From: an uncultured Nitrososphaerota archaeon
GTDB taxonomy: Archaea > Thermoproteota > Nitrososphaeria > Nitrososphaerales > CADDZS01
DNA: 64,000 nucleotides
Assembly (NCBI GenBank): GCA_963799845.1
Contig: CAWCYI010000003.1
Span: 1 to 64,000, forward strand
Reading direction: 5' to 3'
Made by a program: the position numbers and the translations under genes. Below the pieces are notes generated by a model. It had not been told where the DNA came from, searched no databases, and was given only the letters and a program-made list of their open reading frames with translations. Shown here piece after piece: positions 1 to 64,000 of the stretch; the stretch's first letter is position 1; every line of letters starts with the position of its first letter.

Positions 1-3
1 GTA

Positions 4-532
4 ATGAAATCGTTCAGGATGAGTCCTAACCTCGCGGCTCAACTGTCGAAGGCTGCGAGAAAATTAGGAATTAGCGAAACCGATTATATCTCTGAAGCTT
101 CTCTTGAAATCAATGACCTTGGAACCGATGTATCGAAGGTTCGGTGGAATCGGTATGAGCAAATCACTTTTTCAAAGAATAATCAACCAGTTAGATGAAT
201 CAACATTAGAGATTATTGCATCCGAAATAGTGACTAGGAACAACGCGCCCTATGCGTTTGAATTGTTGGAGTCTGGAATTGAACCAAACATCTAATACTC
301 GGTTTTGCGAGAGGTTCTTCAGAATTTGGAATGGTTCACGTTCGAAGAATTAGAACATGAATCGATCATAGAACTGAAACTATTCCATTCCTTCGACGAA
401 AAATGGTCTTTATTCCTCAAATCTTGTTTGACTAGTCTGTTTCGATTAGTCCACGCAGAGCCTGAAATTACTACTTCAGAAAGATTGGTAAGAGTAATGT
501 TGAGAAAAAAATCTGTATTTGATTTCAGATAG
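4..532 (+). pseudogene. RHH-domain protein of a thaumarchaeal-type family, split into 3 ORFs
   Basis: ORFs 4-198, 104-295 and 305-532 join into one protein: N-terminal RHH-like KSFRMSPNLAAQLSKAARKLGISETDYI and C-terminal HSFDEKWSLFL; one frameshift plus a stop. Confidence 0.55.
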
Positions 533-587
533 CGCCTGGACCATCTGGAATCGTCAAAGGTTTAATCGCGGCTCTATCCCGTTAGAA

Positions 588-1170
588 TTAACTGGGACCG
601 ACTAGGAAGTTCTGAGTATTCTGAATTGTATTGACCAGGCTGTTTACCATTGATTTCTTGTTTATGAAGGAGGGACTCAGTTTGGTATAATACTGTAGAA
701 TCGTTGCTGGCAATGTCTCCCGTGCTCTCGATTACTATGCTGATTGGGATGTTTGCTCACGAAAGTTGAGCGTACGATGTGTGCCTGACATAATGCCAAG
801 ATTTTGATTTCTTTAGAATGTCTGTGGTCCGGCGTTGGATTATTCTTTCAACAGTCTTTGAGGGCATATCGAAGAATTTCGGGCTCTTCGTGTCCTCTGG
901 CACATTCCAGTATCTTTTGAGACAGTTCAGGACTGTTTCGGGCACGCAGATCTTGCGATACCTTCCTTTCTTTTGGTCCCAGACATTCGCAAAGCCCTCG
1001 CCATCTGATCGAACTATAATCAAAGCATAGCTGTCCAACTGGTACACGAGAGTAAAGCCGAACAAAGAGAAAAGTGTAATCTTTGAGGTTACCGATCTGT
1101 TTTTGAGTAGAAATTCAACTTCTTGTTTTGAAAGTGGGATCGTTCGGGCTTTCTTTAAAGGAGGGCGAGG
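588..1170 (-). pseudogene. Tyrosine recombinase/integrase remnant
   Basis: ORF 757-1065 carries HYVRHT (H-x-x-R); a shifted frame downstream reads TILQYYTKLSP (catalytic Tyr region); multiple disruptions; ends approximate. Confidence 0.6.
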
Positions 1171-1478
1171 CTTGCGGTCGAACCGAAGGAGCTGCTATCC
1201 GTGTGACGCGGATTTTACTCGAGCTCCATACAGTCAGAGCCTCGTGACCAGGATAATAAAATTATTCATGATGCTCATTTCTAGTCACGGACGGTACAAA
1301 AATTTCACCCGCGGGGCCTCCAGACAAGAATTGATTCCCGCGATTGATTTCGATATTCCTTGAGTCCGTCTTCGTGTTGTTGGTTCACTAAAGAGACTAA
1401 CAAATCGGGATTGAATCTTCTATGGAAGAGAAATCGTAGATTGTAACGGCTGCACAGGTTACAGTTCCTGGAATGATT

Positions 1479-2418
1479 TCACCCGTCCTGCACCCATATC
1501 GAATTACTGTTTCGGGAATCATACTCAGCGCAGTCAACTCTGAAATGTTGACGGTCCCCAAGACTTCGACAGTTCGGGTACCAGAAGAATTTCCGGCTGA
1601 GACTAATCAGTTGTACATCAGAATAATTGGATAGGAAAGCGAAATTTGAGAGCAACATGAACGAACCATTTTGCGATATTTCAGCAGCCGGATATTGAGT
1701 ATCATTTAGCAATAAGTCTCCATTAGAATCAAACAACAATGAGCCATAATCCTCTCCAACTAGGAGTTGGGAGCCATCACTGCTCATTACGACCGGCTTA
1801 TTGTCGCCGAACGTATCATGTTGCCAAAGTAATGTTCCGTTTCCATTAAAGTAATAGATTATCCCTTTGTTGGAGGCATCAGAAGTTGCAGCCGCAACGT
1901 AAGAACCATTGTTTGCAATCCCGACAAAACTGATCTCTGATCGGATCGGTAACTGTGTAATTCCATAGTAACTGCCCATGTGGACCGAAATAATCGAGTT
2001 TTGAATTGATATCGGTAGCATTCGCATTTTCAGAAGTGAATCCGACGATCAAATTTGTTCCATCATCCGACGTTTTCAATCCAACCACTTGTCCAGGAAT
2101 GGAGAAGTTTTTCATCACGTTCCCAGAATCCGACACGTACAAAACTGTTTGTTGGTAACCCACAACAACAATTGAACCATTTGTTGATAGCGCTGTGCCA
2201 GCAACGGACTGAGGATTGTTGAGATCCCAAATCAATTTGCCTTGTCTGTCCAAGAAATAGACAACACTTCCTTCGCTATTCGACCCAACCACTTTGTAGC
2301 AGGTTACTGAGACTGTACGAGCCATTGTCTGAAATAGTCGCAGAAGAGATCGGACCTTCTGTATCGAAACTCCACAAGACTTTTGTCTGATACAGCGACA
2401 CAAAGTAAATAGTCCCAT
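1479..2418 (-). pseudogene. Secreted beta-propeller (PQQ/WD40-like) protein, frameshifted
   Basis: Repeated YF-D/N-x-x-G-x-L-L-W and S-x-D-G blade motifs across overlapping ORFs 1879-2418 and 1479-2027. Confidence 0.65.
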
Positions 2419-2520
2419 TCAGCTGATTCAGACTAGTCCCGGCCCGCTACCAAGTAAGCCCCATCCGGACTTACGGCAAGCGAGTTCAGTTGTTGATTTT
2501 GAAACTGACTCGCGTTACTT

Positions 2521-3130
2521 TCACTCGAAAAAAGTGGAGCTTATGAAGTCCCACATCTCGCTTGAAATAAGCCATTCAGTTCCAGTAAAAGAATACACGA
2601 TCTGAGCATGGACGGTTGCATTAATTGAGAATACATTCTTGTTATCTTCAACTAAATACAGTGTTGCATTTACACAGGCCTTAGTGTTTTCTCTATTCTG
2701 GTTTTCCGAATATGTCGAATTCGCTAACGAGAGTGAAATTGCGTCGTCGAGAAACCCGGACCAAAGAATGCTAATATTTGCAATATTCTTGTACGTAGTT
2801 CCGAATCTTCCTTCTGTATTCCCTATCCAATTAACGGTGGAATTTTCTTCGTAGTCGTTCAATAATAGGGCGACATCGAGAGATTTCAACTCTCGAAGAT
2901 GGCTCGCGAAACTGTTGGAAACTAATTGCGAGTAGAAATCTGAAGATACAAGATCCGAATTCACTGTGATTGTAGTTGTAGACAATTCAATTTGGGTCTG
3001 GTGATTAGTAACTGTCTGTGTCGTCGGATATCTAGTAGAATTCTGTTTATATAGCAGCACCCCTTCAGAAGTAGCAAGTATTAGGAATATTACCGCTACA
3101 ACTGCAATTACTATCGTTATTCTATTCGTT
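2521..3130 (-). CDS. Membrane-anchored/secreted protein, possible NTF2/SnoaL-like fold
   Basis: Hydrophobic anchor ITIVIAVVAVIFLILA in frame upstream of the listed ORF, Thr-rich linker, C-terminal WLISSEMWDF; start uncertain. Confidence 0.5.
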
Positions 3131-3468
3131 CTTCACATCCGCCTTGAATATTACACGAATTGAATATGGAGTTTGCATTATTTTAGTTTACATTTGAATT
3201 GCATATCCGATAACCAAATCCAGGCGAACTCGACTTCCCTCAGAACAAGATGGTCGATGGATGGCGTTGAATACAACCTCATATTATCTGGTCATTATTC
3301 CATGATTATGCACAACCAATAATTCTGCAGTTTAGAAGCCAACTGAAACAGAAAGCCGCGCCGCTTTCTTGTATTCGAGATTTGCTTCAACCCAAGCATT
3401 CGATTTGACAGAGGCTCGTCCTTACTTGAATCTGAAAAAATACTAACCCTTTCAAGCATTCTCTCATA

Positions 3469-4716
3469 TCACATATCTAGGTTCCGGAACTGCTTGTAAA
3501 TGTAGTGTTGAAAGTACCCGTAAGCTGTACTGCCGCTATTCAAGACCCATGGATTAATCGCAGTATCACTTGCACTATTGTACATGTAAGACGAGAATCC
3601 ATAGCCGCTATTATATTCTGGATATGCTCCAAATGAAGAACCGGAGCTCCCCATCGCCATGTCGTAAAACGTAACTGCAGAGAACTTGGCCAAGTGAAAA
3701 CCTGAGCTAGCACCTGTTTGCAGTCGCTCCAGGAAATAATCGGCATAATACTCTTTGCCATATTTTTCATTGGTGTGACTAAAAGTAACGACAGATTCGC
3801 AAATCTTTGATTGAGTTTCATCAGTCAGAAGTGTATAATATTTATCGCCAGAGGTTCCATTAATTTCTAATTGACTTCCGACTACACCTGACATCTCGTC
3901 GCCTGCCGCTGGGGTAAACTTTGATCCACAGTTTGCCAGGGTCAAAGTGTTATTGTCTATTGTCCCGCCAGAAGTTCCCGCGAGATAAGCATACCACGCA
4001 TCATACGTGATCCAACACGAAGAAGCACAATTCTGAATATAACCTTCAGTACCAGTCTGTATAACCTCCCCATTTCCATCTATCCGGTTCCACCCATCAT
4101 AAGTCGTATTTTGAAGTCCCACCCATACTGCTTCCTCGCACGCCGTGCCCGCGGAATATGTACCACATGTTTGTCCAGTCTGTGTGTAGATTGTGGGAAC
4201 AAACCAATACGCTTGAGAATAGTCAACCTGGGTAGAATGAGCGGAGTTGTCTGCGACACCGTAACCTGAGTAGCTTACAGACTGATTTCGGCCGGAATAC
4301 AAGTTGGCAATGAATTGCGCGTTGATGGTTGTGTTATAAATTTCATTCGCGCTTGGTGTTTCAGAAAAAGTCAAAGTGTATCTAGAATTATTTTGACTTA
4401 GGAGAAGGTAGTTGACACCGAAACCTTTCAAAGCAACCGAGCAGTTCGAATTGCTGAACGTCCACAAATAACTGATTCCCAAAAATGAAGCATTGTAACC
4501 AGCTACTACTTGTTCATATTGAGTTGAGGTTTGAGTAAAATTTCTCAAGGTTTGTGTATTAACTGAGATTCCAGTATCCAGTATTTGTCTATCTAATACT
4601 TGGTTAGTGCAGCTGATAGTTTGCGCGTTCGAGCTCGCTAATGGAACAACCGCAAGCGAAAAAACAAAAACCGAAACGACGAACACCATCTCCAAGGAAA
4701 TCTTGACATTTTTCAT
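3469..4716 (-). CDS. Secreted glutamic peptidase, family G1 (eqolisin/peptidase A4-like)
   Basis: Signal peptide; motifs YSGY, AVWVGL, IQTGTE (catalytic Gln), YDAWY, AGD, YFLER (catalytic Glu). Confidence 0.75.
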   Translation of the reverse strand: MKNVKISLEMVFVVSVFVFSLAVVPLASSNAQTISCTNQVLDRQILDTGISVNTQTLRNFTQTSTQYEQVVAGYNASFLGISYLWTFSNSNCSVALKGFGVNYLLLSQNNSRYTLTFSETPSANEIYNTTINAQFIANLYSGRNQSVSYSGYGVADNSAHSTQVDYSQAYWFVPTIYTQTGQTCGTYSAGTACEEAVWVGLQNTTYDGWNRIDGNGEVIQTGTEGYIQNCASSCWITYDAWYAYLAGTSGGTIDNNTLTLANCGSKFTPAAGDEMSGVVGSQLEINGTSGDKYYTLLTDETQSKICESVVTFSHTNEKYGKEYYADYFLERLQTGASSGFHLAKFSAVTFYDMAMGSSGSSFGAYPEYNSGYGFSSYMYNSASDTAINPWVLNSGSTAYGYFQHYIYKQFRNLDM

Positions 4717-4921
4717 ATCAATGACCGTCCCCTCTTCAGTTTGTTATCCAGGTTATAACTCCTGGGAATACAAAGTTACACAATGTAATACTGTGACTAT
4801 CTCTTAACAATTGTCGCCTTCTGATTATGTCCTCAGCCAAGTGACCCGATAGAGTCCTACAAAATGGATATGGAGAAAATGAGGAAGAGAGGGAAAACAT
4901 TTTGGACAGAATTCTAGACCT

Positions 4922-5493
4922 TTGAGCCAGAATCCTGAACGCACTAAAATCTATCGCGACTCGAACATACTCGCTTTCTGGGTCACGGCGCTTGCCGATC
5001 CCTCACGAAAGTTCCCGAGACGGGTTGAGGATGCAAGGCGTTTTTTGCTTGCGTTCCAGGATGGCAAATTAGATCTTGCTCTAGTTGTATCAGAATGGTG
5101 CTTGGAGGAGTTGATACAGTCCTACATTGACAAGGCGTTGTGGGCGAAGTTTCCGTTTGAAGCCCCTGAATTCAGAGAATTACGGGCAATGAGAGATTTG
5201 GGTCTGACCCAGAAAGAGATTCAGGATATCACGGCTGGCGTACAGAGATTTGAAAAGCTCCTTGAAGATTTGAAGGTCCAATTTGTTCCTAACGTGCACG
5301 ATCACAAAAGGCTCCATGAGTTGGTATCGAAACACATGCTTCAAAGCCCGGATGCGCTTCACGTCCTAACAGCAAGGATGGCGGTGTCAAGTACATCCTT
5401 ACACTTGATTCTGAATTCATCAAGGCCAAGGTGAGTGACGTTCAAGTAATAAAACATTTTTCGCGACTACGGCTTTTGAAGCCAATACGCTAG
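4922..5493 (+). CDS. PIN-domain (VapC-like) ribonuclease, frameshift near 3' end
   Basis: IYRDSNIL, LEEL, SPDALHVLTA; the alternative frame continues KYILTLDSEF, the terminal PIN T-x-D motif. Confidence 0.7.
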
Positions 5494-5723
5494 TTTTCTG
5501 ACGACTAAAGTCGTCTTAGGATTCTAGACTTGGAAAGGATTTCTGGACAAGCGGAGTCGTACAATCGTTGAATAGTCGCTTATTTGATAAACCGTGGAAC
5601 AGCTGCTCTGGAGTTGCTCTAAATTTTAACGATTTTGGGGGGGCCATTCTAAACGAAAGGCGTTCCCTTTCTGTTGACAGGAATCATACTTGTGGGAACT
5701 ACATCGGTTCAATATCTGAATCT

Positions 5724-7204
5724 TCAAGCAAACTTCCCTTCCTCAATTCTTTTCAGCTTCTCCAGGAAGGCAGGATCTTTCAGCCAGGTGAGCTCCTTCA
5801 GGAATGCATAATCCTTCTGCTGCTCTCTCATTTCCGCCAGATCCTTATCGACTTGAGTCTGGTTCTTGAGCTTCGACTCCAGCTCCTGTATTTTCTTCTC
5901 CATCGAGTGCGAGACCCTTTCCTCATTGCAAATCAGGGCCTCGACCTTCAAGTATTGATCGCGGAAGTGTTCCGGCGAGGTCCACGGTGTCTTGTCGTAA
6001 CCTTCATCGTCGATGTTGTGCCCTATGAAGAAATCCGCGACCGGCCCATCGACGCCAGCTACTCTCGCACTCGTCTTGAATGTGTCCCGGAACTCGTGCG
6101 CGTGTATGCGATAAATCCTCGTCCCGGGCACATGTTCCTGGACGCCCGAGCGAAAAGAAGATTCCCTGACGGTCTTGTTGACGTTCTTTTCCGTAACCGG
6201 AGTCCTGATGTTCGTGATGAAAATCGGATCAGAAATCAGCCTTCCATTTACCGTCCTCACCTTTATGTCTGAGAGCATGATCTGCTTTCTGACCGGTATC
6301 CAGCGTTGCAGGCACTTGAGGGCCTTCGCCGGAAGGAAGTTGAAGTAGTCGGTACTGCGTTTTGGAACGTGTCATGTCTATCCTTACGGGAGCTCTGGAA
6401 AGATCCCAGAACTCTGGGTCCGAGCCGCCGAGTTGCTTTAGGATCTGTGGCCACGCGTAGTAGTTGAAGCACTCCACAAAAGTACCTCTCGTCCAAGCCG
6501 AGCGTCGTGCATATCGCCATGATCGCCTTGTCTCTTATGGGCGTCCTCCCGTCCTCGATGATTGTCCAGTACTCCGCCGGTCTTACAAAGCTCGACGCCC
6601 TGGCGGTGCCCGAGTTGTCTATCATCTCGCGGTTGAAGATGACCTTCTCGGAGGGGAGCTCGCAGCGGTTCTTCGCGTACAGAGATCTGACCGCGACGAC
6701 TATCGCGTCTTTGTAGCCCCTGGACCCCTTGAACGAATTCACGTAGCTCGTCAGGAGGTCGAGGTGGCGGAAGCGTCTCTCCTCCTGGTCTCCGCCCTTC
6801 CTCTTCACGTCCTCGATGAGAGGGGTCGCGTCGGGAAAGTAGCCGTTGTCTCGAAGCCAGCAGATGTAATTCCAGTTCCTTCTCAGGCGGTGGCCGCGAG
6901 TTTTCTTGGAGGCGGTCTTTGAGATCATCACCTGGACGTACAGGTTTTTTTCGAATTCGTCCAGCCCTTCCGTCCGGTGAAAAGTCTCCCTCCTGTAATC
7001 GAGGGCTCCGGTGAACTTTCTGATCTCGAATAGGTAGCTGCCGATGTAAGAGGGCTTGCGCCCTAAAGCCTCTGCCACCTCGTTTGTGGTGAGCTCCTTC
7101 CTTCCGCTGTAGCCGCTTTTCAGTACGTCCATTATCTTTTCGTAGATCGTCGCGTTCTGCCAAAAACGGCCAACCTTTCCCTCGGGTCTTTCAAGTTCCT
7201 TCAC
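5724..7204 (-). pseudogene. Tyrosine integrase with N-terminal wHTH and C-terminal coiled coil (2 frameshifts)
   Basis: ORFs 6263-7204, 6229-6477 and 5724-6278; motifs IRDKAIMAIC, HAHEFRDTFKT, FFIGH, GYDK; starts just downstream of the tRNA-Lys 3' end. Confidence 0.8.
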
Positions 7205-7290
7205 AAAGTACCAGCGGTTTCGTTGCAGCGTGTTAAGTCGACCAGGAACGAGTCATGCTTGCGGGCCTTTTTATGTGTAAGAGTCGTAGG

Positions 7291-7413
7291 CGGGCCTGGT
7301 GGGATTTGAACCCACGACCTAAGGATGTCTCCGTTTGCTTCCTTGCCTAAGAGTCCTCCGCTCTGCCTGGCAACTCTCGCAGTCGATTTGAAGGCGATCT
7401 GAGCCACAGGCCC
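7291..7413 (-). tRNA. tRNA-Lys(CTT) with two introns (position 15/16 at 7371-7398; position 37/38 at 7327-7347)
   Basis: Spliced form GGGCCTGTGGCTCAG/CCAGGCAGAGCGGAGGACTCTTA/ATCCTTAGGTCGTGGGTTCAAATCCCACCAGGCCCG folds as a cloverleaf; BHB-type motifs at both introns. Confidence 0.93.
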
Positions 7414-7592
7414 AATGTTATTTGGAAACGTCGTTTTGATTATCGTAAAAAGTCTTTCATCAAACGCCTATTTTGTTGCCAAACTTCTTCCTAATCCCAG
7501 AGGGCGCACAAAGAGTATCAATTTAGTGAAGACATTAATGAAGCCGGAAAATTTGGGCAAGATTAATCAGATTCCGAAATGAAGGTATTGCA

Positions 7593-7658
7593 GCTGGTGT
7601 GCGTGGCTACGACGGGCGATCTGAATTTTCGACATGATGAACAAAATCGCACACCAGC
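7593..7658 (+). ncRNA. Candidate K-loop (box C'/D'-containing) small RNA
   Basis: 11-bp terminal stem GCTGGTGTGCG/CGCACACCAGC enclosing CTGA (7621) and ATGATGA (7634); ATTAAT about 28 nt upstream. Confidence 0.4.
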
Positions 7659-7872
7659 GACTCTTTGAAATCTTAGCGCTAAAGCAAAGCCACGTTTGAA
7701 TTCCTCAGAGCATACAGCTTTGCCTAGTTCGTCAAACCCTTCGGATGGAAAAAGCTAACAAACTGAAACACGAAATTTCTCGATTCGAATTCTCGATTAA
7801 TGTGAAATCTGTATGGCTAAACTTCCTTTAATAATCCGAATTTTTGAATGGTTTTCCAGTCTGTGCTGACAG

Positions 7873-7963
7873 GGGCCGGTAGTTCAGCGGTAGCAACGCC
7901 CGCCTTGCAATCGAGTTCCGACTAGATCGCGGGAGGTCCTGGGTTCAAATCCCAGCCGGTCCA
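7873..7963 (+). tRNA. tRNA-Ala(TGC) with canonical intron 7910-7927
   Basis: GGGCCGG/CCGGTCC acceptor stem with G3:U70, anticodon TGC at 7906-7908, T-loop GTTCAAATC. Confidence 0.95.
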
Positions 7964-7989
7964 CTTCTACCTAGAATCATAGCATAGTT

Positions 7990-8580
7990 CCAACTCTTAA
8001 GGAAGGGGTGTCCAAATTTGCGACCCTTTGAAGGCGAGACCTTGTGCCTCTTTCGCAACGCCATCGAATCCGACCAGACACGCGAATACTACGAACGATT
8101 TCTAGCTCGCTTTCTTGACTTGGGAAATAAACGGCCTCGGATCCCTTCATCACAAGGTCTCTAGAAGACCCCAAATGGTGTGAGGACGAAATAATCCGGT
8201 ACATCAACTATCAGCGAGACCGTTCAAGTGACAAGAAAATCGTAGAGGATAGCATCAAAAATTACACCAAACCTATCCGTCTCTTGTTGGAAATGCATGA
8301 TATCACTGTGAACTGGAAATGGATCAACCGGCTAATTCCGGCTTCAAGATCTAAATCCGAAGACTGAGCACCCACTCTTGAAGAAATTAAGGAACTCTGC
8401 GCTTATCCAGTCAGGCGAATCAAACCCATTGTCATATCTATGCTCTCCGGTGGCTTTCGCGAGGGCGCGCGGAATTATATAACGTGGGTAGATATCATTC
8501 CAATTCTGCCTGAAGGGTGAAATTATAGCGGCGTCTGTTCTCGTTTGCGCTCTTGAACCTGACGGGGACATCAAATAACA
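7990..8580 (+). pseudogene. Thaumarchaeal-type tyrosine integrase remnant
   Basis: Manual translation: LFRNAIESDQTREYY...SIKNYTKPIRLLLEMHDITVNWKWI...SED*APTLEEIKELCAYPVRRIKPIVISMLSGGFREGA; TGA at 8365; C-terminal half missing. Confidence 0.8.
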
Positions 8581-8878
8581 TTTGCCTGCCCCGCTCGCAC
8601 AATCTACCCGGAACCGCGCATGAACTTAGTTTCTTGCTAGCTTCACAAATCCAACATATGCTAGTAGCGTGACGAACCCGGTGCCATTTTGTGATCAGAC
8701 TGTGGGTGGTTGTGAAATTACGATAGGACATGCTCATGGAGGAAAAGAATCTGCGACGGAATGATGCTTGACGCGTCTTCACGGTCTGATCATGCTTCCA
8801 ATCGGTCTGCCTCATGCAAATCAATCTCAATTCCAAGTGCGCGAATTTTCAGAAAATAAGATCGAAAATTTTGAAAAT

Positions 8879-8970
8879 TCCGACCAATTCGACCGATTCA
8901 CCCAAATCTTCGAACAAATCATATCATAGTTCGACCGATTTGTCCACAAGTTCGACCGATCCGACCGAAA
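8879..8970 (+). repeat. Iteron-like array with 21-bp period
   Basis: TTCGACCGAT or a variant at 8888, 8909 (TTCGAACAAAT), 8930 and 8951; extra CGACC half-sites at the edges; AT-rich tract 8845-8880. Confidence 0.75.
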
Positions 8971-9206
8971 CCTGTTAATAGCCAGGAATCGTCCAACCTC
9001 GTGGTTTCATGCCTCCTCCGCTTCCCTTTGCCATTACCAAAGCGATCGTGAAGAATCGCTTTCTTGGCCTGGGGCGCAACGAGAACTATCGTAACGTGCG
9101 GAGATTTCGGAGGAGCCTGAGCTCTAGCAGTATAAACACAACAATGGCGGAATTTTATTGTAAAGTCAAGATCTAAGGTCTGGAAAAAACAGCGGAGGAG
9201 TACGAC

Positions 9207-10925
9207 GTGAGTCAAGAGGTGAGGACTCTAGAACAGATAGCGGTATTTTCGCGGGATAACAACATGGAACTAACTTCCATGCTTGAGGGCGGAAGGTTAT
9301 CCAAGAATCTAAAGAGACAGGGAATCGACATAACCGAGCTGGACGGGTTTATAACTAACGTCTTCAAAAGGGCAAAGACAAAGAACCTCACCTTCTCGGA
9401 AGTAATTGAACAAGGTGAGCAGTGAACTAGCCTGGAGCGTGACTATGGAGATTTTTCCGCTATCCGTACGGAGTGGGAAAGCTTGGGGAAGGCTATTCCC
9501 GGAACGCGAGCGAAACTCGTTTCCATTAATCGCGAAATTACTATAGCAAATAGGAATCGCAAAAACTTACTTTCGAAAAACGCCGTTGACGAGAACACCC
9601 TCAAAGAGTACGCGACGAACAAACAGGCACTCTTTGAGCTAGGTCTCGACATTTCCGACTTGAGCAAGCTTGCCAACTTTCTCACGAACGTAAAGAAAGA
9701 AGGTTTTGATCCAAGGGCGGTAATCACAAAATTCAATGCAATCGATAGCCTTGAAGGTAGAGAACGTGATCTGAAGGGTATAATCAAGAAAGCGGAAGAT
9801 GACAATACGGATTTTTAGGGGAAGATAACAAAGGCTCAAAAATTCCTGCGGAAGGAAAATCTGGCCGTCCAAGAAGTCCAGCAACTGAAGGAAAACGGCG
9901 TGGAGGTGCCGCAGGTCCAAGACCTCAGGAGCCTCGTTGCAACAATCGGTTCCACGCACGGGCAGCCTCCTGGAAAAGCCTGGCAGTGGTTTGTAGAAGA
10001 CGTAAAGAAAAATTACGACACGAGACTCGGTCTAGAACCCGAAGTTGTCTCGCTCGAAACAAGAAAAAAACAACTAACCGAGGGAAATGCTTCGCTTGAG
10101 AGAACTCTCGGGGAACGATCGAAACAGATCCATGACGAAATCGAAACTCTAAACGGAGCATAAGCGTCGCAGAAAGAGGAGATCAAAGCCTACAAAGATC
10201 TTCGAGAATTGGGAATCAATGGGGAGGAGCTGCTCGATTGGAAGGAAATCATTGATAAAGCAAAACTAAATCCGGTCATCATCAAAAGTGAGCTCAAAGA
10301 AACGGCCAGTCTGAAACGAGCGAAAGATAATCTCCAGGTCGAAGTGGATGGTACCCAAAATAAACTCGATGTGCTGAATCGGTACGTCCTCGATTTGGAA
10401 TCAAAACGCGATCAACTCGGGGATGCGATCAAAGAAGTGACCATGAAAGGAATCGAACAAATCAACTCTGTGGCTACTCAGGCAATTACCTCCCTCGGAA
10501 CATTGTCTACGGAGGCGGGGAAGATTGCGACAGCGACAGTCGGAAGCATTGCTAAGATTCCTTCTGCAACGGAGGAGGCAGTCAGGGCGGGACTTTCAAA
10601 AGCTACGGACGACGCAAAAGCGACCACTGATAATTTTGTAGTGGAACTCAAGAATCTTCTGGAAAAGGCGCGTCCGGATATTCAGGCGACCAGACGGGCA
10701 CTCGAAGTCGGAGAGACCATTGAGAAATATGAGTCATTACTTCCCCTTTACGAGCTTTACGGAGAAGGAAGGAGGGTTGATTATCGTAAGGTGCTCCCTA
10801 TCCTGAGGGAGATTCTCGTTCGATTCGCGAAGCTGACCGATGTAAAGAAGTGGCCCCAGGATTCCATGGCGGCGCTCTCGAATCTGATTAACATACTGGA
10901 AGGGCAAGTGTATAAAGTTGAGTAG
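9207..10925 (+). pseudogene. Long coiled-coil protein of the element, broken into 4 ORFs
   Basis: Co-oriented ORFs 9207-9425, 9483-9818, 9900-10163 and 10209-10925 with heptad-rich E/K/L composition, separated by stops or frameshifts. Confidence 0.6.
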
Positions 10926-11370
10926 CTTCGAGGAAAGAACGGATGACCTTCTTTCCTGCGCCTCCAATGCCGAGAGAGAAAACAAACTCGCATTACGCCA
11001 GATAATCGAGGTCCTTGTCCAGTCGCGAATTGCACCTGGGGAATTCGTGAAAGAACTAATAGACTCTAGCATTGCAATTGCCATGGCGCATTCATTTCCA
11101 AGAGGAAAGATTAGAACGAGGCCTCTCAACTTCGAGGGTACAGAGGCAAACCGGAAGAGACTCGCGGAAATGTATAGCAAAGTCTCGCCCACGATAGATA
11201 GAATGAGTGCCAATCAAATGTTTGAATTGATTGCAAAGTTGACGGTAGGGAATAATCTCTTGATGAAGATCTTGAATCCGATTCCCAGCGTGCGATACAT
11301 TGAAGTTAAAACAGGTGTTGCCGCTGCTCTCTCAAATCTTGGAGGAGGAGAGACGAACGCTCCGGCATGA
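10918..11370 (+). CDS. Hypothetical protein
   Basis: 150-aa ORF overlapping the upstream stop codon. Confidence 0.55.
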   Translation: MSSFEERTDDLLSCASNAERENKLALRQIIEVLVQSRIAPGEFVKELIDSSIAIAMAHSFPRGKIRTRPLNFEGTEANRKRLAEMYSKVSPTIDRMSANQMFELIAKLTVGNNLLMKILNPIPSVRYIEVKTGVAAALSNLGGGETNAPA

Positions 11371-11486
11371 CGAATAGAGTAGTAAAGGACGCCCTCACTT
11401 GCTTTTGATTCCGAAGTCGTACCCTGATCTATATTCTGCACCAGAGTTTTTTGATAATGGGTGATCCAGAGTTAGGACTATTTTCT

Positions 11487-11843
11487 TCACCAAGAAAATC
11501 GGTAGCCGCGTCGCCTTAATTCGCTATCAACTTCCTGAAGCCTCGATCTTACGACTCTGGCGAGGAAGAGCACGTCTGAATCGGGCCACTGCTCTAAATC
11601 GTCTCGAGTGAGTACCTTTGTGATCGTGGAGGAAGAAGAATGTAAATATTGATCGATCTTTGTTTCCACCGTTTGCTCGTTGCCCGCGGACGCAAGATGT
11701 TTCTTCACATACTCTGCGAGAATATCTCTCACGACGGTTGTGACATCGGATCGGTGATCCCTTGCGATCTCCATGAGGGAATCGAGGACTGGTTTATCCG
11801 TTTGGCGTATGTTGATCGCGAGCGTCCAACGAGCCTGCGGCAA
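11487..11843 (-). CDS. Ribbon-helix-helix (CopG-like) DNA-binding protein
   Basis: TLAINIRQTDKPVLDSLMEIARDHRSDVTTVVRDILAEYV shows a strand-helix-helix pattern. Confidence 0.6.
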   Translation of the reverse strand: MPQARWTLAINIRQTDKPVLDSLMEIARDHRSDVTTVVRDILAEYVKKHLASAGNEQTVETKIDQYLHSSSSTITKVLTRDDLEQWPDSDVLFLARVVRSRLQEVDSELRRRGYRFSW

Positions 11844-11980
11844 TTCTCATTCCCTAGTCCTATTTTTGCAGTTCATGCGCGCACGCACGCACTGTTTCCG
11901 GAGGATGAGACCAACGTGTAACTCTCCGCAATGAGCTAAAGGTAATAGTAATTTCATGGATCAACATCGCATTGCCCACA

Positions 11981-12475
11981 TTATTCTTCGTTTTCCCCAG
12001 GTAGCAGTAGCACTGCGGGGCGTCTAGCATAGCTTGGAGTCCAGGAAGCTCCTTCGCGCAAAGCCCTCTCTATACCAATTGTAGTGATCTTCCATACCCC
12101 AAACTCGCAATCTTCTCCCACCGGGAGCACTTGTGTTTTGAGGACGAGTGCCTTTTTCGAAAATTTGACGATGGAGTCAAAGAGATTTTTTCGAGATTTT
12201 TCGTACACCGCTTTCAAGTCATCTTCGTTGAGCTGAGGAAACCACTTCGCGCTTCGCAGTTCCTGGAGTACTAGTTTTGTCTTCATCTCTTTTGCGGGCG
12301 CTCTTTGTAGGATCGTAAGTATCGCCACTTCTGCCGCGTTTCTCGATGGAGTGTTCACAATTACTCTAGAGAATATTTTCTTCCTTGCTCCAGGTCCCTT
12401 TCGAGGCGCCTTGTTCCTTACTTCAGTTCTTCCACTTCCATTTTCCAAGTCTTGATTTTCCGTAAATTCCGTCAT
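11981..12475 (-). CDS. Winged-helix protein resembling the Mrr N-terminal domain (no nuclease domain)
   Basis: AILTILQ...NEDDLK...FDSIVKFSKKALV...GVWKITTIG resembles the Mrr_N G-x-W-x-I-T-x-x-G motif. Confidence 0.6.
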   Translation of the reverse strand: MTEFTENQDLENGSGRTEVRNKAPRKGPGARKKIFSRVIVNTPSRNAAEVAILTILQRAPAKEMKTKLVLQELRSAKWFPQLNEDDLKAVYEKSRKNLFDSIVKFSKKALVLKTQVLPVGEDCEFGVWKITTIGIERALREGASWTPSYARRPAVLLLPGENEE

Positions 12476-12672
12476 ATGCTAGGTTCAAGCCGTCGCGCAA
12501 CTCCTTGCGTCCTAATATGCGATGTCGTCTGGTGGATCAGACGGGTGGGCCTGCAAATCTTACACTGTTTGGACTCTGTAAAGCTTGATTTTCCAAACAA
12601 TCGAGACCTGGTACGGGCCCTCGATAGTCTGGAATGGCTCAAAAATTCATAAATATTGCAGATTATGGCCTC

Positions 12673-12703
12673 ATCGATTCTTTGAAAAGAATCGATTTAT
12701 AAT
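12673..12703. promoter_or_regulatory. Perfect 11-bp inverted repeat (operator) abutting a TATA-like box
   Basis: ATCGATTCTTT-GA-AAAGAATCGAT followed by TTTATAAT. Confidence 0.55.
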
Positions 12704-12788
12704 CTAAAATTTGAGTTGCTAACCTTATGAGTCATGTACCCGTGAGGATCATTCCTTTCAATCTAATTGGTATTTCTTTTCTCCTGAC

Positions 12789-13028
12789 TTGAATCTGAGT
12801 CTCATAACGCAGAGCAAAGGAATGGCGACAAGAATTATTGCCAGGCTCCCAAAGGGAAACTCTTGGATCTCTGTGGTCGAAGAACCAGGACCGACCAGGG
12901 GGAGCTACATCTTCAGAGCCGCTACCAATAAAGCATGGGTTTTCTTGCGCAATGTTGGAAACGCTTCTCACCAAATGAGTTGCAGATTAATCAAGGAAAA
13001 CACACTTCCGCTTCTTGCAATGAAATGA
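12789..13028 (+). CDS. Small hypothetical protein
   Basis: 79-aa ORF downstream of the TATA/operator. Confidence 0.4.
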   Translation: MNLSLITQSKGMATRIIARLPKGNSWISVVEEPGPTRGSYIFRAATNKAWVFLRNVGNASHQMSCRLIKENTLPLLAMK

Positions 13029-13273
13029 TGTCCCTCCGTCCACCGTCCCTTGCTCAAACCCACTCCAATTGCGAAAGTGAGATCTGACACCACAGCTAGT
13101 GTTGTGGGATTGATCTGTGAGACATGATCACCCGCCGAAAATGATCACATAACAAATACGTGTCATACAGCCACCATGGGCGGCAGGGAAGACAATGCAA
13201 GTCCTGTATATCTTTGGCGGAAGTCGTTACTAATGTCGAAAAGTCAATTGTTCCAAATTGGCCAACTTAGACT

Positions 13274-13287
13274 CCAGCCGGTCCACT
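13274..13287 (+). repeat. att site (copy of the tRNA-Ala 3' end)
   Basis: Identical to 7952-7965. Confidence 0.85.
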
Positions 13288-13321
13288 GATCTAGTTCCTG
13301 ATGACGCCGAACTTGGTCCTC

Positions 13322-14950
13322 TCAACTCCCTTGATCCTCTTTGCCCTCGTCTTTCTTCTTGTCCGCCTCAGACTGACTGGGCGATTTTTCATCTGGTTCA
13401 GGTAATGGCTTGAAAATTGCCCTCTGATTTTGCGACTTGCGCGTAATCCTGATCGAATCGGAGATTGAAGTGTACAAATCACTCGTTCTTGTCTTCAAGA
13501 TCCTGGTGGGCTTCGACCGCGCATCCATTTCAGCGAGAATGTCTTCGAGCTCATCCTTGTCTTTTTCCAGTTGGTCTGCAAATTCATCCTCAGTTATCTT
13601 TCCGTCCATTCTCATTTTTTCCAAATCGCCAATTGAAGAGACTGATCTAGCAAGTTTCACGTTTAGTTCTTCTTCCATCTCCGACTGCTCGAGAGGGAAA
13701 TTCCTCCGGATGTAACGGGAGAGAAGTGCAGCCTGGAAAACAATCGACAGGAAAGCGACCCCGAGGACCAGATTGGAGATTGTATCGACATCGCCCGAAG
13801 AGATAAGAGCGGATGTTGAGATGGACGTGGCCAGTGCAATCGATAGGGCTCCCTTCATGCCTCCGAGCATCGCGATGTTTCGCCACTTTAGAGGAATCTT
13901 TCGATCCACGGTTTTTGAAAGTCTGTCGAATATCGTTAAGATTGGGTAGACTGTTGCTACTCTGGCAACGAGTACGGCGGCGTAAGCCACGAGAATCAGC
14001 TCTGCGGACTGAGACAGCTTCAGCAGATCTGTCCTTAGACCAATGTAGAGAAACGCGATTGAATTACCAACGAAAGCGGCAATCTCCCAAAAGCTTGTGA
14101 TGGCTTCTCTATTGGATGGTCTTATGGCCGTCTTTATCGTCAGATTTCCGTAGTATAGCCCCACGACCGAGACGGCGATCAATCCAGAAAATCCCAGGGT
14201 AGTCGCCAAAACGTACGAACCATAGACCACAGTAATAGTAAGAATTGTCTCGGTTAGGCGATCAGAAATGACACTCGTCAAGACTTCGCCGGCGAGAGAG
14301 ACCCCAAGTCCTACTGCGATCCCTCCTCCGAAAAGTAGGATAAAATTAAGACCGGCCGTAAAGAGCGGAAGCTTTGCCGATACAATCGAGCCCAGGATAA
14401 TCGTGAATATGATAATGCCAGTTGCATCATTGAAAGCGGCTTCGGTGTCCATCAGGGCCGATAGTTTTGATGGGACGTTCAGCCGTCGAAAGAGTTCGAC
14501 GACTGTTGCTGCATCGGTAGGAGAGATAACCGCGGCGAACAAGAACGAAATGTAGAAAGGAAGACCGATTAACTTCCAGAGCAAGACTCCCCCAACGATC
14601 GTGGAGATTACTACTCCGATCGTGGCTAGAACCATTGCAGGTCGGAGTACTGCTTTGAGGTCGTTTGATCTGACGTGAGTTAGAGCCTCGAAAATCAGGG
14701 GAGGGACAACCAAGCCAACGAAGAGCCCGCCGTTCTGCCCGCCATTGAGGCTCAGGGTGTACGCCTTAATCTGTGATACGGCACTTTCGAAGGCTCCTTG
14801 ACCCATTAGGAAAGAATTGGATAATAGGACCAGGAGGACGCCGATGATAATCAGCGCAAGGGTGTAAGGTAGCTTCAATCGGACTGAAACGAGCGACGCG
14901 ATCAGTGTAATCACTAGGAAAATTGTAGCGAAAAGCTCTACTGAAAGCAA
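13322..14950 (-). CDS. nhaP: Na+/H+ antiporter, CPA1/NhaP family
   Basis: PPLIFE, ISPTDA, EAAFNDATG, GMKGALS motifs; about 12 TM helices. Confidence 0.9.
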   Translation of the reverse strand: MLSVELFATIFLVITLIASLVSVRLKLPYTLALIIIGVLLVLLSNSFLMGQGAFESAVSQIKAYTLSLNGGQNGGLFVGLVVPPLIFEALTHVRSNDLKAVLRPAMVLATIGVVISTIVGGVLLWKLIGLPFYISFLFAAVISPTDAATVVELFRRLNVPSKLSALMDTEAAFNDATGIIIFTIILGSIVSAKLPLFTAGLNFILLFGGGIAVGLGVSLAGEVLTSVISDRLTETILTITVVYGSYVLATTLGFSGLIAVSVVGLYYGNLTIKTAIRPSNREAITSFWEIAAFVGNSIAFLYIGLRTDLLKLSQSAELILVAYAAVLVARVATVYPILTIFDRLSKTVDRKIPLKWRNIAMLGGMKGALSIALATSISTSALISSGDVDTISNLVLGVAFLSIVFQAALLSRYIRRNFPLEQSEMEEELNVKLARSVSSIGDLEKMRMDGKITEDEFADQLEKDKDELEDILAEMDARSKPTRILKTRTSDLYTSISDSIRITRKSQNQRAIFKPLPEPDEKSPSQSEADKKKDEGKEDQGS

Positions 14951-15292
14951 TCAGATTGAATAGCTGACAAACTCCAATGTAAATCTTCGTCATGTTTGCG
15001 AAATCTGTGATTTGAAATATCAGTAATTGGCCGTGACGTTACGGAACTTGTGCAGATAATGTCTCAAAACGATATTTCAGTAGGACAAGCGAAAGTCTAC
15101 TTCATTCTTTGAGAAAGTTGATGAATAACGATGAGTATCTAGTTGCAGTCGTAGTCAAAATTGGCGGAGAGCTATCGGGAATTATTAGCCGGACTGACCT
15201 TTTGGGGGCTTACGATAAAAGAATTGAACCAGGTGAAGGCTCTGCCCGCGAGCCTGGCCGATGTTACTGCCAGAAATGAGTTGTCTGCTGCT

Positions 15293-15490
15293 TCAATACC
15301 TTCCCATAACAAACCGGCCGAATTCCACCTGGGACACCGATTCCGTCTTTGGCAGTTCCATGCAGTACCCATAACACCTCCAGCAGGTTTTGCACCTGCA
15401 GCTATCGTCTCTAGTGTGAGCGTGGTCAACATGGATGTGTTTCAGTTTTTGCCTCTCCGTTATCTTTGGTAGCGAAATCTCTTTCGACAT
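15293..15490 (-). CDS. His/Cys-rich small metal-binding protein
   Basis: HIHVDHAH...CRCKTCWRCYGYC; palindromes TATAGATCTATA and TCTATATAGA upstream. Confidence 0.55.
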   Translation of the reverse strand: MSKEISLPKITERQKLKHIHVDHAHTRDDSCRCKTCWRCYGYCMELPKTESVSQVEFGRFVMGRY

Positions 15491-15582
15491 TGGGTCGGAA
15501 AAATAAGTACTAGTATAAGGCCTTTACTTATAGATCTATAGGGCGATCTATATAGAATTCCTTATTTTTAGGCGGCACTGCC

Positions 15583-16131
15583 TTAAATGAAAGTAGAAAG
15601 ATCTGTTTGGCCGCTATCCAGCCGGGGGAACGTCCTTGACCATCTCTTTGATCTTTTTAGCGCTCTAAACTTTGAACCGACGAACCGCCTGTTGTCTTTA
15701 TCAGGTCGCTGGAGAATGGGGTTTGCCTGTTCGATGCACTTGTCAGAATCGGGAAAGTAGTTCCAAATTCCGGCTCCGGTACGTTTGAGATCCCAGAACA
15801 GGTCGCTCCTTGTGTGATTAATTCCCCGTTCCGCAACGAGGACGACATAATCAAACCAGTCCGAGTAACTTCGCACCTGTCGAACCCCTCTCGAGATGCT
15901 GTCAGACTCGGATTTGTACTCGAAAGCCCAGTAAAATGACCCCATCTTTGCAGCCAGATCTACAAGAGGGTGCTTGGAGTATAAACACTCGAATTCCTCG
16001 GGATAAAGGGAGAACCCCATTCTGACTAGATGATCCCTGAAACGGCTGTAGCAAGGTTCTCGATTTAAGCGGAAACCGGTATTAAACAAGAGTGAAGGGC
16101 AACCCTCTCTAGAATTCGGAATAAAACTCAC
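15583..16131 (-). CDS. PD-(D/E)XK nuclease-superfamily protein
   Basis: E...VDL...AFEYK...RQVRSY...FDYVVLV; start uncertain. Confidence 0.65.
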   Translation of the reverse strand: MSFIPNSREGCPSLLFNTGFRLNREPCYSRFRDHLVRMGFSLYPEEFECLYSKHPLVDLAAKMGSFYWAFEYKSESDSISRGVRQVRSYSDWFDYVVLVAERGINHTRSDLFWDLKRTGAGIWNYFPDSDKCIEQANPILQRPDKDNRRFVGSKFRALKRSKRWSRTFPRLDSGQTDLSTFI

Positions 16132-16367
16132 AATTTACGACAATTCTTGAGCCGTGGTCAATGATATTCAACAAAAATTTTGCTATCCAGATCAGAACTT
16201 TGACTGGATTTCCGGAAAATACGGACGAAAGTGCAGTTTAGAGCGTGAGACAGTCAAATTTGAGGCACCAAAGCCGCCTTAAAATCTAGGCAGTTGGAGC
16301 AGTTTGTCAAAGATTGTTTACTCGGTCAGAGATTAGCGATCGTTCCTCTCTCAAGTTCTCGAGTAAC

Positions 16368-16544
16368 ATGGCTTACACAACCGGTCAAACATGGGGCGCG
16401 TTAAGGAAGGCGTGGAAGGCGTACAGGATCGCAAAGGTCCAGAACAGCAACACTGACATGGTAAAGTATGCGACGAGAATCCGTTCACTGCAAGCAGAGC
16501 TCGGAGTTTCTCAAGCATCTTTTCCAGACCTGAATCTGGGTTAG
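16368..16544 (+). CDS. Small conserved helical protein (thaumarchaeal type)
   Basis: MAYTTGQTWGALRKAWKAYRIAK...YATRIRSLQAELG, recognised as resembling small Nitrososphaerota proteins. Confidence 0.7.
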   Translation: MAYTTGQTWGALRKAWKAYRIAKVQNSNTDMVKYATRIRSLQAELGVSQASFPDLNLG

Positions 16545-16563
16545 ACTGTCCGTTGCTTTTCTC

Positions 16564-16620
16564 TGAATGAAAGGCTCTAGCGAGGGCTTTTCATTCAATA
16601 CCTTCCCGACTCTTTTTTTT
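16564..16620 (+). terminator. 3' hairpin plus U-tract
   Basis: TGAATGAAAGGCTCT-AGCG-AGGGCTTTTCATTCA (15 bp, two G-U pairs), then a T-run at about 16613-16620. Confidence 0.55.
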
Positions 16621-16740
16621 CTCGAATCACATTCCGGGTGAGTATCTTCCATTGTCTTCTAAGACTGTTTTTCATTCGATTCAAGAGTTAGGAATCTCGT
16701 TCGATTGGAATGAAGACATCTTTTCGTTTAATGCGTTCTG

Positions 16741-16805
16741 AGCTCTCTGAGCTCCGTTCAGCTCGTTTCGAGCTCTTCTGAGCTTCCAGAGCTTGAGAGT
16801 CAGCT
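16741..16805. repeat. Seven AGCT motifs spaced ~10 bp
   Basis: AGCT at 16741, 16750, 16760, 16771, 16781, 16790, 16802. Confidence 0.65.
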
Positions 16806-16904
16806 CTTCGGCCAAAAAGTGCTCACGTGCGCAGAAATGCAGAAAATTTTTTTCTTAATGAATCAATGGGAACTCCTACATAAAGAAAAACGATCTTTGT
16901 GGGC

Positions 16905-17876
16905 TTATAGCAATCCCTGCGAGCGCATCCAGTCGTCGTTGTAAAGTTTGGAGAGATACCTCTCGCCCCGGTCAGGGAGAATAGTTACGATCAGGTCATC
17001 CTCGGAGAGTCCTTCTGCAACTTTTAGAGCGCCCGCAACGGCAGCTCCCGAAGAGCTTCCGGCCAACAGGGCCTCCTCCCTTGCGAGCCTGCGAGCCATC
17101 TGATATGCTTCCTTGTCTGACACCTGCACGATTTCATCGAGTAGAGTCAGATCTACTGTGGACGGAATGAAATCCTCGCCTATTCCTTCTATCTTGTACT
17201 GGTGCAGATCTGGTTTCGCGTTTCTGTTCAACTTGTAGAAGTACAGTGAACCTTGAGGATCGACGCCGATTACTTTCACATTGGCATTTTTTTCCTTCAA
17301 ATACCGCCCCGCACCGCTGATCGTCCCGCCGGTTCCGATTCCCGCGATGAAATGCGTGATCTTCCCGCTGGTCTGTTCCCAGATTTCCTTTCCGGTGGTC
17401 TGATAATGCGTCAATGGATTGATTTGGTTTTCGTACTGATTGGGCATGAACGAGTTCGGATTCTCTTCTGAGATCCTCTTGGCTACAGAAATGTACTGCT
17501 CTGGATGACTCGGGGGCCGATCGGACGGACAGACCACGACCTTCGCTCCGTACGCTTCGAGCAACCTCCTCTTTTCATCGCTCATCTTGTCTGGCATCGT
17601 GACAATCAGGTTGAATCCTAGGATAATGCAAGCGAGCGCAAGTCCGACTCCAGTATTTCCCGACGAAGGCTCAACAACTGTCCCTCCCTTCTTTATCCTG
17701 CCATCTTTCTCGGCTGCGATCAGCATTGACACCCCTATCCGGTCCTTTATCGATCCACCGGGATTCAGAAATTCCAGCTTGCACAAGATAGTGGGCTTCA
17801 CGTTTCTTCCTAGTTTTGACAATCTGACAAGGGGAGTATTTCCGATCGCAGATAGGATGTTTTCGTGATGGCCCAT
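16905..17876 (-). CDS. PLP-dependent cystathionine beta-synthase/cysteine synthase
   Basis: IGNTPLV, KLEFLNPGGSIKDR, SSGNTG, GIGTGGT, IEGIG, LPDRGERYLSK. Confidence 0.92.
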   Translation of the reverse strand: MGHHENILSAIGNTPLVRLSKLGRNVKPTILCKLEFLNPGGSIKDRIGVSMLIAAEKDGRIKKGGTVVEPSSGNTGVGLALACIILGFNLIVTMPDKMSDEKRRLLEAYGAKVVVCPSDRPPSHPEQYISVAKRISEENPNSFMPNQYENQINPLTHYQTTGKEIWEQTSGKITHFIAGIGTGGTISGAGRYLKEKNANVKVIGVDPQGSLYFYKLNRNAKPDLHQYKIEGIGEDFIPSTVDLTLLDEIVQVSDKEAYQMARRLAREEALLAGSSSGAAVAGALKVAEGLSEDDLIVTILPDRGERYLSKLYNDDWMRSQGLL

Positions 17877-18004
17877 ACTTCCAGCTTGACTTTGAGCTGT
17901 CAGCTTTTCTATTTAACTTGAAAGGAAACGCAGTTCATATTTCATGACGCACAGACAACATTCTTTTTTAGACAACGCAGAAGCAACCTAATGGATTAAT
18001 ATTT

Positions 18005-18120
18005 GCGGGGGTCGCCCAGCCTGGTCAAAGGCGCGAGGCTTAGGTTTCTCTAACTTTAGTTTAGATGAATGAGATACCTCGTCCCTCAGGGGTTCGTGGG
18101 TTCAAATCCCACCCCCCGCA
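18005..18120 (+). tRNA. tRNA-Leu(TAG) with canonical intron 18045-18075
   Basis: GCGGGGG/CCCCCGC acceptor stem, anticodon TAG at 18041-18043, long variable arm, T-loop. Confidence 0.95.
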
Positions 18121-18415
18121 TAGTTTCTCGCTCTAAGTTCGGGTGGTAGGGTCAGCAGCCGCATAGCTTCTTTCTAATAAAAACTCTGATAGCACCGACT
18201 CGCATCCTTATCAGCCTAGAAGCATGAAATGAGTGAGATTTTCCGGATATGTTTCAAGGTGCTCTCAATCTCCGCTCACTCATTCTTAATTAAATCCTTC
18301 GGGAATCGGGTTCGTTTTTTCTTCTGAGAAGGTTGTAGGCCTATATAGTAGTACTTCCCACACCTATGCCGCGAGAAAAAAGGATCTTTTTGATGAATTA
18401 AGAAATTGGAGGTTC

Positions 18416-19012
18416 GTGGGTGGCGGAATGATTCAGCTCGAACGTGAGTTACGTTTGACAGATCTGATTGTGGCTTTGAAAAATGATCACAGAGAAATCC
18501 GGAGACAGCTCTGGGTTCTGCGCATGCTTGTATCTAGGGGCGATTACGACCTCGTAGAGAAACGGACCATCGAACTTCAAACTCTACTCGTAGCACATTT
18601 CGCAAAAGAAGAGTCCAGGGTACGTGACGTTCACGCGAGTTCTCCAAGTTTTTCTTCGTCCTCCGTTTCCGCCGATACCAGTACTTTCAGTAAAGGGGAC
18701 GTTATTGAGTCTGCGATTCAAAAACACAAAGCGATGTCTGATTCATTCAAAAAGACCTATGGTTCATCGACAATCTCGACTCGGGAGGAAAAGCTTTCTG
18801 TTTTCGAGAAGTTTGAAAGAGCTCTCCTACATTGCCTCGAGGAGGAGGAAAACAAAGACCTATTTCCCTTTCTGATACGGGCGATCGACGAAAGCCGAAA
18901 GACAGCTCAGCCTCAAGATGATAAAAAAGGCACTCGAGAGACCGTAAGCAGTGGCGACGAAAAACCAGTTGGAGAAGAAAAGGGGAAAACGGAAGAACTA
19001 GTCTTTGCATAG
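18416..19012 (+). CDS. Hemerythrin (HHE)-like domain protein
   Basis: LKNDHREI, AHFAKEE, QKH, HCLEEEE...LFP. Confidence 0.65.
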   Translation: MGGGMIQLERELRLTDLIVALKNDHREIRRQLWVLRMLVSRGDYDLVEKRTIELQTLLVAHFAKEESRVRDVHASSPSFSSSSVSADTSTFSKGDVIESAIQKHKAMSDSFKKTYGSSTISTREEKLSVFEKFERALLHCLEEEENKDLFPFLIRAIDESRKTAQPQDDKKGTRETVSSGDEKPVGEEKGKTEELVFA

Positions 19013-19072
19013 GGAAATGAATGATTCATGTCTGTGTAACAGACAATATGAGAGTGAGAACCGAGTAATGTT

Positions 19073-19189
19073 ATGGTATGCTCTGGCTTTTGCGATATTT
19101 GTGGATCGGACGAAGAAGGAAGTTATTGCTCGCTCCACAAGAAATTTCTCTGTCTGACCTGCGCTCGGGGAAAAGTATTGAAAGAATGA
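19073..19189 (+). CDS. 38-aa Cys-rich B-box-like Zn-finger microprotein (not in the ORF track)
   Basis: MVCSGFCDICGSDEEGSYCSLHKKFLCLTCARGKVLKE; co-oriented with its neighbours. Confidence 0.55.
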   Translation: MVCSGFCDICGSDEEGSYCSLHKKFLCLTCARGKVLKE

Positions 19190-19229
19190 ACTTATCTGCA
19201 AAAAGAATCTGTACATCAGGTCGGCAGTA

Positions 19230-20072
19230 TTGAAATACAGAGAATTTGCGAAGACCGGCTTCAAAGTTTCTGTCGTCGGAATGGGAACATACTACGATCC
19301 TGCCTGGATCGGGCTCGCCATGTTGTTCGGAATCCGACGAGGGAAGGAGAAGAAGCTTGAAGCCCTAAAGACCGGTCTCGATTCAGGCATCAATTTCATC
19401 GACACCGCCGAGATTTACCGGTCAGAGCCAATAGTAGCGAAGGCGATCGCCGGTCGGAAGAGGGACGAGATATTCGTCGCTTCCAAAGTGTGGAGCAACC
19501 ACTTGAAACCGGAATCGTTGGTCAAATCGTGCAAGAAGAGTCTGGAAAAGTTAGGCACAACGTACATGGACCTCTACCAGATACATTCGCCCAGCTCCAG
19601 AGTTCCCATCAGTGGCACGATGAGAGCTATGGAAGACCTGCTCGACAAGGGGTTGATCAGGTCGATTGGGATAAGCAATTTTTCTTACAGGCAGACCGTC
19701 GAGGCAGTGCAAGCTATGAAGAGGCACGTGGTATCTTCGACTCAGATGAGCTACAGCCTAGCGCACAGGGATATTGAGAAGGAGATACTGCCTTATTGCA
19801 AGAAAGAGAATATTGCTGTTATTGCGTATTTCCCGTTGGGCCACGGCAAATTAGCGAAAGAGTCTTCGGGCGTGAACGAAATCATCGCAAAGCGCTCTAA
19901 TCATTTGAAACCATCGCAGGTTGCTCTGAGCTGCCTATTCAATAGAAGTGAAGTAGTTTTCCCAATTCCTAGAGCCTCTAATATGGAGCATGTGAAGGAA
20001 AACGCTATCGCAGGAGATATTGAATTGACCACGGCGGAAATGAAGCTGCTCGACGAGCGTTATCCCGCGTAG
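19230..20072 (+). CDS. Aldo/keto reductase
   Basis: GMGT, FIDTAEIY, SKVW, DLYQIH, IGISNF, PIPRA. Confidence 0.92.
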   Translation: MKYREFAKTGFKVSVVGMGTYYDPAWIGLAMLFGIRRGKEKKLEALKTGLDSGINFIDTAEIYRSEPIVAKAIAGRKRDEIFVASKVWSNHLKPESLVKSCKKSLEKLGTTYMDLYQIHSPSSRVPISGTMRAMEDLLDKGLIRSIGISNFSYRQTVEAVQAMKRHVVSSTQMSYSLAHRDIEKEILPYCKKENIAVIAYFPLGHGKLAKESSGVNEIIAKRSNHLKPSQVALSCLFNRSEVVFPIPRASNMEHVKENAIAGDIELTTAEMKLLDERYPA

Positions 20073-20271
20073 CTACATGCCCGTTACAAGCTTTTATCAC
20101 TAATTCTTCAGTAGTAGATCTCCAAATCTGGTATTGAGGCACTTTCCAAGCGCAGGGAACCAGTTTCCTGCCTCAAAGCTTGGGTCAAGCCCATTCAAAT
20201 AACCGAGTTGTGCAGTTTTGAAATTGTTCTTCCGACTCAGACTTGATAACCGAGCGAGCAGATTTTGGTAG

Positions 20272-21790
20272 TCAGCCGACGATCGAGTAGGTAAAGCGCT
20301 TCTCACCAAACTCGCTCGGCGACAGCTTGTGGAGGAGTGAATTGATTCTCTCCCTACCGCGGATCGCTAGGTCGACGCACAGCGAAATGTCAGACTCGTC
20401 GCACCTCCTGTTGGGAGAGATTAGCTTCAACAATCCAGAGGAGACTTTCTTGATCGCTTTTTCATCCCTTATGGTTACTCCTCCTCCATCTTCTTCCTGC
20501 AGCTTCAGCCTTTCGGAGACGATGCTCGAGTAGTAGCCCTCCAGGGACATCTGGTGGAAAATCTCCGAGAGATAGTCAGCGACTATGCCGTAGCCCGAGG
20601 CAAGGTGCTCGCTCGACTGCATGATCTTTGGCAGCTCCCAGCCGGGGATGAAGGAGTGAATCCTATCAAGGAGTGCTGAATCTTCCATGAACGAAGGGAG
20701 AGCTGCGATGATGTCGGCAGGTTTGGGTGTGCCCTTTTGAACTTCCATGTTTCCCATGAAGACGAGGGACGCCTTCGCGTGGGCTTTCTTCGGCCCCCTC
20801 TCGAAAAAGCCGTCCACCATATAGTCCTTGAGCTTTCCCACCATCTCCTCGCTGTTTGAGAATACCAGTTTTCCAATCTCGTCCAGGGCGACACAGTCCC
20901 TGATCCCGATTTCTCCGACGGACTTTGTCGCGATGTTGTAAAACAGGATGGCGGGGCTTATCCTTCCGCCGGATATGAGCCTCGTCGAGTAAGAGATGTT
21001 CCTGAAGAGGTAGGTTTTGCCCGTTGCCTTTGGTCCGAGCTCGAGCACGTTGCAGTTGGACTCGACGAGCGGGACGAGCCTGGACAGCAGAAGTAACTTT
21101 TGATACTCTGTATACGCGCCGGGATTCAACCCGATGCTCCTTACGAGCACCTCGATCCATTCTTCGCGCGTGAAGTCCTTGCGCTTTAACGCAAACTCTG
21201 AGAGAGCGACGTTGGAGACTTCAAAAGGAGTGAACTTGGTCATGAGCATTGGAGTCGAGTCGGCGTTAACATTTCTTCGCTTCCGCTGATTGGTAGTACT
21301 TGTTGATAGAGCAACGCTGCCGAACGCTTCCTCTTCCTCGGGAACGTACTTCAAAGTGGCGATGCCCCACATCCCAGAACGAAGTAGATCGGCATTCTCA
21401 TCCAGGATCGTCGAGAGTATCTTCGCATCGCGCACGTTCAGGCACGGGATAATTAGGCGGTGCCTCCCGCCCTTTATATCGGTATCGACCTTGAACTCGT
21501 CCATGAACGTGTAGCTGCCGAGCGTCATGATGTCGTGGAGTATCTTGTCCTTGTCCCGGAGCTCGGGAAAGTGCACGTTCACGAAATCGGAGAGCTTCTT
21601 TAGGTCGTCTGAAGAGGGCTCGTCGTCGGTCGAGCAGAATTTCGCTATCAGGGTACTCGGAGATGAAGCGCGGGAGCCTGCTTATTTCTTGGGAGTGGAC
21701 AAGATCCTTTCTTACGACGTACGGACCGAACGCGCTGCGTAGTTTGGCATCTAGAGTTGATGCCTGATGCGGTGGTGATGATGATTGCAC
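20272..21790 (-). CDS. brxL: BrxL-like (BREX Lon-related/MCM-like AAA+) ATPase without a protease domain; one frameshift near 21650
   Basis: VVRKDL, LPRFISEYL, RSGMWG, FTREEWIEVLVRSIG, RLVPLVE, Walker A GPKATGKT, Walker B ALDE, LKDYM, ALLDRIH, PGWELPK. Confidence 0.8.
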
Positions 21791-21859
21791 TACTCTTAAT
21801 CCACTCCTCTTCTTTTTTCTCTCTTCCTTCCCATCTTTACAGGCGGTTGATCAGATTGG

Positions 21860-23047
21860 CTAACCACTAACAAATCCTTCCATGATCTTGTCCCAGCTCC
21901 TTGATATTTTCGGGTGGTTCACTTCTCGGTTTCCTTTCACCATCTTTTCCTTAGCACGGCTATGCGAGCTCTTCCGGTGCTCTTGTTGATTTCGTAGGAC
22001 TGGAACGCTAGGTGAGACTGTTCCTTTCTCCTTCTGTTCTCGTGTGTCCTTCGAACTTTGCGTTTCAACAAAATTCTCGACTATCTTTCTCAGCGCGTCA
22101 ACATCGGCATTATTTTTAATCTGCATCATCCCACTTTTGTACTTCATGTCCAGTGCGGCGAAAATTCTGGAATTGATTACGTTCGCGATGAAGGAAAACC
22201 CCAGGATTGTCTCGAAATCTTCTTCTCTGCTAACATCTTGAGAAAGATTTTCCTCTTCCCAACGCTCGCCGATCTGAGTTGCCGCGAGCCTCATCATGGA
22301 GTACATTAGCTGGAGCATCTCCAAGACCTCCGGTTCAGTGCATCTTCCTTCCTCAAGGATCAAAGATATCATCGTCTCAAGTGCAGCGAAGACGCGGTCA
22401 GTTGCCCTGGCTGTGTCTGAGAGACGTTGTCGTTGTTCGTCTTTTATTGTGACTAGTTTTTCATTGTTCTCAGAGCCCAGTCTTTCGAAAGAATAAGGCT
22501 TCCTTGCCCATGATATCAGCAAAGCGGCGATATGAGCGCAGACGCTTCTCCTCTTCTTGACCGCTGTTTCTCGTTCAAGACACTCGCACCAAGCGGATAC
22601 GTGGTGATAAGAGGGTTCGCTCTTCTTTCTTTCATCGCTACCGCCATCATCATTAATTCTTGCCTTCTTGAATTCTATCCTCGCTACGTAGCTCTCACGT
22701 GAACCTGCTTTCTCATGCACATTAGCGGAAAGAACGTTTTGCGAGACTTTCCTATCTGTCGAACTCCCCTCCATGAAGTATTGAAGGCCTTGACGATAAG
22801 CATCCTCGCCAACCCAATTTTTGATTGCACTATCTGAGACGACACCCAGCAGCGGCTCGTCGTCGGTTTCTTCTCCAAAGTTTTCCTGCTTCTCCTTCTT
22901 CCGGTAATCGCGTGGATAAAGAGTCAGCCGTTGGAGTTCCCCAAAACGCTTGAAGAAGTTCGCTGCGTAGAATCGAAGCGGTTTCTTTCCTTGCATGGCT
23001 ACGTCGCTCTCATGATGAGAGAGACTCTTGAATGCATAGTCCATCAT
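21860..23047 (-). CDS. SWIM zinc-finger protein
   Basis: AWCEC...VCAHIAALL (C-x-C...C-x-H), preceded by the AYRQGLQYF motif typical of SWIM proteins. Confidence 0.75.
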   Translation of the reverse strand: MMDYAFKSLSHHESDVAMQGKKPLRFYAANFFKRFGELQRLTLYPRDYRKKEKQENFGEETDDEPLLGVVSDSAIKNWVGEDAYRQGLQYFMEGSSTDRKVSQNVLSANVHEKAGSRESYVARIEFKKARINDDGGSDERKKSEPSYHHVSAWCECLERETAVKKRRSVCAHIAALLISWARKPYSFERLGSENNEKLVTIKDEQRQRLSDTARATDRVFAALETMISLILEEGRCTEPEVLEMLQLMYSMMRLAATQIGERWEEENLSQDVSREEDFETILGFSFIANVINSRIFAALDMKYKSGMMQIKNNADVDALRKIVENFVETQSSKDTREQKEKGTVSPSVPVLRNQQEHRKSSHSRAKEKMVKGNREVNHPKISRSWDKIMEGFVSG

Positions 23048-23152
23048 TGCACTCCTTGATTCCGTTTCGTTGCGATCTGGTATGCCCTGGTTGTTCAGAA
23101 TCCAGTCATTCTCCAGTTCACGATGATATAGTTTCTGAAACTATCAACGCTT

Positions 23153-24814
23153 TCAATTAGCCAACCTTATCTTACTTTTTTCGTAGTCCAATCCTTGCCA
23201 TTCTATGGTGTAACCGAGAGTGCTTAGCACTTGTTGGGCATTCTGTAGCCCTTCAGATTCGATCATCTCGACGGCGCGGGACAAACTTGACTCGTCCCCA
23301 AGAGCTCTCAACTCTCTTTCCAATTTGGAAATTTTCGAAAAGCTCACCAAATAATCTCCAATTTTTGCATAGCCATCTATCTGAATAGCCGAAAATGTCT
23401 CGTTCATACTTTCTAGAGAAGCGTGACGTTCCTCTGCAAGGCGTTCGATAGTTATGATATCCCCTTGGAACTCGAACCTCTCCTTACGGAGGAAATCGAC
23501 CTGTCTCTTTCTCGCTACAGCGTCCAACCCCTTTAGATGGTCTAGTATCGGAGAGAGAGGAACCACCTTGGAATAAAATAACAGAAGTCTGTTATTTTGC
23601 TTGGCTCTTTCAAATTTGGTTGAGCAAGCGAGACTTTCGTCTGCCGCGATAATCATGTCAATATTTGGAGAAAGCGAAGAAAGTTTTGCAAGCTTGCGTT
23701 CGAGGTAATCTGTTGTCCAGAAACCGACAATTTCGAGATAGACCTTCATGCCCTCCTTTTGAAAACTAAAATCCGGAATAAGTACATGGCTTCCCGTTAC
23801 CAACGGCTCCGGCTCCCTTTTGAGCGCCCATCCTGTTCTCAGAGCATTGAATCCAGAGGCAAATTTCTCTTCTACCTTGCTGTCATAGAGATGAAAGTTC
23901 TGCCTCAGGAACTGTGATGGCGATTTGTCTGGCGATGCTAAAGTCGCATCATCGTCATCATTCTTTGTCAGTTGGGCTGTGATCCAGTTTGCTTCGAACA
24001 ACCCGGAAACACTTCGGCTGTCTTCTTCAAAGTAAAGGATCCTATTCCTGATTCTGTCAAAGAATTCTGCTTTGAAGTTCCACGAATCGCTGAGAATAAT
24101 TTGATTCAAGAGTTTGGCGAATGAAGTGCCGTACCTATCAGTCAGCTTGAATGGAGATATAGGTCCATCCATCGAGACGGAGTAATTATCCTCGTTTATC
24201 TTTTGGTCGTCATTAGTTTTTTTCTTTTCTACGACGTACATGAGACCAAGATATTTTAGGTCTCTAAAAATGTTCTTCCAGTTACCGCTTGCCGTGAACT
24301 CCATCTTCGTGCTTTTGAAAAGGGCTGTCTGAGCCAGGGCAAAATTATATTGTTTGATAAGCCTCTTGGAGTCGATGGGCAGGAATGTCTTCAGTATCTG
24401 CTCTTCCTCAAGATCCTTCCACAAGGAATTCTCAATGTCACTCGGAGCTACGTTTAGCTTATCGCTAACATCCTGAATGATCTGACTCCGTTCTGAAACA
24501 CTGATGGCTCTTCTTTTGCTTGCTTCTCTGAAAGTTAGGTCTCTCGCATATTTGGGATCTATCGGGCTCTCGATTAGATAGGTGCATCGCCTCTCCAAGA
24601 GCTCCGCCATTCCTCTGACAAGCTTGTAATCTGGCTCCTGATCTTCGAGCACCTTGAGAATCTGAAGAAGATGCTCTTTCTTCTTCCCCGCGCTAGCCTC
24701 GTATGACTTGATAATGCTCTGAGAAAGCGCACTTGTTTCATCGTTCAATGAAACATATTTAGGGCTCAGCCTTCCCTTCGATACGCGGGCTCTTAGTAGA
24801 GGGGATGGGAACAT
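23153..24814 (-). CDS. bax1: Bax1 (DUF790) endonuclease, XPB partner
   Basis: MFPSPLLR, YKLVRG, QYNFALAQT, DGP...YG, YDSKVEEKF, REPEP, IPDF, YLEIVGFWTTDYLERK. Confidence 0.88.
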   Translation of the reverse strand: MFPSPLLRARVSKGRLSPKYVSLNDETSALSQSIIKSYEASAGKKKEHLLQILKVLEDQEPDYKLVRGMAELLERRCTYLIESPIDPKYARDLTFREASKRRAISVSERSQIIQDVSDKLNVAPSDIENSLWKDLEEEQILKTFLPIDSKRLIKQYNFALAQTALFKSTKMEFTASGNWKNIFRDLKYLGLMYVVEKKKTNDDQKINEDNYSVSMDGPISPFKLTDRYGTSFAKLLNQIILSDSWNFKAEFFDRIRNRILYFEEDSRSVSGLFEANWITAQLTKNDDDDATLASPDKSPSQFLRQNFHLYDSKVEEKFASGFNALRTGWALKREPEPLVTGSHVLIPDFSFQKEGMKVYLEIVGFWTTDYLERKLAKLSSLSPNIDMIIAADESLACSTKFERAKQNNRLLLFYSKVVPLSPILDHLKGLDAVARKRQVDFLRKERFEFQGDIITIERLAEERHASLESMNETFSAIQIDGYAKIGDYLVSFSKISKLERELRALGDESSLSRAVEMIESEGLQNAQQVLSTLGYTIEWQGLDYEKSKIRLAN

Positions 24815-24825
24815 AGTTCAAGAAC

Positions 24826-24888
24826 CGATTTCTAACTATACTTTATTGCTTAGCTCGATTTCTAACTATACTTTATTGCTTAGCTCGA
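24826..24888 (+). repeat. Perfect 30-bp tandem duplication
   Basis: CGATTTCTAACTATACTTTATTGCTTAGCT twice (plus CGA) between xpb and bax1. Confidence 0.9.
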
Positions 24889-24900
24889 GTTAAGTCGGCG

Positions 24901-25915
24901 TCATTTCTCTTCCCGATACTCGATTTTTTCGTCATTGGCTCTCTCTCTGGACCTCTTTATTTTCCTTCTTGAACTCGTGGAAACTTCTGAAGTCTCTCTT
25001 GAGACCAACTCGATTAGCTCTAGCTTTACCCTTTCCTTCCTTCTTCCTGAGCAATCTTCCGAGCCTCTGGACGAGCTCCCGCGAGCTACCCGACCCGCTC
25101 AGTATTATCCCAAGGGAAGCTTCCGGGACGTCTATTCCTTCATCCAGGACTTTGGAGGTCACAATCGCTCTATAGCTACCGTCTCTGAAGCCATCCAGGA
25201 TCTTGTGCCGCTCATCTTTATCAGTCCTGTAAGTGATGTACGGGAGAAGAAATCTCTTGGAGATCTTGTGCACCAATTGATTGTGCTGGGTGAAAATCAG
25301 TATTCTTTCATTTGGATTCGACTGCAAGATCTTTTCAAGAGCCTCTATTTTTGCGTCAGAGTTGAGTGAAATCTCAAGCGCTTTGTTTCTTGCAAGTAGA
25401 GCTTTTCTAGCCTCTCTATCCGAAGCACTTCTCATTATGAAACGCTGGAACTCAAGGGGACTCGAAATCCGAATCTTTCTTGAGGCAAGAAAGTCAGTGA
25501 AGATCTTGTGATGTATTGTGTACGTTTCCCTCTCTTCATCTGAGAGATCCACATTTACTTTTTCCAGCAAGTAATCCGATAGATATCGGCCTGTAGATCT
25601 TCTGGTTCAAGCCTGAAGACTGTCCCCCCAATCAGTCTTGGAATGTCGTTGTGAAGCAGGTCCTCTCGCTCGAGTGTCGCGGTGAGACCCATTCTGAAAG
25701 GCGAGCTGAACAACTCGGCTATCTGCCTGTATCCCTCGGATGCGATATGGTGGACTTCATCCGCTACAAGCAGGCTGAACTTGTTGCCTATCTCTCCAGC
25801 TCTTAGATATGCCGAGTCATAAGTTGAAACGGTGACAGCCTTGATGATATTTTCCCCTCTACCGAGTACTCCTGTCTCGATGTCGAACTCTTTACTGATT
25901 CTATTCCTCTCAAGA
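24901..25915 (-). pseudogene. xpb: XPB/Rad25 SF2 helicase, 5'-truncated, 2 frameshifts
   Basis: VSTYDSAY, DEVHH, GLTATLERED, VLDEGIDVPEA, QRLGRLLR; Walker A and N-terminus absent. Confidence 0.85.
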
Positions 25916-26360
25916 CAGATGCTTCGTTCTAGATGTAGCAAGAAGAAGCGAGATTTATGATCGTTAGTCAAGAAACTAAGTGCTCGCGATAATATCGAGG
26001 GATAGACATAGACACCTCCGAGGATCTAGACAATGGGAACATCAATGTCTATTCCCTCACTGAGCATTTCCCTTGGAAATCCGAGCTTGCTGATGTAGAT
26101 GACATCTGAGCCTTCCATTGTAAGTTCTCTAAAGATAATGTCTCCGAGCTCCTTTTCTTGTTTGTCGATTACACCACTGTCAACTAGCCGAATGTATTCC
26201 ACCCTCAAGTCTTTACTCTCTTTTAATCGTAGGAATCTCCGGTCTATCGATTTGTGTAACTGAAACGAACGATGACAGTAAAGGGCATAACGATTAGTTT
26301 CTATCAGTACTTCGATGTGATCTAAGTATAAACTCCTCGGCACGGTTTGACTATTTTCAT

Positions 26361-27537
26361 TCATCCTGATGTTGGGACGCTGCTGGCGCCTCCCATCCAT
26401 GATGGCACCCAAGCTTGAATGTTCGATGCAAAAGTCGGAGTTACCCAGCTCTCATCAGGATATGTGTACGGTCCCAGCATCTGGAGCGCCTTGAGCTCAA
26501 AATACTTGTTGAAGTATCCCGTACGGCTGGACAGAATCGTTGGCGACGGGGCTCTCTAACGCACCCGCAGTTATGAAGAATTCATTAGTATTGTTGTATT
26601 TGACTTGCAGGCTCTCATTTCCCTGGAGGTTGTATAATCCGTAGGACCAGTACGCCAGCCGTGCCGGGTAAAAGGTCGAAGCGAATTGAATCTCGGTAGG
26701 CGGAGTTTCTGGCAGCTGCTGCTCCCCGAAGGTGACATATTGGTTGGGGTTCGAGATAAAATAGCGTTGAGCCTGATAAATTGCGGCGAGGAACTTTTCA
26801 AGGATTAGTTGATTCGTCGGATTACTCAACCAATCGTCTCTGACCGCATAGCAGCTACTGTAGATGTTGTCCGGAGCGGAGAACAACACATGGAAAGGGC
26901 CGTTGTGTGCACTATTGTTAAAGCTCGGACTTTCGAGGTCTGCCAGAATGAAATCATCCGCCACTATTTCCTGCGCCTTACCAGACTCGAGATCATGGAT
27001 GGTTTCAACGTCCGAACCGCCAGCTTCCAGATAGACGGAACTGGGATTTGGGCCTACAGTGTTGACTGAGATGCCTGCTTGTCCAAACCAGTAGTCGTTT
27101 AGATCCCTCAGAATGGAACCAGGCCCGAAATCGGCCGCGGTCTTGCCGAGCAATTGAGAAGGACTTGTGATATTGTCTCCAGTCACGGCGAGGAAAACTC
27201 CGCCTAACTGGTAGCCACCTACGCATGTTGTATCCTGCCCCGAGATGAGTGAGCCCATCGTCTCGTCGTAGACGATATCCTGCTGTCCAGTTAGCAGGGC
27301 TTTGTATGCGATAGGAGGATTCTCGTAGTAAGTTGTGTAAGTCACTTGTACGCCCTCTGCCGCCAGGATCTTGAAAGCGTACTGGTCGGTCACGACGCTT
27401 TCGTCCACCTCCTCGGGGTAGCCGACACTCAGCGTTACGGTAGAATGAGAGACAGGCAATGAGATTAGAGCGTACGCCGCTACCGTTATGACCAGAATTA
27501 CTGGCACCGCTAGTAGAACGTATCTACCCGGTCTCAA
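26361..27537 (-). CDS. ABC substrate-binding protein (NMT1/SsuA-like), frameshift near 26510
   Basis: N-terminal TM, ITSPSQLLGKT, YAVRDDWLSNP, KFLAAIYQAQRY; continues in a shifted frame to TGA at 26361. Confidence 0.7.
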
Positions 27538-27716
27538 TAATTAACACTCCCAATAAACGGTGGCACTTGAATATCTAGGCTGATGTGCCAGACAATTTAA
27601 TGTGTAAAATCGTCCACAATATAATTTGCATGAGTGCTGGATACGAATTTTGACATAGTACGTACAGCTCCTTGAATTGATATATTGTTCCACGCCGAAA
27701 TCACTGTGAGAATTCA

Positions 27717-28793
27717 TTGTCTTCACCAACGCACCCCGAAGTTTCCGAAGGCGTGGGGAGGAGCGTAGTCTCCCCGCGCAGTACGAGATTATGGAAGTGG
27801 GGGCGTGGTGCAATCATCATGTTTGCCGCAGTGGCAGTCGCAGCAGTGCTCGTCTGGCAAGGCGTCACTGCAGCAGGCAATCCGAGCCCGACACCTGGCA
27901 CGTCTTTCCCGGTGGCCGCGCTCGACATCGCAGTAATGGTAAGCCGCGAGGGCCTCGAAGCAATCCTTGTCCTAGCGGCTCTCATCGTGGGTCTCAAGGG
28001 CAAGAACACTGGATACCAGCGCCCGATACAGCTAGGAGCGGGACTAGGCTTTTTTGCGGTCCTCGCGACGTGGTTTGCAACAATCTCCATCGTCAGCGAC
28101 CTGACCGTGAACTACGGTGCGCTCGAGCTCCAAGCTGCGACAGGAATGTTCGCTGTTATTGTTATACTCATCGAAATGGATTGGTTCTTCCATGGCGTTT
28201 ACTGGTCGAACTGGATCAACATGCAGGATCGGTCAAAATGGTCACTCATAGGAGAAGCCGGCCAATTGGGCAAAAACTCCCGTCGCATACTTCTCGGTCT
28301 GGTATTGGTCGGCTTTGCCCCAGTGTACCGCGAAGGATTCGAGGTTGTCCTCTTCCTCCAGAGCTATTATCTCGAGATGGGACCTCGGGTTGTCTACTAT
28401 GGAGCGGCGGCGGGACTTGCCTTGACGGTGGCTGTTGGTTACCTCACGTTCTTAGGGCAGCGCCACCTCCCTTACAAAAAGATGCTCATCGCGACGGGCG
28501 TCCTCCTCACGGGCGTTCTCTTCGTGATGGTGGGCGAAGAGGTCAGCGAGATGCAGCTCGCGGGATGGATCGGTACTACGAACATTCCGTGGCTCCAAGG
28601 CGTCCCCGCTTGGGCGGAGAGCTGGTTCTCAATCTTCCCCAACGTGCAGACGTTTGTGGCGCAGGCACTCGCGCTTCTAAGTGTGGCCGGAAGCTTCTTT
28701 TTCCTTAGGTACCGCATGTGGAAACTGATTCAAAAGTCGAAGAGCATTGCACGGGTGGCAAGTCATAACATAGGGAAGCCCAAGTCCAGTTGA
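27717..28793 (+). CDS. FTR1/EfeU iron permease
   Basis: Two RExxE motifs (REGLE, REGFE); multiple TM helices. Confidence 0.88.
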   Translation: MSSPTHPEVSEGVGRSVVSPRSTRLWKWGRGAIIMFAAVAVAAVLVWQGVTAAGNPSPTPGTSFPVAALDIAVMVSREGLEAILVLAALIVGLKGKNTGYQRPIQLGAGLGFFAVLATWFATISIVSDLTVNYGALELQAATGMFAVIVILIEMDWFFHGVYWSNWINMQDRSKWSLIGEAGQLGKNSRRILLGLVLVGFAPVYREGFEVVLFLQSYYLEMGPRVVYYGAAAGLALTVAVGYLTFLGQRHLPYKKMLIATGVLLTGVLFVMVGEEVSEMQLAGWIGTTNIPWLQGVPAWAESWFSIFPNVQTFVAQALALLSVAGSFFFLRYRMWKLIQKSKSIARVASHNIGKPKSS

Positions 28794-29442
28794 ATAATAG
28801 ACGTGTAGTTTTAGTATCTCACGTCTTTGCTATCACGTGGATAACTCTCCGGCAGGAAAAGAAAAGTGTTTCAAAGAAAAAGAAAGAGCTCAAAACGAGC
28901 TTGAAAAAAGTGTACCAAAAGTTCTCTTTTCGAAAATCATTCGAGATATACGCTTTCTGCCATTTTCGTTGATCGCAGATATATCCAAACCGGGCACACG
29001 TACAGGTTCGGGAGCCTGCTCTAGTACTAGAAGAGACAAAACACACCTGGGAAGCAATTTCCCATGAACGAATTATTAGAAGCCCTACTAGCTTACGGCT
29101 ACAAAAATAATCAAATCTGTTCAGCGTGCGAGCAAGGCGAGCATAGAGCATGTTCAACTAGGAAAATCTTGAAGGTCGGCATCAGGAATTTCAACCTTTC
29201 ATGTTGTTGTAAAAAAGAAGCTGGAATGAGTTGATCACGATAAATCCATCTTCAGCCATCTTAGCTCTGTCTAAATGATTGGTGAGAGAGCAGATAGAGA
29301 AGCTCGCAAAGGCTCATTCGCAAAGATCATTCTCCCTCGTACGCGAACTATCGAGGGTTGCTATCTCACTCTAACAAGATTTGTTTCTTTCCGATCCGAA
29401 AGCCCAGAAAAAACCTTGCTTTATGAACGATTTGAGCCTAAA

Positions 29443-29471
29443 GTTCAAGTCCCACCCCCCGCATTGTTTCT
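29443..29471 (+). repeat. att-like copy of the tRNA-Leu 3' end
   Basis: 27 of 29 nt identical to 18100-18128. Confidence 0.8.
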
Positions 29472-29600
29472 TATCAGTAACAGATGAACTGCGAAGTTCG
29501 TAGATGCCCACATTGCTGAAAGCCTTGACGAAGGGTAATTAGGCGGGCTGGTTTTCGGCAGTCGTAAAGCCAATTATACCGATTATAATACCGCAAATCC

Positions 29601-30578
29601 ATGGCTAGTCCTACGCCTGGACCAAACTCCAAGAGCGATACCGAAGACGGAAAGGTCAGTTCTATTACCGGTGGGGGGATAACCTGGATAGACATTCTAG
29701 ATCCCACCGCGGCCGAAATGGCAATGCTCGCGCGTGACTATCACTTTCACTCTTTGGACTTGGATTCTTGTCTTTCTACAATGCAACTGACGAAGGTTGA
29801 GGATCACGAAGAGTATTTCTTCATCATGCTGCAAATCCCGGTTCAGGTCGGTCAAGGAGTCATCAATTCTGATCAGGTCTCGATGTTTTTGGGGAAGGAC
29901 TATCTCGTGACCATTCATCCGTCTAGCCTTAAGAGTCTCTCGGCAATGTTCCAGTCATGTAGCGATGACGAAAAAGAACGAAGCACATTCATGAAGTCCT
30001 CGGCCTACCTAGCGTATAGGATAATCGACAGGATGTCAGATGGTATCTCTGCGATTTTAGATAACGTGCAGGCGAGTCTTAACAGCATCGAGGCGGTCGT
30101 ATTCGATGAGAAGAAATCTTCTGCCCGCGCCATAAATCTCGCGCGTCGTCAGATTGCTACGCTGAGAAGGATCGTCTATCCGCTGGATCTGTACATTGGT
30201 GACTTGAACAAGGCGCAAAAGTTCAGCAAAGAAGATCTTACAATCTACTTTAGCGATATCCGCCATAAAGTCGGGAAGATCTCTGCGAGAATCGAAGAGA
30301 TGAAGGAGATTGTGGAGATATACAACGACACCGACTTTGTCACGAGCAGCAATCGGACAAACACCGTTCTTTCGTTCTTGACACTCATCTTCACTCTCAC
30401 CCTTCCTGCTGCAGTGATAGCTGCATTCTACGGGATGAACATACCTATTCCAGGTGCCCTCGTGCCGGGAGCGCTGGATTACTTTGGAACTTATACCTCT
30501 CTATTGTTTGTAGTAGTCGTGATGATCGTTCCAACCGTCATCATGGGAGCGTACTTCAAACGCCGCGGTTGGTTCTAG
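29601..30578 (+). CDS. corA: CorA Mg2+/Co2+ transporter
   Basis: WIDILDP, YLVTIH, YGMN signature, two C-terminal TM helices. Confidence 0.92.
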   Translation: MASPTPGPNSKSDTEDGKVSSITGGGITWIDILDPTAAEMAMLARDYHFHSLDLDSCLSTMQLTKVEDHEEYFFIMLQIPVQVGQGVINSDQVSMFLGKDYLVTIHPSSLKSLSAMFQSCSDDEKERSTFMKSSAYLAYRIIDRMSDGISAILDNVQASLNSIEAVVFDEKKSSARAINLARRQIATLRRIVYPLDLYIGDLNKAQKFSKEDLTIYFSDIRHKVGKISARIEEMKEIVEIYNDTDFVTSSNRTNTVLSFLTLIFTLTLPAAVIAAFYGMNIPIPGALVPGALDYFGTYTSLLFVVVVMIVPTVIMGAYFKRRGWF

Positions 30579-30761
30579 ACAAAGTACTCCAGGGTTTGGA
30601 TCGATTCGCTCTCAATGAGAATCTCCATTTATTCTCTCTGTAAACTTTGAAACCACAGGCTTCAGCCGAGAATTCCGTCTAGTCCTGAATGCTGTCTAAT
30701 GAAATTATGATAAAGGCGTGTGTGGAAAATTCTCCATAGGTTTGGATTTACTAGTAATTTG

Positions 30762-30778
30762 GGGTTCAAATCCCACCC
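30762..30778 (+). repeat. Second tRNA T-arm fragment (possible older att site)
   Basis: GGGTTCAAATCCCACCC identical to 18098-18114. Confidence 0.55.
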
Positions 30779-31029
30779 GATCCGAATGCTAGAATCGGAA
30801 ATCTCGACGCTATGATAGCCAAAACTGATTGATACGGCTCAAACGATTAGGAGCCCTAACAGGCTAGGCGAGTTTGAATTCGAATTTAGATAAGGCGAGG
30901 AACTGACAACCCCGTCCTCTAGGTGCAGATTCCTATCGAATTTCGAATGAAGCTGAAATCTACCCGTATTGATTCGGGAGAGTTTTCTAATAGGTCGAAC
31001 CTTTACTTAACTACCAGCAATTAGACCTC

Positions 31030-31395
31030 ATGGAAGGAAAATTACTTTCCGATGATGATGAAGAGGATTTTGACTTCCAAATCTTCGATTGTGTCGAGAG
31101 AGCACTTTCAACGCTTGGACAATCTGAGAAAGAACTTGTCTTACGAGCCCTAGCAACTCAGTTTAATTTGTCCGGAGTGGACATTGCGAGAAACCCATCC
31201 GAACTTGAGGAGTGTTTCACAGAATTGCTCGGAAAATCTGGATCGGCATTCATTTTGATTCACATCTTGGACAATATTTCTAGGTCATTCAAAATCGATC
31301 TCAAAGATAATTGTAATTTAGCTGAAGCCATCGAAGAAGCAAGACAAGAAATATTTTCGCGAAAACAAAGTCATCTCGTTTCTTCACGTTTCTAA
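31030..31395 (+). CDS. Small Nitrososphaerota-type helical protein (DUF3227/NitrOD-like)
   Basis: ALSTLG...FNL...IARNPSELEECFTELLG pattern. Confidence 0.5.
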   Translation: MEGKLLSDDDEEDFDFQIFDCVERALSTLGQSEKELVLRALATQFNLSGVDIARNPSELEECFTELLGKSGSAFILIHILDNISRSFKIDLKDNCNLAEAIEEARQEIFSRKQSHLVSSRF

Positions 31396-31479
31396 TTTCC
31401 ACTTATTTTTGAAAAGTGGCTCACCTCTATCACAAAAATTTCGAGCCTGATCAAATTATGCTGGGAGACCATCTCGAGT

Positions 31480-31633
31480 CTGGGTGAGAAGGAGAAGGCT
31501 CTCGACTGGCTGGAAAGAGCGTATGAGGAGGAATCGGGTTATCTTACCGCAATAAACGGAGATTTTGTGTTCGAGAATCTGCACGGCGAGCTGAAGGTAC
31601 CAGGCCCTCTTGAAGAAATTGGGTTTACAATAA
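31480..31633 (+). pseudogene. Orphan C-terminus of a TolB-like/TPR (adenylate cyclase-associated) protein
   Basis: LGEKEKALDWLERAYEE...FENLHGE-RYQALLKKLGLQ*; no 5' part present. Confidence 0.6.
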
Positions 31634-31675
31634 AGTTGCACAGAAGGCTTCCTTTCATCAGCCGCACTTAGCGTG

Positions 31676-31948
31676 CTACCGGGTCCCAAGCTGAACCGCG
31701 ATTAGCAAGAAAGAAGCCGCGACCAGACAACCCAGAAGCAGCCAGTTATTGCTTGCAACCGTTAGGGTCGGTTTATAGTATATGTAAACTACCATGGCGA
31801 AAATCACCAATTCCGAGCCAAGCAATGCTCCAAAGACGCGCTGAAGGGAAACAAGATCTAAGATCCAAAGGTATACGACAATTGAACCGGCCGCAGTAGC
31901 GAGGAGTGTGGCTATGGAATATCTCACAATATCGTAGTCAGACTTCAT
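31676..31948 (-). CDS. Small 3-TM protein, last gene of the Rieske/cyt b operon
   Basis: ATGA overlap with cytochrome b; hydrophobic. Confidence 0.7.
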   Translation of the reverse strand: MKSDYDIVRYSIATLLATAAGSIVVYLWILDLVSLQRVFGALLGSELVIFAMVVYIYYKPTLTVASNNWLLLGCLVAASFLLIAVQLGTR

Positions 31949-33381
31949 GCTCGTCTTTCCTGCCGCAAGGTAAGGGTTCTCATCATTCTGGCCATCGCAA
32001 AAAACGATCCGAAAAGCACGACGAAATCAATTAGGGCAAGAAATGGATTTACTGGAACTGTCGTAAGAGATCCCACAAGGTTAGCAAAGCTAACCGATCC
32101 TGCAATCAGCGGGATCATGAATAGCGCCGTTATGGTTCGGTTTCTGAACGGGAGCATCATCATGGGTAGAGGGGACTTTACTGGCATCTTCACATTTTTC
32201 GTACGAATCAACTTATCTCTAAAAATGTATAAAGAAACTAGAACAACGCCGAGAGCAACTCCTCCGTTGACAATTATTGCCTGATAATCTGGAATGATCC
32301 GTCCCGGGGTAAGATAGCCCCAGACCGTCAACGTCAAGACTTCTGCGATCAAAATCAGACCGATAGTTGTGTATAATGGTCTCGACTTTGGATCCCTCTG
32401 AGATCCGCGATCGTAGAACGGCAGAAGCGCAAGTCCGACAGCAAGGATCGTCACTGCGCCGAGAGCAAAGTATATCCCGGATCCCTCAAAAGCCTCCACC
32501 TTCAAAATCTGGTACATCCAAAGGAAGTACCAGTCAGGTTGCGCCACGTAATTTGCGGCAGCCTGGGGGGTGTATTCTACTGGGAGATTAATTGGGAACA
32601 TTGCCGCCGCTACAAAGATTACGGCTACAAACGCTGCCCCTATCATTGCAAAATAAAGATAAACGGTTGGGAACCACGGGACTTCTTTTGGATTTTTTAC
32701 CGCGCCCTCGACTGGTTCGGCCGCTCCATGCGCTTCAAACATATACAATTTCAGCGCAAGGAGTGAGAGGAGACCTGCCGGCAGGACAATTATGTGAAGA
32801 TCGAAGAATCTTGTCAGCTCGGCAGCCCCAGTTCCCGATCCGGCAACCAAGAAAGTTAGGATCGGTCCTATTTGCGCAGGTAGGAAACTGAGCATTCCTA
32901 TTGAGACATCTGTTCCGGATTTCGAAACGACAGTCCACGGAAGTAGATATCCTGTCAGACCCAACCCCAACACAGTCAATCCCATCAGCATCCCTATGAC
33001 CCACATCATTTCACGTGGTTTCTTTTGTACGCTGGAAAAATATCCCCGGAATAAGTGAAGAAAAGTGAGCAAAATCATCGCATAGGCACCGTAAAGATGC
33101 ACCGTTTCGAGGAGCCATCCGAGCGGCACCACTTTGATTATGAAGGCGGTGGAAGAGTACGCTTGATCAGTTGTTGGCACGTAGTAGATCAGCATTAGCA
33201 GACCGGTCAACACCTGCAGCCCAAATGCAATCACGGTGAGCGCACCGAGCCAGTACAATGGGTTCATGCTGTACTCGGGAACTGGCCGAAGGACGTTTGT
33301 CTGCAGTCCAAACCTGTCTTTGAACCACTCAACAAACCTTCTTCCGGGATTTTCGGTCATTTTGTTACTCTCCCTTATCAT
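31945..33381 (-). CDS. Cytochrome b (fused b6/subunit IV type) of a Rieske/cyt b complex
   Basis: QVLTG, HLYGA...LHLFRG, PREMMW, TGYLLPW, RFFDLH, PDWY. Confidence 0.92.
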   Translation of the reverse strand: MIRESNKMTENPGRRFVEWFKDRFGLQTNVLRPVPEYSMNPLYWLGALTVIAFGLQVLTGLLMLIYYVPTTDQAYSSTAFIIKVVPLGWLLETVHLYGAYAMILLTFLHLFRGYFSSVQKKPREMMWVIGMLMGLTVLGLGLTGYLLPWTVVSKSGTDVSIGMLSFLPAQIGPILTFLVAGSGTGAAELTRFFDLHIIVLPAGLLSLLALKLYMFEAHGAAEPVEGAVKNPKEVPWFPTVYLYFAMIGAAFVAVIFVAAAMFPINLPVEYTPQAAANYVAQPDWYFLWMYQILKVEAFEGSGIYFALGAVTILAVGLALLPFYDRGSQRDPKSRPLYTTIGLILIAEVLTLTVWGYLTPGRIIPDYQAIIVNGGVALGVVLVSLYIFRDKLIRTKNVKMPVKSPLPMMMLPFRNRTITALFMIPLIAGSVSFANLVGSLTTVPVNPFLALIDFVVLFGSFFAMARMMRTLTLRQERRA

Positions 33382-34073
33382 GAACTGGAAAGAACTGTCG
33401 CGTCGGTCACTACAGTTCCGCCCGTGAGGTCATCTGCTAGAACGGTGGCAGGATCGCTCGTGCCGGGAGGCCCGTGTTGAAAGATGGTGGGTGCTCCCAT
33501 TCCGATTGCCGAAATGTCGCCAGTCGAACTGTCGTACTGCAGCTTTACCTGCGGAACCGGTCTTGGCGCCGGTCCACTGACCACCTTCGCCCCGTTTACA
33601 AGGTCGTATACACTGCCATGGCAGCAGCAGTAACCAACCGGACCAGGGGCTTTGTAAGATCCGTTACATGTTGGCGCCGAACCACTCCCGACAAAGCCAT
33701 AGATGCAGCCGAGGTGTTGGCATACCGCGCTGAACGCAACGATGTCGCTATCTGGCCCTACCCCACCCTGCGCATGGACTCCGAGCTTGACAAGAAAGTT
33801 CGGCGTTTCCTCCAAAGGATAGTTGAAATTCAGCGGTGTCGCCGGATCGAGCGATGAAATGTTCGTAATCTTAACCACGGGCCATGCCAAAGGAACACTT
33901 GTTGTTGAGCCCGCATTCGGCGCCGGAACGAAAGCTAGAATTCTGAACAGGCTTGCAAAAGAACCGACGGTTGCCAAGCCTCCGAAGGTTAGAACGAGCT
34001 TTAGGAAGTTCCTCTTACTCCCGTCATGACCGGGCTCTTCCTTCGCTTCCTTTTCCTTGTCACTTGGTTCCAT
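33378..34073 (-). CDS. Rieske [2Fe-2S] protein (SoxL/AioB-like)
   Basis: Tat-like SKRNFLK, GGVGPDSDIVAFSAVCQHLGC, CCCHGSVYD, GPAPRP. Confidence 0.92.
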   Translation of the reverse strand: MEPSDKEKEAKEEPGHDGSKRNFLKLVLTFGGLATVGSFASLFRILAFVPAPNAGSTTSVPLAWPVVKITNISSLDPATPLNFNYPLEETPNFLVKLGVHAQGGVGPDSDIVAFSAVCQHLGCIYGFVGSGSAPTCNGSYKAPGPVGYCCCHGSVYDLVNGAKVVSGPAPRPVPQVKLQYDSSTGDISAIGMGAPTIFQHGPPGTSDPATVLADDLTGGTVVTDATVLSSS

Positions 34074-34079
34074 CTTTCT

Positions 34080-34436
34080 TCATCTGATCTCTGCATGTTC
34101 TGTATAGCCTAATCTCATCATCAATAACAGTCCGGCTGCTAGACCGAGCAGAACCAACACAAAGGTCACTACAGCGGCGGTTGGGAGATCAAAGGCGATA
34201 CTTATGGAAGACGAGGTAGAAGTGCTGGAAGAAGTTTGCGTAGCGTTACCGCTCGTTGAAACGCCATAAGATGCATGGCTGGCTACCATTCCGAAAAGGG
34301 TGGATAGAGCAAGTGCCATCGCCACAGCTGAAATAGTCTTATACGACAACATAGATTTGCGAGAATTACGCGTTTTTCGAAACGATTGCGAAAGATGTTC
34401 TTTCGCTGATGTTTTGATCAAGATTGACTCGTTCAT
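34080..34436 (-). CDS. Small membrane protein with a Ser/Thr linker
   Basis: Two hydrophobic segments flanking STSGNATQTSSSTSTSSS; coupled within the operon. Confidence 0.65.
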   Translation of the reverse strand: MNESILIKTSAKEHLSQSFRKTRNSRKSMLSYKTISAVAMALALSTLFGMVASHASYGVSTSGNATQTSSSTSTSSSISIAFDLPTAAVVTFVLVLLGLAAGLLLMMRLGYTEHAEIR

Positions 34437-35335
34437 TCCCGTTGTTTGAGAGCGTTCTTGGATGCTGCACGCCTAACAAATGCGAGATTCAGATGTAACG
34501 GTGCCTCGATTGAGAGAAGCAAGAATGAATATACCAAAACTGTCAACTCCGCCATGACAACAACATAAGATACTCCGCCAATTGTGACTGTGATTACCCC
34601 GTCGCCGCCTGCAATGGATATTGCTGCGAGCCCGAGAAGCGAATAGACGACCCTTTGAGGGATCCAAGAACGCGATTCTGATTTATTCATCGTCGATCCT
34701 TCAAGAACTGAAAGCATCACGATTCCAAGAACCAACGATACCGTGAGAGCGGCGAGCCCAACATGCAATACGACCGCGAACGCGTACAGAGCAATCGTCT
34801 CGACGGCAGTACCTGCTATTACCGTGAGAGACAGCGCGACGAGAGCAAAGTACGTCATAAGAGAAGACGGTGAGCGATCATCCGATCTCAAACCACTCTC
34901 TAACCTTGATATCCTCGAAAGCGAGTATCCGGTGATGGGCATCGCGATTCCGATCGTAGTCATCATTGAAAGATTTGTGATCAAGATTTGATTGCTACTT
35001 GAATTGTTGCCCAAGAATGCGAACCCGGTCGCACCTGCAACTACCGTAATGAAAAAGAGCGCAAGATTGGAAACCGCAACGCTCTTCTGATTCTGGATAG
35101 CAGCAAGGAACCCAACGACAGCTGACATTAACCCAAATCCAGATGCAAGAACTCCGTGGACAATAAGGTCGGGCGTGGAGATTGTAGCGTTATGAATCTC
35201 TGTTCCGAGCCACACTCCAAAAATGAACGTGAGGACCAGAAAGAGAGCTTGGAGATATATGAAGTAGAGAATCTGTCTCGCACGTTGCTTCTCGTTCTTT
35301 TGGCTCAAATTCTCTGAGAGAGATACAACTGTCAT
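34433..35335 (-). CDS. 8-TM protein made of two His/Met 4-TM repeats
   Basis: PDLIVHGVLA and VVLHVGLA; overlaps both neighbours. Confidence 0.75.
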   Translation of the reverse strand: MTVVSLSENLSQKNEKQRARQILYFIYLQALFLVLTFIFGVWLGTEIHNATISTPDLIVHGVLASGFGLMSAVVGFLAAIQNQKSVAVSNLALFFITVVAGATGFAFLGNNSSSNQILITNLSMMTTIGIAMPITGYSLSRISRLESGLRSDDRSPSSLMTYFALVALSLTVIAGTAVETIALYAFAVVLHVGLAALTVSLVLGIVMLSVLEGSTMNKSESRSWIPQRVVYSLLGLAAISIAGGDGVITVTIGGVSYVVVMAELTVLVYSFLLLSIEAPLHLNLAFVRRAASKNALKQRE

Positions 35336-35850
35336 GCCGTTATTTGTCCTGTCGGCTTGACAAGTTCAGTGATACGGATAGCTCTCACGATCTTGAGAGT
35401 GGCATAATATGAAAGAAACAATGCGAGCATGAAGAGAAATGACATTATCCATCCCCCTATCAGTGTGACAGATCCAGATTGTCTGCTACCGCCACTAGTA
35501 ATGAAAAGCATACCTCCGACGGTCGCAATCACCAGCGAGACAACAGCTCCCAAACTGAACTGGCCAACCTTCTTCATGCCATATAGAAAACCGACTACCA
35601 TAACGACGAAAGTAAATGCAAAGTTTACGATTGCCAAAACCATGTGCACGATATTGGCAGCATCACCGATGCCTATAGTATTGATTCCTGACGTGATGAA
35701 TATGTTGATGTACATGCCTGTCACGTATAGCAAGAGATACACGAGAAAATTCGCGTAACAAAGCCTGAGAGTTAGGCGCAGACCTCGAAGACCAAGAGTT
35801 CCCATCTCCTCGCCCTCCAATGACCTGTCTATTTGTTGAGCTTCAACCAA
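35332..35850 (-). CDS. 4-TM His/Met protein (paralog)
   Basis: GMY, IVHMVLA, WIMSFLF. Confidence 0.75.
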   Translation of the reverse strand: MVEAQQIDRSLEGEEMGTLGLRGLRLTLRLCYANFLVYLLLYVTGMYINIFITSGINTIGIGDAANIVHMVLAIVNFAFTFVVMVVGFLYGMKKVGQFSLGAVVSLVIATVGGMLFITSGGSRQSGSVTLIGGWIMSFLFMLALFLSYYATLKIVRAIRITELVKPTGQITA

Positions 35851-35852
35851 GT

Positions 35853-36380
35853 CTATCTTCCCACCGGTGGCTGCTGAATCGGGGCGGCGAACTTTATTCG
35901 TACGTCTTCCCTGACGATGAATATTCTGCTTAAGAATGTCAAGATAACTGCAAGAAGAAAAACTGAAGCCATGATGAAAGTGGAAATGCTCGCAGATTCT
36001 GCGTTGTTTATTGAGGATGTCGAGTAGTAAATGAACAGTGGACCTGCAACAAAGCCTACCAGCCTCGAGCTCATTGCCCCGCTGTGCAACAACACAACTT
36101 TGGGCAGCCCAACTCTTCTCGCCAATATGATAATCGGGATGCTCATACTCGTACTCAAAACAGCGAAAGCGACATGCGCAAAAAGATCCGGTGCCGCGAA
36201 AAGCTGCGAGAAGATATTTGAGAAATTCGCCTGCACTGTGCTCGGGACTGAATAATAATAATTATCATACATACCTGCCGCAATTGTCGCCCAGTAAAAA
36301 GCAAATTGCAGGTACAACACAAGAAAAATTCGATGTAGGGTCTTTGAGATCTTCTCGTTCTCGGAGAAAGTGTTTGTCAC
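35853..36380 (-). CDS. 4-TM His/Met protein (paralog), first gene of the operon
   Basis: YLQ, GMY, PDLFAHVAFA, FIMASVF. Confidence 0.75.
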   Translation of the reverse strand: MTNTFSENEKISKTLHRIFLVLYLQFAFYWATIAAGMYDNYYYSVPSTVQANFSNIFSQLFAAPDLFAHVAFAVLSTSMSIPIIILARRVGLPKVVLLHSGAMSSRLVGFVAGPLFIYYSTSSINNAESASISTFIMASVFLLAVILTFLSRIFIVREDVRIKFAAPIQQPPVGR

Positions 36381-36992
36381 TATTTCTCAATCTGCCAAAA
36401 TGTCCCGGTACGTGTGTTGCCAGATTAGAATGTGCAAAGTTTCAGGATCTAAATTGGAGGAAAGATCCATGTTCAAAAAGCCGCAGAGCGAAGGGTTGGT
36501 AATGACTGGCATTCTCACAATAGTGCCGGCAATTTGCTAAGAAGGATAATACTTATCCCGTATCTGTTCGGGACTTTTGTTGATCTTGGACAAATCAGAC
36601 ATGATAATCCCGAAGTCATTTCATAATTTGAGATAACATCGACTTTCCCGAACAGGGTCGGGATTCACCCTAAATCAGGACAAGACTCGATAACCAGCGG
36701 CGGTTATTCGAGGCGCTCAGAATTCTGCTCTATAAAGTGCTGGTTTGTCTAAAGCACAACCCAGAGAATCATTTTGAAATAAACTGCTGGATTGATAAAA
36801 AACCGAAATCCAAGTATCATCTGGTCCAACTAGTTGAAGAACAATTACACTCCAGATCTATAACCGGTTACAAGATACTCAAGGTCAGACCCGTAAGGCT
36901 CCGTGACGACAAATAGAGAAAAGTCTTAACACATGAGTAATCAATTCCTCCAGATAAGCTGCTAATATAGGCTACGGGAGCAGCCTTCCGAA

Positions 36993-37439
36993 TTACCGAG
37001 TACGAATTTCCCTGGCAAACTTTCTAAGAAGTTCAGCGAGTGTTTCCTGTTCCGCGGGGGTAAGAGATCTTCGGAGCGATTCTTGAAGTGACAATCTGTA
37101 GTCCGCTTGTATCTTTCTATAGACCCTTTTTCCTTTATCGATCAACAGGATATCGGTCCTTCGCCTATCGCTGGCGCTTCCACTCCTTTTCACCAAGCCC
37201 TTGTCTTCGAGCCTGTCCACTATACCCGTAATGACGGGCGGAGTCACCTTAAGTTCTTCGCTCAACATGCTCATTGGGAGCACCCCTCTCAGAGAAAGAA
37301 GTCTCAAGACGCCAAACTGCTGCATGGTGAGACTCTCCTTATTGACATTAACCTTCACGACTCTAAGAATCGCTACCTGCGAACGGAGGATCGTAACTAC
37401 AATGTCCTCTTTCTCCGCGTCAGCCGTCACTGAATTCAC
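36993..37439 (-). CDS. MarR-family regulator
   Basis: LTMQQFGVL, ITGIVDRLEDKGLV, DRR. Confidence 0.9.
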   Translation of the reverse strand: MNSVTADAEKEDIVVTILRSQVAILRVVKVNVNKESLTMQQFGVLRLLSLRGVLPMSMLSEELKVTPPVITGIVDRLEDKGLVKRSGSASDRRRTDILLIDKGKRVYRKIQADYRLSLQESLRRSLTPAEQETLAELLRKFAREIRTR

Positions 37440-37453
37440 AATATCGTTAATGT

Positions 37454-37468
37454 TATTAATTATTAATA
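37454..37468. promoter_or_regulatory. Palindrome in a divergent promoter (probable MarR operator)
   Basis: TATTAAT-T-ATTAATA between marR and the divergent membrane gene. Confidence 0.45.
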
Positions 37469-37492
37469 TAGCTAACCATTTCAGTCCCTTAA

Positions 37493-38235
37493 ATGATACT
37501 CACAACCGCCCTGGTAGTTTGGGGCCCGTACCAAGGGTCGGGCGCGCTGCTGCTTTTGCTGGTACTGGCTATCCTAGGCCTGGGATTGATTTTGCTTGGG
37601 AGGCGAATGACCCACGAGATCAAGCTTCCAAGAATGGGAAAGGTACTGGGAGTAATCGTGGTCATCATATGGGCTTTTTCCATTCTAACCTTTCTCAAAA
37701 TCAACCGCGATCTTGCGAGGTATACAGGCTCGGCCGGGAACCTTGGACCAATATTTCCAATCACCGTCATCACGGCAGTTTGCACTTTTGCGTTTGTAGC
37801 CTACGTTTCACGACATGATGGAATCCTGCCCGCAGTTGGCAGAGGGTTCCTGGCATTTATCGCGGGACCGATGGTGTTTGAATTTCCATTCTTGCTGATC
37901 GTAATTCCGAGAGTGAGTGCGCCTCTAATTCCGGCGCTCATATTTCTTATCCCGCTCTTCACAATTATTTTCACCACTCTCTCCATGCTCCTCTTCTCCC
38001 GAGGATCGCCATCACCAAATACTCAATTTACTTTTTTGGGGCGATGATACTCACATTCGCGGTCTGGGCTCTAGACGGTTACTCGTATCCATCAAATGCG
38101 ACATCTTTCCTACTCAACGCGATCTCGAAGGTTCTTGGTTTTGCTGCCGTCGCTTCGATTTTTGTGCCGGGCTCACAGAAGATAGACCCAGTTGTTCCAA
38201 ATCCTCAGGGAAGTTCACTAGCTTCGGAACTCTAA
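37493..38235 (+). CDS. Multi-pass membrane protein, frameshift near 38000
   Basis: ORFs 37493-38047 and 38044-38235 are both hydrophobic. Confidence 0.6.
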
Positions 38236-38333
38236 TTCGGAATCCTCGACCCGTAAATTATTCGAAGCCTAAACCCAAACAAGAAAATTCGTACGGTCAG
38301 GCGCTTCGGAAGATGAAGCTCACTGGAGTTTTG

Positions 38334-39395
38334 CTACGGCCGCGCTTCGAATACTCGATTGAGTGGGGTCTCAGCCGCCGTGCGGAATCTCGTAAAGCCA
38401 CCACCCTTGACCACTTTGCTGATCGCAGAGTCGCTCGCCTGCGCTCCCAATCCCAGACCAACCTCTTGCGAGAGAGAAGAGGGCACGCAAATCATCGACG
38501 ACGCATTGTAATAGACCCTTCCAATAGGATTGAGGTTCTCCTGGACGGTCTCCTTCGCGTACGGCTCGACGATCATCCACGTCCCGTCAGGCTTTAGCGA
38601 CTCATAAACGTGTCTTGCGGCACCCTCTGGATCGCCCATATCATGTAGACAGTCAAAGAAAGTCACCAGATCAAAATCTTTGCCGGGATAGTTCTTTGCA
38701 AGAGCTACCTCAAAGTCGGTGTTCGAAGTCACGCCCGCCGAATACGAGTCATTTCTGGCTCCCTCAATTGATTCCAGGTGGTAATCGTAGCCCATGAATT
38801 TTGATTTTGGAAAAGCTTTCGCCATAATGATCGTAGAAGCTCCAAGGCCACAACCAACATCTGCAACTCGTCCGCCCGCTTGCAGCTTAGCTACAACTCC
38901 GTCAAGACTCGGCAGCCAGGAACCGACCAGATTTGCGATGTAGCCGGGCTTGAAAAATTTCTTCGTTCCGATAAACAAGTCATTGCTGTGCTCATTCCAG
39001 CCAAAACCTTTTCCAGTGCGATAAACTTCGGATATTTTTCGCTCGTCTTTGTAGAGAGAACTCACGAGGTAGTAGGCACCTGGAATGTAAAATGGACTGT
39101 CCTCGTTCGTGAGGGCAAAGACCTGCTCGGGACTCATCATGTATTTCCCCGTTGCAGGATCATAATTCACGTACCCTGATGCAGCTTGACCTGAAAGCCA
39201 TTCACGTATATAACGTTCGGCCGTACCGGTTTTTAGTGCGAGATCCTTGGGAGTTAGGGCACCACCGGCTGCAAGTGCCTTGTAAAGGCCGAGTTGTTCC
39301 CCAATCAGTATGGAAGGGCCGTGAAAGGAAGCGCCCAAATCCCCAACGAATTTCATAACGAATTGGTGTAGCTTGTCCTGATCCACAGAAGACAT
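38334..39395 (-). CDS. Class I SAM methyltransferase with N-terminal wHTH (Rv2258c-like)
   Basis: ERYIREWL, VADVGCGLG, FFDCLHDMGDP, YLKPDG-like segment. Confidence 0.9.
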   Translation of the reverse strand: MSSVDQDKLHQFVMKFVGDLGASFHGPSILIGEQLGLYKALAAGGALTPKDLALKTGTAERYIREWLSGQAASGYVNYDPATGKYMMSPEQVFALTNEDSPFYIPGAYYLVSSLYKDERKISEVYRTGKGFGWNEHSNDLFIGTKKFFKPGYIANLVGSWLPSLDGVVAKLQAGGRVADVGCGLGASTIIMAKAFPKSKFMGYDYHLESIEGARNDSYSAGVTSNTDFEVALAKNYPGKDFDLVTFFDCLHDMGDPEGAARHVYESLKPDGTWMIVEPYAKETVQENLNPIGRVYYNASSMICVPSSLSQEVGLGLGAQASDSAISKVVKGGGFTRFRTAAETPLNRVFEARP

Positions 39396-39538
39396 CCAGT
39401 ATTATTACCAGCTCCGACGAGCCTACACGATTAGAAAAGTTTTGTGCCTGTTGGCATCATTAGGCAGCTGCCTGAAATCCATGAGCCGTCCAGATCTAGC
39501 ACTTTTGTTCTAAGGTTGTCTCGAGGCACGGATTTTTG

Positions 39539-39660
39539 TCACTGCGAGAGAGGCGATCTAGGATACCTCGCTCGAAACTCCTCCACGTGGCTCATCCAAT
39601 CCGGAAGGGGAGTCTTGTCAAGATGTGCTTCGAGCCGGTCGAGAAATGCGTGAGTACTCG
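39539..39660 (-). pseudogene. Possible C-terminal remnant of an SRPBCC/AHSA1 gene
   Basis: THAFLDRLEAHLDKTPLPDWMSHVEEFRARYP* with no 5' part. Confidence 0.35.
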
Positions 39661-39704
39661 ACAATGGAAATTTTGTATTTCGCAATGATGCTAGTCTTCT
39701 CCGA

Positions 39705-40805
39705 TTACCAGATAGATCCCCACTCTTGGTCTCTCTCGACGAATATCATGTCCTGTTTCACTCTTATCTTGTATGTTCGAATGCCTGGAAAAGTGTCTCC
39801 GTCGCAGCCGTAACTTCCGTTAAGGCATGCGCCCGTCGCAAGATCGAACACAGCGCCATGTAACGGACACTTCACATTCCTAGCGTCGCAGTTGACTTTT
39901 CCGCGCGATAGATCAGTTCCGATGTGCGTGCAGATGGGCTCCATCGCGTAGATTTTGCTTCCAGACTTTACAAGAAGTATTTCACTTCCGTTCACTACAA
40001 ATTTAAGTCCGGCAGCACTTTCTTTTAGGGCACTTAGAGTGCAAAGCTGGAACGCGTCCACGTTTGTCAGATTAGAATGATGGTTGTTATGACCTAGGTA
40101 TTCCTGCTTTTTCCTTTCCCTAACTTGATTGGTGTCAGCTGCAAAATTCTTGCGAAGAAAATTCTTTCTCTCGCTGTTATCAACTGTCCATGGGTTAAAG
40201 TCTGAGACTTTTTCTGAATACAACTCGTAGATCCCATCTTTCATGAATGCTCTCTCGAGCCCGTCGAGCTCAAGCGTGCTACAGAACTTGATCCCGTCAA
40301 TCCACTTGCGGCTCTTGAAGCCGAACTCTCCCGGAGCGACTATTCGTACAGGATAGCCGGCAGTTCTGGAAAGTTTCGAGCCGTTCTGGCCGTCCGCAAG
40401 CAGAAGATCCTGGTCAATAGGGAACCTCTGGCTCAGGTTTTTGAAGCTCTCGACTATCAAGTATCGCGCGCTGCTTCGAACGCGGGTCTTTTCCTTGATA
40501 ACAGAAATTTCCACGCCGTTCCACATTTGACCGAGATAGCTCCAGCCGTCCACGCAGTGGTGATCCAGAGTCTTCGAAACGTGTGGAAGATTTTGAAACT
40601 CCTCATAGGTAAACTCGAGCGGATTCTCGACTTCTCCATAGGTCCTGAATCGCCACTTTTCAATGTCGAAATCCGCTGGCTGATTGGAGTTGGGATTGTT
40701 GATCGGCCAACGCTCAACTGGTGCGACACGCCAACCCGGTGGGACGCGTTCGGGATAATTGGCATAACCTCTCTTGTTCATTTGTGTGCAGACCCGCAGG
40801 ATCAT
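39705..40805 (-). CDS. Sulfite-oxidase-family molybdopterin domain fused to a Rieske ferredoxin
   Basis: RVPPG, W...GEVENP, HCVDGWS, GYPVRIV, GFKSRKWI; C-terminal CTHIG...CPLHGAVFDL. Confidence 0.82.
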   Translation of the reverse strand: MILRVCTQMNKRGYANYPERVPPGWRVAPVERWPINNPNSNQPADFDIEKWRFRTYGEVENPLEFTYEEFQNLPHVSKTLDHHCVDGWSYLGQMWNGVEISVIKEKTRVRSSARYLIVESFKNLSQRFPIDQDLLLADGQNGSKLSRTAGYPVRIVAPGEFGFKSRKWIDGIKFCSTLELDGLERAFMKDGIYELYSEKVSDFNPWTVDNSERKNFLRKNFAADTNQVRERKKQEYLGHNNHHSNLTNVDAFQLCTLSALKESAAGLKFVVNGSEILLVKSGSKIYAMEPICTHIGTDLSRGKVNCDARNVKCPLHGAVFDLATGACLNGSYGCDGDTFPGIRTYKIRVKQDMIFVERDQEWGSIW

Positions 40806-40870
40806 TGAATAGTGTCCTCTATAACCTTGAAAAAGATTAACACGTAGAAGGAACGGAAAAGCAACCTACT

Positions 40871-41795
40871 TTGACGAATCGGATTCCATTTCTCGTTCAA
40901 CCCATGCTTGCCACTCTCGTTTCCAAACCGTTCGACAAGCCGGGATGGGTCTACGAAGAGAAATATGACGGAGATCGGATCCTCGCATACAAGGAGCGAG
41001 ATCGCGTTCGACTTCTATCCAGGAATGGGAAAGAACGTACGGAGAACTTCCCCCGGATCGCGTCGGCCATTCGGATGCTTGATTCAGTTACTCTCCTTCT
41101 CGATGGCGAGCTTATAGTGTTCGACAGTAAAGATGTCTCTCGATTCCAGACTGCTACAGCAGAGTAAGGGTGAACCGATCTATGCTGTTTTTGATTGCCT
41201 CTTTCACGAAGGAAAGGATCTACGGCAGGAACCACTGTCCGCGCGACGCGCTGTGATGGAGAGTTCAATCGACTCTAGCAGCGTACTGTTGCCGTCACAC
41301 AGACTGGCAAACAACGGTCTCGAAGCTTTTCGCATAGCGAAGCGCCGGGGATACGAGGGATTGGTCGCAAAAGATCTTTCCTCGCCATACGTGGAAGCGC
41401 GCTCTGCCTACTGGCTGAAAGTGAAGGCCCACCAGGAAGACGAGTTCGTGATAGTAGGATTCACTAAGCCGGCCGGCTCACGCCTATATTTTGGAGCTCT
41501 TCTCCTCGGAGCTTATGACAAAGGCGGACTACACTACGTCGGCAAAGTCGGAACCGGATTCGATCAGAAAAATCTCGCTTCGCTGTATCAGAAATTTCAA
41601 CCACTCGTAAGATCGCAGCCGTCACTGGTTGACCCTCCTCAGGACAGGGACGTGTCCTATCTCTCACCAAGACTGGTCGCCCAAATTTCGTACCAAGAGT
41701 TGACTGAAGACAGAAAGCTCCGCCAGCCGGTTTTTCTGGGCCTGCGGGACGACAAACTTCCAAAAGACGTGGTCTTTCCAGAGATGTTGGCATGA
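40871..41795 (+). CDS. ligD: LigD/LigC-type ATP-dependent DNA ligase (one frameshift near 41150)
   Basis: PMLA, EEKYDG, LDGEL, FDCL, EGLVAK, WLKVK, VGTGF, LRQPVFLGLRDDK. Confidence 0.88.
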
Positions 41796-42706
41796 AAAAG
41801 TCCGACATGGACAAACCTGCTTCAGCGAAATTACCGATCACCCTAACGCATCCCGAAAAGGTTTTCTGGCCCGACGAAGGCTACACAAAGCTGGACCTGG
41901 CCGAGTATTACAAGGCGATCTTCCCCAGGCTCTTGCCATATGTGAAGGATCGGTTGCTGACCCTTGAGCGCTGCCCCAATGGGATTAGAGGCGAGTGCTT
42001 CTTTGAGAAACAGAAACCCGAGGGCATGCCTCCCGGAACGCCGACCAAGAGGATCACTCACTCGAACGGAGCTAAATTTACAGATTATGTTGTCGGAGGC
42101 TCCCTTGTCACACAACTTGCGCTTGTAAATCTGGGTTGCATCGCCGTGCACGTCATGGCGAGCCGTGCGAGTTCCCCCCGGCAACCGGATTGGATATGCA
42201 TCGATATTGATCCCGAGTCAGGTAAGTTTGAAGATGCGGCACGTGCAGGATTGCATGTCAAGACTGCGTTGGACACGATAAACTTGACCTCATACGCAAA
42301 GACGTCGGGTAGTCGCGGCATGCACGTCCTAGTACCGATTCGTACCGGGCCGGATGCTGATGAAGTTCTTGCATTCGCAGAGTCGTTTGTGGCTCGCGTG
42401 GCGGCTGCTCACTCGGATGAATTGACCGTCGAGCACTCGGTTGCTGGGCGGCGTAGCCGCGTCTACCTTGATCCATTTCGCAACGGTTTTGGTCAAGCCG
42501 TGGCAGCGCCGTACTCGGTTCGGCGTCGGGAAAAAGCGCCGATATCGACTCCACTGGAATGGTCAGAAGTTAAACCGACTCTGATCCCTTCCGATTTCAA
42601 CATCTGGAACTTCGCGGAGCGGATGAAGCGCGCCGACCCATGGAGCGATTTCTTTGATAATCGCCAGTCTCTGGTAGATGCCTCACAGATGTTAAAAAAG
42701 TTGTAA
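41792..42706 (+). CDS. LigD polymerase (primase-polymerase) domain protein
   Basis: THPEKV, TKLDLAEYY, RCPNGI, DIDP, KTSGSRGMHV, APYSVR, STPLEW. Confidence 0.9.
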   Translation: MKKSDMDKPASAKLPITLTHPEKVFWPDEGYTKLDLAEYYKAIFPRLLPYVKDRLLTLERCPNGIRGECFFEKQKPEGMPPGTPTKRITHSNGAKFTDYVVGGSLVTQLALVNLGCIAVHVMASRASSPRQPDWICIDIDPESGKFEDAARAGLHVKTALDTINLTSYAKTSGSRGMHVLVPIRTGPDADEVLAFAESFVARVAAAHSDELTVEHSVAGRRSRVYLDPFRNGFGQAVAAPYSVRRREKAPISTPLEWSEVKPTLIPSDFNIWNFAERMKRADPWSDFFDNRQSLVDASQMLKKL

Positions 42707-42967
42707 TTACCGTCGCGAGTATCTTCCAGGACTGGATTAAACTACGATGTTTTTCTCCACTCAGTTCTGTATTCAGGAAAAATTCAAAGCCGATACCATT
42801 CAGAAGGGAAGATTTTCAATGGTTCTTTATTCGAGAATCTGCACCAGCTCTACCTGCAAAGTACTCGATTGTCATTTGCGGCTCGCATTCTCGGCTCATC
42901 TTGAAGCTTAAGTACGTAAAGAAACTCGCTATTCTTCCAAAGTCGTGAAAACGAGCTGCAACCAACA

Positions 42968-43864
42968 ATGCCGCACTTCAATGTCGTCGTTCCCGAGATT
43001 CATAGGATCACCATCGCTCTTGACGGATCTGATAACTCGCTAGAAGCCTGCGAAGCAGCAGGCATAGTGGCCAATGGTTTCAAAGCGACGGTGACTGCTG
43101 TCTATGTCCTGCCGCCAAGGATAAGCATCCGATCAGCTCCGGTTCCGGATGAGCATGCACGCACGTCAATTGAGAGAGCGATGTCGATGCTCGCTTCATA
43201 CGAAGGCGTCAGTGCGACGAGCGAGATCCTTGATCCCCGCTCGTTATCAGTTTCAGAATCACTCGTTGACTATGTTGCGAAGGAAAAAAGCGACCTCGTC
43301 GTTTGCGGAACCAGAGGGCTTGGCGGATTTGAAAGGATGCTCCTCGGGAGTGTTTCCAGTAATCTAGCGTCGTACTCTCCCTGTTCTATAATGATAGTTA
43401 GAAGATCGAAGATGAGCGAGGAAAAAATCAAGCTCAAACGAATTCTTGTTGCAACCGACGGATCGGAAAGCGCTTCAAAAGGTGTAGGACTTGCTATCGG
43501 GCTAGCGAAAGCTCTTTCCTCGAAACTTACTTTCGTTAACATTGTCTACATGCCTCCGATGTCGTACACTCTCGGGGTCGGAAGTTGGTTCGATCAGGCG
43601 ATGGCAGAATATAGAGAAGAGGCTAAGAAAATTATGGTGGAAGCCGTCTCGATCGCGAAAGAGAACGGGGTTGCGGCAGATTCCAAAGTACTGGAGGAAC
43701 TTCACTCTCCGATCGTTGCGATAACTAAACTCGCTGAAGAAGGAGGTTACGATTTGATCACAGTAGGGACGAGGGGTCTCGGCGGATTCAAGAAACTCGC
43801 GCTGGGCAGCGTCGCAAATGGCGTCGTGCACTACGCGCACTGTTCGGTCTTGGTCGCAAAGTAG
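42968..43864 (+). CDS. Tandem universal stress protein
   Basis: Two USP domains with DGS and GTRGLGGF...LGSV. Confidence 0.92.
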   Translation: MPHFNVVVPEIHRITIALDGSDNSLEACEAAGIVANGFKATVTAVYVLPPRISIRSAPVPDEHARTSIERAMSMLASYEGVSATSEILDPRSLSVSESLVDYVAKEKSDLVVCGTRGLGGFERMLLGSVSSNLASYSPCSIMIVRRSKMSEEKIKLKRILVATDGSESASKGVGLAIGLAKALSSKLTFVNIVYMPPMSYTLGVGSWFDQAMAEYREEAKKIMVEAVSIAKENGVAADSKVLEELHSPIVAITKLAEEGGYDLITVGTRGLGGFKKLALGSVANGVVHYAHCSVLVAK

Positions 43865-43952
43865 AGAAGGACGAACGCCCTAGCCAGCGATACATCTTCG
43901 TACATATCTTGGTAAACCTGCGCAGCAGAGTTTAATTAGGGCTGAGGAGAGG

Positions 43953-44504
43953 GTGCCAAACATGCAACTGACTCAAGGAAAGTGGGCTGGAAGATTCATT
44001 TGGGCGGCAGTAGTCCAGGGCTTAATTCTAACCATCATCACGGTACTAATCGTGGAGCCGCAAAGTTACTTCAACATCAATTCGTACTACAGCCCGTCTA
44101 AAGTAATCGCCGGAGGCGGAGGAGGAACGTGGCTGTTCACCGGATACATCCTCTATCTCACGGTAGGCGTGATCGCGGTCGCAGTCACTGCAATGTTCTA
44201 CTTTTACATCGAAGGGGTCTCGAGCAAAGTGTACCATGGTCTGACTAACTACCTCGCTTGGGGGCACTACATCTTCATGAACGTGGGAGTCGCTGGCTCC
44301 ATGCTCCTAATGATCTGGGGTGGTTACATGGCAGGCTATGCCGCAGCTCCGGTTGCCTCGGGAGGCCTCGGTTACACAGATCTGCAAATCCACGTCAATT
44401 ATCTCGGTCAGCTAGTCAACCCAATTGGCGCCCTCGTGCTTCTGGCAGCACTCGGCGCAGTTCTTGGAGGTCTCGGATTCATACTCAGAAGCAGAACGAA
44501 GTAA
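43953..44504 (+). CDS. Conserved 4-TM membrane protein
   Basis: Four hydrophobic segments; WGHYIFMNVG. Confidence 0.65.
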   Translation: MPNMQLTQGKWAGRFIWAAVVQGLILTIITVLIVEPQSYFNINSYYSPSKVIAGGGGGTWLFTGYILYLTVGVIAVAVTAMFYFYIEGVSSKVYHGLTNYLAWGHYIFMNVGVAGSMLLMIWGGYMAGYAAAPVASGGLGYTDLQIHVNYLGQLVNPIGALVLLAALGAVLGGLGFILRSRTK

Positions 44505-44670
44505 GGCCTACTTCTTTCCTTAATTCATCCGGCTTATAATCCGTCTTCGCCGTTATGTAGAGAAAAAATTCTCCCACGAGGTTTCTACGCGGCGATTCAC
44601 CTTAGGACCGACCTCCCACGAGATACGGTAATTTTAATAGTTAAATAGTTCTTTAAATGATTACAGAACT

Positions 44671-44976
44671 ATGGGTTCGGCATGGAAAGCGGTTGCTGAT
44701 GATAGTCGTCGGCAAGTCTTAGTGATCTTGAAAGATGGAGAAAAGACTCCAAGCGAAATGGCAGAGTACTTCGATTTTACTTTGCCCGCTCTGTCAACTC
44801 ATCTGAGGATCCTCAGGGACGCGGGTCTAGTCAGCGAACGGAGGGAAGGACAGAGAAGATTCTACTCAGTCAACAAAGACGGCATGTCAGAAATGGCCGA
44901 ATTCTTGGACATGTTCTGGACCGACAGACTGCACCGCCTAAAGCAATATGTCGAGGACAAGAAGAAAAAAGAGTAG
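44671..44976 (+). CDS. ArsR-family regulator
   Basis: AVADDSRRQVL, ALSTHLRILRDAGLV. Confidence 0.9.
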   Translation: MGSAWKAVADDSRRQVLVILKDGEKTPSEMAEYFDFTLPALSTHLRILRDAGLVSERREGQRRFYSVNKDGMSEMAEFLDMFWTDRLHRLKQYVEDKKKKE

Positions 44977-45427
44977 GTGGAGAACTTGGAAAAAATGGCA
45001 GATGAAGAACTAAGAAAAGAAATCGTTGTGGAAGCCAGTCCGGCAGTCGTTTTCAAAGCGCTGACCGACGAAGAGGAACTCGTGGAATGGATGCCAACCG
45101 GAGCGAAGATGGACGCCCGTGTCGGCGGGGAGTACGAATTCAAGTACTACTGGCCAGAGAGAAATATAGACAGCACCGCGCGGGGAAAAGTACTCGAACT
45201 AATCCCGAACAAGAAGCTTATCGTACACGTGGAATGCCCAAAGAAGTGACTCAACTGGTACTAAGAACTACAGGGAAAGCATTGTCACGTGGATACTGGA
45301 TGAATTACCAGAGGGCAAGACTCGGGTGACTTTGATACACTCTGGGGAAGAAAAAGAGGCTCGGCAAGACAGAGAAAGAGGTTGGAGCCATTACCTGGGT
45401 CAGCTGGCAGTTTACTGCAAGAAGTGA
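44977..45427 (+). CDS. SRPBCC/AHSA1 domain protein (frameshifted)
   Basis: VFKALTD...W...DARVGG; a shifted frame gives GKTRVTLIH...GWSHYLGQL. Confidence 0.78.
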
Positions 45428-45808
45428 TAGCTATCAAGCCGATCCTCTCCCTCAACAGTTCAGAACCCGAAAAGAAGTTCTGACTCGGGCCCACGCCATT
45501 TTGTTCTTCATCTGAATGCTCTGGATCTATTTTTCTAAGATTCTAGCACCCAGTCGTGATAAATTCGTGCAGATGGATTGAACATTCTTACTAGTGCTGA
45601 AGAAACACTGCAATTAATTGCAATATTTTCTTGCTCTTTCAAAAAAAGATTTGATGTGATTTTCAGTCTCTTCGAGAAAATCGTATAGTCATCTCTTCAC
45701 CTTTCGTAAATTCTTTCCTTGAAGAAAATTGGAGGATATTGCACTCCGCCACAAAAAATACCATTCAAACTAAATAGGAGCACTCACCTTCAGTAAGATT
45801 ACGGAGAA

Positions 45809-46042
45809 ATGAATGGTGAAATTAGATTGGCTAAGTTAACGTACAAAGAAAAGAAGAAATTACCTGATTCGGAGTTCGCCGTGCCGGAAGAAAGAAAGTA
45901 TCCTATCGAAGATGAAGCACACGCAAGGGATGCACTTGCAAGAGTATCACGATTCGGTACGCCTGAAGAAAAGAAGGAAGTATGCGAGGCAGTAGCAGCG
46001 CACTATCCAGAGATTCATGAAAAGCATTGTCCAATGCATTAA
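45809..46042 (+). CDS. Small protein, DUF6582-like
   Basis: LPDSEFAVPEERKYPIEDEAHARDALAR. Confidence 0.7.
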   Translation: MNGEIRLAKLTYKEKKKLPDSEFAVPEERKYPIEDEAHARDALARVSRFGTPEEKKEVCEAVAAHYPEIHEKHCPMH

Positions 46043-46244
46043 TAGCCGAATCCCAAACGAAAAGGGATTCCACAAATTAATGATTCCGGCGGCTTGTTTT
46101 GGACGACGAAGAATTTCTCTTTTACGGCGCGATTAATCGATAGATTGTACGTAATCGATTGCAATGCATTTAGTCATATTCTCGTGTCTTAGAGTGAAGA
46201 ATTTTCAAGGATTGTACCGCAACTTCGGACCCTGGTTTGTGACC

Positions 46245-46370
46245 TTAGCGTTTCAATATTCCTTTCTTGTGTCTCTTCGCTTTTTCATGCTCGTCTTCTT
46301 GTCGTTCTTTCTTATCTTCAATTACGTCTTCTCTTTTCTCTATCTCTGATTCGGGTTCGGGGACTTCCAT
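46245..46370 (-). CDS. 41-aa highly charged microprotein
   Basis: MEVPEPESEIEKREDVIEDKKERQEDEHEKAKRHKKGILKR; TATA-like TTTATTA upstream on the minus strand. Confidence 0.45.
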   Translation of the reverse strand: MEVPEPESEIEKREDVIEDKKERQEDEHEKAKRHKKGILKR

Positions 46371-46604
46371 TCTGCTTCGATGCGATTATTGGAGTTTAGT
46401 CTTCTAATAAAAGATGAATTGGTTAACACTAGAATCTCAGTAACAGCATCGGTTGGAGCTTCAACCACGGATACTGTGGCGGTAGGTGTCTAGCAAATTT
46501 TCGCTCACTAAAACCAATTCCCAATTCTAGATAGTTGGAAGTAGTTGAATTCGAAATATCTTTATTACAACTCGGAAGAGCCCGCCTCAAGGTTAGTAAA
46601 GAAA

Positions 46605-46985
46605 ATGGACAGCGTAATACACTTTGAAATTCCTGCAGATAATGTGAAGCGAGCCGAAGAATTCTACACAAAGGCATTTGGTTGGACTATGAGGCACATG
46701 CCAGATTTTGAATATACCATGGTGTCGACTACACCTTCAGATGAGATGGGTATGCCGAGGCAACCTGGATCAATTAATGGCGGGATGCCAAAGCGCGGAA
46801 TGGGTGTCGATCATACAGTTGTTACTATTCGCGTGGATAGTATTGAATCCAGTTTGCAGAAAATAGAGAATCTGGGTGGAAAAACTGTCGTGCCGAAAAT
46901 GCCGGTCGGCGATATGGGATTCACTGCATACTTCAAGGATACTGAAGGAAATGTTGTGGGCCTCTGGCAAGACGCCGTTATGTGA
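46605..46985 (+). CDS. VOC/glyoxalase-family protein
   Basis: VIHFEIPADN...FY...FGW, GSINGG, YFKDTEGNVVGLW. Confidence 0.9.
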   Translation: MDSVIHFEIPADNVKRAEEFYTKAFGWTMRHMPDFEYTMVSTTPSDEMGMPRQPGSINGGMPKRGMGVDHTVVTIRVDSIESSLQKIENLGGKTVVPKMPVGDMGFTAYFKDTEGNVVGLWQDAVM

Positions 46986-47037
46986 AGAAAATCAGGCGGG
47001 GCGAACCGACGGTTCGCTCAAAAACGCATTCTTCAGG

Positions 47038-47439
47038 TCAGGTGCTCTGCCACAGCATGAGCAGATTTCCTTCACTATCTTTGAAGAAGGCAGTCGCGCC
47101 GAAAGCGTCTTTCGCTATAGGTCCGTCGATTGTGCTACTGTTATCCATTTTTTCTGCCCGCTGAAACTTTACGCCTTTCTTCTGTAGACTCTGAACTTCC
47201 GCTTTGAGATCCTTAACGATGAAAGTACTGAATACAAGATCCGGCTTTTTCTGCTTAGGCCCGGGTGGATTTATCAGCCAGAAATTTTCCTTTCTAATTT
47301 TCACCGATGCCCAAGAATCCCTCATATCACCGGGAGCTCTTTGCAGAAGCTTGCCTCCAAGTGTCTTAGTGTAAAACTTGATTGCCCTGTCCATTTCCCT
47401 TATCAAAACGAACGTCGCGAAATCTGCTTTAGTCAACAT
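47038..47439 (-). CDS. VOC/glyoxalase-family protein
   Basis: AIKFYTKTLG, FFKDSEGNLL. Confidence 0.85.
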   Translation of the reverse strand: MLTKADFATFVLIREMDRAIKFYTKTLGGKLLQRAPGDMRDSWASVKIRKENFWLINPPGPKQKKPDLVFSTFIVKDLKAEVQSLQKKGVKFQRAEKMDNSSTIDGPIAKDAFGATAFFKDSEGNLLMLWQST

Positions 47440-47494
47440 TGAAGATCGGACTCTCGTCTAAACCATCCGGTATTTATTGATCTAAGGGATGAAA

Positions 47495-47517
47495 AGTATA
47501 GCAAAAGTCGCTATACT
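47495..47517. promoter_or_regulatory. Inverted repeat, probable HxlR-family operator
   Basis: AGTATAGC-N7-GCTATACT between the divergent VOC and hxlR-like genes. Confidence 0.55.
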
Positions 47518-47603
47518 AAGTAAATATACTAAAATACGCTTACAGCTCGCCGATAGCTGCCATAAGAATCAAGCCAACGTCTCAGGACCCACTTCGTTAT
47601 TGG

Positions 47604-48095
47604 GTGAAGGGTGCTCCGATTGCCTCTGCCGCGGAGTTCACGAGTTGTCCTATTGCTGCCAGTCTTGGCGTGCTTGGAAGGAAGTGGACGATGCACATCC
47701 TTCGTGATATGTCGATGCGTAAGGCCGAACGATTCAGTGACCTGACTAGATTGAGTCCGGGAATCACCCCAAGAGCCCTGTCCATGAGGCTGAAGGAATT
47801 GGAGCAATCCGGGATGATAAGTAGAATTGATGATCGCAAGTCTCCACGGTTTGTGAGATGGGGCCTTACCGAGAAGGGATGGGATACACTCCCCATTCTC
47901 TTAAGTTATGTTGCCTTCGGTTCAAAGTGGCTCGTACCCAGCGTGTTCTCGGATGGCGAACCTCGGGAGATGAAAGACATCTATCCGCAGCAGAATCTGA
48001 GGCCCCTTTACTCGAATATTGAAGTGGATCCAGTCAAAGTGAAGAAAACGCTCCGCAAAGAAATTTCATCCGCACAACAGGCTTGGGATAACTGA
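47604..48095 (+). CDS. HxlR-family regulator
   Basis: CPIAASLGVLGRKWT, RFSDL, LSMRLKELE, LTEKG. Confidence 0.9.
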   Translation: MKGAPIASAAEFTSCPIAASLGVLGRKWTMHILRDMSMRKAERFSDLTRLSPGITPRALSMRLKELEQSGMISRIDDRKSPRFVRWGLTEKGWDTLPILLSYVAFGSKWLVPSVFSDGEPREMKDIYPQQNLRPLYSNIEVDPVKVKKTLRKEISSAQQAWDN

Positions 48096-48133
48096 ACTTC
48101 GATGGGTCTCCGAAATAAGAAAGGAATTCTGTC

Positions 48134-48663
48134 TTGCCCGGATACGTTGCCTTTCTTCGAGGAATAAACGTCGGGGGTCACAATCTCGTGAAGATGGCGG
48201 ATCTCCGAAACGGTTTCGACTCCTTGGGATTTGATCATATTTCAACGATCAAAGCGAGCGGGAACGTGATTTTTGAAAGCGCCTCGACCCCTAAGGAAAA
48301 ATATCTAGAAGACAAGTTGGAAAAAATTCTTGGCATAAAGGCACCGATTCTACTTCGGGCAATGGAAGAAATCCAATCGATCGTTGATCTCAATCCGTTC
48401 AATGACTCGAGGGTGAACCCACCAAAATTTTATGTTACGTTCATGGCTCAGGAACCGCAAAAGAAAGTGAAGATTCCCGTCGTTTCTCCGAAGGTGACAT
48501 CGAGTTGATCCATAGAAGGAAACTCGAGATCTTTAGCATTTCTCACCCTGTAAATGGCAGCTTTGGATTCACTAACAGTTTCATCGAGTCATCCTTTGAT
48601 GTTAGCGGGACTACGAGAGATTGGAAGACCATAATTGGGATCTCCGAATTTCAAAAGCCTTAG
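48134..48663 (+). CDS. DUF1697 family protein (frameshift near 48495)
   Basis: FLRGINVGG, MADLR, SGNVIF; a shifted frame ends TTRDWKTI. Confidence 0.85.
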
Positions 48664-48765
48664 CCAAGATTCAATCGCCGCAGCGATCCTCTCAACCATA
48701 GCTGACAGATTACAGAAGGTAAAACTGTTTAAGTAAACAAGAATATCACAAAAGCTGAAAAGAAA

Positions 48766-49161
48766 ATGGTTACTCTATCAAGTGACGAAAGAAAACTATT
48801 CGAAGACAAGAATTTCGCGTTTGTTGCAACGTTAAACAAGGACGGATCTCCTCAAGTCACTCCCACGTGGGTGGATACTGACGGAAAGTACGTTCTGATC
48901 AACATTGCCACTACAAGACACAAATTCAAGAATGTTCAAAGGGATCCGAGGGTGGCGATCGCTATCGCCGACCAGGCGAACCCCTACAAGGCAATATTTG
49001 TCAAGGGAAAAGTCGTTTCTATCGTGAAAGGAAAGGAAGCGGAAGATCACATCGACAAGATGGCGAAGAAATACATCGGTCAGGACAAATACCCGTACCG
49101 ACAGCCTGGCGAAGACAGAGTTCTTCTAAAGGTAGAACCGTCGAAAGTAACATTGAGGTAA
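48766..49161 (+). CDS. PPOX-class F420/FMN-binding oxidoreductase
   Basis: ATLNKDGSPQVTPTW, KFKNVQRDPRV. Confidence 0.88.
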   Translation: MVTLSSDERKLFEDKNFAFVATLNKDGSPQVTPTWVDTDGKYVLINIATTRHKFKNVQRDPRVAIAIADQANPYKAIFVKGKVVSIVKGKEAEDHIDKMAKKYIGQDKYPYRQPGEDRVLLKVEPSKVTLR

Positions 49162-49202
49162 GAAAAATAGTAATCCCACCGTCAGGTGGGACGTTCACTT
49201 TC

Positions 49203-50102
49203 TTAAGCTTCGCTCGGAATGATAGATAGCTCGGTCAACTTTTCGCCGCGAAGAACGGATAGTTGAACCTCGGTGCCTATCAAGCCACCCTTCAGTATTC
49301 TGAAAAGATCGTTGAAACTTTCCACTTTCTTCGAATCTACTTTGACTATGATGTCTCCTACTGCTACTCCAGCCTTCTTCGCCGGAGTTCCCTGCTCAAC
49401 CGACAGAACGATCAATCCTTCGGTCTGACCGACTTCTTTTGCGACATCATCCGGAAGGGTCAATGGATTCGAAACGATTCCGAGATAGGCTCTTTTAATC
49501 GAGCCTTTGCTCAGTATCTCCTTCACCACGGTAGTCAGAACGCCAACCGGGATTGCGATTCCTCGATTGGCAAAGTACGCCGTGCTCATACCGATCATGC
49601 TTCCGCTTGCATCCAGAAGTGGTCCGCCAGAATAACCTCGGTTCAATCGCACATCGGTTATGATCTGGTCATCTGACCAGGGGCCTCCCATGCGACCTTT
49701 GGGGCTTGTGATTATGCCCGAAGCTGCCGACACCCTGTCCCCGAAGGGATTTGCCAGCGCGAGGACAAATTGCCCTGTAGCCAAGTTTTCCGACTCTCCC
49801 CTTTGAATTGACGGCAGATCTTTTCCATCAACCTTCAATACGGCAATGTCAGAATACCTGTCCTGTCCGACTATCGAGGCTTGGAAGGTCTTTCCATTCG
49901 AACTAGACACTTCAATCTGGTTCGATCGTCCAACCACATGGTTATTCGTGACGATGTGTCCTTCGTCGTCCCAAACCACTCCTGTGCCGAAACCGCGACC
50001 CGAGCGGACCTGAACGACTGAAGGCGAGACTCGACCCACGATTGATACGAGAGCGTCTGAGAACGACTTTATTATTTGTTCCTGAGAAGTAACTTTACTC
50101 AT
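49203..50102 (-). CDS. HtrA/DegP-like serine protease with PDZ domain
   Basis: TNNHV, DIAVL, GYSGGPL; C-terminal PDZ; no signal peptide. Confidence 0.9.
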   Translation of the reverse strand: MSKVTSQEQIIKSFSDALVSIVGRVSPSVVQVRSGRGFGTGVVWDDEGHIVTNNHVVGRSNQIEVSSSNGKTFQASIVGQDRYSDIAVLKVDGKDLPSIQRGESENLATGQFVLALANPFGDRVSAASGIITSPKGRMGGPWSDDQIITDVRLNRGYSGGPLLDASGSMIGMSTAYFANRGIAIPVGVLTTVVKEILSKGSIKRAYLGIVSNPLTLPDDVAKEVGQTEGLIVLSVEQGTPAKKAGVAVGDIIVKVDSKKVESFNDLFRILKGGLIGTEVQLSVLRGEKLTELSIIPSEA

Positions 50103-50264
50103 TAGCTTAGTTCCACTGTCAATTCAATCGTAGATTGGGTTACTTGATGACTAACTGTATCTAAAGCGCAGTCACACCCCTTCTATCGAAAGGTTGGTGG
50201 ATTCTTCGGCTAAATGATATATATCCAAACGTTCTACTCAGCAAATGCAGGAACGCGATCCTTT

Positions 50265-50387
50265 TTGTCTGATACGACCATTCAAAAGTGGAAATGTCCT
50301 TTCTGTGGTCTGAAAATTGAAGATCAGGACAGTAAGAGCTTCCGACAGCGAGTAATTTTCCACAGGAAGATGCACGACGAAAAGTAG
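50265..50387 (+). CDS. 40-aa C2H2 Zn-finger microprotein (not in the ORF track)
   Basis: TTG start; MSDTTIQKWKCPFCGLKIEDQDSKSFRQRVIFHRKMHDEK; TATATA upstream. Confidence 0.6.
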   Translation: MSDTTIQKWKCPFCGLKIEDQDSKSFRQRVIFHRKMHDEK

Positions 50388-50500
50388 TGTCGGTAGTTTT
50401 GCCCTCGCTACTTTTTTCCACGACTTTTCTCCAGTGCCTTGAGTAAAATTTTGAATAACGTTTAGATATAGCGCGATATACATTATATAGCATATTTGGT

Positions 50501-50713
50501 TTGACTGTCGAACAGGACGAAATCTCCGAGGTTTCGGGATCAAAGCAAGTTTCCGAGAAATGCTTGGAATGCGGGAAATCTTTTCCCCACTCCCAGTTTC
50601 TTGATCATCTGTTCCAAAGCAGGGATTGCATGCGTAGATACTGGGAAAATGAGGAAAAAACCCATGTCTATAGACTCCGTCATCATCGAGGTTCCGGGAT
50701 GCGCAAAGGCTAA
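50501..50713 (+). CDS. Small C2HC Zn-finger protein
   Basis: CLECGKSF...FLDHL...C; TTATATA upstream. Confidence 0.6.
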   Translation: MTVEQDEISEVSGSKQVSEKCLECGKSFPHSQFLDHLFQSRDCMRRYWENEEKTHVYRLRHHRGSGMRKG

Positions 50714-50761
50714 AGGGCGTCATCTGCCAACCGGATCTAATTCGACAGTTTTTCGGTTCCG

Positions 50762-51523
50762 GTGAAGTCTAGGTTGGAGCAGCCCTCTGAGGAGAAAAGT
50801 AAAATCACTCCCCAGGCGGCTGAGAGAAAAATCGAAGAGAAACACAAGCACATTCCGGGGAGGGGATTGATCGGCGATCTAGCCCTAGGTTTGACCGACG
50901 GAGTTATCACAAACGTTGCCTTTATGGCGGGATTTGCGGGTGCAGTCCAATCAATCGACTTCATCAGATTCGCAGGAATTGCGTCCATGCTCGCTGGAGC
51001 CGTCTCGATGTTTTTTGGCGGCCTTAGCTCGGCTAGGGCAGATGAAGATCTTTTCAAAGAAGATGCCCGGAGAGAACTGAAAGAGATCGAACTAGAGCCA
51101 GACGAAGAAAGACAGGAGCTACAAAACTTCTACCTGAGCAAAGGCTTGACGCAGGATGAAGCCCAGATAGTCGTGAAACGAATAACTGCTGACAAGAAAA
51201 AGTGGCTGGACGATCTCCTGATGCACGAACTCCATCTTCACAAGGAAGAACTGGAGAATCCGCTAAAGGTTGCATCCGTGATTGGATTATCTTTTCTCCT
51301 GGGCGCCCTGATCCCCTTAATTGGATATCTTCTCACTCCGGTAAGATCTGACGCGATAATAATTTCGCTCTCCACGTCCTTGATCTTCCTTTTTGTTTCA
51401 GGCGGATGGAAAGGAAAATTATCCGGAAGAAAGTTCTGGAAGGCTGGATTAGAAATGCTCATGATCGGAGCAGGAGCTTCCGCGCTGCTTTTCTTGATCG
51501 GCTCGCTCCTCGTGTTTGCCTAG
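50762..51523 (+). CDS. VIT1/CCC1 Fe/Mn transporter
   Basis: GLTDG, AGAVSM, ERQEL...Y...G, MHEL. Confidence 0.9.
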   Translation: MKSRLEQPSEEKSKITPQAAERKIEEKHKHIPGRGLIGDLALGLTDGVITNVAFMAGFAGAVQSIDFIRFAGIASMLAGAVSMFFGGLSSARADEDLFKEDARRELKEIELEPDEERQELQNFYLSKGLTQDEAQIVVKRITADKKKWLDDLLMHELHLHKEELENPLKVASVIGLSFLLGALIPLIGYLLTPVRSDAIIISLSTSLIFLFVSGGWKGKLSGRKFWKAGLEMLMIGAGASALLFLIGSLLVFA

Positions 51524-52041
51524 CCTTTTTGGAACTTTCCGCTTGCGTTGTAGCTCAATAGCCCCGCGTAGATCGCCCAATGGATCAAAAGAGTCTGGAC
51601 GAGCTTTTCGTTAATTTCAGGTGTGTGGTGCCATCTGATGTCTTTCTGCCAGAGAACTTCGGCTATCTCCGAAGCAGAAGCGCTGCCTTTTTGGCTCACG
51701 ATCTCAAGCGCCGTCTTGAACGGCTCAATTTTTGATAGTTGGTCTTTTAGAAGACGCACCTTATTCTTTGAGGTTTTTTGGAATTTCAGACCGAATTCAG
51801 TCAGCGATATGTCGCCCTTTTCGACCTTGACAAGGCCGAGCATCTCTCCAGTGTCCAAGATTGGCAAGAGAGTAACTAGGTCACCTCCCAACTCGTCAGC
51901 AAGTCTAGCGGCATCGACAGCTGTACCGAGACCACCCACGATCTCGACGAGCCCAAGAACCTGTCCTGCCCTGACATTTGCTGGCATTATGAGCGGCTGA
52001 GAATCCATTGCGGACTGTTTTGAATCATGAGAAGTATCCAT
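51520..52041 (-). CDS. Stand-alone AAA-associated C-terminal domain of NitT/TauT ABC ATPases
   Basis: VLGLVE, LLPILDTGEMLG, GDISLTEFG, LIHWAIYAGLLSY; follows the ABC ATPase. Confidence 0.75.
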   Translation of the reverse strand: MDTSHDSKQSAMDSQPLIMPANVRAGQVLGLVEIVGGLGTAVDAARLADELGGDLVTLLPILDTGEMLGLVKVEKGDISLTEFGLKFQKTSKNKVRLLKDQLSKIEPFKTALEIVSQKGSASASEIAEVLWQKDIRWHHTPEINEKLVQTLLIHWAIYAGLLSYNASGKFQKG

Positions 52042-52051
52042 ATAGTTTCAC

Positions 52052-52879
52052 TTAGGTCGCAAGAAGCGAGTAGATTTTGTCCACCCAATCGTAAAACTCT
52101 TCGGATTTCTTGTTTCGAGGCCTCGGAAGATCGATTGTTAGATCTCCGACGACGTGTCCCGGTCTCGCAGACAGGACAACGACCTTATCGGCTAATTCCA
52201 CGATTTCTTCAACATTGTGACTAACCATGATTACGGTTTGAATTGAAGATGAGGGATTAATTAACAGTGAGTAAATTTCTTTTCTCAAGTGCTCGGCTGT
52301 AAGATCGTCAAGAGAACTAAACGGTTCGTCCATTAAGAGAACCTGTGGTGCGAGTGCCATCGCACGGGCGATACCTACTCTTTGTTTCATGCCACCCGAA
52401 AGCTCTCCAGGATAAACGTTCTCAAAACCCTTGAGGCCCGTGTCTTCGAGGGCCTTCAACGAGACCTCTTTCTTCTGTTCTTCGGTTAGATCTTTCCGGG
52501 ACGAGAGGCCAAACTCCACATTTTCAAGAGAAGTGCGCCAGGGTAGCAGAACGAAATTCTGGAAGATCATTGCTATCTCCGCCCTTGGCAGGGTAATCGG
52601 GGCATCGCGAAACTTGACAACGCCCGATGTCGGTTTTGCAAGCCCCCCGATGATGCGTAGAAGGGTAGACTTGCCACATCCCGAGGGTCCCGTTAATGTT
52701 ACGAACTGGTCTCTGGAAGCGGTCATCGAAACATCGTTCAAAACCGGCATCTGCTCCTTTTCTTTTCTGAAATCAAGACTGACGTGTTCGACAGAGATTA
52801 TCGGACCCCCGGTGAGATCGGTTTTATCGACCAAACCAGCTTGGGGCTGTGGAATAACATTTAATGAAGAATCACTCAA
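52052..52879 (-). CDS. ABC transporter ATPase (nitrate/sulfonate type)
   Basis: GPSGCGKST, LSGGMKQR, LLMDEPF, SH. Confidence 0.93.
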   Translation of the reverse strand: MSDSSLNVIPQPQAGLVDKTDLTGGPIISVEHVSLDFRKEKEQMPVLNDVSMTASRDQFVTLTGPSGCGKSTLLRIIGGLAKPTSGVVKFRDAPITLPRAEIAMIFQNFVLLPWRTSLENVEFGLSSRKDLTEEQKKEVSLKALEDTGLKGFENVYPGELSGGMKQRVGIARAMALAPQVLLMDEPFSSLDDLTAEHLRKEIYSLLINPSSSIQTVIMVSHNVEEIVELADKVVVLSARPGHVVGDLTIDLPRPRNKKSEEFYDWVDKIYSLLAT

Positions 52880-52899
52880 AGTAACTTCAACCTTTCATT

Positions 52900-54498
52900 C
52901 TATCTGTTGTAAACATACTTCTTCGTCGTGTAATGGTATACTCTTCTCCAAACAGTCAAATTGAATGTTACGATTAGGACCGTCATAGACAAAATGGCCA
53001 ATGTCAGTGTTACCAAATCTCCGTGAGCACCTGTATTTGTTGCGACAGTAATGACCTTTCCGATCCCGTATTGAACCTGGGTTAGTGGAGGTTTTGGAGG
53101 ATTTGGTTGGAAATATTCTGCGACGATCAATGTGTTCCATGCAGCACCCACAGCGGTAATTGACCCAGTTACAAAGGCAGTGAAAGTCGCTGGAAGGTAG
53201 ATGTTACGCCAGGCCTTCCAACTGGAGATCTGGAATTCCTTTTTCAGTTCGAACAATTCCGAAGGCAGACTCCTGATTCCGGCCATGACATTGAAGATGA
53301 CGTACCATATCATTCCCAGAAAAATGATGACGGCAGCGACTGCCTCTCCGTTCTCGTGTAGTGCGATCACAAGAGCCGGGAGAAGGATTGGCGCCGGAAC
53401 CGAAGCGATAACCTCCAAGACCGGAGAAGCTCCATCGTATAACTTGTTGCTCAGAGCAATCGTGATCCCTAACGGAACAGCGACCGCGATGCAGATGAAG
53501 TAGACGTACCAAATCCTCACGAATGAAAACAAGAGGCCGGTCAGGACATTTCTTTCGTCAGAAAATAGAATCGAGCCGCTGGGGATATGGTTGATCGCTG
53601 AAGGAATCGACAAGATGGCACTGAACTCGAACGCAACGAAAATCGCCGCGAGAATTAGAATGACAATCTTATACCCTCTCTTCAGAAGGTTTAGAGAGGA
53701 TGAAAATCTCGTCACGCCCCTCCCCTGCGTGTAGAGAAACAATTTCGAAATTGACCTATGATTAACCCAAGAATAGAACTTCATGATCGGATCTTTTCGG
53801 ATTTCCCTCGGCTCTTCCACAAATTTGTATCTCTCCGACCAGAGCGAGAATTCCCTAAGGAAAATGAATTGCCAGATTACGACTGCAATTATTAGGGCAA
53901 TGATCGCATAGGTATAGTTCGTCCACTCAGGTGGGGTCGCATCTGCAAAATTGATGATAGCAACTCCAATTCCATAGGTGACGTGTTCGTTTTTCGTACC
54001 GAGGGAAAAGATCTCACTGGAAACGAGATAGAAAAGGCCGACCGCCCAGGATGTCTGGGTGTTGTACGCGATCCTGCTGAGGGAAGCGGGTACGTAGAGA
54101 GTGGTTATCCTGTGCCATGTACTCGATTGTGATATTTCCGAAAGGTCAATGTAATCCTGAGGGATCGATTTTACCGCTTCGTAAACGCCGAACGCGATGT
54201 TCCAGGACATGCTCGTGAAGATTAGAATGATAACAGCAATGTCGACTCCCAGCTCTCCTGGAACGACGTTTACGACCGCGAGAATGACGATCGGAAAAAA
54301 TCCGAGGATCGGTATCGATTGAAATACGTCCAGAAGCGGTATGATTATCGCTTCAGCCCGCTTATTTCGAGCGGCGGTTATGCCAATAGTGAGGCTGAAC
54401 AAGATGCTCAGGACGAGTGCGACAAGCATCCTAGACCAGGAGTAAATGATGTCGATTACAATCAGGAGGATGCTAAAATCTGACGTAATCGACGGCAC
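52900..54498 (-). CDS. ABC transporter permease (duplicated NitT-type)
   Basis: Two permease halves; LDVFQSIPILGF, WNTLIVAE. Confidence 0.9.
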   Translation of the reverse strand: MPSITSDFSILLIVIDIIYSWSRMLVALVLSILFSLTIGITAARNKRAEAIIIPLLDVFQSIPILGFFPIVILAVVNVVPGELGVDIAVIILIFTSMSWNIAFGVYEAVKSIPQDYIDLSEISQSSTWHRITTLYVPASLSRIAYNTQTSWAVGLFYLVSSEIFSLGTKNEHVTYGIGVAIINFADATPPEWTNYTYAIIALIIAVVIWQFIFLREFSLWSERYKFVEEPREIRKDPIMKFYSWVNHRSISKLFLYTQGRGVTRFSSSLNLLKRGYKIVILILAAIFVAFEFSAILSIPSAINHIPSGSILFSDERNVLTGLLFSFVRIWYVYFICIAVAVPLGITIALSNKLYDGASPVLEVIASVPAPILLPALVIALHENGEAVAAVIIFLGMIWYVIFNVMAGIRSLPSELFELKKEFQISSWKAWRNIYLPATFTAFVTGSITAVGAAWNTLIVAEYFQPNPPKPPLTQVQYGIGKVITVATNTGAHGDLVTLTLAILSMTVLIVTFNLTVWRRVYHYTTKKYVYNR

Positions 54499-54671
54499 TC
54501 CTTCATTGTTGTTTGACTCTGTTCGTAATTAACCGAATTTGATGGGCCGTATGGAGTTTGAATACCTGGGAAGCTAGCGCCCAGTAGGGTGAGCTTTATT
54601 TCTCTATGAAAAGGAACCCTGAAATTTCGGCGATTTACGCCTTTCGCAACTTTTTCTAGAAAATTGAGTCA

Positions 54672-54968
54672 TTATGATTTCGCAGGTTCGGGTGGCTTTA
54701 TTTTGACCTGGAGCTCTTCCTCTTTTTGTTTCTTGGATGCAAGTGAAATTAGCAGCTTAATTTTCTTTTGATAGCTTGAGGCGGAGGTCGTACACTTGAC
54801 CCACTTTGGATAGTCGGGCGTGCCTTCCGCGAATACCAGAAGGACATCGACAAGTTTGAGATATGTCCCTATGGCCTCTACGTAATCCTGGGTCTTTTCT
54901 TCACCCGCTCCTTTTTGTTCAAGGTACTGGACGTAGCCTTCCAGTTTTTTCAGTTCGGCAGGGTTCAA
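54672..54968 (-). CDS. Stand-alone MIT-like three-helix protein
   Basis: GAGEEKTQDYVEAIGTYLKLVDVL...YQKKIKLL resembles the MIT pattern. Confidence 0.55.
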   Translation of the reverse strand: MNPAELKKLEGYVQYLEQKGAGEEKTQDYVEAIGTYLKLVDVLLVFAEGTPDYPKWVKCTTSASSYQKKIKLLISLASKKQKEEELQVKIKPPEPAKS

Positions 54969-55197
54969 CGGGTAACTGAAGGTTTACTGTTCGCACATCA
55001 AAAATCACCCGCAGTCAAATTGACTAAACAGATCTATCGAATTATGCGCACCATTTCTGATCGAAATCCCGTAGCGGCCCTCAACCGATAAATGCTAAAA
55101 GCCGTTATTCATCTCATAATAGGGAGAAAAAATCAATTCACTTGTTAAACCAAATCAACCTAGGCCTTTTCTCCCGCATTTTATCTGCTTGTCCTGA

Positions 55198-55464
55198 ATG
55201 AATTTGGAACGTACGTTCGAAAATGAGCCAATAGCAGTTGCCTATCCTGTGACATTGATATCGAAAGATGTAACTCCGTTGAAAGAAACAAAGAAAATGG
55301 TTTTGAAGTGCAAGTCGTGCGGTCAGGATTTTGACAGCACTTATTCGATAGAGGAATTCTCGATGCTTTCCAAAGAACAGTATGAAGCTGGGACTCTGCA
55401 TTTATGTCCTTCATGCGGAAATCTGTCGATCTACGTTCTGAAAGATTACGGAGAGCCAAAATGA
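55198..55464 (+). CDS. Zn-ribbon protein (start uncertain)
   Basis: CKSCG...CPSCG. Confidence 0.7.
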   Translation: MNLERTFENEPIAVAYPVTLISKDVTPLKETKKMVLKCKSCGQDFDSTYSIEEFSMLSKEQYEAGTLHLCPSCGNLSIYVLKDYGEPK

Positions 55465-55960
55465 AACAAATGTAATATACTTGAAGTTGCTTACGTACCC
55501 CATTTTCAGTTCGGATCAAGGTGATCCGGACATCTAACAAATACTAGTTCGTATTAGTTCTCAAACGAAAATTCCGTCGTTTTGAAAGCGTGAATTTTCT
55601 CTTAGGTCTTGATGCCGTACCCGTGGACCTGTTTTACATTCTAAAGCAATTGATTCACTTTCATTGATTTATTATGCAATTATTGACCTGTTCTACACGG
55701 GGGCGCAATTTTGCGTACCGAAGAGCTCGTTTCAAGCTCTGTTGGCCTCTGGCAGCTTGATTTTGAGATTTCTGGTTAGATGATGTCGGTCTGAAGTCAT
55801 TTCGAAAAATCATTGAAGAACGCAGGTCTTTCCATCACACCTGAAAATCTCAACGAAGACGGTATGTGTAAGCTGGTAGGAGCACGTTTCTAACGTCAGC
55901 TGCAATCAGTCTCAAAACTGATATAGAGCGGAGAGCGCCGGTCGTGCAAATTACCTTCGA

Positions 55961-56452
55961 ATGAAATCTCGTGAACCATCGCTGGCTGACAGCCCAAAAA
56001 GGCCGAGGGTGACGCGGCAGTCGCTGACCGTGCACGCTCAGCGCAAAGCCGAGGAAGCGACGGAGGACTATCTCGAGACGATAAACTCTCTGATCAACGA
56101 AAAGGGGTACGCTGCGTCGGTTGACATTGCGGAGAGGATGAACGTCTCGAAACCGACCGTAACCAGTATCGTGAAAAAACTCCACAACCAGGGTTATCTC
56201 GTTCACGAAAAATATCGCGGGCTCAAACTGACTCTCAAGGGCAAGAGGCTAGCGGAGGAGATGCAGAAAAAGCACAAGCTCATCACGAGCTTTCTAGTTC
56301 TGTTTGGAGTGGAGGAGAGCATCGCGCGTGAAGACGCCGAGAAGATAGAGCACGGGCTGCACGCCGAGACTCTGGATAAGCTAGAGAAATTCACCGAATA
56401 CGTTCTTTCAAATCCAGAGCAATTTAGAAAATACAGGATGGCGCTAGGCTAG
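55961..56452 (+). CDS. DtxR/MntR metal-dependent regulator
   Basis: EDYLETI, DIAERMNVSKPTVT, LTLKG, DAEKIEH. Confidence 0.92.
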   Translation: MKSREPSLADSPKRPRVTRQSLTVHAQRKAEEATEDYLETINSLINEKGYAASVDIAERMNVSKPTVTSIVKKLHNQGYLVHEKYRGLKLTLKGKRLAEEMQKKHKLITSFLVLFGVEESIAREDAEKIEHGLHAETLDKLEKFTEYVLSNPEQFRKYRMALG

Positions 56453-57525
56453 CCCTCACTGAATTCCACTATGGACTTTATTTCTTCTTCGCTTTCCGGA
56501 CTGTAGATCTTCTGCGGATCGTCAGGTCCCGCCTTTCGGGTTATGATGCTCGAAAGTAATTTCGGCCATTTCTTCTGAATCCTGACGAGGTCCTTCGCTC
56601 CCATTGCAAAATACGAGATGTTTGCGTTCACAGATCCAAAATGAAGTTTGTTTCCAAGAACCAGTTCCGTGAACAATTTCCCGACATTCAGAGATTCCTG
56701 GTCTTCTCTGTAGATTCCCAGATAACATAAAATCCCGTTGACGCGGATCAAGTCCTGAGCCTGGGCGGCAACGGATGGACTGCCAGTTACTTCAAAGACC
56801 ATATCATACTGATTATCCAGAGATGATATTGGAGTCTCCTTCGCATTTACATACGTTGCGCCCGTACTCTCTATCAGCCTCGCCTTCATGCTATCCTTTG
56901 ATCGCGTAGCTACAGCATCGACTTCGAGACCCTGCAGTCTCAGGAGCGCCGTGGCGAGTATCCCGACCGGCCCCGCACCCAGTACGAGTGCCCTCTTTGG
57001 CTTCCAGATCAACCGCGATTTCTGAAGAGCGTAAGTCTGAACCAGCCCTTTTTCCACTATTGTCAGCGGCTCGAGCAAAACTCCCTGCTGGGACAGAGAT
57101 TCTGGCATTTTTACGATATACGAGGAATCGCTCTTTGCAAACTCCGAAGCGAAACCGTTGAGTCCCTTTATCCCGTGCTCCTTGTAGTGGCCGGTGTAGC
57201 ACATGTCTGACTGATGATTTCTACAGCTCACACAATTTTCAGGGCACCCTCTTCGAACCGTGGGAACGACGAGTTCTCCGACCTTGTAGCCGCGAACGCC
57301 GGGGCCGAGTTTTTCAATTCTGCAAAGAGATTCGTGCCCCAAAACAAGATAATCCGATCCCTGCGGAGCTTCGCCGTAAAAACCCGACATGATGTCGCGA
57401 TCAGTGCCGCAGATGCCGACTCGAAGGACCTTCAACAGCACCTCCTTCTTCGCAGGGACGGGCACAGGAATGTCCATCAGTTTCAGGGAATTTTGCGTCC
57501 TCGGAACTACAGTAATTGCCTTCAA
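56449..57525 (-). CDS. gdh: Zn-dependent glucose 1-dehydrogenase (archaeal type)
   Basis: GICGTD, LGHES, VVPTVRR, EHGI, LEPL, GAGPVG, GSVNA. Confidence 0.88.
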   Translation of the reverse strand: MKAITVVPRTQNSLKLMDIPVPVPAKKEVLLKVLRVGICGTDRDIMSGFYGEAPQGSDYLVLGHESLCRIEKLGPGVRGYKVGELVVPTVRRGCPENCVSCRNHQSDMCYTGHYKEHGIKGLNGFASEFAKSDSSYIVKMPESLSQQGVLLEPLTIVEKGLVQTYALQKSRLIWKPKRALVLGAGPVGILATALLRLQGLEVDAVATRSKDSMKARLIESTGATYVNAKETPISSLDNQYDMVFEVTGSPSVAAQAQDLIRVNGILCYLGIYREDQESLNVGKLFTELVLGNKLHFGSVNANISYFAMGAKDLVRIQKKWPKLLSSIITRKAGPDDPQKIYSPESEEEIKSIVEFSEG

Positions 57526-57639
57526 GATTCTCTCGAAACTTGCGGTAATCTCTTTGGTAAAATAGTTTGAGATCGATTCATCGTCGTTCGAGTACGCTTT
57601 TCTACCAAGCCGATTGTTCGGGTGTGATGAGGATAACCA

Positions 57640-58266
57640 GTGCCGGTCTCTACGAGGAGATACACCGAGTCCAAGCTCGCCACATCGGATTACATTCAGA
57701 GACGCAACTGGGTTAGACTCTTCGAACTCTGCGGGACGCGCGATGACGAGGCCGCGAAAACAATTGCCGTGATTTTAACACTTTACGATCCGAGGAATGT
57801 GTGGAGATTCTTGGATTACATCCATGCTCTCACCGCAGGGGAGCGTAGAGAAAAGCGTGATTCTGTTGCCACGGCATGTTACATTATTGGAAAAATGGGT
57901 CAATCAAACACCGAAAAATCCCTGAGCTACCTCAAGTTGTTTCTCTCCGACGATCACATGTTGCGCGCTCCTGTAACTCAGGCTCTTTCGAATCTCTGGG
58001 TGCTGGACAGTAGGAAGACTTTGAGAATCGTCCTGAGATCATGGGTGCTTAACGACGAGGACAACGATGACCTGCGGGAAGTAGGGGTAAGATCCTCCGA
58101 ATTCCTCGCCAGCAAGGCGCCCCAAATGGTAGCGTCTTTTCTGGTGAGGGTTGCCGCGATGAAAGATCAAAAGATTGCGGCAAAAGCAGCAGAGGAACTG
58201 CTCTCCAATTACCCGGGCGTAACTAGGGAGCGTAAAGCGGCACCGAAAATTCGAAGGAAAAAGTAA
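57640..58266 (+). CDS. Helical (HEAT-like) hypothetical protein
   Basis: 208-aa ORF with alpha-helical repeat character. Confidence 0.55.
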   Translation: MPVSTRRYTESKLATSDYIQRRNWVRLFELCGTRDDEAAKTIAVILTLYDPRNVWRFLDYIHALTAGERREKRDSVATACYIIGKMGQSNTEKSLSYLKLFLSDDHMLRAPVTQALSNLWVLDSRKTLRIVLRSWVLNDEDNDDLREVGVRSSEFLASKAPQMVASFLVRVAAMKDQKIAAKAAEELLSNYPGVTRERKAAPKIRRKK

Positions 58267-58267
58267 T

Positions 58268-58468
58268 TCACTGTACCAGCTTCATCTTCGCGACGTGATT
58301 CATGAAGCATGGCGGCCCCTCATTTATCCACAGGAACGGCCGGGTGATGCAGACAAAGCCTTCAGCAGTCGAGTGAAGACACTTTACCTTGACCCCTTCT
58401 GGAACCCCCGCCCCGGGCTTTTTTTCGCAGTAGGGACAGTTTGAATTCTCGTACTGAAGATAAATAGC
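58268..58468 (-). CDS. Small Cys-rich protein (CPYC); 5' end disrupted
   Basis: AIYLQYENSNCPYCEKKPGAGVPEGVKVKCLHSTAEGFVCITRPFLWINEGPPCFMNHVAKMKLVQ*; no in-frame start. Confidence 0.45.
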   Translation of the reverse strand, partial: AIYLQYENSNCPYCEKKPGAGVPEGVKVKCLHSTAEGFVCITRPFLWINEGPPCFMNHVAKMKLVQ

Positions 58469-58872
58469 TCATCAAGCTGTTTGGAAATGTTGGCGGAGCG
58501 CTCGTCGTTATCGGTTTTCTAGGAATGTTCTACATCAGGTACCGCGAGGATGCCTCGATCTGGCGCTTGACCCGTTCACGTATTCCTCATGACTTTGTTC
58601 TTGGCTGTCGTGACCGGATTTGTCGCGCAACAAACGATATACTCTTCGATGGGATCGGAGTGGGTCTCGAGTTCTTTTTGGATTCACATGGTTTTCGTGA
58701 TAACATTGCTCGCGACGGCACCGTTTACTAAATTCTACCATGCGATCTCAAAACCAATTTCTCTCCTATACCAGGAGATCGACAGAGAACGGGCGCCGAG
58801 CCGCTTCTCCCATTGGTAGAGGCACCGACTACGAGCACGACGGACGATGAAAATTCCAAACAAAACAAGTGA
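58468..58872 (+). pseudogene. C-terminal part of a QmoC/HdrE/NarI-type heme-b membrane anchor, 5'-truncated and frameshifted
   Basis: IKLFGNVGGALVVIG...FWIHMVFV...APFTKFYH; directly upstream of aprB. Confidence 0.65.
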
Positions 58873-58876
58873 GAAA

Positions 58877-59321
58877 ATGCCGACTTTTGTGTATGCATCA
58901 TTATGCGATGGTTGTGGCAAGTGCGTCGACATCTGTCCTAGCGATATCATGCACCTTACTCATAGCATCTTCAGTGGGAGGAAACAATATCGAACCAAGT
59001 TATTGCTGGGAGTGCTACTCGTGCGTGAAGGAGTGCCCCCAACACGCGATTGATATTCGCGGTTACGCATCGTGCTGCTGGATCACAGGCTAACCGTGCT
59101 TCGCGACGAAGACAAGAACGAGATTCACTGGAAGATAAAATACCGGGACAACTCGAAAAACCAATTCACGTTTCCCATCCGGACGACAAGCGGGCGCGTC
59201 AAATCCCCGCAGAAGCTCGAATCAACCAAAGCCTGAGGATTTTCTATCGCATCTCCTTGCGCATGAACCGGAATATCTGAAGATTGAACGTGGACTGCCT
59301 ACGCTTTCGCAAACCAAATAG
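58877..59321 (+). pseudogene. aprB: Adenylylsulfate reductase beta subunit (frameshifted)
   Basis: MPTFVY...CDGCGKCVDICPSDIMH...NIEP...CWECYSCVKECPQHAIDIRGYA. Confidence 0.9.
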
Positions 59322-59345
59322 TGACTTCGCATAACTTTCTCCGAA

Positions 59346-61186
59346 ATGAAAAGTGATAGCTCCTGAAGACGAAGACGGTACTGTGACATACTGGTCATCG
59401 GAGGGGGAATGGCCGGATGCGGAGCAGCGGACCAGGCGAGGTACGGGGGTCGCAATCTAAACGTGGTCGTCGTCGAGAAGGCTCAGATCAGCGGAGCGGG
59501 GCCGCGGCCATGGGGCTGTCTGCGATTAACTGCTATATGGGAATGCGATGGAACGAAAACACCCCTGAAGATTTCGTGAAGTACACAAGAAACGACCTGA
59601 TGGGCCTCGTCAGGGAGGTCTCGAATTTGACATTGCAAGGCACGTAGATTCCACCGTGCACCTCTTCGAAGAGTGGGTGCTCCCAATAATCTATGACAGC
59701 CAGACTGGGCGCTACAAGAGAGAAGGAGGGTGGCAGAGAATCTGATCCATGGCGAGTCGTACAAACCAATTGTTGCCGAAGCCGCAACCAAGGCTGCAAC
59801 CAAAGTCTACAACAGAATAATGATCACACATCTTTTGACCGACGAGATAAATCCGAATCGCATCGCGGGTGCCGTAGGATTTCACATACGAGATGGAGCC
59901 TTCTACATTTTTCGCGCCAGAAGGACTGTAATCGTTGCCTCAGGGGGAGGGACGCACATCTTCCGACCGAGATCGGTTGGAGAAGGCGCGGGAAGAACGT
60001 GGTATGCACCCTGGAGTACCGGGTCCCGCGTATGCCCTAATAATCGGGGTCGGAGCCGAGATGACTCAGATGGAAAACAAGCTTGTCGTCACCAGGTTCA
60101 AGGATGGATACGGCGAGTCGGCGCGTGGTTCCTTGCCCTGAAGGCGGTTGCGACAAACGCGTACGGCGAAGATTATGAATTGAGGTACCCGGAAGATCAG
60201 AGAACCCTATACGGCAATTACGTTGATTCCAAACCATTTCCTACGTGTCTTCGAAACGACGCGATGCTCAGAGAGATCAAGGCGGGCAGGCAACCGATCT
60301 ACATACACACTGAGAGAGTTCTCGATACGAGGGAGAAGGAGGAACTCGGTCACGAAGATTTCCTCGACATGACGATGAGCCAGACAATTGTGTGGGCTTC
60401 GCAGAACATTTATCCGAAGAAAAGACCATCTGAACTGCAGACATCCGAACCGTATATCATGGGATCGCACGCCACCTGCTCTGGCGCGTGGGCGAGCGGC
60501 CCTCAGGATGTTTCTCCAAAGAATACTTTTGGGGGTACAACCGGATGACCACAATCGAGGGACTCGTCCGGTGCGGGTGACACGATAGGGGGCTCTCTGC
60601 CCACAAGTTCTCTTCTGGCTCGTTCACCGAAGGCAGGCTGGCGGGTAAAGCCGCTGTTGCGTACGTGACGGATCATCCGAGCCACTCTGAAGTTTCAGAG
60701 AAGGCTTTGGCTGAACTAAAGCAGGAAATATTCCAACCGCTGGAGAATTATTCACTTGGAAGGAACTTGATAACGAAGGGAACCGTCTCCCCATCTTACC
60801 TGTACGCTGACCAATTTGTCGTGATGGAGAAGTTAATGGACGAGTACGTTGGCGGCTGGGGGCCCATGTACACGACGAATGAGATTCTCCTCAATCGAGG
60901 GCTGGAGCTCATGACGATGCTGAGGGAAGATTTGGCGCACATCGCAGGAGAAGATTTGCACCAAGCTCCAAAGAGCGTGGAGCTCACAACACAGAGTAGT
61001 GACGGCCGAGGCCGTGCTGAGGCACACTATCTTCAGAAAGGAAACTCGGTGGCCCGGTTACTGTTACAGGGCAGATTTTCCAAGTTCTACTACGTAAACT
61101 GGCACGTATTCGTAAATTCAAAGTATGATAGGTCAACCGGAAACTGGCAGTCTTTCACCAGGCCTTGTATTCGCATAGTTCCCTAA
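59346..61186 (+). pseudogene. aprA: Adenylylsulfate reductase alpha subunit (many frameshifts)
   Basis: DILVIGGGMAGCGAA, GLSAINCYMG, NDLMGLVRE, ARHVDSTVHLFEEW, IHGESYKPIVAEAA, RPRSVGEGAGRTWYAPW, RFKDGYG, EPYIMGSH, HKFSSGSFTEGR. Confidence 0.9.
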
Positions 61187-61239
61187 TCTACTTCATTGCA
61201 ATATTAAAGCGAAATCTCTGACGAAATTTCAGAAAAAAT

Positions 61240-62345
61240 TTGAAAATCGCCTCATTGAGTTCATTCCCGTCTCCTTACCGCTCGATGCTCCGTTTCATCC
61301 CGCCTGGTTTCCCAACGTATGCAATCGAAAAATCCGCCGACGGCACCCTCATCAGGCTCCGCACCGACGAAGGAATTACTGGCTATGGATGGCAGAATTC
61401 ATTCGGGTCGGAAATCAAGATTATCGGAGAATCTAGGGTCTTCAAAGATCTCGTTCTGGTAACTTCATCTTTCAGCCAGAAAAATCATCCGGATTCTCAA
61501 CGGCATCACGTACAGCATGAACACCGTCGAATCCGTGGTGGTCGAGAGGCAATGTGGGACGCAATCGGAAAAGCGTGCAGGCAACCGATCCATAAGGTGC
61601 CGGGCTGCGCCCAGGATCCAGTGTTGGTGTACGCGAGCACCGGTATGCTGAAAACTCCCGAGGACACGCTGGAGATGCTCTAAAATATCTGGAGATTGGA
61701 TTTGAGAGTGATCAAGATCAGAATCCACAGCGAGTATCTGGAAAAAGATATCACTCCGATAAAGGCGGTAAGGGATGCCGTGAAGGACGAGATGAAGATC
61801 ATGGTTGATGCAAACCAGGCAGTGACGTTCTCCGGTCCCTTCTGGACTTACAGGAGGTTCCTGAAACCGCAAGAGAACTCGAGAAGGTGGGACGTCTACT
61901 GGCTGGAGGAGCCGCTTTACCACGCAGTCCATAAGAATCTCGGCGAGGCTTTCGAAAGAAGTCGATGTCCAGATTGCAGGCGGAGAAGATGAGAACGGGT
62001 TCTTCCGGTTCAAGGAGCTGATTGATGGAGATTGCTTTGACATCATTCAGGCTGATGTATGCGCGTCGGGCGGAATCCTGCAGTTGAAAAAAGTCGCCGC
62101 CCTCGCGGAAGCTGCAAACAGTCTTCGTTCCACACTCCTTCGATGCGCCGATCACTCTTGCTGTGACATTAGCTCATCGGATCAGTTCCAAACGCACCGT
62201 TTGTCGAGTACGGGATAGATTCCTCCCTGCTCTAAACTGGGGACATGACAAGATCTTGAAAAAACCAATTGAGGTTTCAAAGGACGGGTACGTAAAAATC
62301 CCCGACGGGCCAGGTTGGGAATTGAAATCGATGATTCATATTTAG
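61240..62345 (+). pseudogene. Mandelate racemase/enolase-superfamily enzyme (frameshifted)
   Basis: LRTDEGITGYG, AMWDAIGK, VIKIR, MVDANQ, WLEEP, GGE, IPDGPG. Confidence 0.8.
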
Positions 62346-62361
62346 ATAAGCACACGGTGAA

Positions 62362-63511
62362 TTGAGTATTGGTAAAGTTTCGCGCCGTGACTGTTCCCGA
62401 GCCCGGGGTAATCGGTGTCAAAGATTACGAGCTTCCCTACTCAGATTGAGGGACACCGTTCTTAGAATAGAGATGACCGGAGTCTGCGTGCCGATCCCCA
62501 CATCATATTCGACAAGAAACCGCTCCCGTGGATCACCGAGAAGTTTTATCCGTTCATTCCTGGTCACGAATTCATTGCGAGTATCGAGGAGATGGGCAGG
62601 GTTTCCGAAGGTCGATCCTGACGGAGAACCCATCAAAGTAGGTGATTTGGTTGGAGTAAGCGTGGAGGACATGGACTCTTCTCCTTGCGGCAGATGCTAC
62701 AACTGCGCGACCGGGTTTCCAGTTTTATGTTCAAGCCGAATCCCCAGAAATTATCCAATTCTCGAAAAGGGATGGCAGAGAGGCTGGGCAGAGTTCAGAT
62801 ACACCCACGGAGTGGAGGCGGTCTATAAACTGCCCCAGAGTCTCTCGCTGGAGGCCGCAGTCCTCGTAGAGCCACTATCAATAGCGGTCAGCGCATTTCA
62901 ACGCGCAGCGATGGGCGCCTCGTGGTTATACCAAGGAATGGGACCTGGAAAAACCGTCGTGATTCAAGGTTCGGGGCCCATCGGAGTGCTGCTAACTGTA
63001 ATGGCAAAACTCTCGGGCGCGGGAAAAGTAATTGTCGTCGGAGCACCTGACCACAGACTATCGCTTTGCAGCCAATTCGCAGGCTGACGAGACAGTAAGC
63101 ATCGAGAAGGTGAGGTCTAACGAAATAATTTCCCGGGTCAAAGAATTGACGCCTCTGGGTATTGGTGCCGACGTCGTCTTTGAAGCAGCCGGAGTAAAGG
63201 GAGCATTCACTGAGGGTATCGGTATGATCAGGGACAAGGGGACATTTGTAGAATTGGGACATTTCACGGACAGAGGCCCTGAATCGATCAACCCGTTCCT
63301 ACTATGCTCTAAAAACATCAACCTGCTCGGAGTCTACGGCGGCATGCCGACTGATTTTCTTTTTGCGAAAAGAATTCTAGCCAGGTATCACGAAAAAATA
63401 CCCTTCGAGAAGATCGTCACGCACAAGTTTTCGCTGGATAAAACAGACGAAGCGTTGAATGCGATGCGGAACATGGACAGCATGAAGACGGTAATTATTC
63501 CGGCGGGCTGA
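62362..63511 (+). pseudogene. Zn-dependent alcohol dehydrogenase (frameshifted)
   Basis: PGHE, CGRCYNC...C, VEPLS, GSGPIG, DVVFEAAG. Confidence 0.82.
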
Positions 63512-63512
63512 A

Positions 63513-64000
63513 TCAGGTTGCCGTGTAGCCGCCGTCAATTGCAATTACCTGACCCGTGATGTAACTGGCTGCCTGCGACGCGAGGAAAACTACCACCCCC
63601 TTGTAATCGTCCTCATCGCCCATCCTTTTCATGGGATTTGAATCCCTGATCTTGTCTCCGAATTTCTGAACGAAGGCGCTCGTCATCTTGGACGGGAAGA
63701 AGCTCGGCGCGATCGCGTTCACGACAATGTTGTCTTTTGCAATCTTCACCGCGAGCTCCCTGTAAGAGAAATGATGCCACCCTTGCTGGCCGTGTAGCCA
63801 ACTGTGTTCACTAAATCCGGCGGAGCGACCGAGGCCCACTTATCGAAGACCAGTTGATGATTCGACCCCATCCGATGCGTTTCATTATCGGGACGACCGC
63901 CTGTGACACGAGAAAAGTTCCAGTGAGGTTTGTTTTGATTACCTGCTCCCACTTGTCAAACGGCATCTCCTCAAAGGGAGCCCCACGTTGACCCGCTGTT
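63513..64000 (-). CDS. Short-chain dehydrogenase/reductase (partial, frameshifted)
   Basis: YTASKGG, VNAIAPSFF, MKRMG, YITGQVIAIDGG. Confidence 0.85.

Follow-up and report, generated by a model that had tools for sequence, protein, structure and literature searches.

The window analysed here, a 64,000-nucleotide stretch of DNA from an uncultured Nitrososphaerota archaeon, carries on its minus strand, from position 36380 down to 31676, seven tightly packed genes defined from the list of open reading frames. As an earlier sequence-only reading had described, their stops and starts overlap or adjoin at every junction: from gene A to gene G, a 2-base gap is followed by two 4-base overlaps, a 6-base gap and two further 4-base overlaps. 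Gene A (35853-36380) encodes 175 residues forming one unit of four transmembrane (TM) helices, gene B (35332-35850; 172 residues) a second, paralogous unit, and gene C (34433-35335) a protein of 300 residues and eight TM helices with two units in tandem (residues about 1-149 and about 150-300). Downstream lie gene D (34080-34436; 118 residues), the gene for a Rieske iron-sulfur protein (33378-34073; 231 residues), the gene for a cytochrome b (31945-33381; 478 residues), and gene G (31676-31948; 90 residues, about three TM helices). Every motif string quoted in the earlier reading was found in the translations. None of the seven proteins contains a CxxCH, CxxxCH or CxxxxCH motif, so that none qualifies as a c-type heme subunit, and none matches a cupredoxin domain of Pfam, the family with the Cys/His/Met type-1 site; the earlier statement that the operon has neither CxxCH motif nor blue-copper protein is thus correct. 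Cysteine is absent from A and C, and the only one in B lies in TM1. The public sequencing runs consist of four DNA runs from a single soil study, with no RNA run listed.

The Rieske protein matches PF00355 (24.1 bits; threshold 20.3), begins with a TM/Tat-like segment and has both cluster motifs, CxHxGC as CQHLGC (residues 118-123) and CxCH as CCCH (149-152). Its NCBIfam matches, to arsenite_ox_S-like and SoxL2-like proteins, both lie under cut-off. The cytochrome b (PF00033, E = 1.6e-35) is of the long form, in which N- and C-terminal cytochrome b domains are fused; heme ligands His95, His109 and His196 are kept, and PDWY occupies the position of the Qo motif. The fourth axial-ligand position, as aligned to cytochrome b6 chains, is taken by Lys211 (codon 32749-32751) and not by His. 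Although it does not have both pairs of His, this protein, judged by its sequence, still belongs to the cytochromes b as a variant, because its domain score is far above the Pfam cut-off.

The two small proteins are also part of the conserved arrangement. D starts with a helix resembling a signal peptide, continues with a stretch rich in Ser and Thr that holds N-x-S/T sequons, and is anchored by a TM helix at its C-terminus. It lacks any conserved His and is likely, from this build, a small glycosylated subunit with a single TM helix. An open reading frame of the same build and position occurs in 11 of 11 syntenic loci. G, a small subunit, closes the operon on its 3' side; it is present in 4 of 4 related genomes and in 11 of the 14 loci compared at species level. 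Similarity to a 98-residue open reading frame that follows a paralogous cytochrome b was not found. A, B, C, D and G gave nothing above the family cut-offs of Pfam and NCBIfam.

Homology among the four-helix units, which the sequence-only reading had suggested by aligning the three upstream membrane proteins as paralogues, is well above chance. A and B match each other by BLASTP (E = 1e-7) and by profile-profile comparison (93.6% probability, E = 2e-7), B matches the N-terminal half of C (77%, E = 2e-5), and the profile of a bridging paralogue, EN, matches A, B and the N-terminal half of C at 97.7%, 98.0% and 92.4%, respectively. The same profiles never exceed 14% against unrelated 4-TM families (compact CtaA, AmoC and a bis-His family). 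On sequence grounds A, B and the N-terminal half of C are solidly three copies of one unit, diverged along with the remaining one to 20-28% identity. The C-terminal half of C matches EN at only 59.3% (E = 9e-5); its His, Gly and Met nevertheless line up, and the eight-TM model of C as two four-helix bundles supports its assignment as a fourth copy. Of the two copies claimed earlier for the 300-residue protein, the first is therefore established and the second probable only. A relationship to AmoC was considered and rejected (marginal PDB match, E = 0.66; hhalign below 1% for all six unit profiles), as was relatedness in sequence to the compact CtaA of archaea or to the divergent bis-His 4-TM family (hhalign at most 14%, not significant).

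The units share a pattern of four residues near the predicted outer face, namely Gly in TM1, His in TM2, Gly in TM3 and Met in TM4. In A these are Gly36, His69 (codon 36174-36176), Gly113 and Met137 (codon 35970-35972), and in B Gly45, His69 (codon 35644-35646), Gly113 and Met136 (codon 35443-35445); C has His60 and Met124 in its N-terminal half and His191 and Met261 in its C-terminal half. His and Met, which the earlier reading had singled out as conserved, are invariant within each orthologue set (102 sequences of A, 119 of B and 55 of C) and are retained even in the most divergent orthologues of C (38% identity). The Gly of TM1 and TM3 are invariant too, near the outer end and at the same depth as His and Met. 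Since divergence is limited, with C orthologues at least 37% identical and 21 representative clusters in total, this invariance has limited power. The positive-inside rule predicts an N-in/C-in topology, which places the His of TM2 5-7 residues, and the Met of TM4 4-8 residues, inward from the outer face, in support of the suggestion that both lie near one face of the membrane. In two-domain paralogues of the family the C-terminal half has the His and no fixed Met, which counts against ligation of a cofactor by His and Met.

The same residues bear on the nature of any such cofactor. His, Met, Tyr and Asn are typical soft-metal, Cu(I) ligands, a point that counts against heme, and the outer-face invariants of B include Met46, Tyr47, Asn49, His69, Met70 and Met136, with a G-M-Y-x-N motif common to A, B and the paralogues. 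A-B-C might accordingly bind or move copper at Cu(I) sites formed by these residues, loading the cupredoxins or the oxidase of a copper-dependent chain, or might hold a membrane copper centre. The genome does encode several cupredoxins elsewhere, as well as an oxidase subunit of CuA type, and a convergent cupredoxin gene follows one A-B-C locus. However, the G-M-Y-x-N motif is missing from both halves of C, and Asn40 of A and Asn49 and Met46 of B fall within the predicted A-B interface, none of them in the bundle core. No known copper-transporter family of Pfam or NCBIfam was matched, and the succession of Gly, His, Gly and Met on consecutive helices, together with the fold described below, suits a porphyrin pocket better. 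We consider a copper function, in either variant, quite unlikely.

The fold predicted for C (AF2; pLDDT 79, pTM 0.78) consists of two four-helix bundles. The top Foldseek matches of this model are 8aw5_A and 6a2j (E = 0.011 and 0.028), and VIA-align against heme A synthases gave a Z of 17.6 for 8aw5_A (232 residues aligned, rmsd 4.0) and of 15.8 for 6ied_A (253 aligned), to be read against the Z of 13-15 that helical bundles attain through arrangement alone. An independent model, that of a two-domain paralogue, aligned with heme A synthase at Z 18.5 (271 aligned) and 18.1 (236 aligned), with the next match at 14.6. Heme A synthase is the sole full-length match of both models; CydB is matched weakly by the model of C (Foldseek probability 0.87 and 0.63, TM 0.38 and 0.37). 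At the level of sequence the likeness disappears: when the A+B and C alignments were run against the PDB, by sequence and by profile, nothing relevant was retrieved and heme A synthase was not found, A and B have no Pfam match at E<=1, C does not match PF02628, and a search of the ESM Atlas with C returned unnamed clusters only (scores <=0.86, low recognition). The ligand placement of the heme A synthase fold, on TM II/IV and TM VI/VIII, lends added support to a heme reading, and the restriction of the likeness to the fold counts against a heme relay. A pairing of A with B is predicted (ipSAE 0.67 for the median run, against 0.00 for the best of three controls), with partner pLDDT of at least 83 and contact agreement of at least 82%. 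In calibration, 58 of 80 solved complexes and 2 of 110 mismatched pairs attain this ipSAE mark; the figures apply only roughly to A-B, which was modelled from custom alignments and with a ligand included. In a single natural protein, P0301, A and B are fused.

A fold of this kind could also mean that A-B-C handle heme without carrying electrons, either as a divergent heme-modifying enzyme that replaces heme A synthase or as a chaperone inserting heme into cytochrome b or the oxidase. The distribution of COX15/CtaA is in keeping with a replacement: none was found above the Pfam cut-off in the genome of the window (86.7% complete) or in 12 other genomes of the family, as compared to 19 of 28 genomes of the order's other families, in which the protein is a compact 4-TM form encoded in some cases beside cox genes. 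A tblastn search with such compact CtaA proteins found nothing in the window's genome, and the divergent bis-His 4-TM genes of related genomes are not beside cox genes and were not found in it either. Against this, four genomes of the same family, of 87-96% completeness and without B or A-B-C match (G004, G008, G010 and G011), keep a heme-copper oxidase, Met takes the place of two of the four heme A synthase His (the second and the fourth), the other characteristic motifs of that enzyme are missing, and the genes travel with those for Rieske protein and cytochrome b rather than with cox genes. Such a role, whether enzymatic or as a chaperone, seems improbable.

The A/B/C family is previously undescribed and unnamed, as had been supposed. 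A profile search with A+B retrieved 21 clusters among 1.84 billion representatives, all of this family, and the 138 homologues of A are all unnamed or 'hypothetical'. Queried with B, the family was absent from 28 searched genomes of the order's other 19 families, and across the phylum the C profile had one marginal match (E = 0.0024) in the 400 other genomes searched. Seven-gene synteny is complete in 4 related genomes. Of the 14 species-level loci gathered with a B-only alignment as query, 11 have the genes for A-B-C, Rieske protein, cytochrome b and G side by side. Orthologues of B occur in five genomes of the family (that of the window, G002, G007, G009 and G012), the very genomes whose cytochrome b is 81-100% identical to that of the operon, the other eight having one at best 58% identical; the five are kin, so that this co-occurrence is not independent. 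The proposed link to the Rieske/cytochrome b complex is conserved, as the 11 contiguous loci show, but there are two kinds of exception, which count in part against the earlier proposal: A-B-C lack adjacent Rieske and cytochrome b genes in the other 3 loci, in genomes that encode cytochrome b elsewhere, and the two-domain paralogues adjoin YeeE/TusA genes of sulfur-trafficking clusters in 3 genomes.

These exceptions are what might be expected if A-B-C were free of cofactors, serving as structural, assembly or proton-path subunits or having an independent function that shares the transcript, with the conserved His and Met needed for packing or protonation; paralogues in unrelated contexts point the same way, and a shared operon alone is no proof of physical association. 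On such a view, however, it is difficult to see why four diverged copies should have retained exactly one His and, equally deep in the membrane, exactly one Met, together with two Gly, and why the paralogues should have done so too. We rate the cofactor-free alternative as unlikely.

The inference of the earlier reading, that each unit binds a His/Met heme b or copper and so forms a high-potential acceptor, is supported in part. The explanation which we tentatively prefer, at somewhat less than an even chance, is that the four units hold four His/Met-ligated heme b sites acting as an electron relay for the Rieske/cytochrome b complex. A, B and C would be subunits of one membrane module of four homologous four-helix bundles, arranged as in heme A synthase, in which A pairs with B and the N-terminal half of C with its C-terminal half. 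A single heme b would probably be seated in every bundle, within the membrane's outer half. Its axial ligands would be the invariant His where helix 2 begins on the outer side and the invariant Met of helix 4, likewise towards the outside, and the invariant Gly of helices 1 and 3 would leave space for the porphyrin; His/Met ligation would confer a high potential. Electrons would pass from the Rieske cluster of the co-encoded complex to the module and from there to the cupredoxins or heme-copper oxidase encoded elsewhere, in the role of cytochrome c1, with D and G as small membrane subunits. The conserved operon and the within-family co-occurrence with cytochrome b argue for such a relay, as do the invariant His, Met and Gly, the predicted topology, fold and A-B pairing, the lack of any other acceptor candidate encoded in the operon and the different neighbours of the genome's two other Rieske/cytochrome b loci, a divergently oriented cupredoxin gene at one and a gene for a NosD-like protein at the other. 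Several points argue against it. Lys and Arg, which could hold the heme propionates, are absent from the outer loops of A and C, the A-B-C genes stand apart from those for Rieske protein and cytochrome b in some loci, paralogues reside in sulfur-trafficking clusters, and the cupredoxins could take electrons from the Rieske protein directly, with no relay. We infer, further, that a heme in the outer leaflet would not obviously be within reach of the mobile Rieske head. That a four-heme His/Met relay in the role of cytochrome c1 and a natural His/Lys heme bH in the cytochrome b should both be present is rather doubtful.

To our knowledge, Rieske/cytochrome b complexes are universal. Their electron acceptors vary by lineage and are poorly known in archaea. 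Here an entire protein family, nameless until now, is tied to one such complex in the non-ammonia-oxidising Thaumarchaeota of soil, uncultured organisms that abound where soils are acid. If its units bind heme through His and Met, they would represent a new class of membrane cytochrome in which the heme A synthase fold is reused as an electron carrier, and, if they serve as the proposed relay, would provide a new bridge from complex III to the oxidase for respiratory chains without c-type cytochromes. Together with a cytochrome b with Lys in place of His, they would also be natural test cases of how axial ligation tunes the potential of membrane hemes.

Among known systems, heme A synthase (Cox15/CtaA) is the closest in predicted structure. 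As described in PMC12808453, its hemes are ligated by His of TM II/IV and TM VI/VIII; hallmarks are H1-H4 on TM II, IV, VI and VIII, a catalytic Glu before H1 and, in type 1, a Cys pair in the first outer loop; compact archaeal forms of four helices (type 1A) act as dimers; and a mutant with Met at H2 still binds heme and is inactive. The A-B-C models resemble it in having eight TM helices in two four-helix bundles or pairing 4-TM versions, and in having one residue at a ligand position close to where helix 2/6 begins on the outer side, with a second one on helix 4/8. They differ in that His is found on TM2/TM6 only (His60 and His191 of C, His69 of A and B) and an invariant Met on TM4/TM8, in the lack of the catalytic Glu, with no E-x-x-H-R found before the His, and of the Cys pair, and in their linkage to Rieske and cytochrome b genes instead of cox genes. 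In the cytochrome ba complex of Sulfolobales (SoxLN-CbsAB-OdsN), as presented in PMC5461723, the non-c-type heme protein CbsA is regarded as the counterpart of cytochrome c1 and is accompanied by the uncharacterised hydrophobic protein CbsB. Both are archaeal Rieske/cytochrome b operons with a non-c-type candidate acceptor; the Rieske protein and cytochrome b studied here lie far below the equivalog cut-offs of NCBIfam, at 72.6 bits against 582 for SoxL2 and 197.7 bits against 740 for SoxC. CbsA is a largely extracellular mono-heme glycoprotein, from which the polytopic four-helix units of A-B-C are set apart by this description. Complex III of ammonia-oxidising Thaumarchaeota, which belong to the same archaeal order, combines a Rieske/cytochrome b core with plastocyanin-like acceptors and no known c-type cytochrome, whereas the present operon carries A-B-C-D and no cupredoxin. 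His/Met-ligated b-type hemes are found in cytochrome b562 and as heme b558 of CydA, a subunit of cytochrome bd; these have no sequence or strong structural relationship to A-B-C, but show inside a four-helix bundle the kind of ligation proposed here. For hemes within integral membrane proteins, a 2016 study (PMC4807273) reported that natural axial ligation by Met or Lys was not then known, and predicted that such ligands exist. If our reading is right, A-B-C and the cytochrome b of this operon would supply natural examples of both.

Seven ORFs on the minus strand, each adjacent to or overlapping the next, make up the operon: gene A (35853-36380, 175 aa), gene B (35332-35850, 172 aa), gene C (34433-35335, 300 aa), gene D (34080-34436, 118 aa), the Rieske gene (33378-34073, 231 aa), the cytochrome b gene (31945-33381, 478 aa) and gene G (31676-31948, 90 aa). 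There is a 2-base gap between A and B and a 6-base gap between D and the Rieske gene, with 4-base overlaps at the remaining junctions, and about 610 bases lacking a long minus-strand ORF separate A from an upstream MarR-type regulator gene. Pfam and NCBIfam recognise a Rieske domain in one protein and, in another, both the N- and the C-terminal cytochrome b domains, making it a long cytochrome b; SoxC-type models come closest to the latter, which scores far short of their equivalog cut-offs. The other five proteins (A, B, C, D, G) have no match above cut-off in either collection. All seven proteins lack a CxxCH-type motif and a cupredoxin domain, and neither A nor C contains cysteine. Since ORF layout, domain matches and motif absences all agree, the description of this operon in the earlier sequence-only reading, with neither cytochrome c1 nor a blue-copper protein, was accurate. 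Just beyond the 3′ end of the operon lie genes for an FTR1-type iron permease (27717-28793, plus strand) and a CorA-type magnesium/cobalt transporter (29601-30578, plus strand). About 3 kb from the operon, a 366-aa protein (39705-40805, minus strand) unites a molybdopterin oxidoreductase domain of sulfite-oxidase type with a C-terminal Rieske domain, an unusual combination. The sole tRNA called in the window, tRNA-Ala(TGC) at 7873-7964 (plus strand), is 92 bases long, beyond standard tRNA length, and may contain an intron; tRNA introns are common in archaea.

A and B are single four-helix units and C comprises two, which the sequence-only reading had taken as four copies of one domain. A and B match each other by BLASTP (E 1e-7), and homologue profiles (102 sequences for A, 119 for B, 55 for C) relate A to B with 93.6% probability and B to the N-half of C with 77%; direct profile comparison of the C-half of C with the other units was not significant. 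A bridge was provided by the N-half of a two-domain paralogue from other genomes of the window's family (eight rows, one of them from unpublished genome G001), whose profile matched A (97.7%, E 2e-12), B (98.0%, E 2e-13), the N-half of C (92.4%, E 5e-7) and the C-half of the same paralogue (95.2%). Its match to the C-half of C reached 59.3% (E 9e-5), with the His, one Gly and the Met in register. To control for membrane-protein composition, the unit profiles were also compared with three 4-TM families unrelated to this one (compact CtaA, archaeal AmoC and a bis-His family), and never exceeded 14%. Because of these BLASTP, profile and bridge comparisons, three copies (A, B and the N-half of C) are certain, and the fourth, the C-half of C, is probable.

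Co-occurrence of the repeat with Rieske/cytochrome b, proposed earlier as a check, was found at most loci. Four related genomes keep the whole set of seven genes in synteny and contribute 4 of the 14 species-level loci drawn from the B alignment. A, B and C stand together in all 14; the Rieske, cytochrome b and G genes follow directly in 11, with a D-type ORF between C and the Rieske gene in every one of these 11. The remaining three loci have A-B-C without a following Rieske/cytochrome b pair, and all three genomes carry a 50-60% identical cytochrome b elsewhere. At the first of these stand-alone loci the contig ends about 1 kb beyond A-B-C, after a convergent cupredoxin gene; at the second, the contig also ends shortly after C. 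The second and third have after C an actin-like gene bearing an intein with a LAGLIDADG domain (L063:8700-11567 and L062:3410-4795, both plus strand). Within the family, B orthologues and a cytochrome b 81-100% identical to that of the operon occur in one and the same set of five genomes, a coincidence that is no statistical test because the genomes are kin.

The possibility that homologs are unlinked to respiratory genes holds in part: A-B-C is mostly linked, but paralogues occur in other settings. Two-domain paralogues of 307-329 aa (L018:7158-8081, minus strand; L019:1601-2533, plus strand; L017:3039-4028, plus strand, from G001) lie in a conserved neighbourhood of genes for a YeeE-type sulfur transporter, TusA, a thioredoxin-fold protein, a DUF169 protein, an AAA ATPase and HxlR, so that the same fold may serve a sulfur-linked membrane process; a PLP-rhodanese enzyme is also encoded in this cluster. 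The window's own genome encodes a single-domain paralogue as well (162 aa; G000:C4:1903135-1903623, equivalent to L030:7135-7623, minus strand; profile E 1e-4), which adjoins an SRPBCC/polyketide-cyclase-like gene, away from respiratory genes. The His/Met domain is therefore not exclusive to respiration.

The protein family is very small. A combined A and B profile retrieved 21 clusters from 1.84 billion representative proteins at E up to 0.001, consisting of A types, B types, two-domain proteins (288-312 aa, with two matching stretches apiece), a small number of single-domain proteins and one A-B fusion, a single sequence (P0301) on a 2.5-kb contig. Every named match is a "hypothetical protein" from Thaumarchaeota, Nitrososphaerales or, by label, Bathyarchaeia metagenome bins, which agrees with the earlier view of the system as undescribed. 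Among 40 relatives, B was matched in 7 of the 12 genomes of the window's own family and in none of the 28 from 19 other families of the order. One syntenic locus comes from isolate SubAcS9-71, of a heterotrophic terrestrial Thaumarchaeota clade described as related to but outside Gagatemarchaeaceae (PMC10640624); a term search of that article returned no mention of Rieske or complex III. The A/B/C family is undescribed.

Each unit carries a Gly/His/Gly/Met quartet on successive helices TM1 to TM4: Gly36, His69, Gly113 and Met137 in A; Gly45, His69, Gly113 and Met136 in B; Gly40, His60, Gly104 and Met124 in the N-half of C; and Gly175, His191, Gly246 and Met261 in its C-half. The quartet is invariant inside each orthologue set and retained even in the most divergent C orthologues (38% identity). 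Lys and Arg gather at both termini and in the loop between TM2 and TM3, the remaining two loops having few or none; both termini are therefore predicted to be inside. On this topology His lies 5-7 and Met 4-8 residues below the outer helix ends, with Gly at about the same depth, so that the two putative ligands do not fall on opposite membrane sides, an outcome that had been named as contrary to the proposal. Alternation of glycine and axial ligand along four consecutive helices, all at one depth, is how haem-binding four-helix bundles are laid out; in cytochrome b, for example, helices A and C carry the conserved Gly, and the ligands stand on B and D. A role for A-B-C without any cofactor, which we consider unlikely, would account poorly for the conserved quartet.

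Structural comparison points in the direction of a haem site as well. The AlphaFold2 model of C (46-row alignment, pLDDT 79, pTM 0.78) has eight TM helices and a terminal helix, and its two best PDB matches by Foldseek are heme A synthases, 8aw5_A (E 0.011, TM 0.51/0.56) and 6a2j (E 0.028), no PDB match reaching E 0.001. Structural alignment against representatives again placed heme A synthases at the top (8aw5_A, Z 17.6, 232 aligned residues; 6ied_A, Z 15.8, 253 aligned), and only these two cover both halves, the other rows being single four-helix bundles with Z of at most 15.0. The two-domain paralogue, modelled separately from a 7-row alignment that left out G001 (pLDDT 81.5), gave Z 18.5 over 271 aligned residues and Z 18.1 over 236 against the same enzymes, with the next row at 14.6. 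Helical bundles attain Z of about 13 from arrangement alone, so the margin is modest, but it was reproduced in the second model. Heme A synthase holds two haems by His on TM II/IV and TM VI/VIII, occurs in some archaea as a four-helix form working as a dimer, and after replacement of the TM IV His by Met still binds haem with loss of activity, as described in PMC12808453. The A/B/C family shares the predicted architecture and the His on TM II/VI; unlike the enzyme, it has Met on TM IV/VIII and lacks the Glu-x-x-His-Arg motif, the Cys pair and any sequence similarity. Membership in the heme A synthase family was accordingly rejected. Compact 4-TM heme A synthases (143-170 aa) with a CPxWPLC loop and an E-x-x-H-R motif occur in ammonia-oxidiser relatives (L033, L036, L039-L041, L043 and L044), in addition to a 114-aa ORF in L033 that a contig end cuts; in L044 the gene adjoins coxB, coxA and a UbiA-type gene.

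That A-B-C might instead modify or insert heme seems improbable. Such a role would suit the lack of any CtaA above the Pfam cut-off in the window's genome and all 12 other family genomes, compared with its presence in 19 of 28 genomes elsewhere in the order; against it, the proteins lack the catalytic residues of heme A synthase, and a heme-copper oxidase is present in four family genomes that have no A-B-C. Given the Gly/ligand/Gly/ligand pattern together with the match to heme A synthase, whose ligands stand on helices 2 and 4, we prefer to read each unit as a haem b site.

Prediction of the A-B complex from the family alignments of the two proteins, with two haems riding along, gave ipSAE of 0.71, 0.65 and 0.67 (0.00 for three controls); partner pLDDT was 83 or higher, and the runs had at least 82% of contacts in common. 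In calibration, 58 of 80 solved complexes reached the mark, as did 2 of 110 mismatched pairs, figures that apply only roughly to A-B. The modelling supports A-B binding, with TM1, TM4 and the C-terminal helix from both partners predicted to form the interface. This interface bears on a further alternative, that A-B-C handle copper: the respiratory chain is copper-rich and the family's His, Met, Tyr and Asn are residues well suited to Cu(I), but the G-M-Y-x-N motif is absent from C and the motif's Asn and Met sit in the predicted interface, and we give copper handling little credence.

Returning to the haem b reading, each 4-TM unit would hold one haem in the outer leaflet with His/Met ligation, and A-B together with C would form a four-site module, taking electrons from the Rieske cluster and passing them to cupredoxins or an oxidase. 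The window's genome has three Rieske/cytochrome b loci with different neighbours. The two further pairs (G000:C4:326343-328674, in L028, and G000:C1:106364-109766, in L029) lack A-B-C; the second locus adjoins a NosD-like beta-helix protein and an 801-aa repeat protein, and the third has a 363-aa Tat-type Rieske protein and a divergently transcribed cupredoxin. Together with a heme-copper oxidase operon containing three cupredoxin-domain genes, these differing neighbours support a modular view of the chain. The His/Met operon as observed is real, well beyond chance. Its earlier interpretation as an acceptor module is now better grounded through fold, topology, predicted pairing and synteny, and is plausible, if unproven; we infer haem binding from these data, and the relay at a further remove. 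The complete four-site relay is put forward tentatively, as a possibility somewhat short of an even chance. The finding would be a Rieske/cytochrome b complex of the lineage-specific-acceptor kind, built around a new protein family.

The cytochrome b itself departs from the usual ligand set. At the fourth axial-ligand position (haem bH), aligned with the ligand His of cytochrome b6, it has Lys211 (codon 32749-32751, minus strand). Lys occupies this position in all 11 cytochromes b of two clades specific to the window's family (5 linked to A-B-C, 6 in a paralogous clade); 16 more distant cytochromes b of the order have His (11) or Arg (1), or are not reached there by the alignment (4). A title-level literature search found no later report of a natural Met or Lys ligand in a cytochrome b, which is no proof of absence; in 2016 none was known for haems within integral membrane proteins, according to PMC4807273. 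In the engineered Rhodobacter H212K variant described there, the low-spin haem was kept, its potential rose by about 50 mV and the complex was still active. Lys211 of the window's cytochrome b is the counterpart of this functional engineered substitution.
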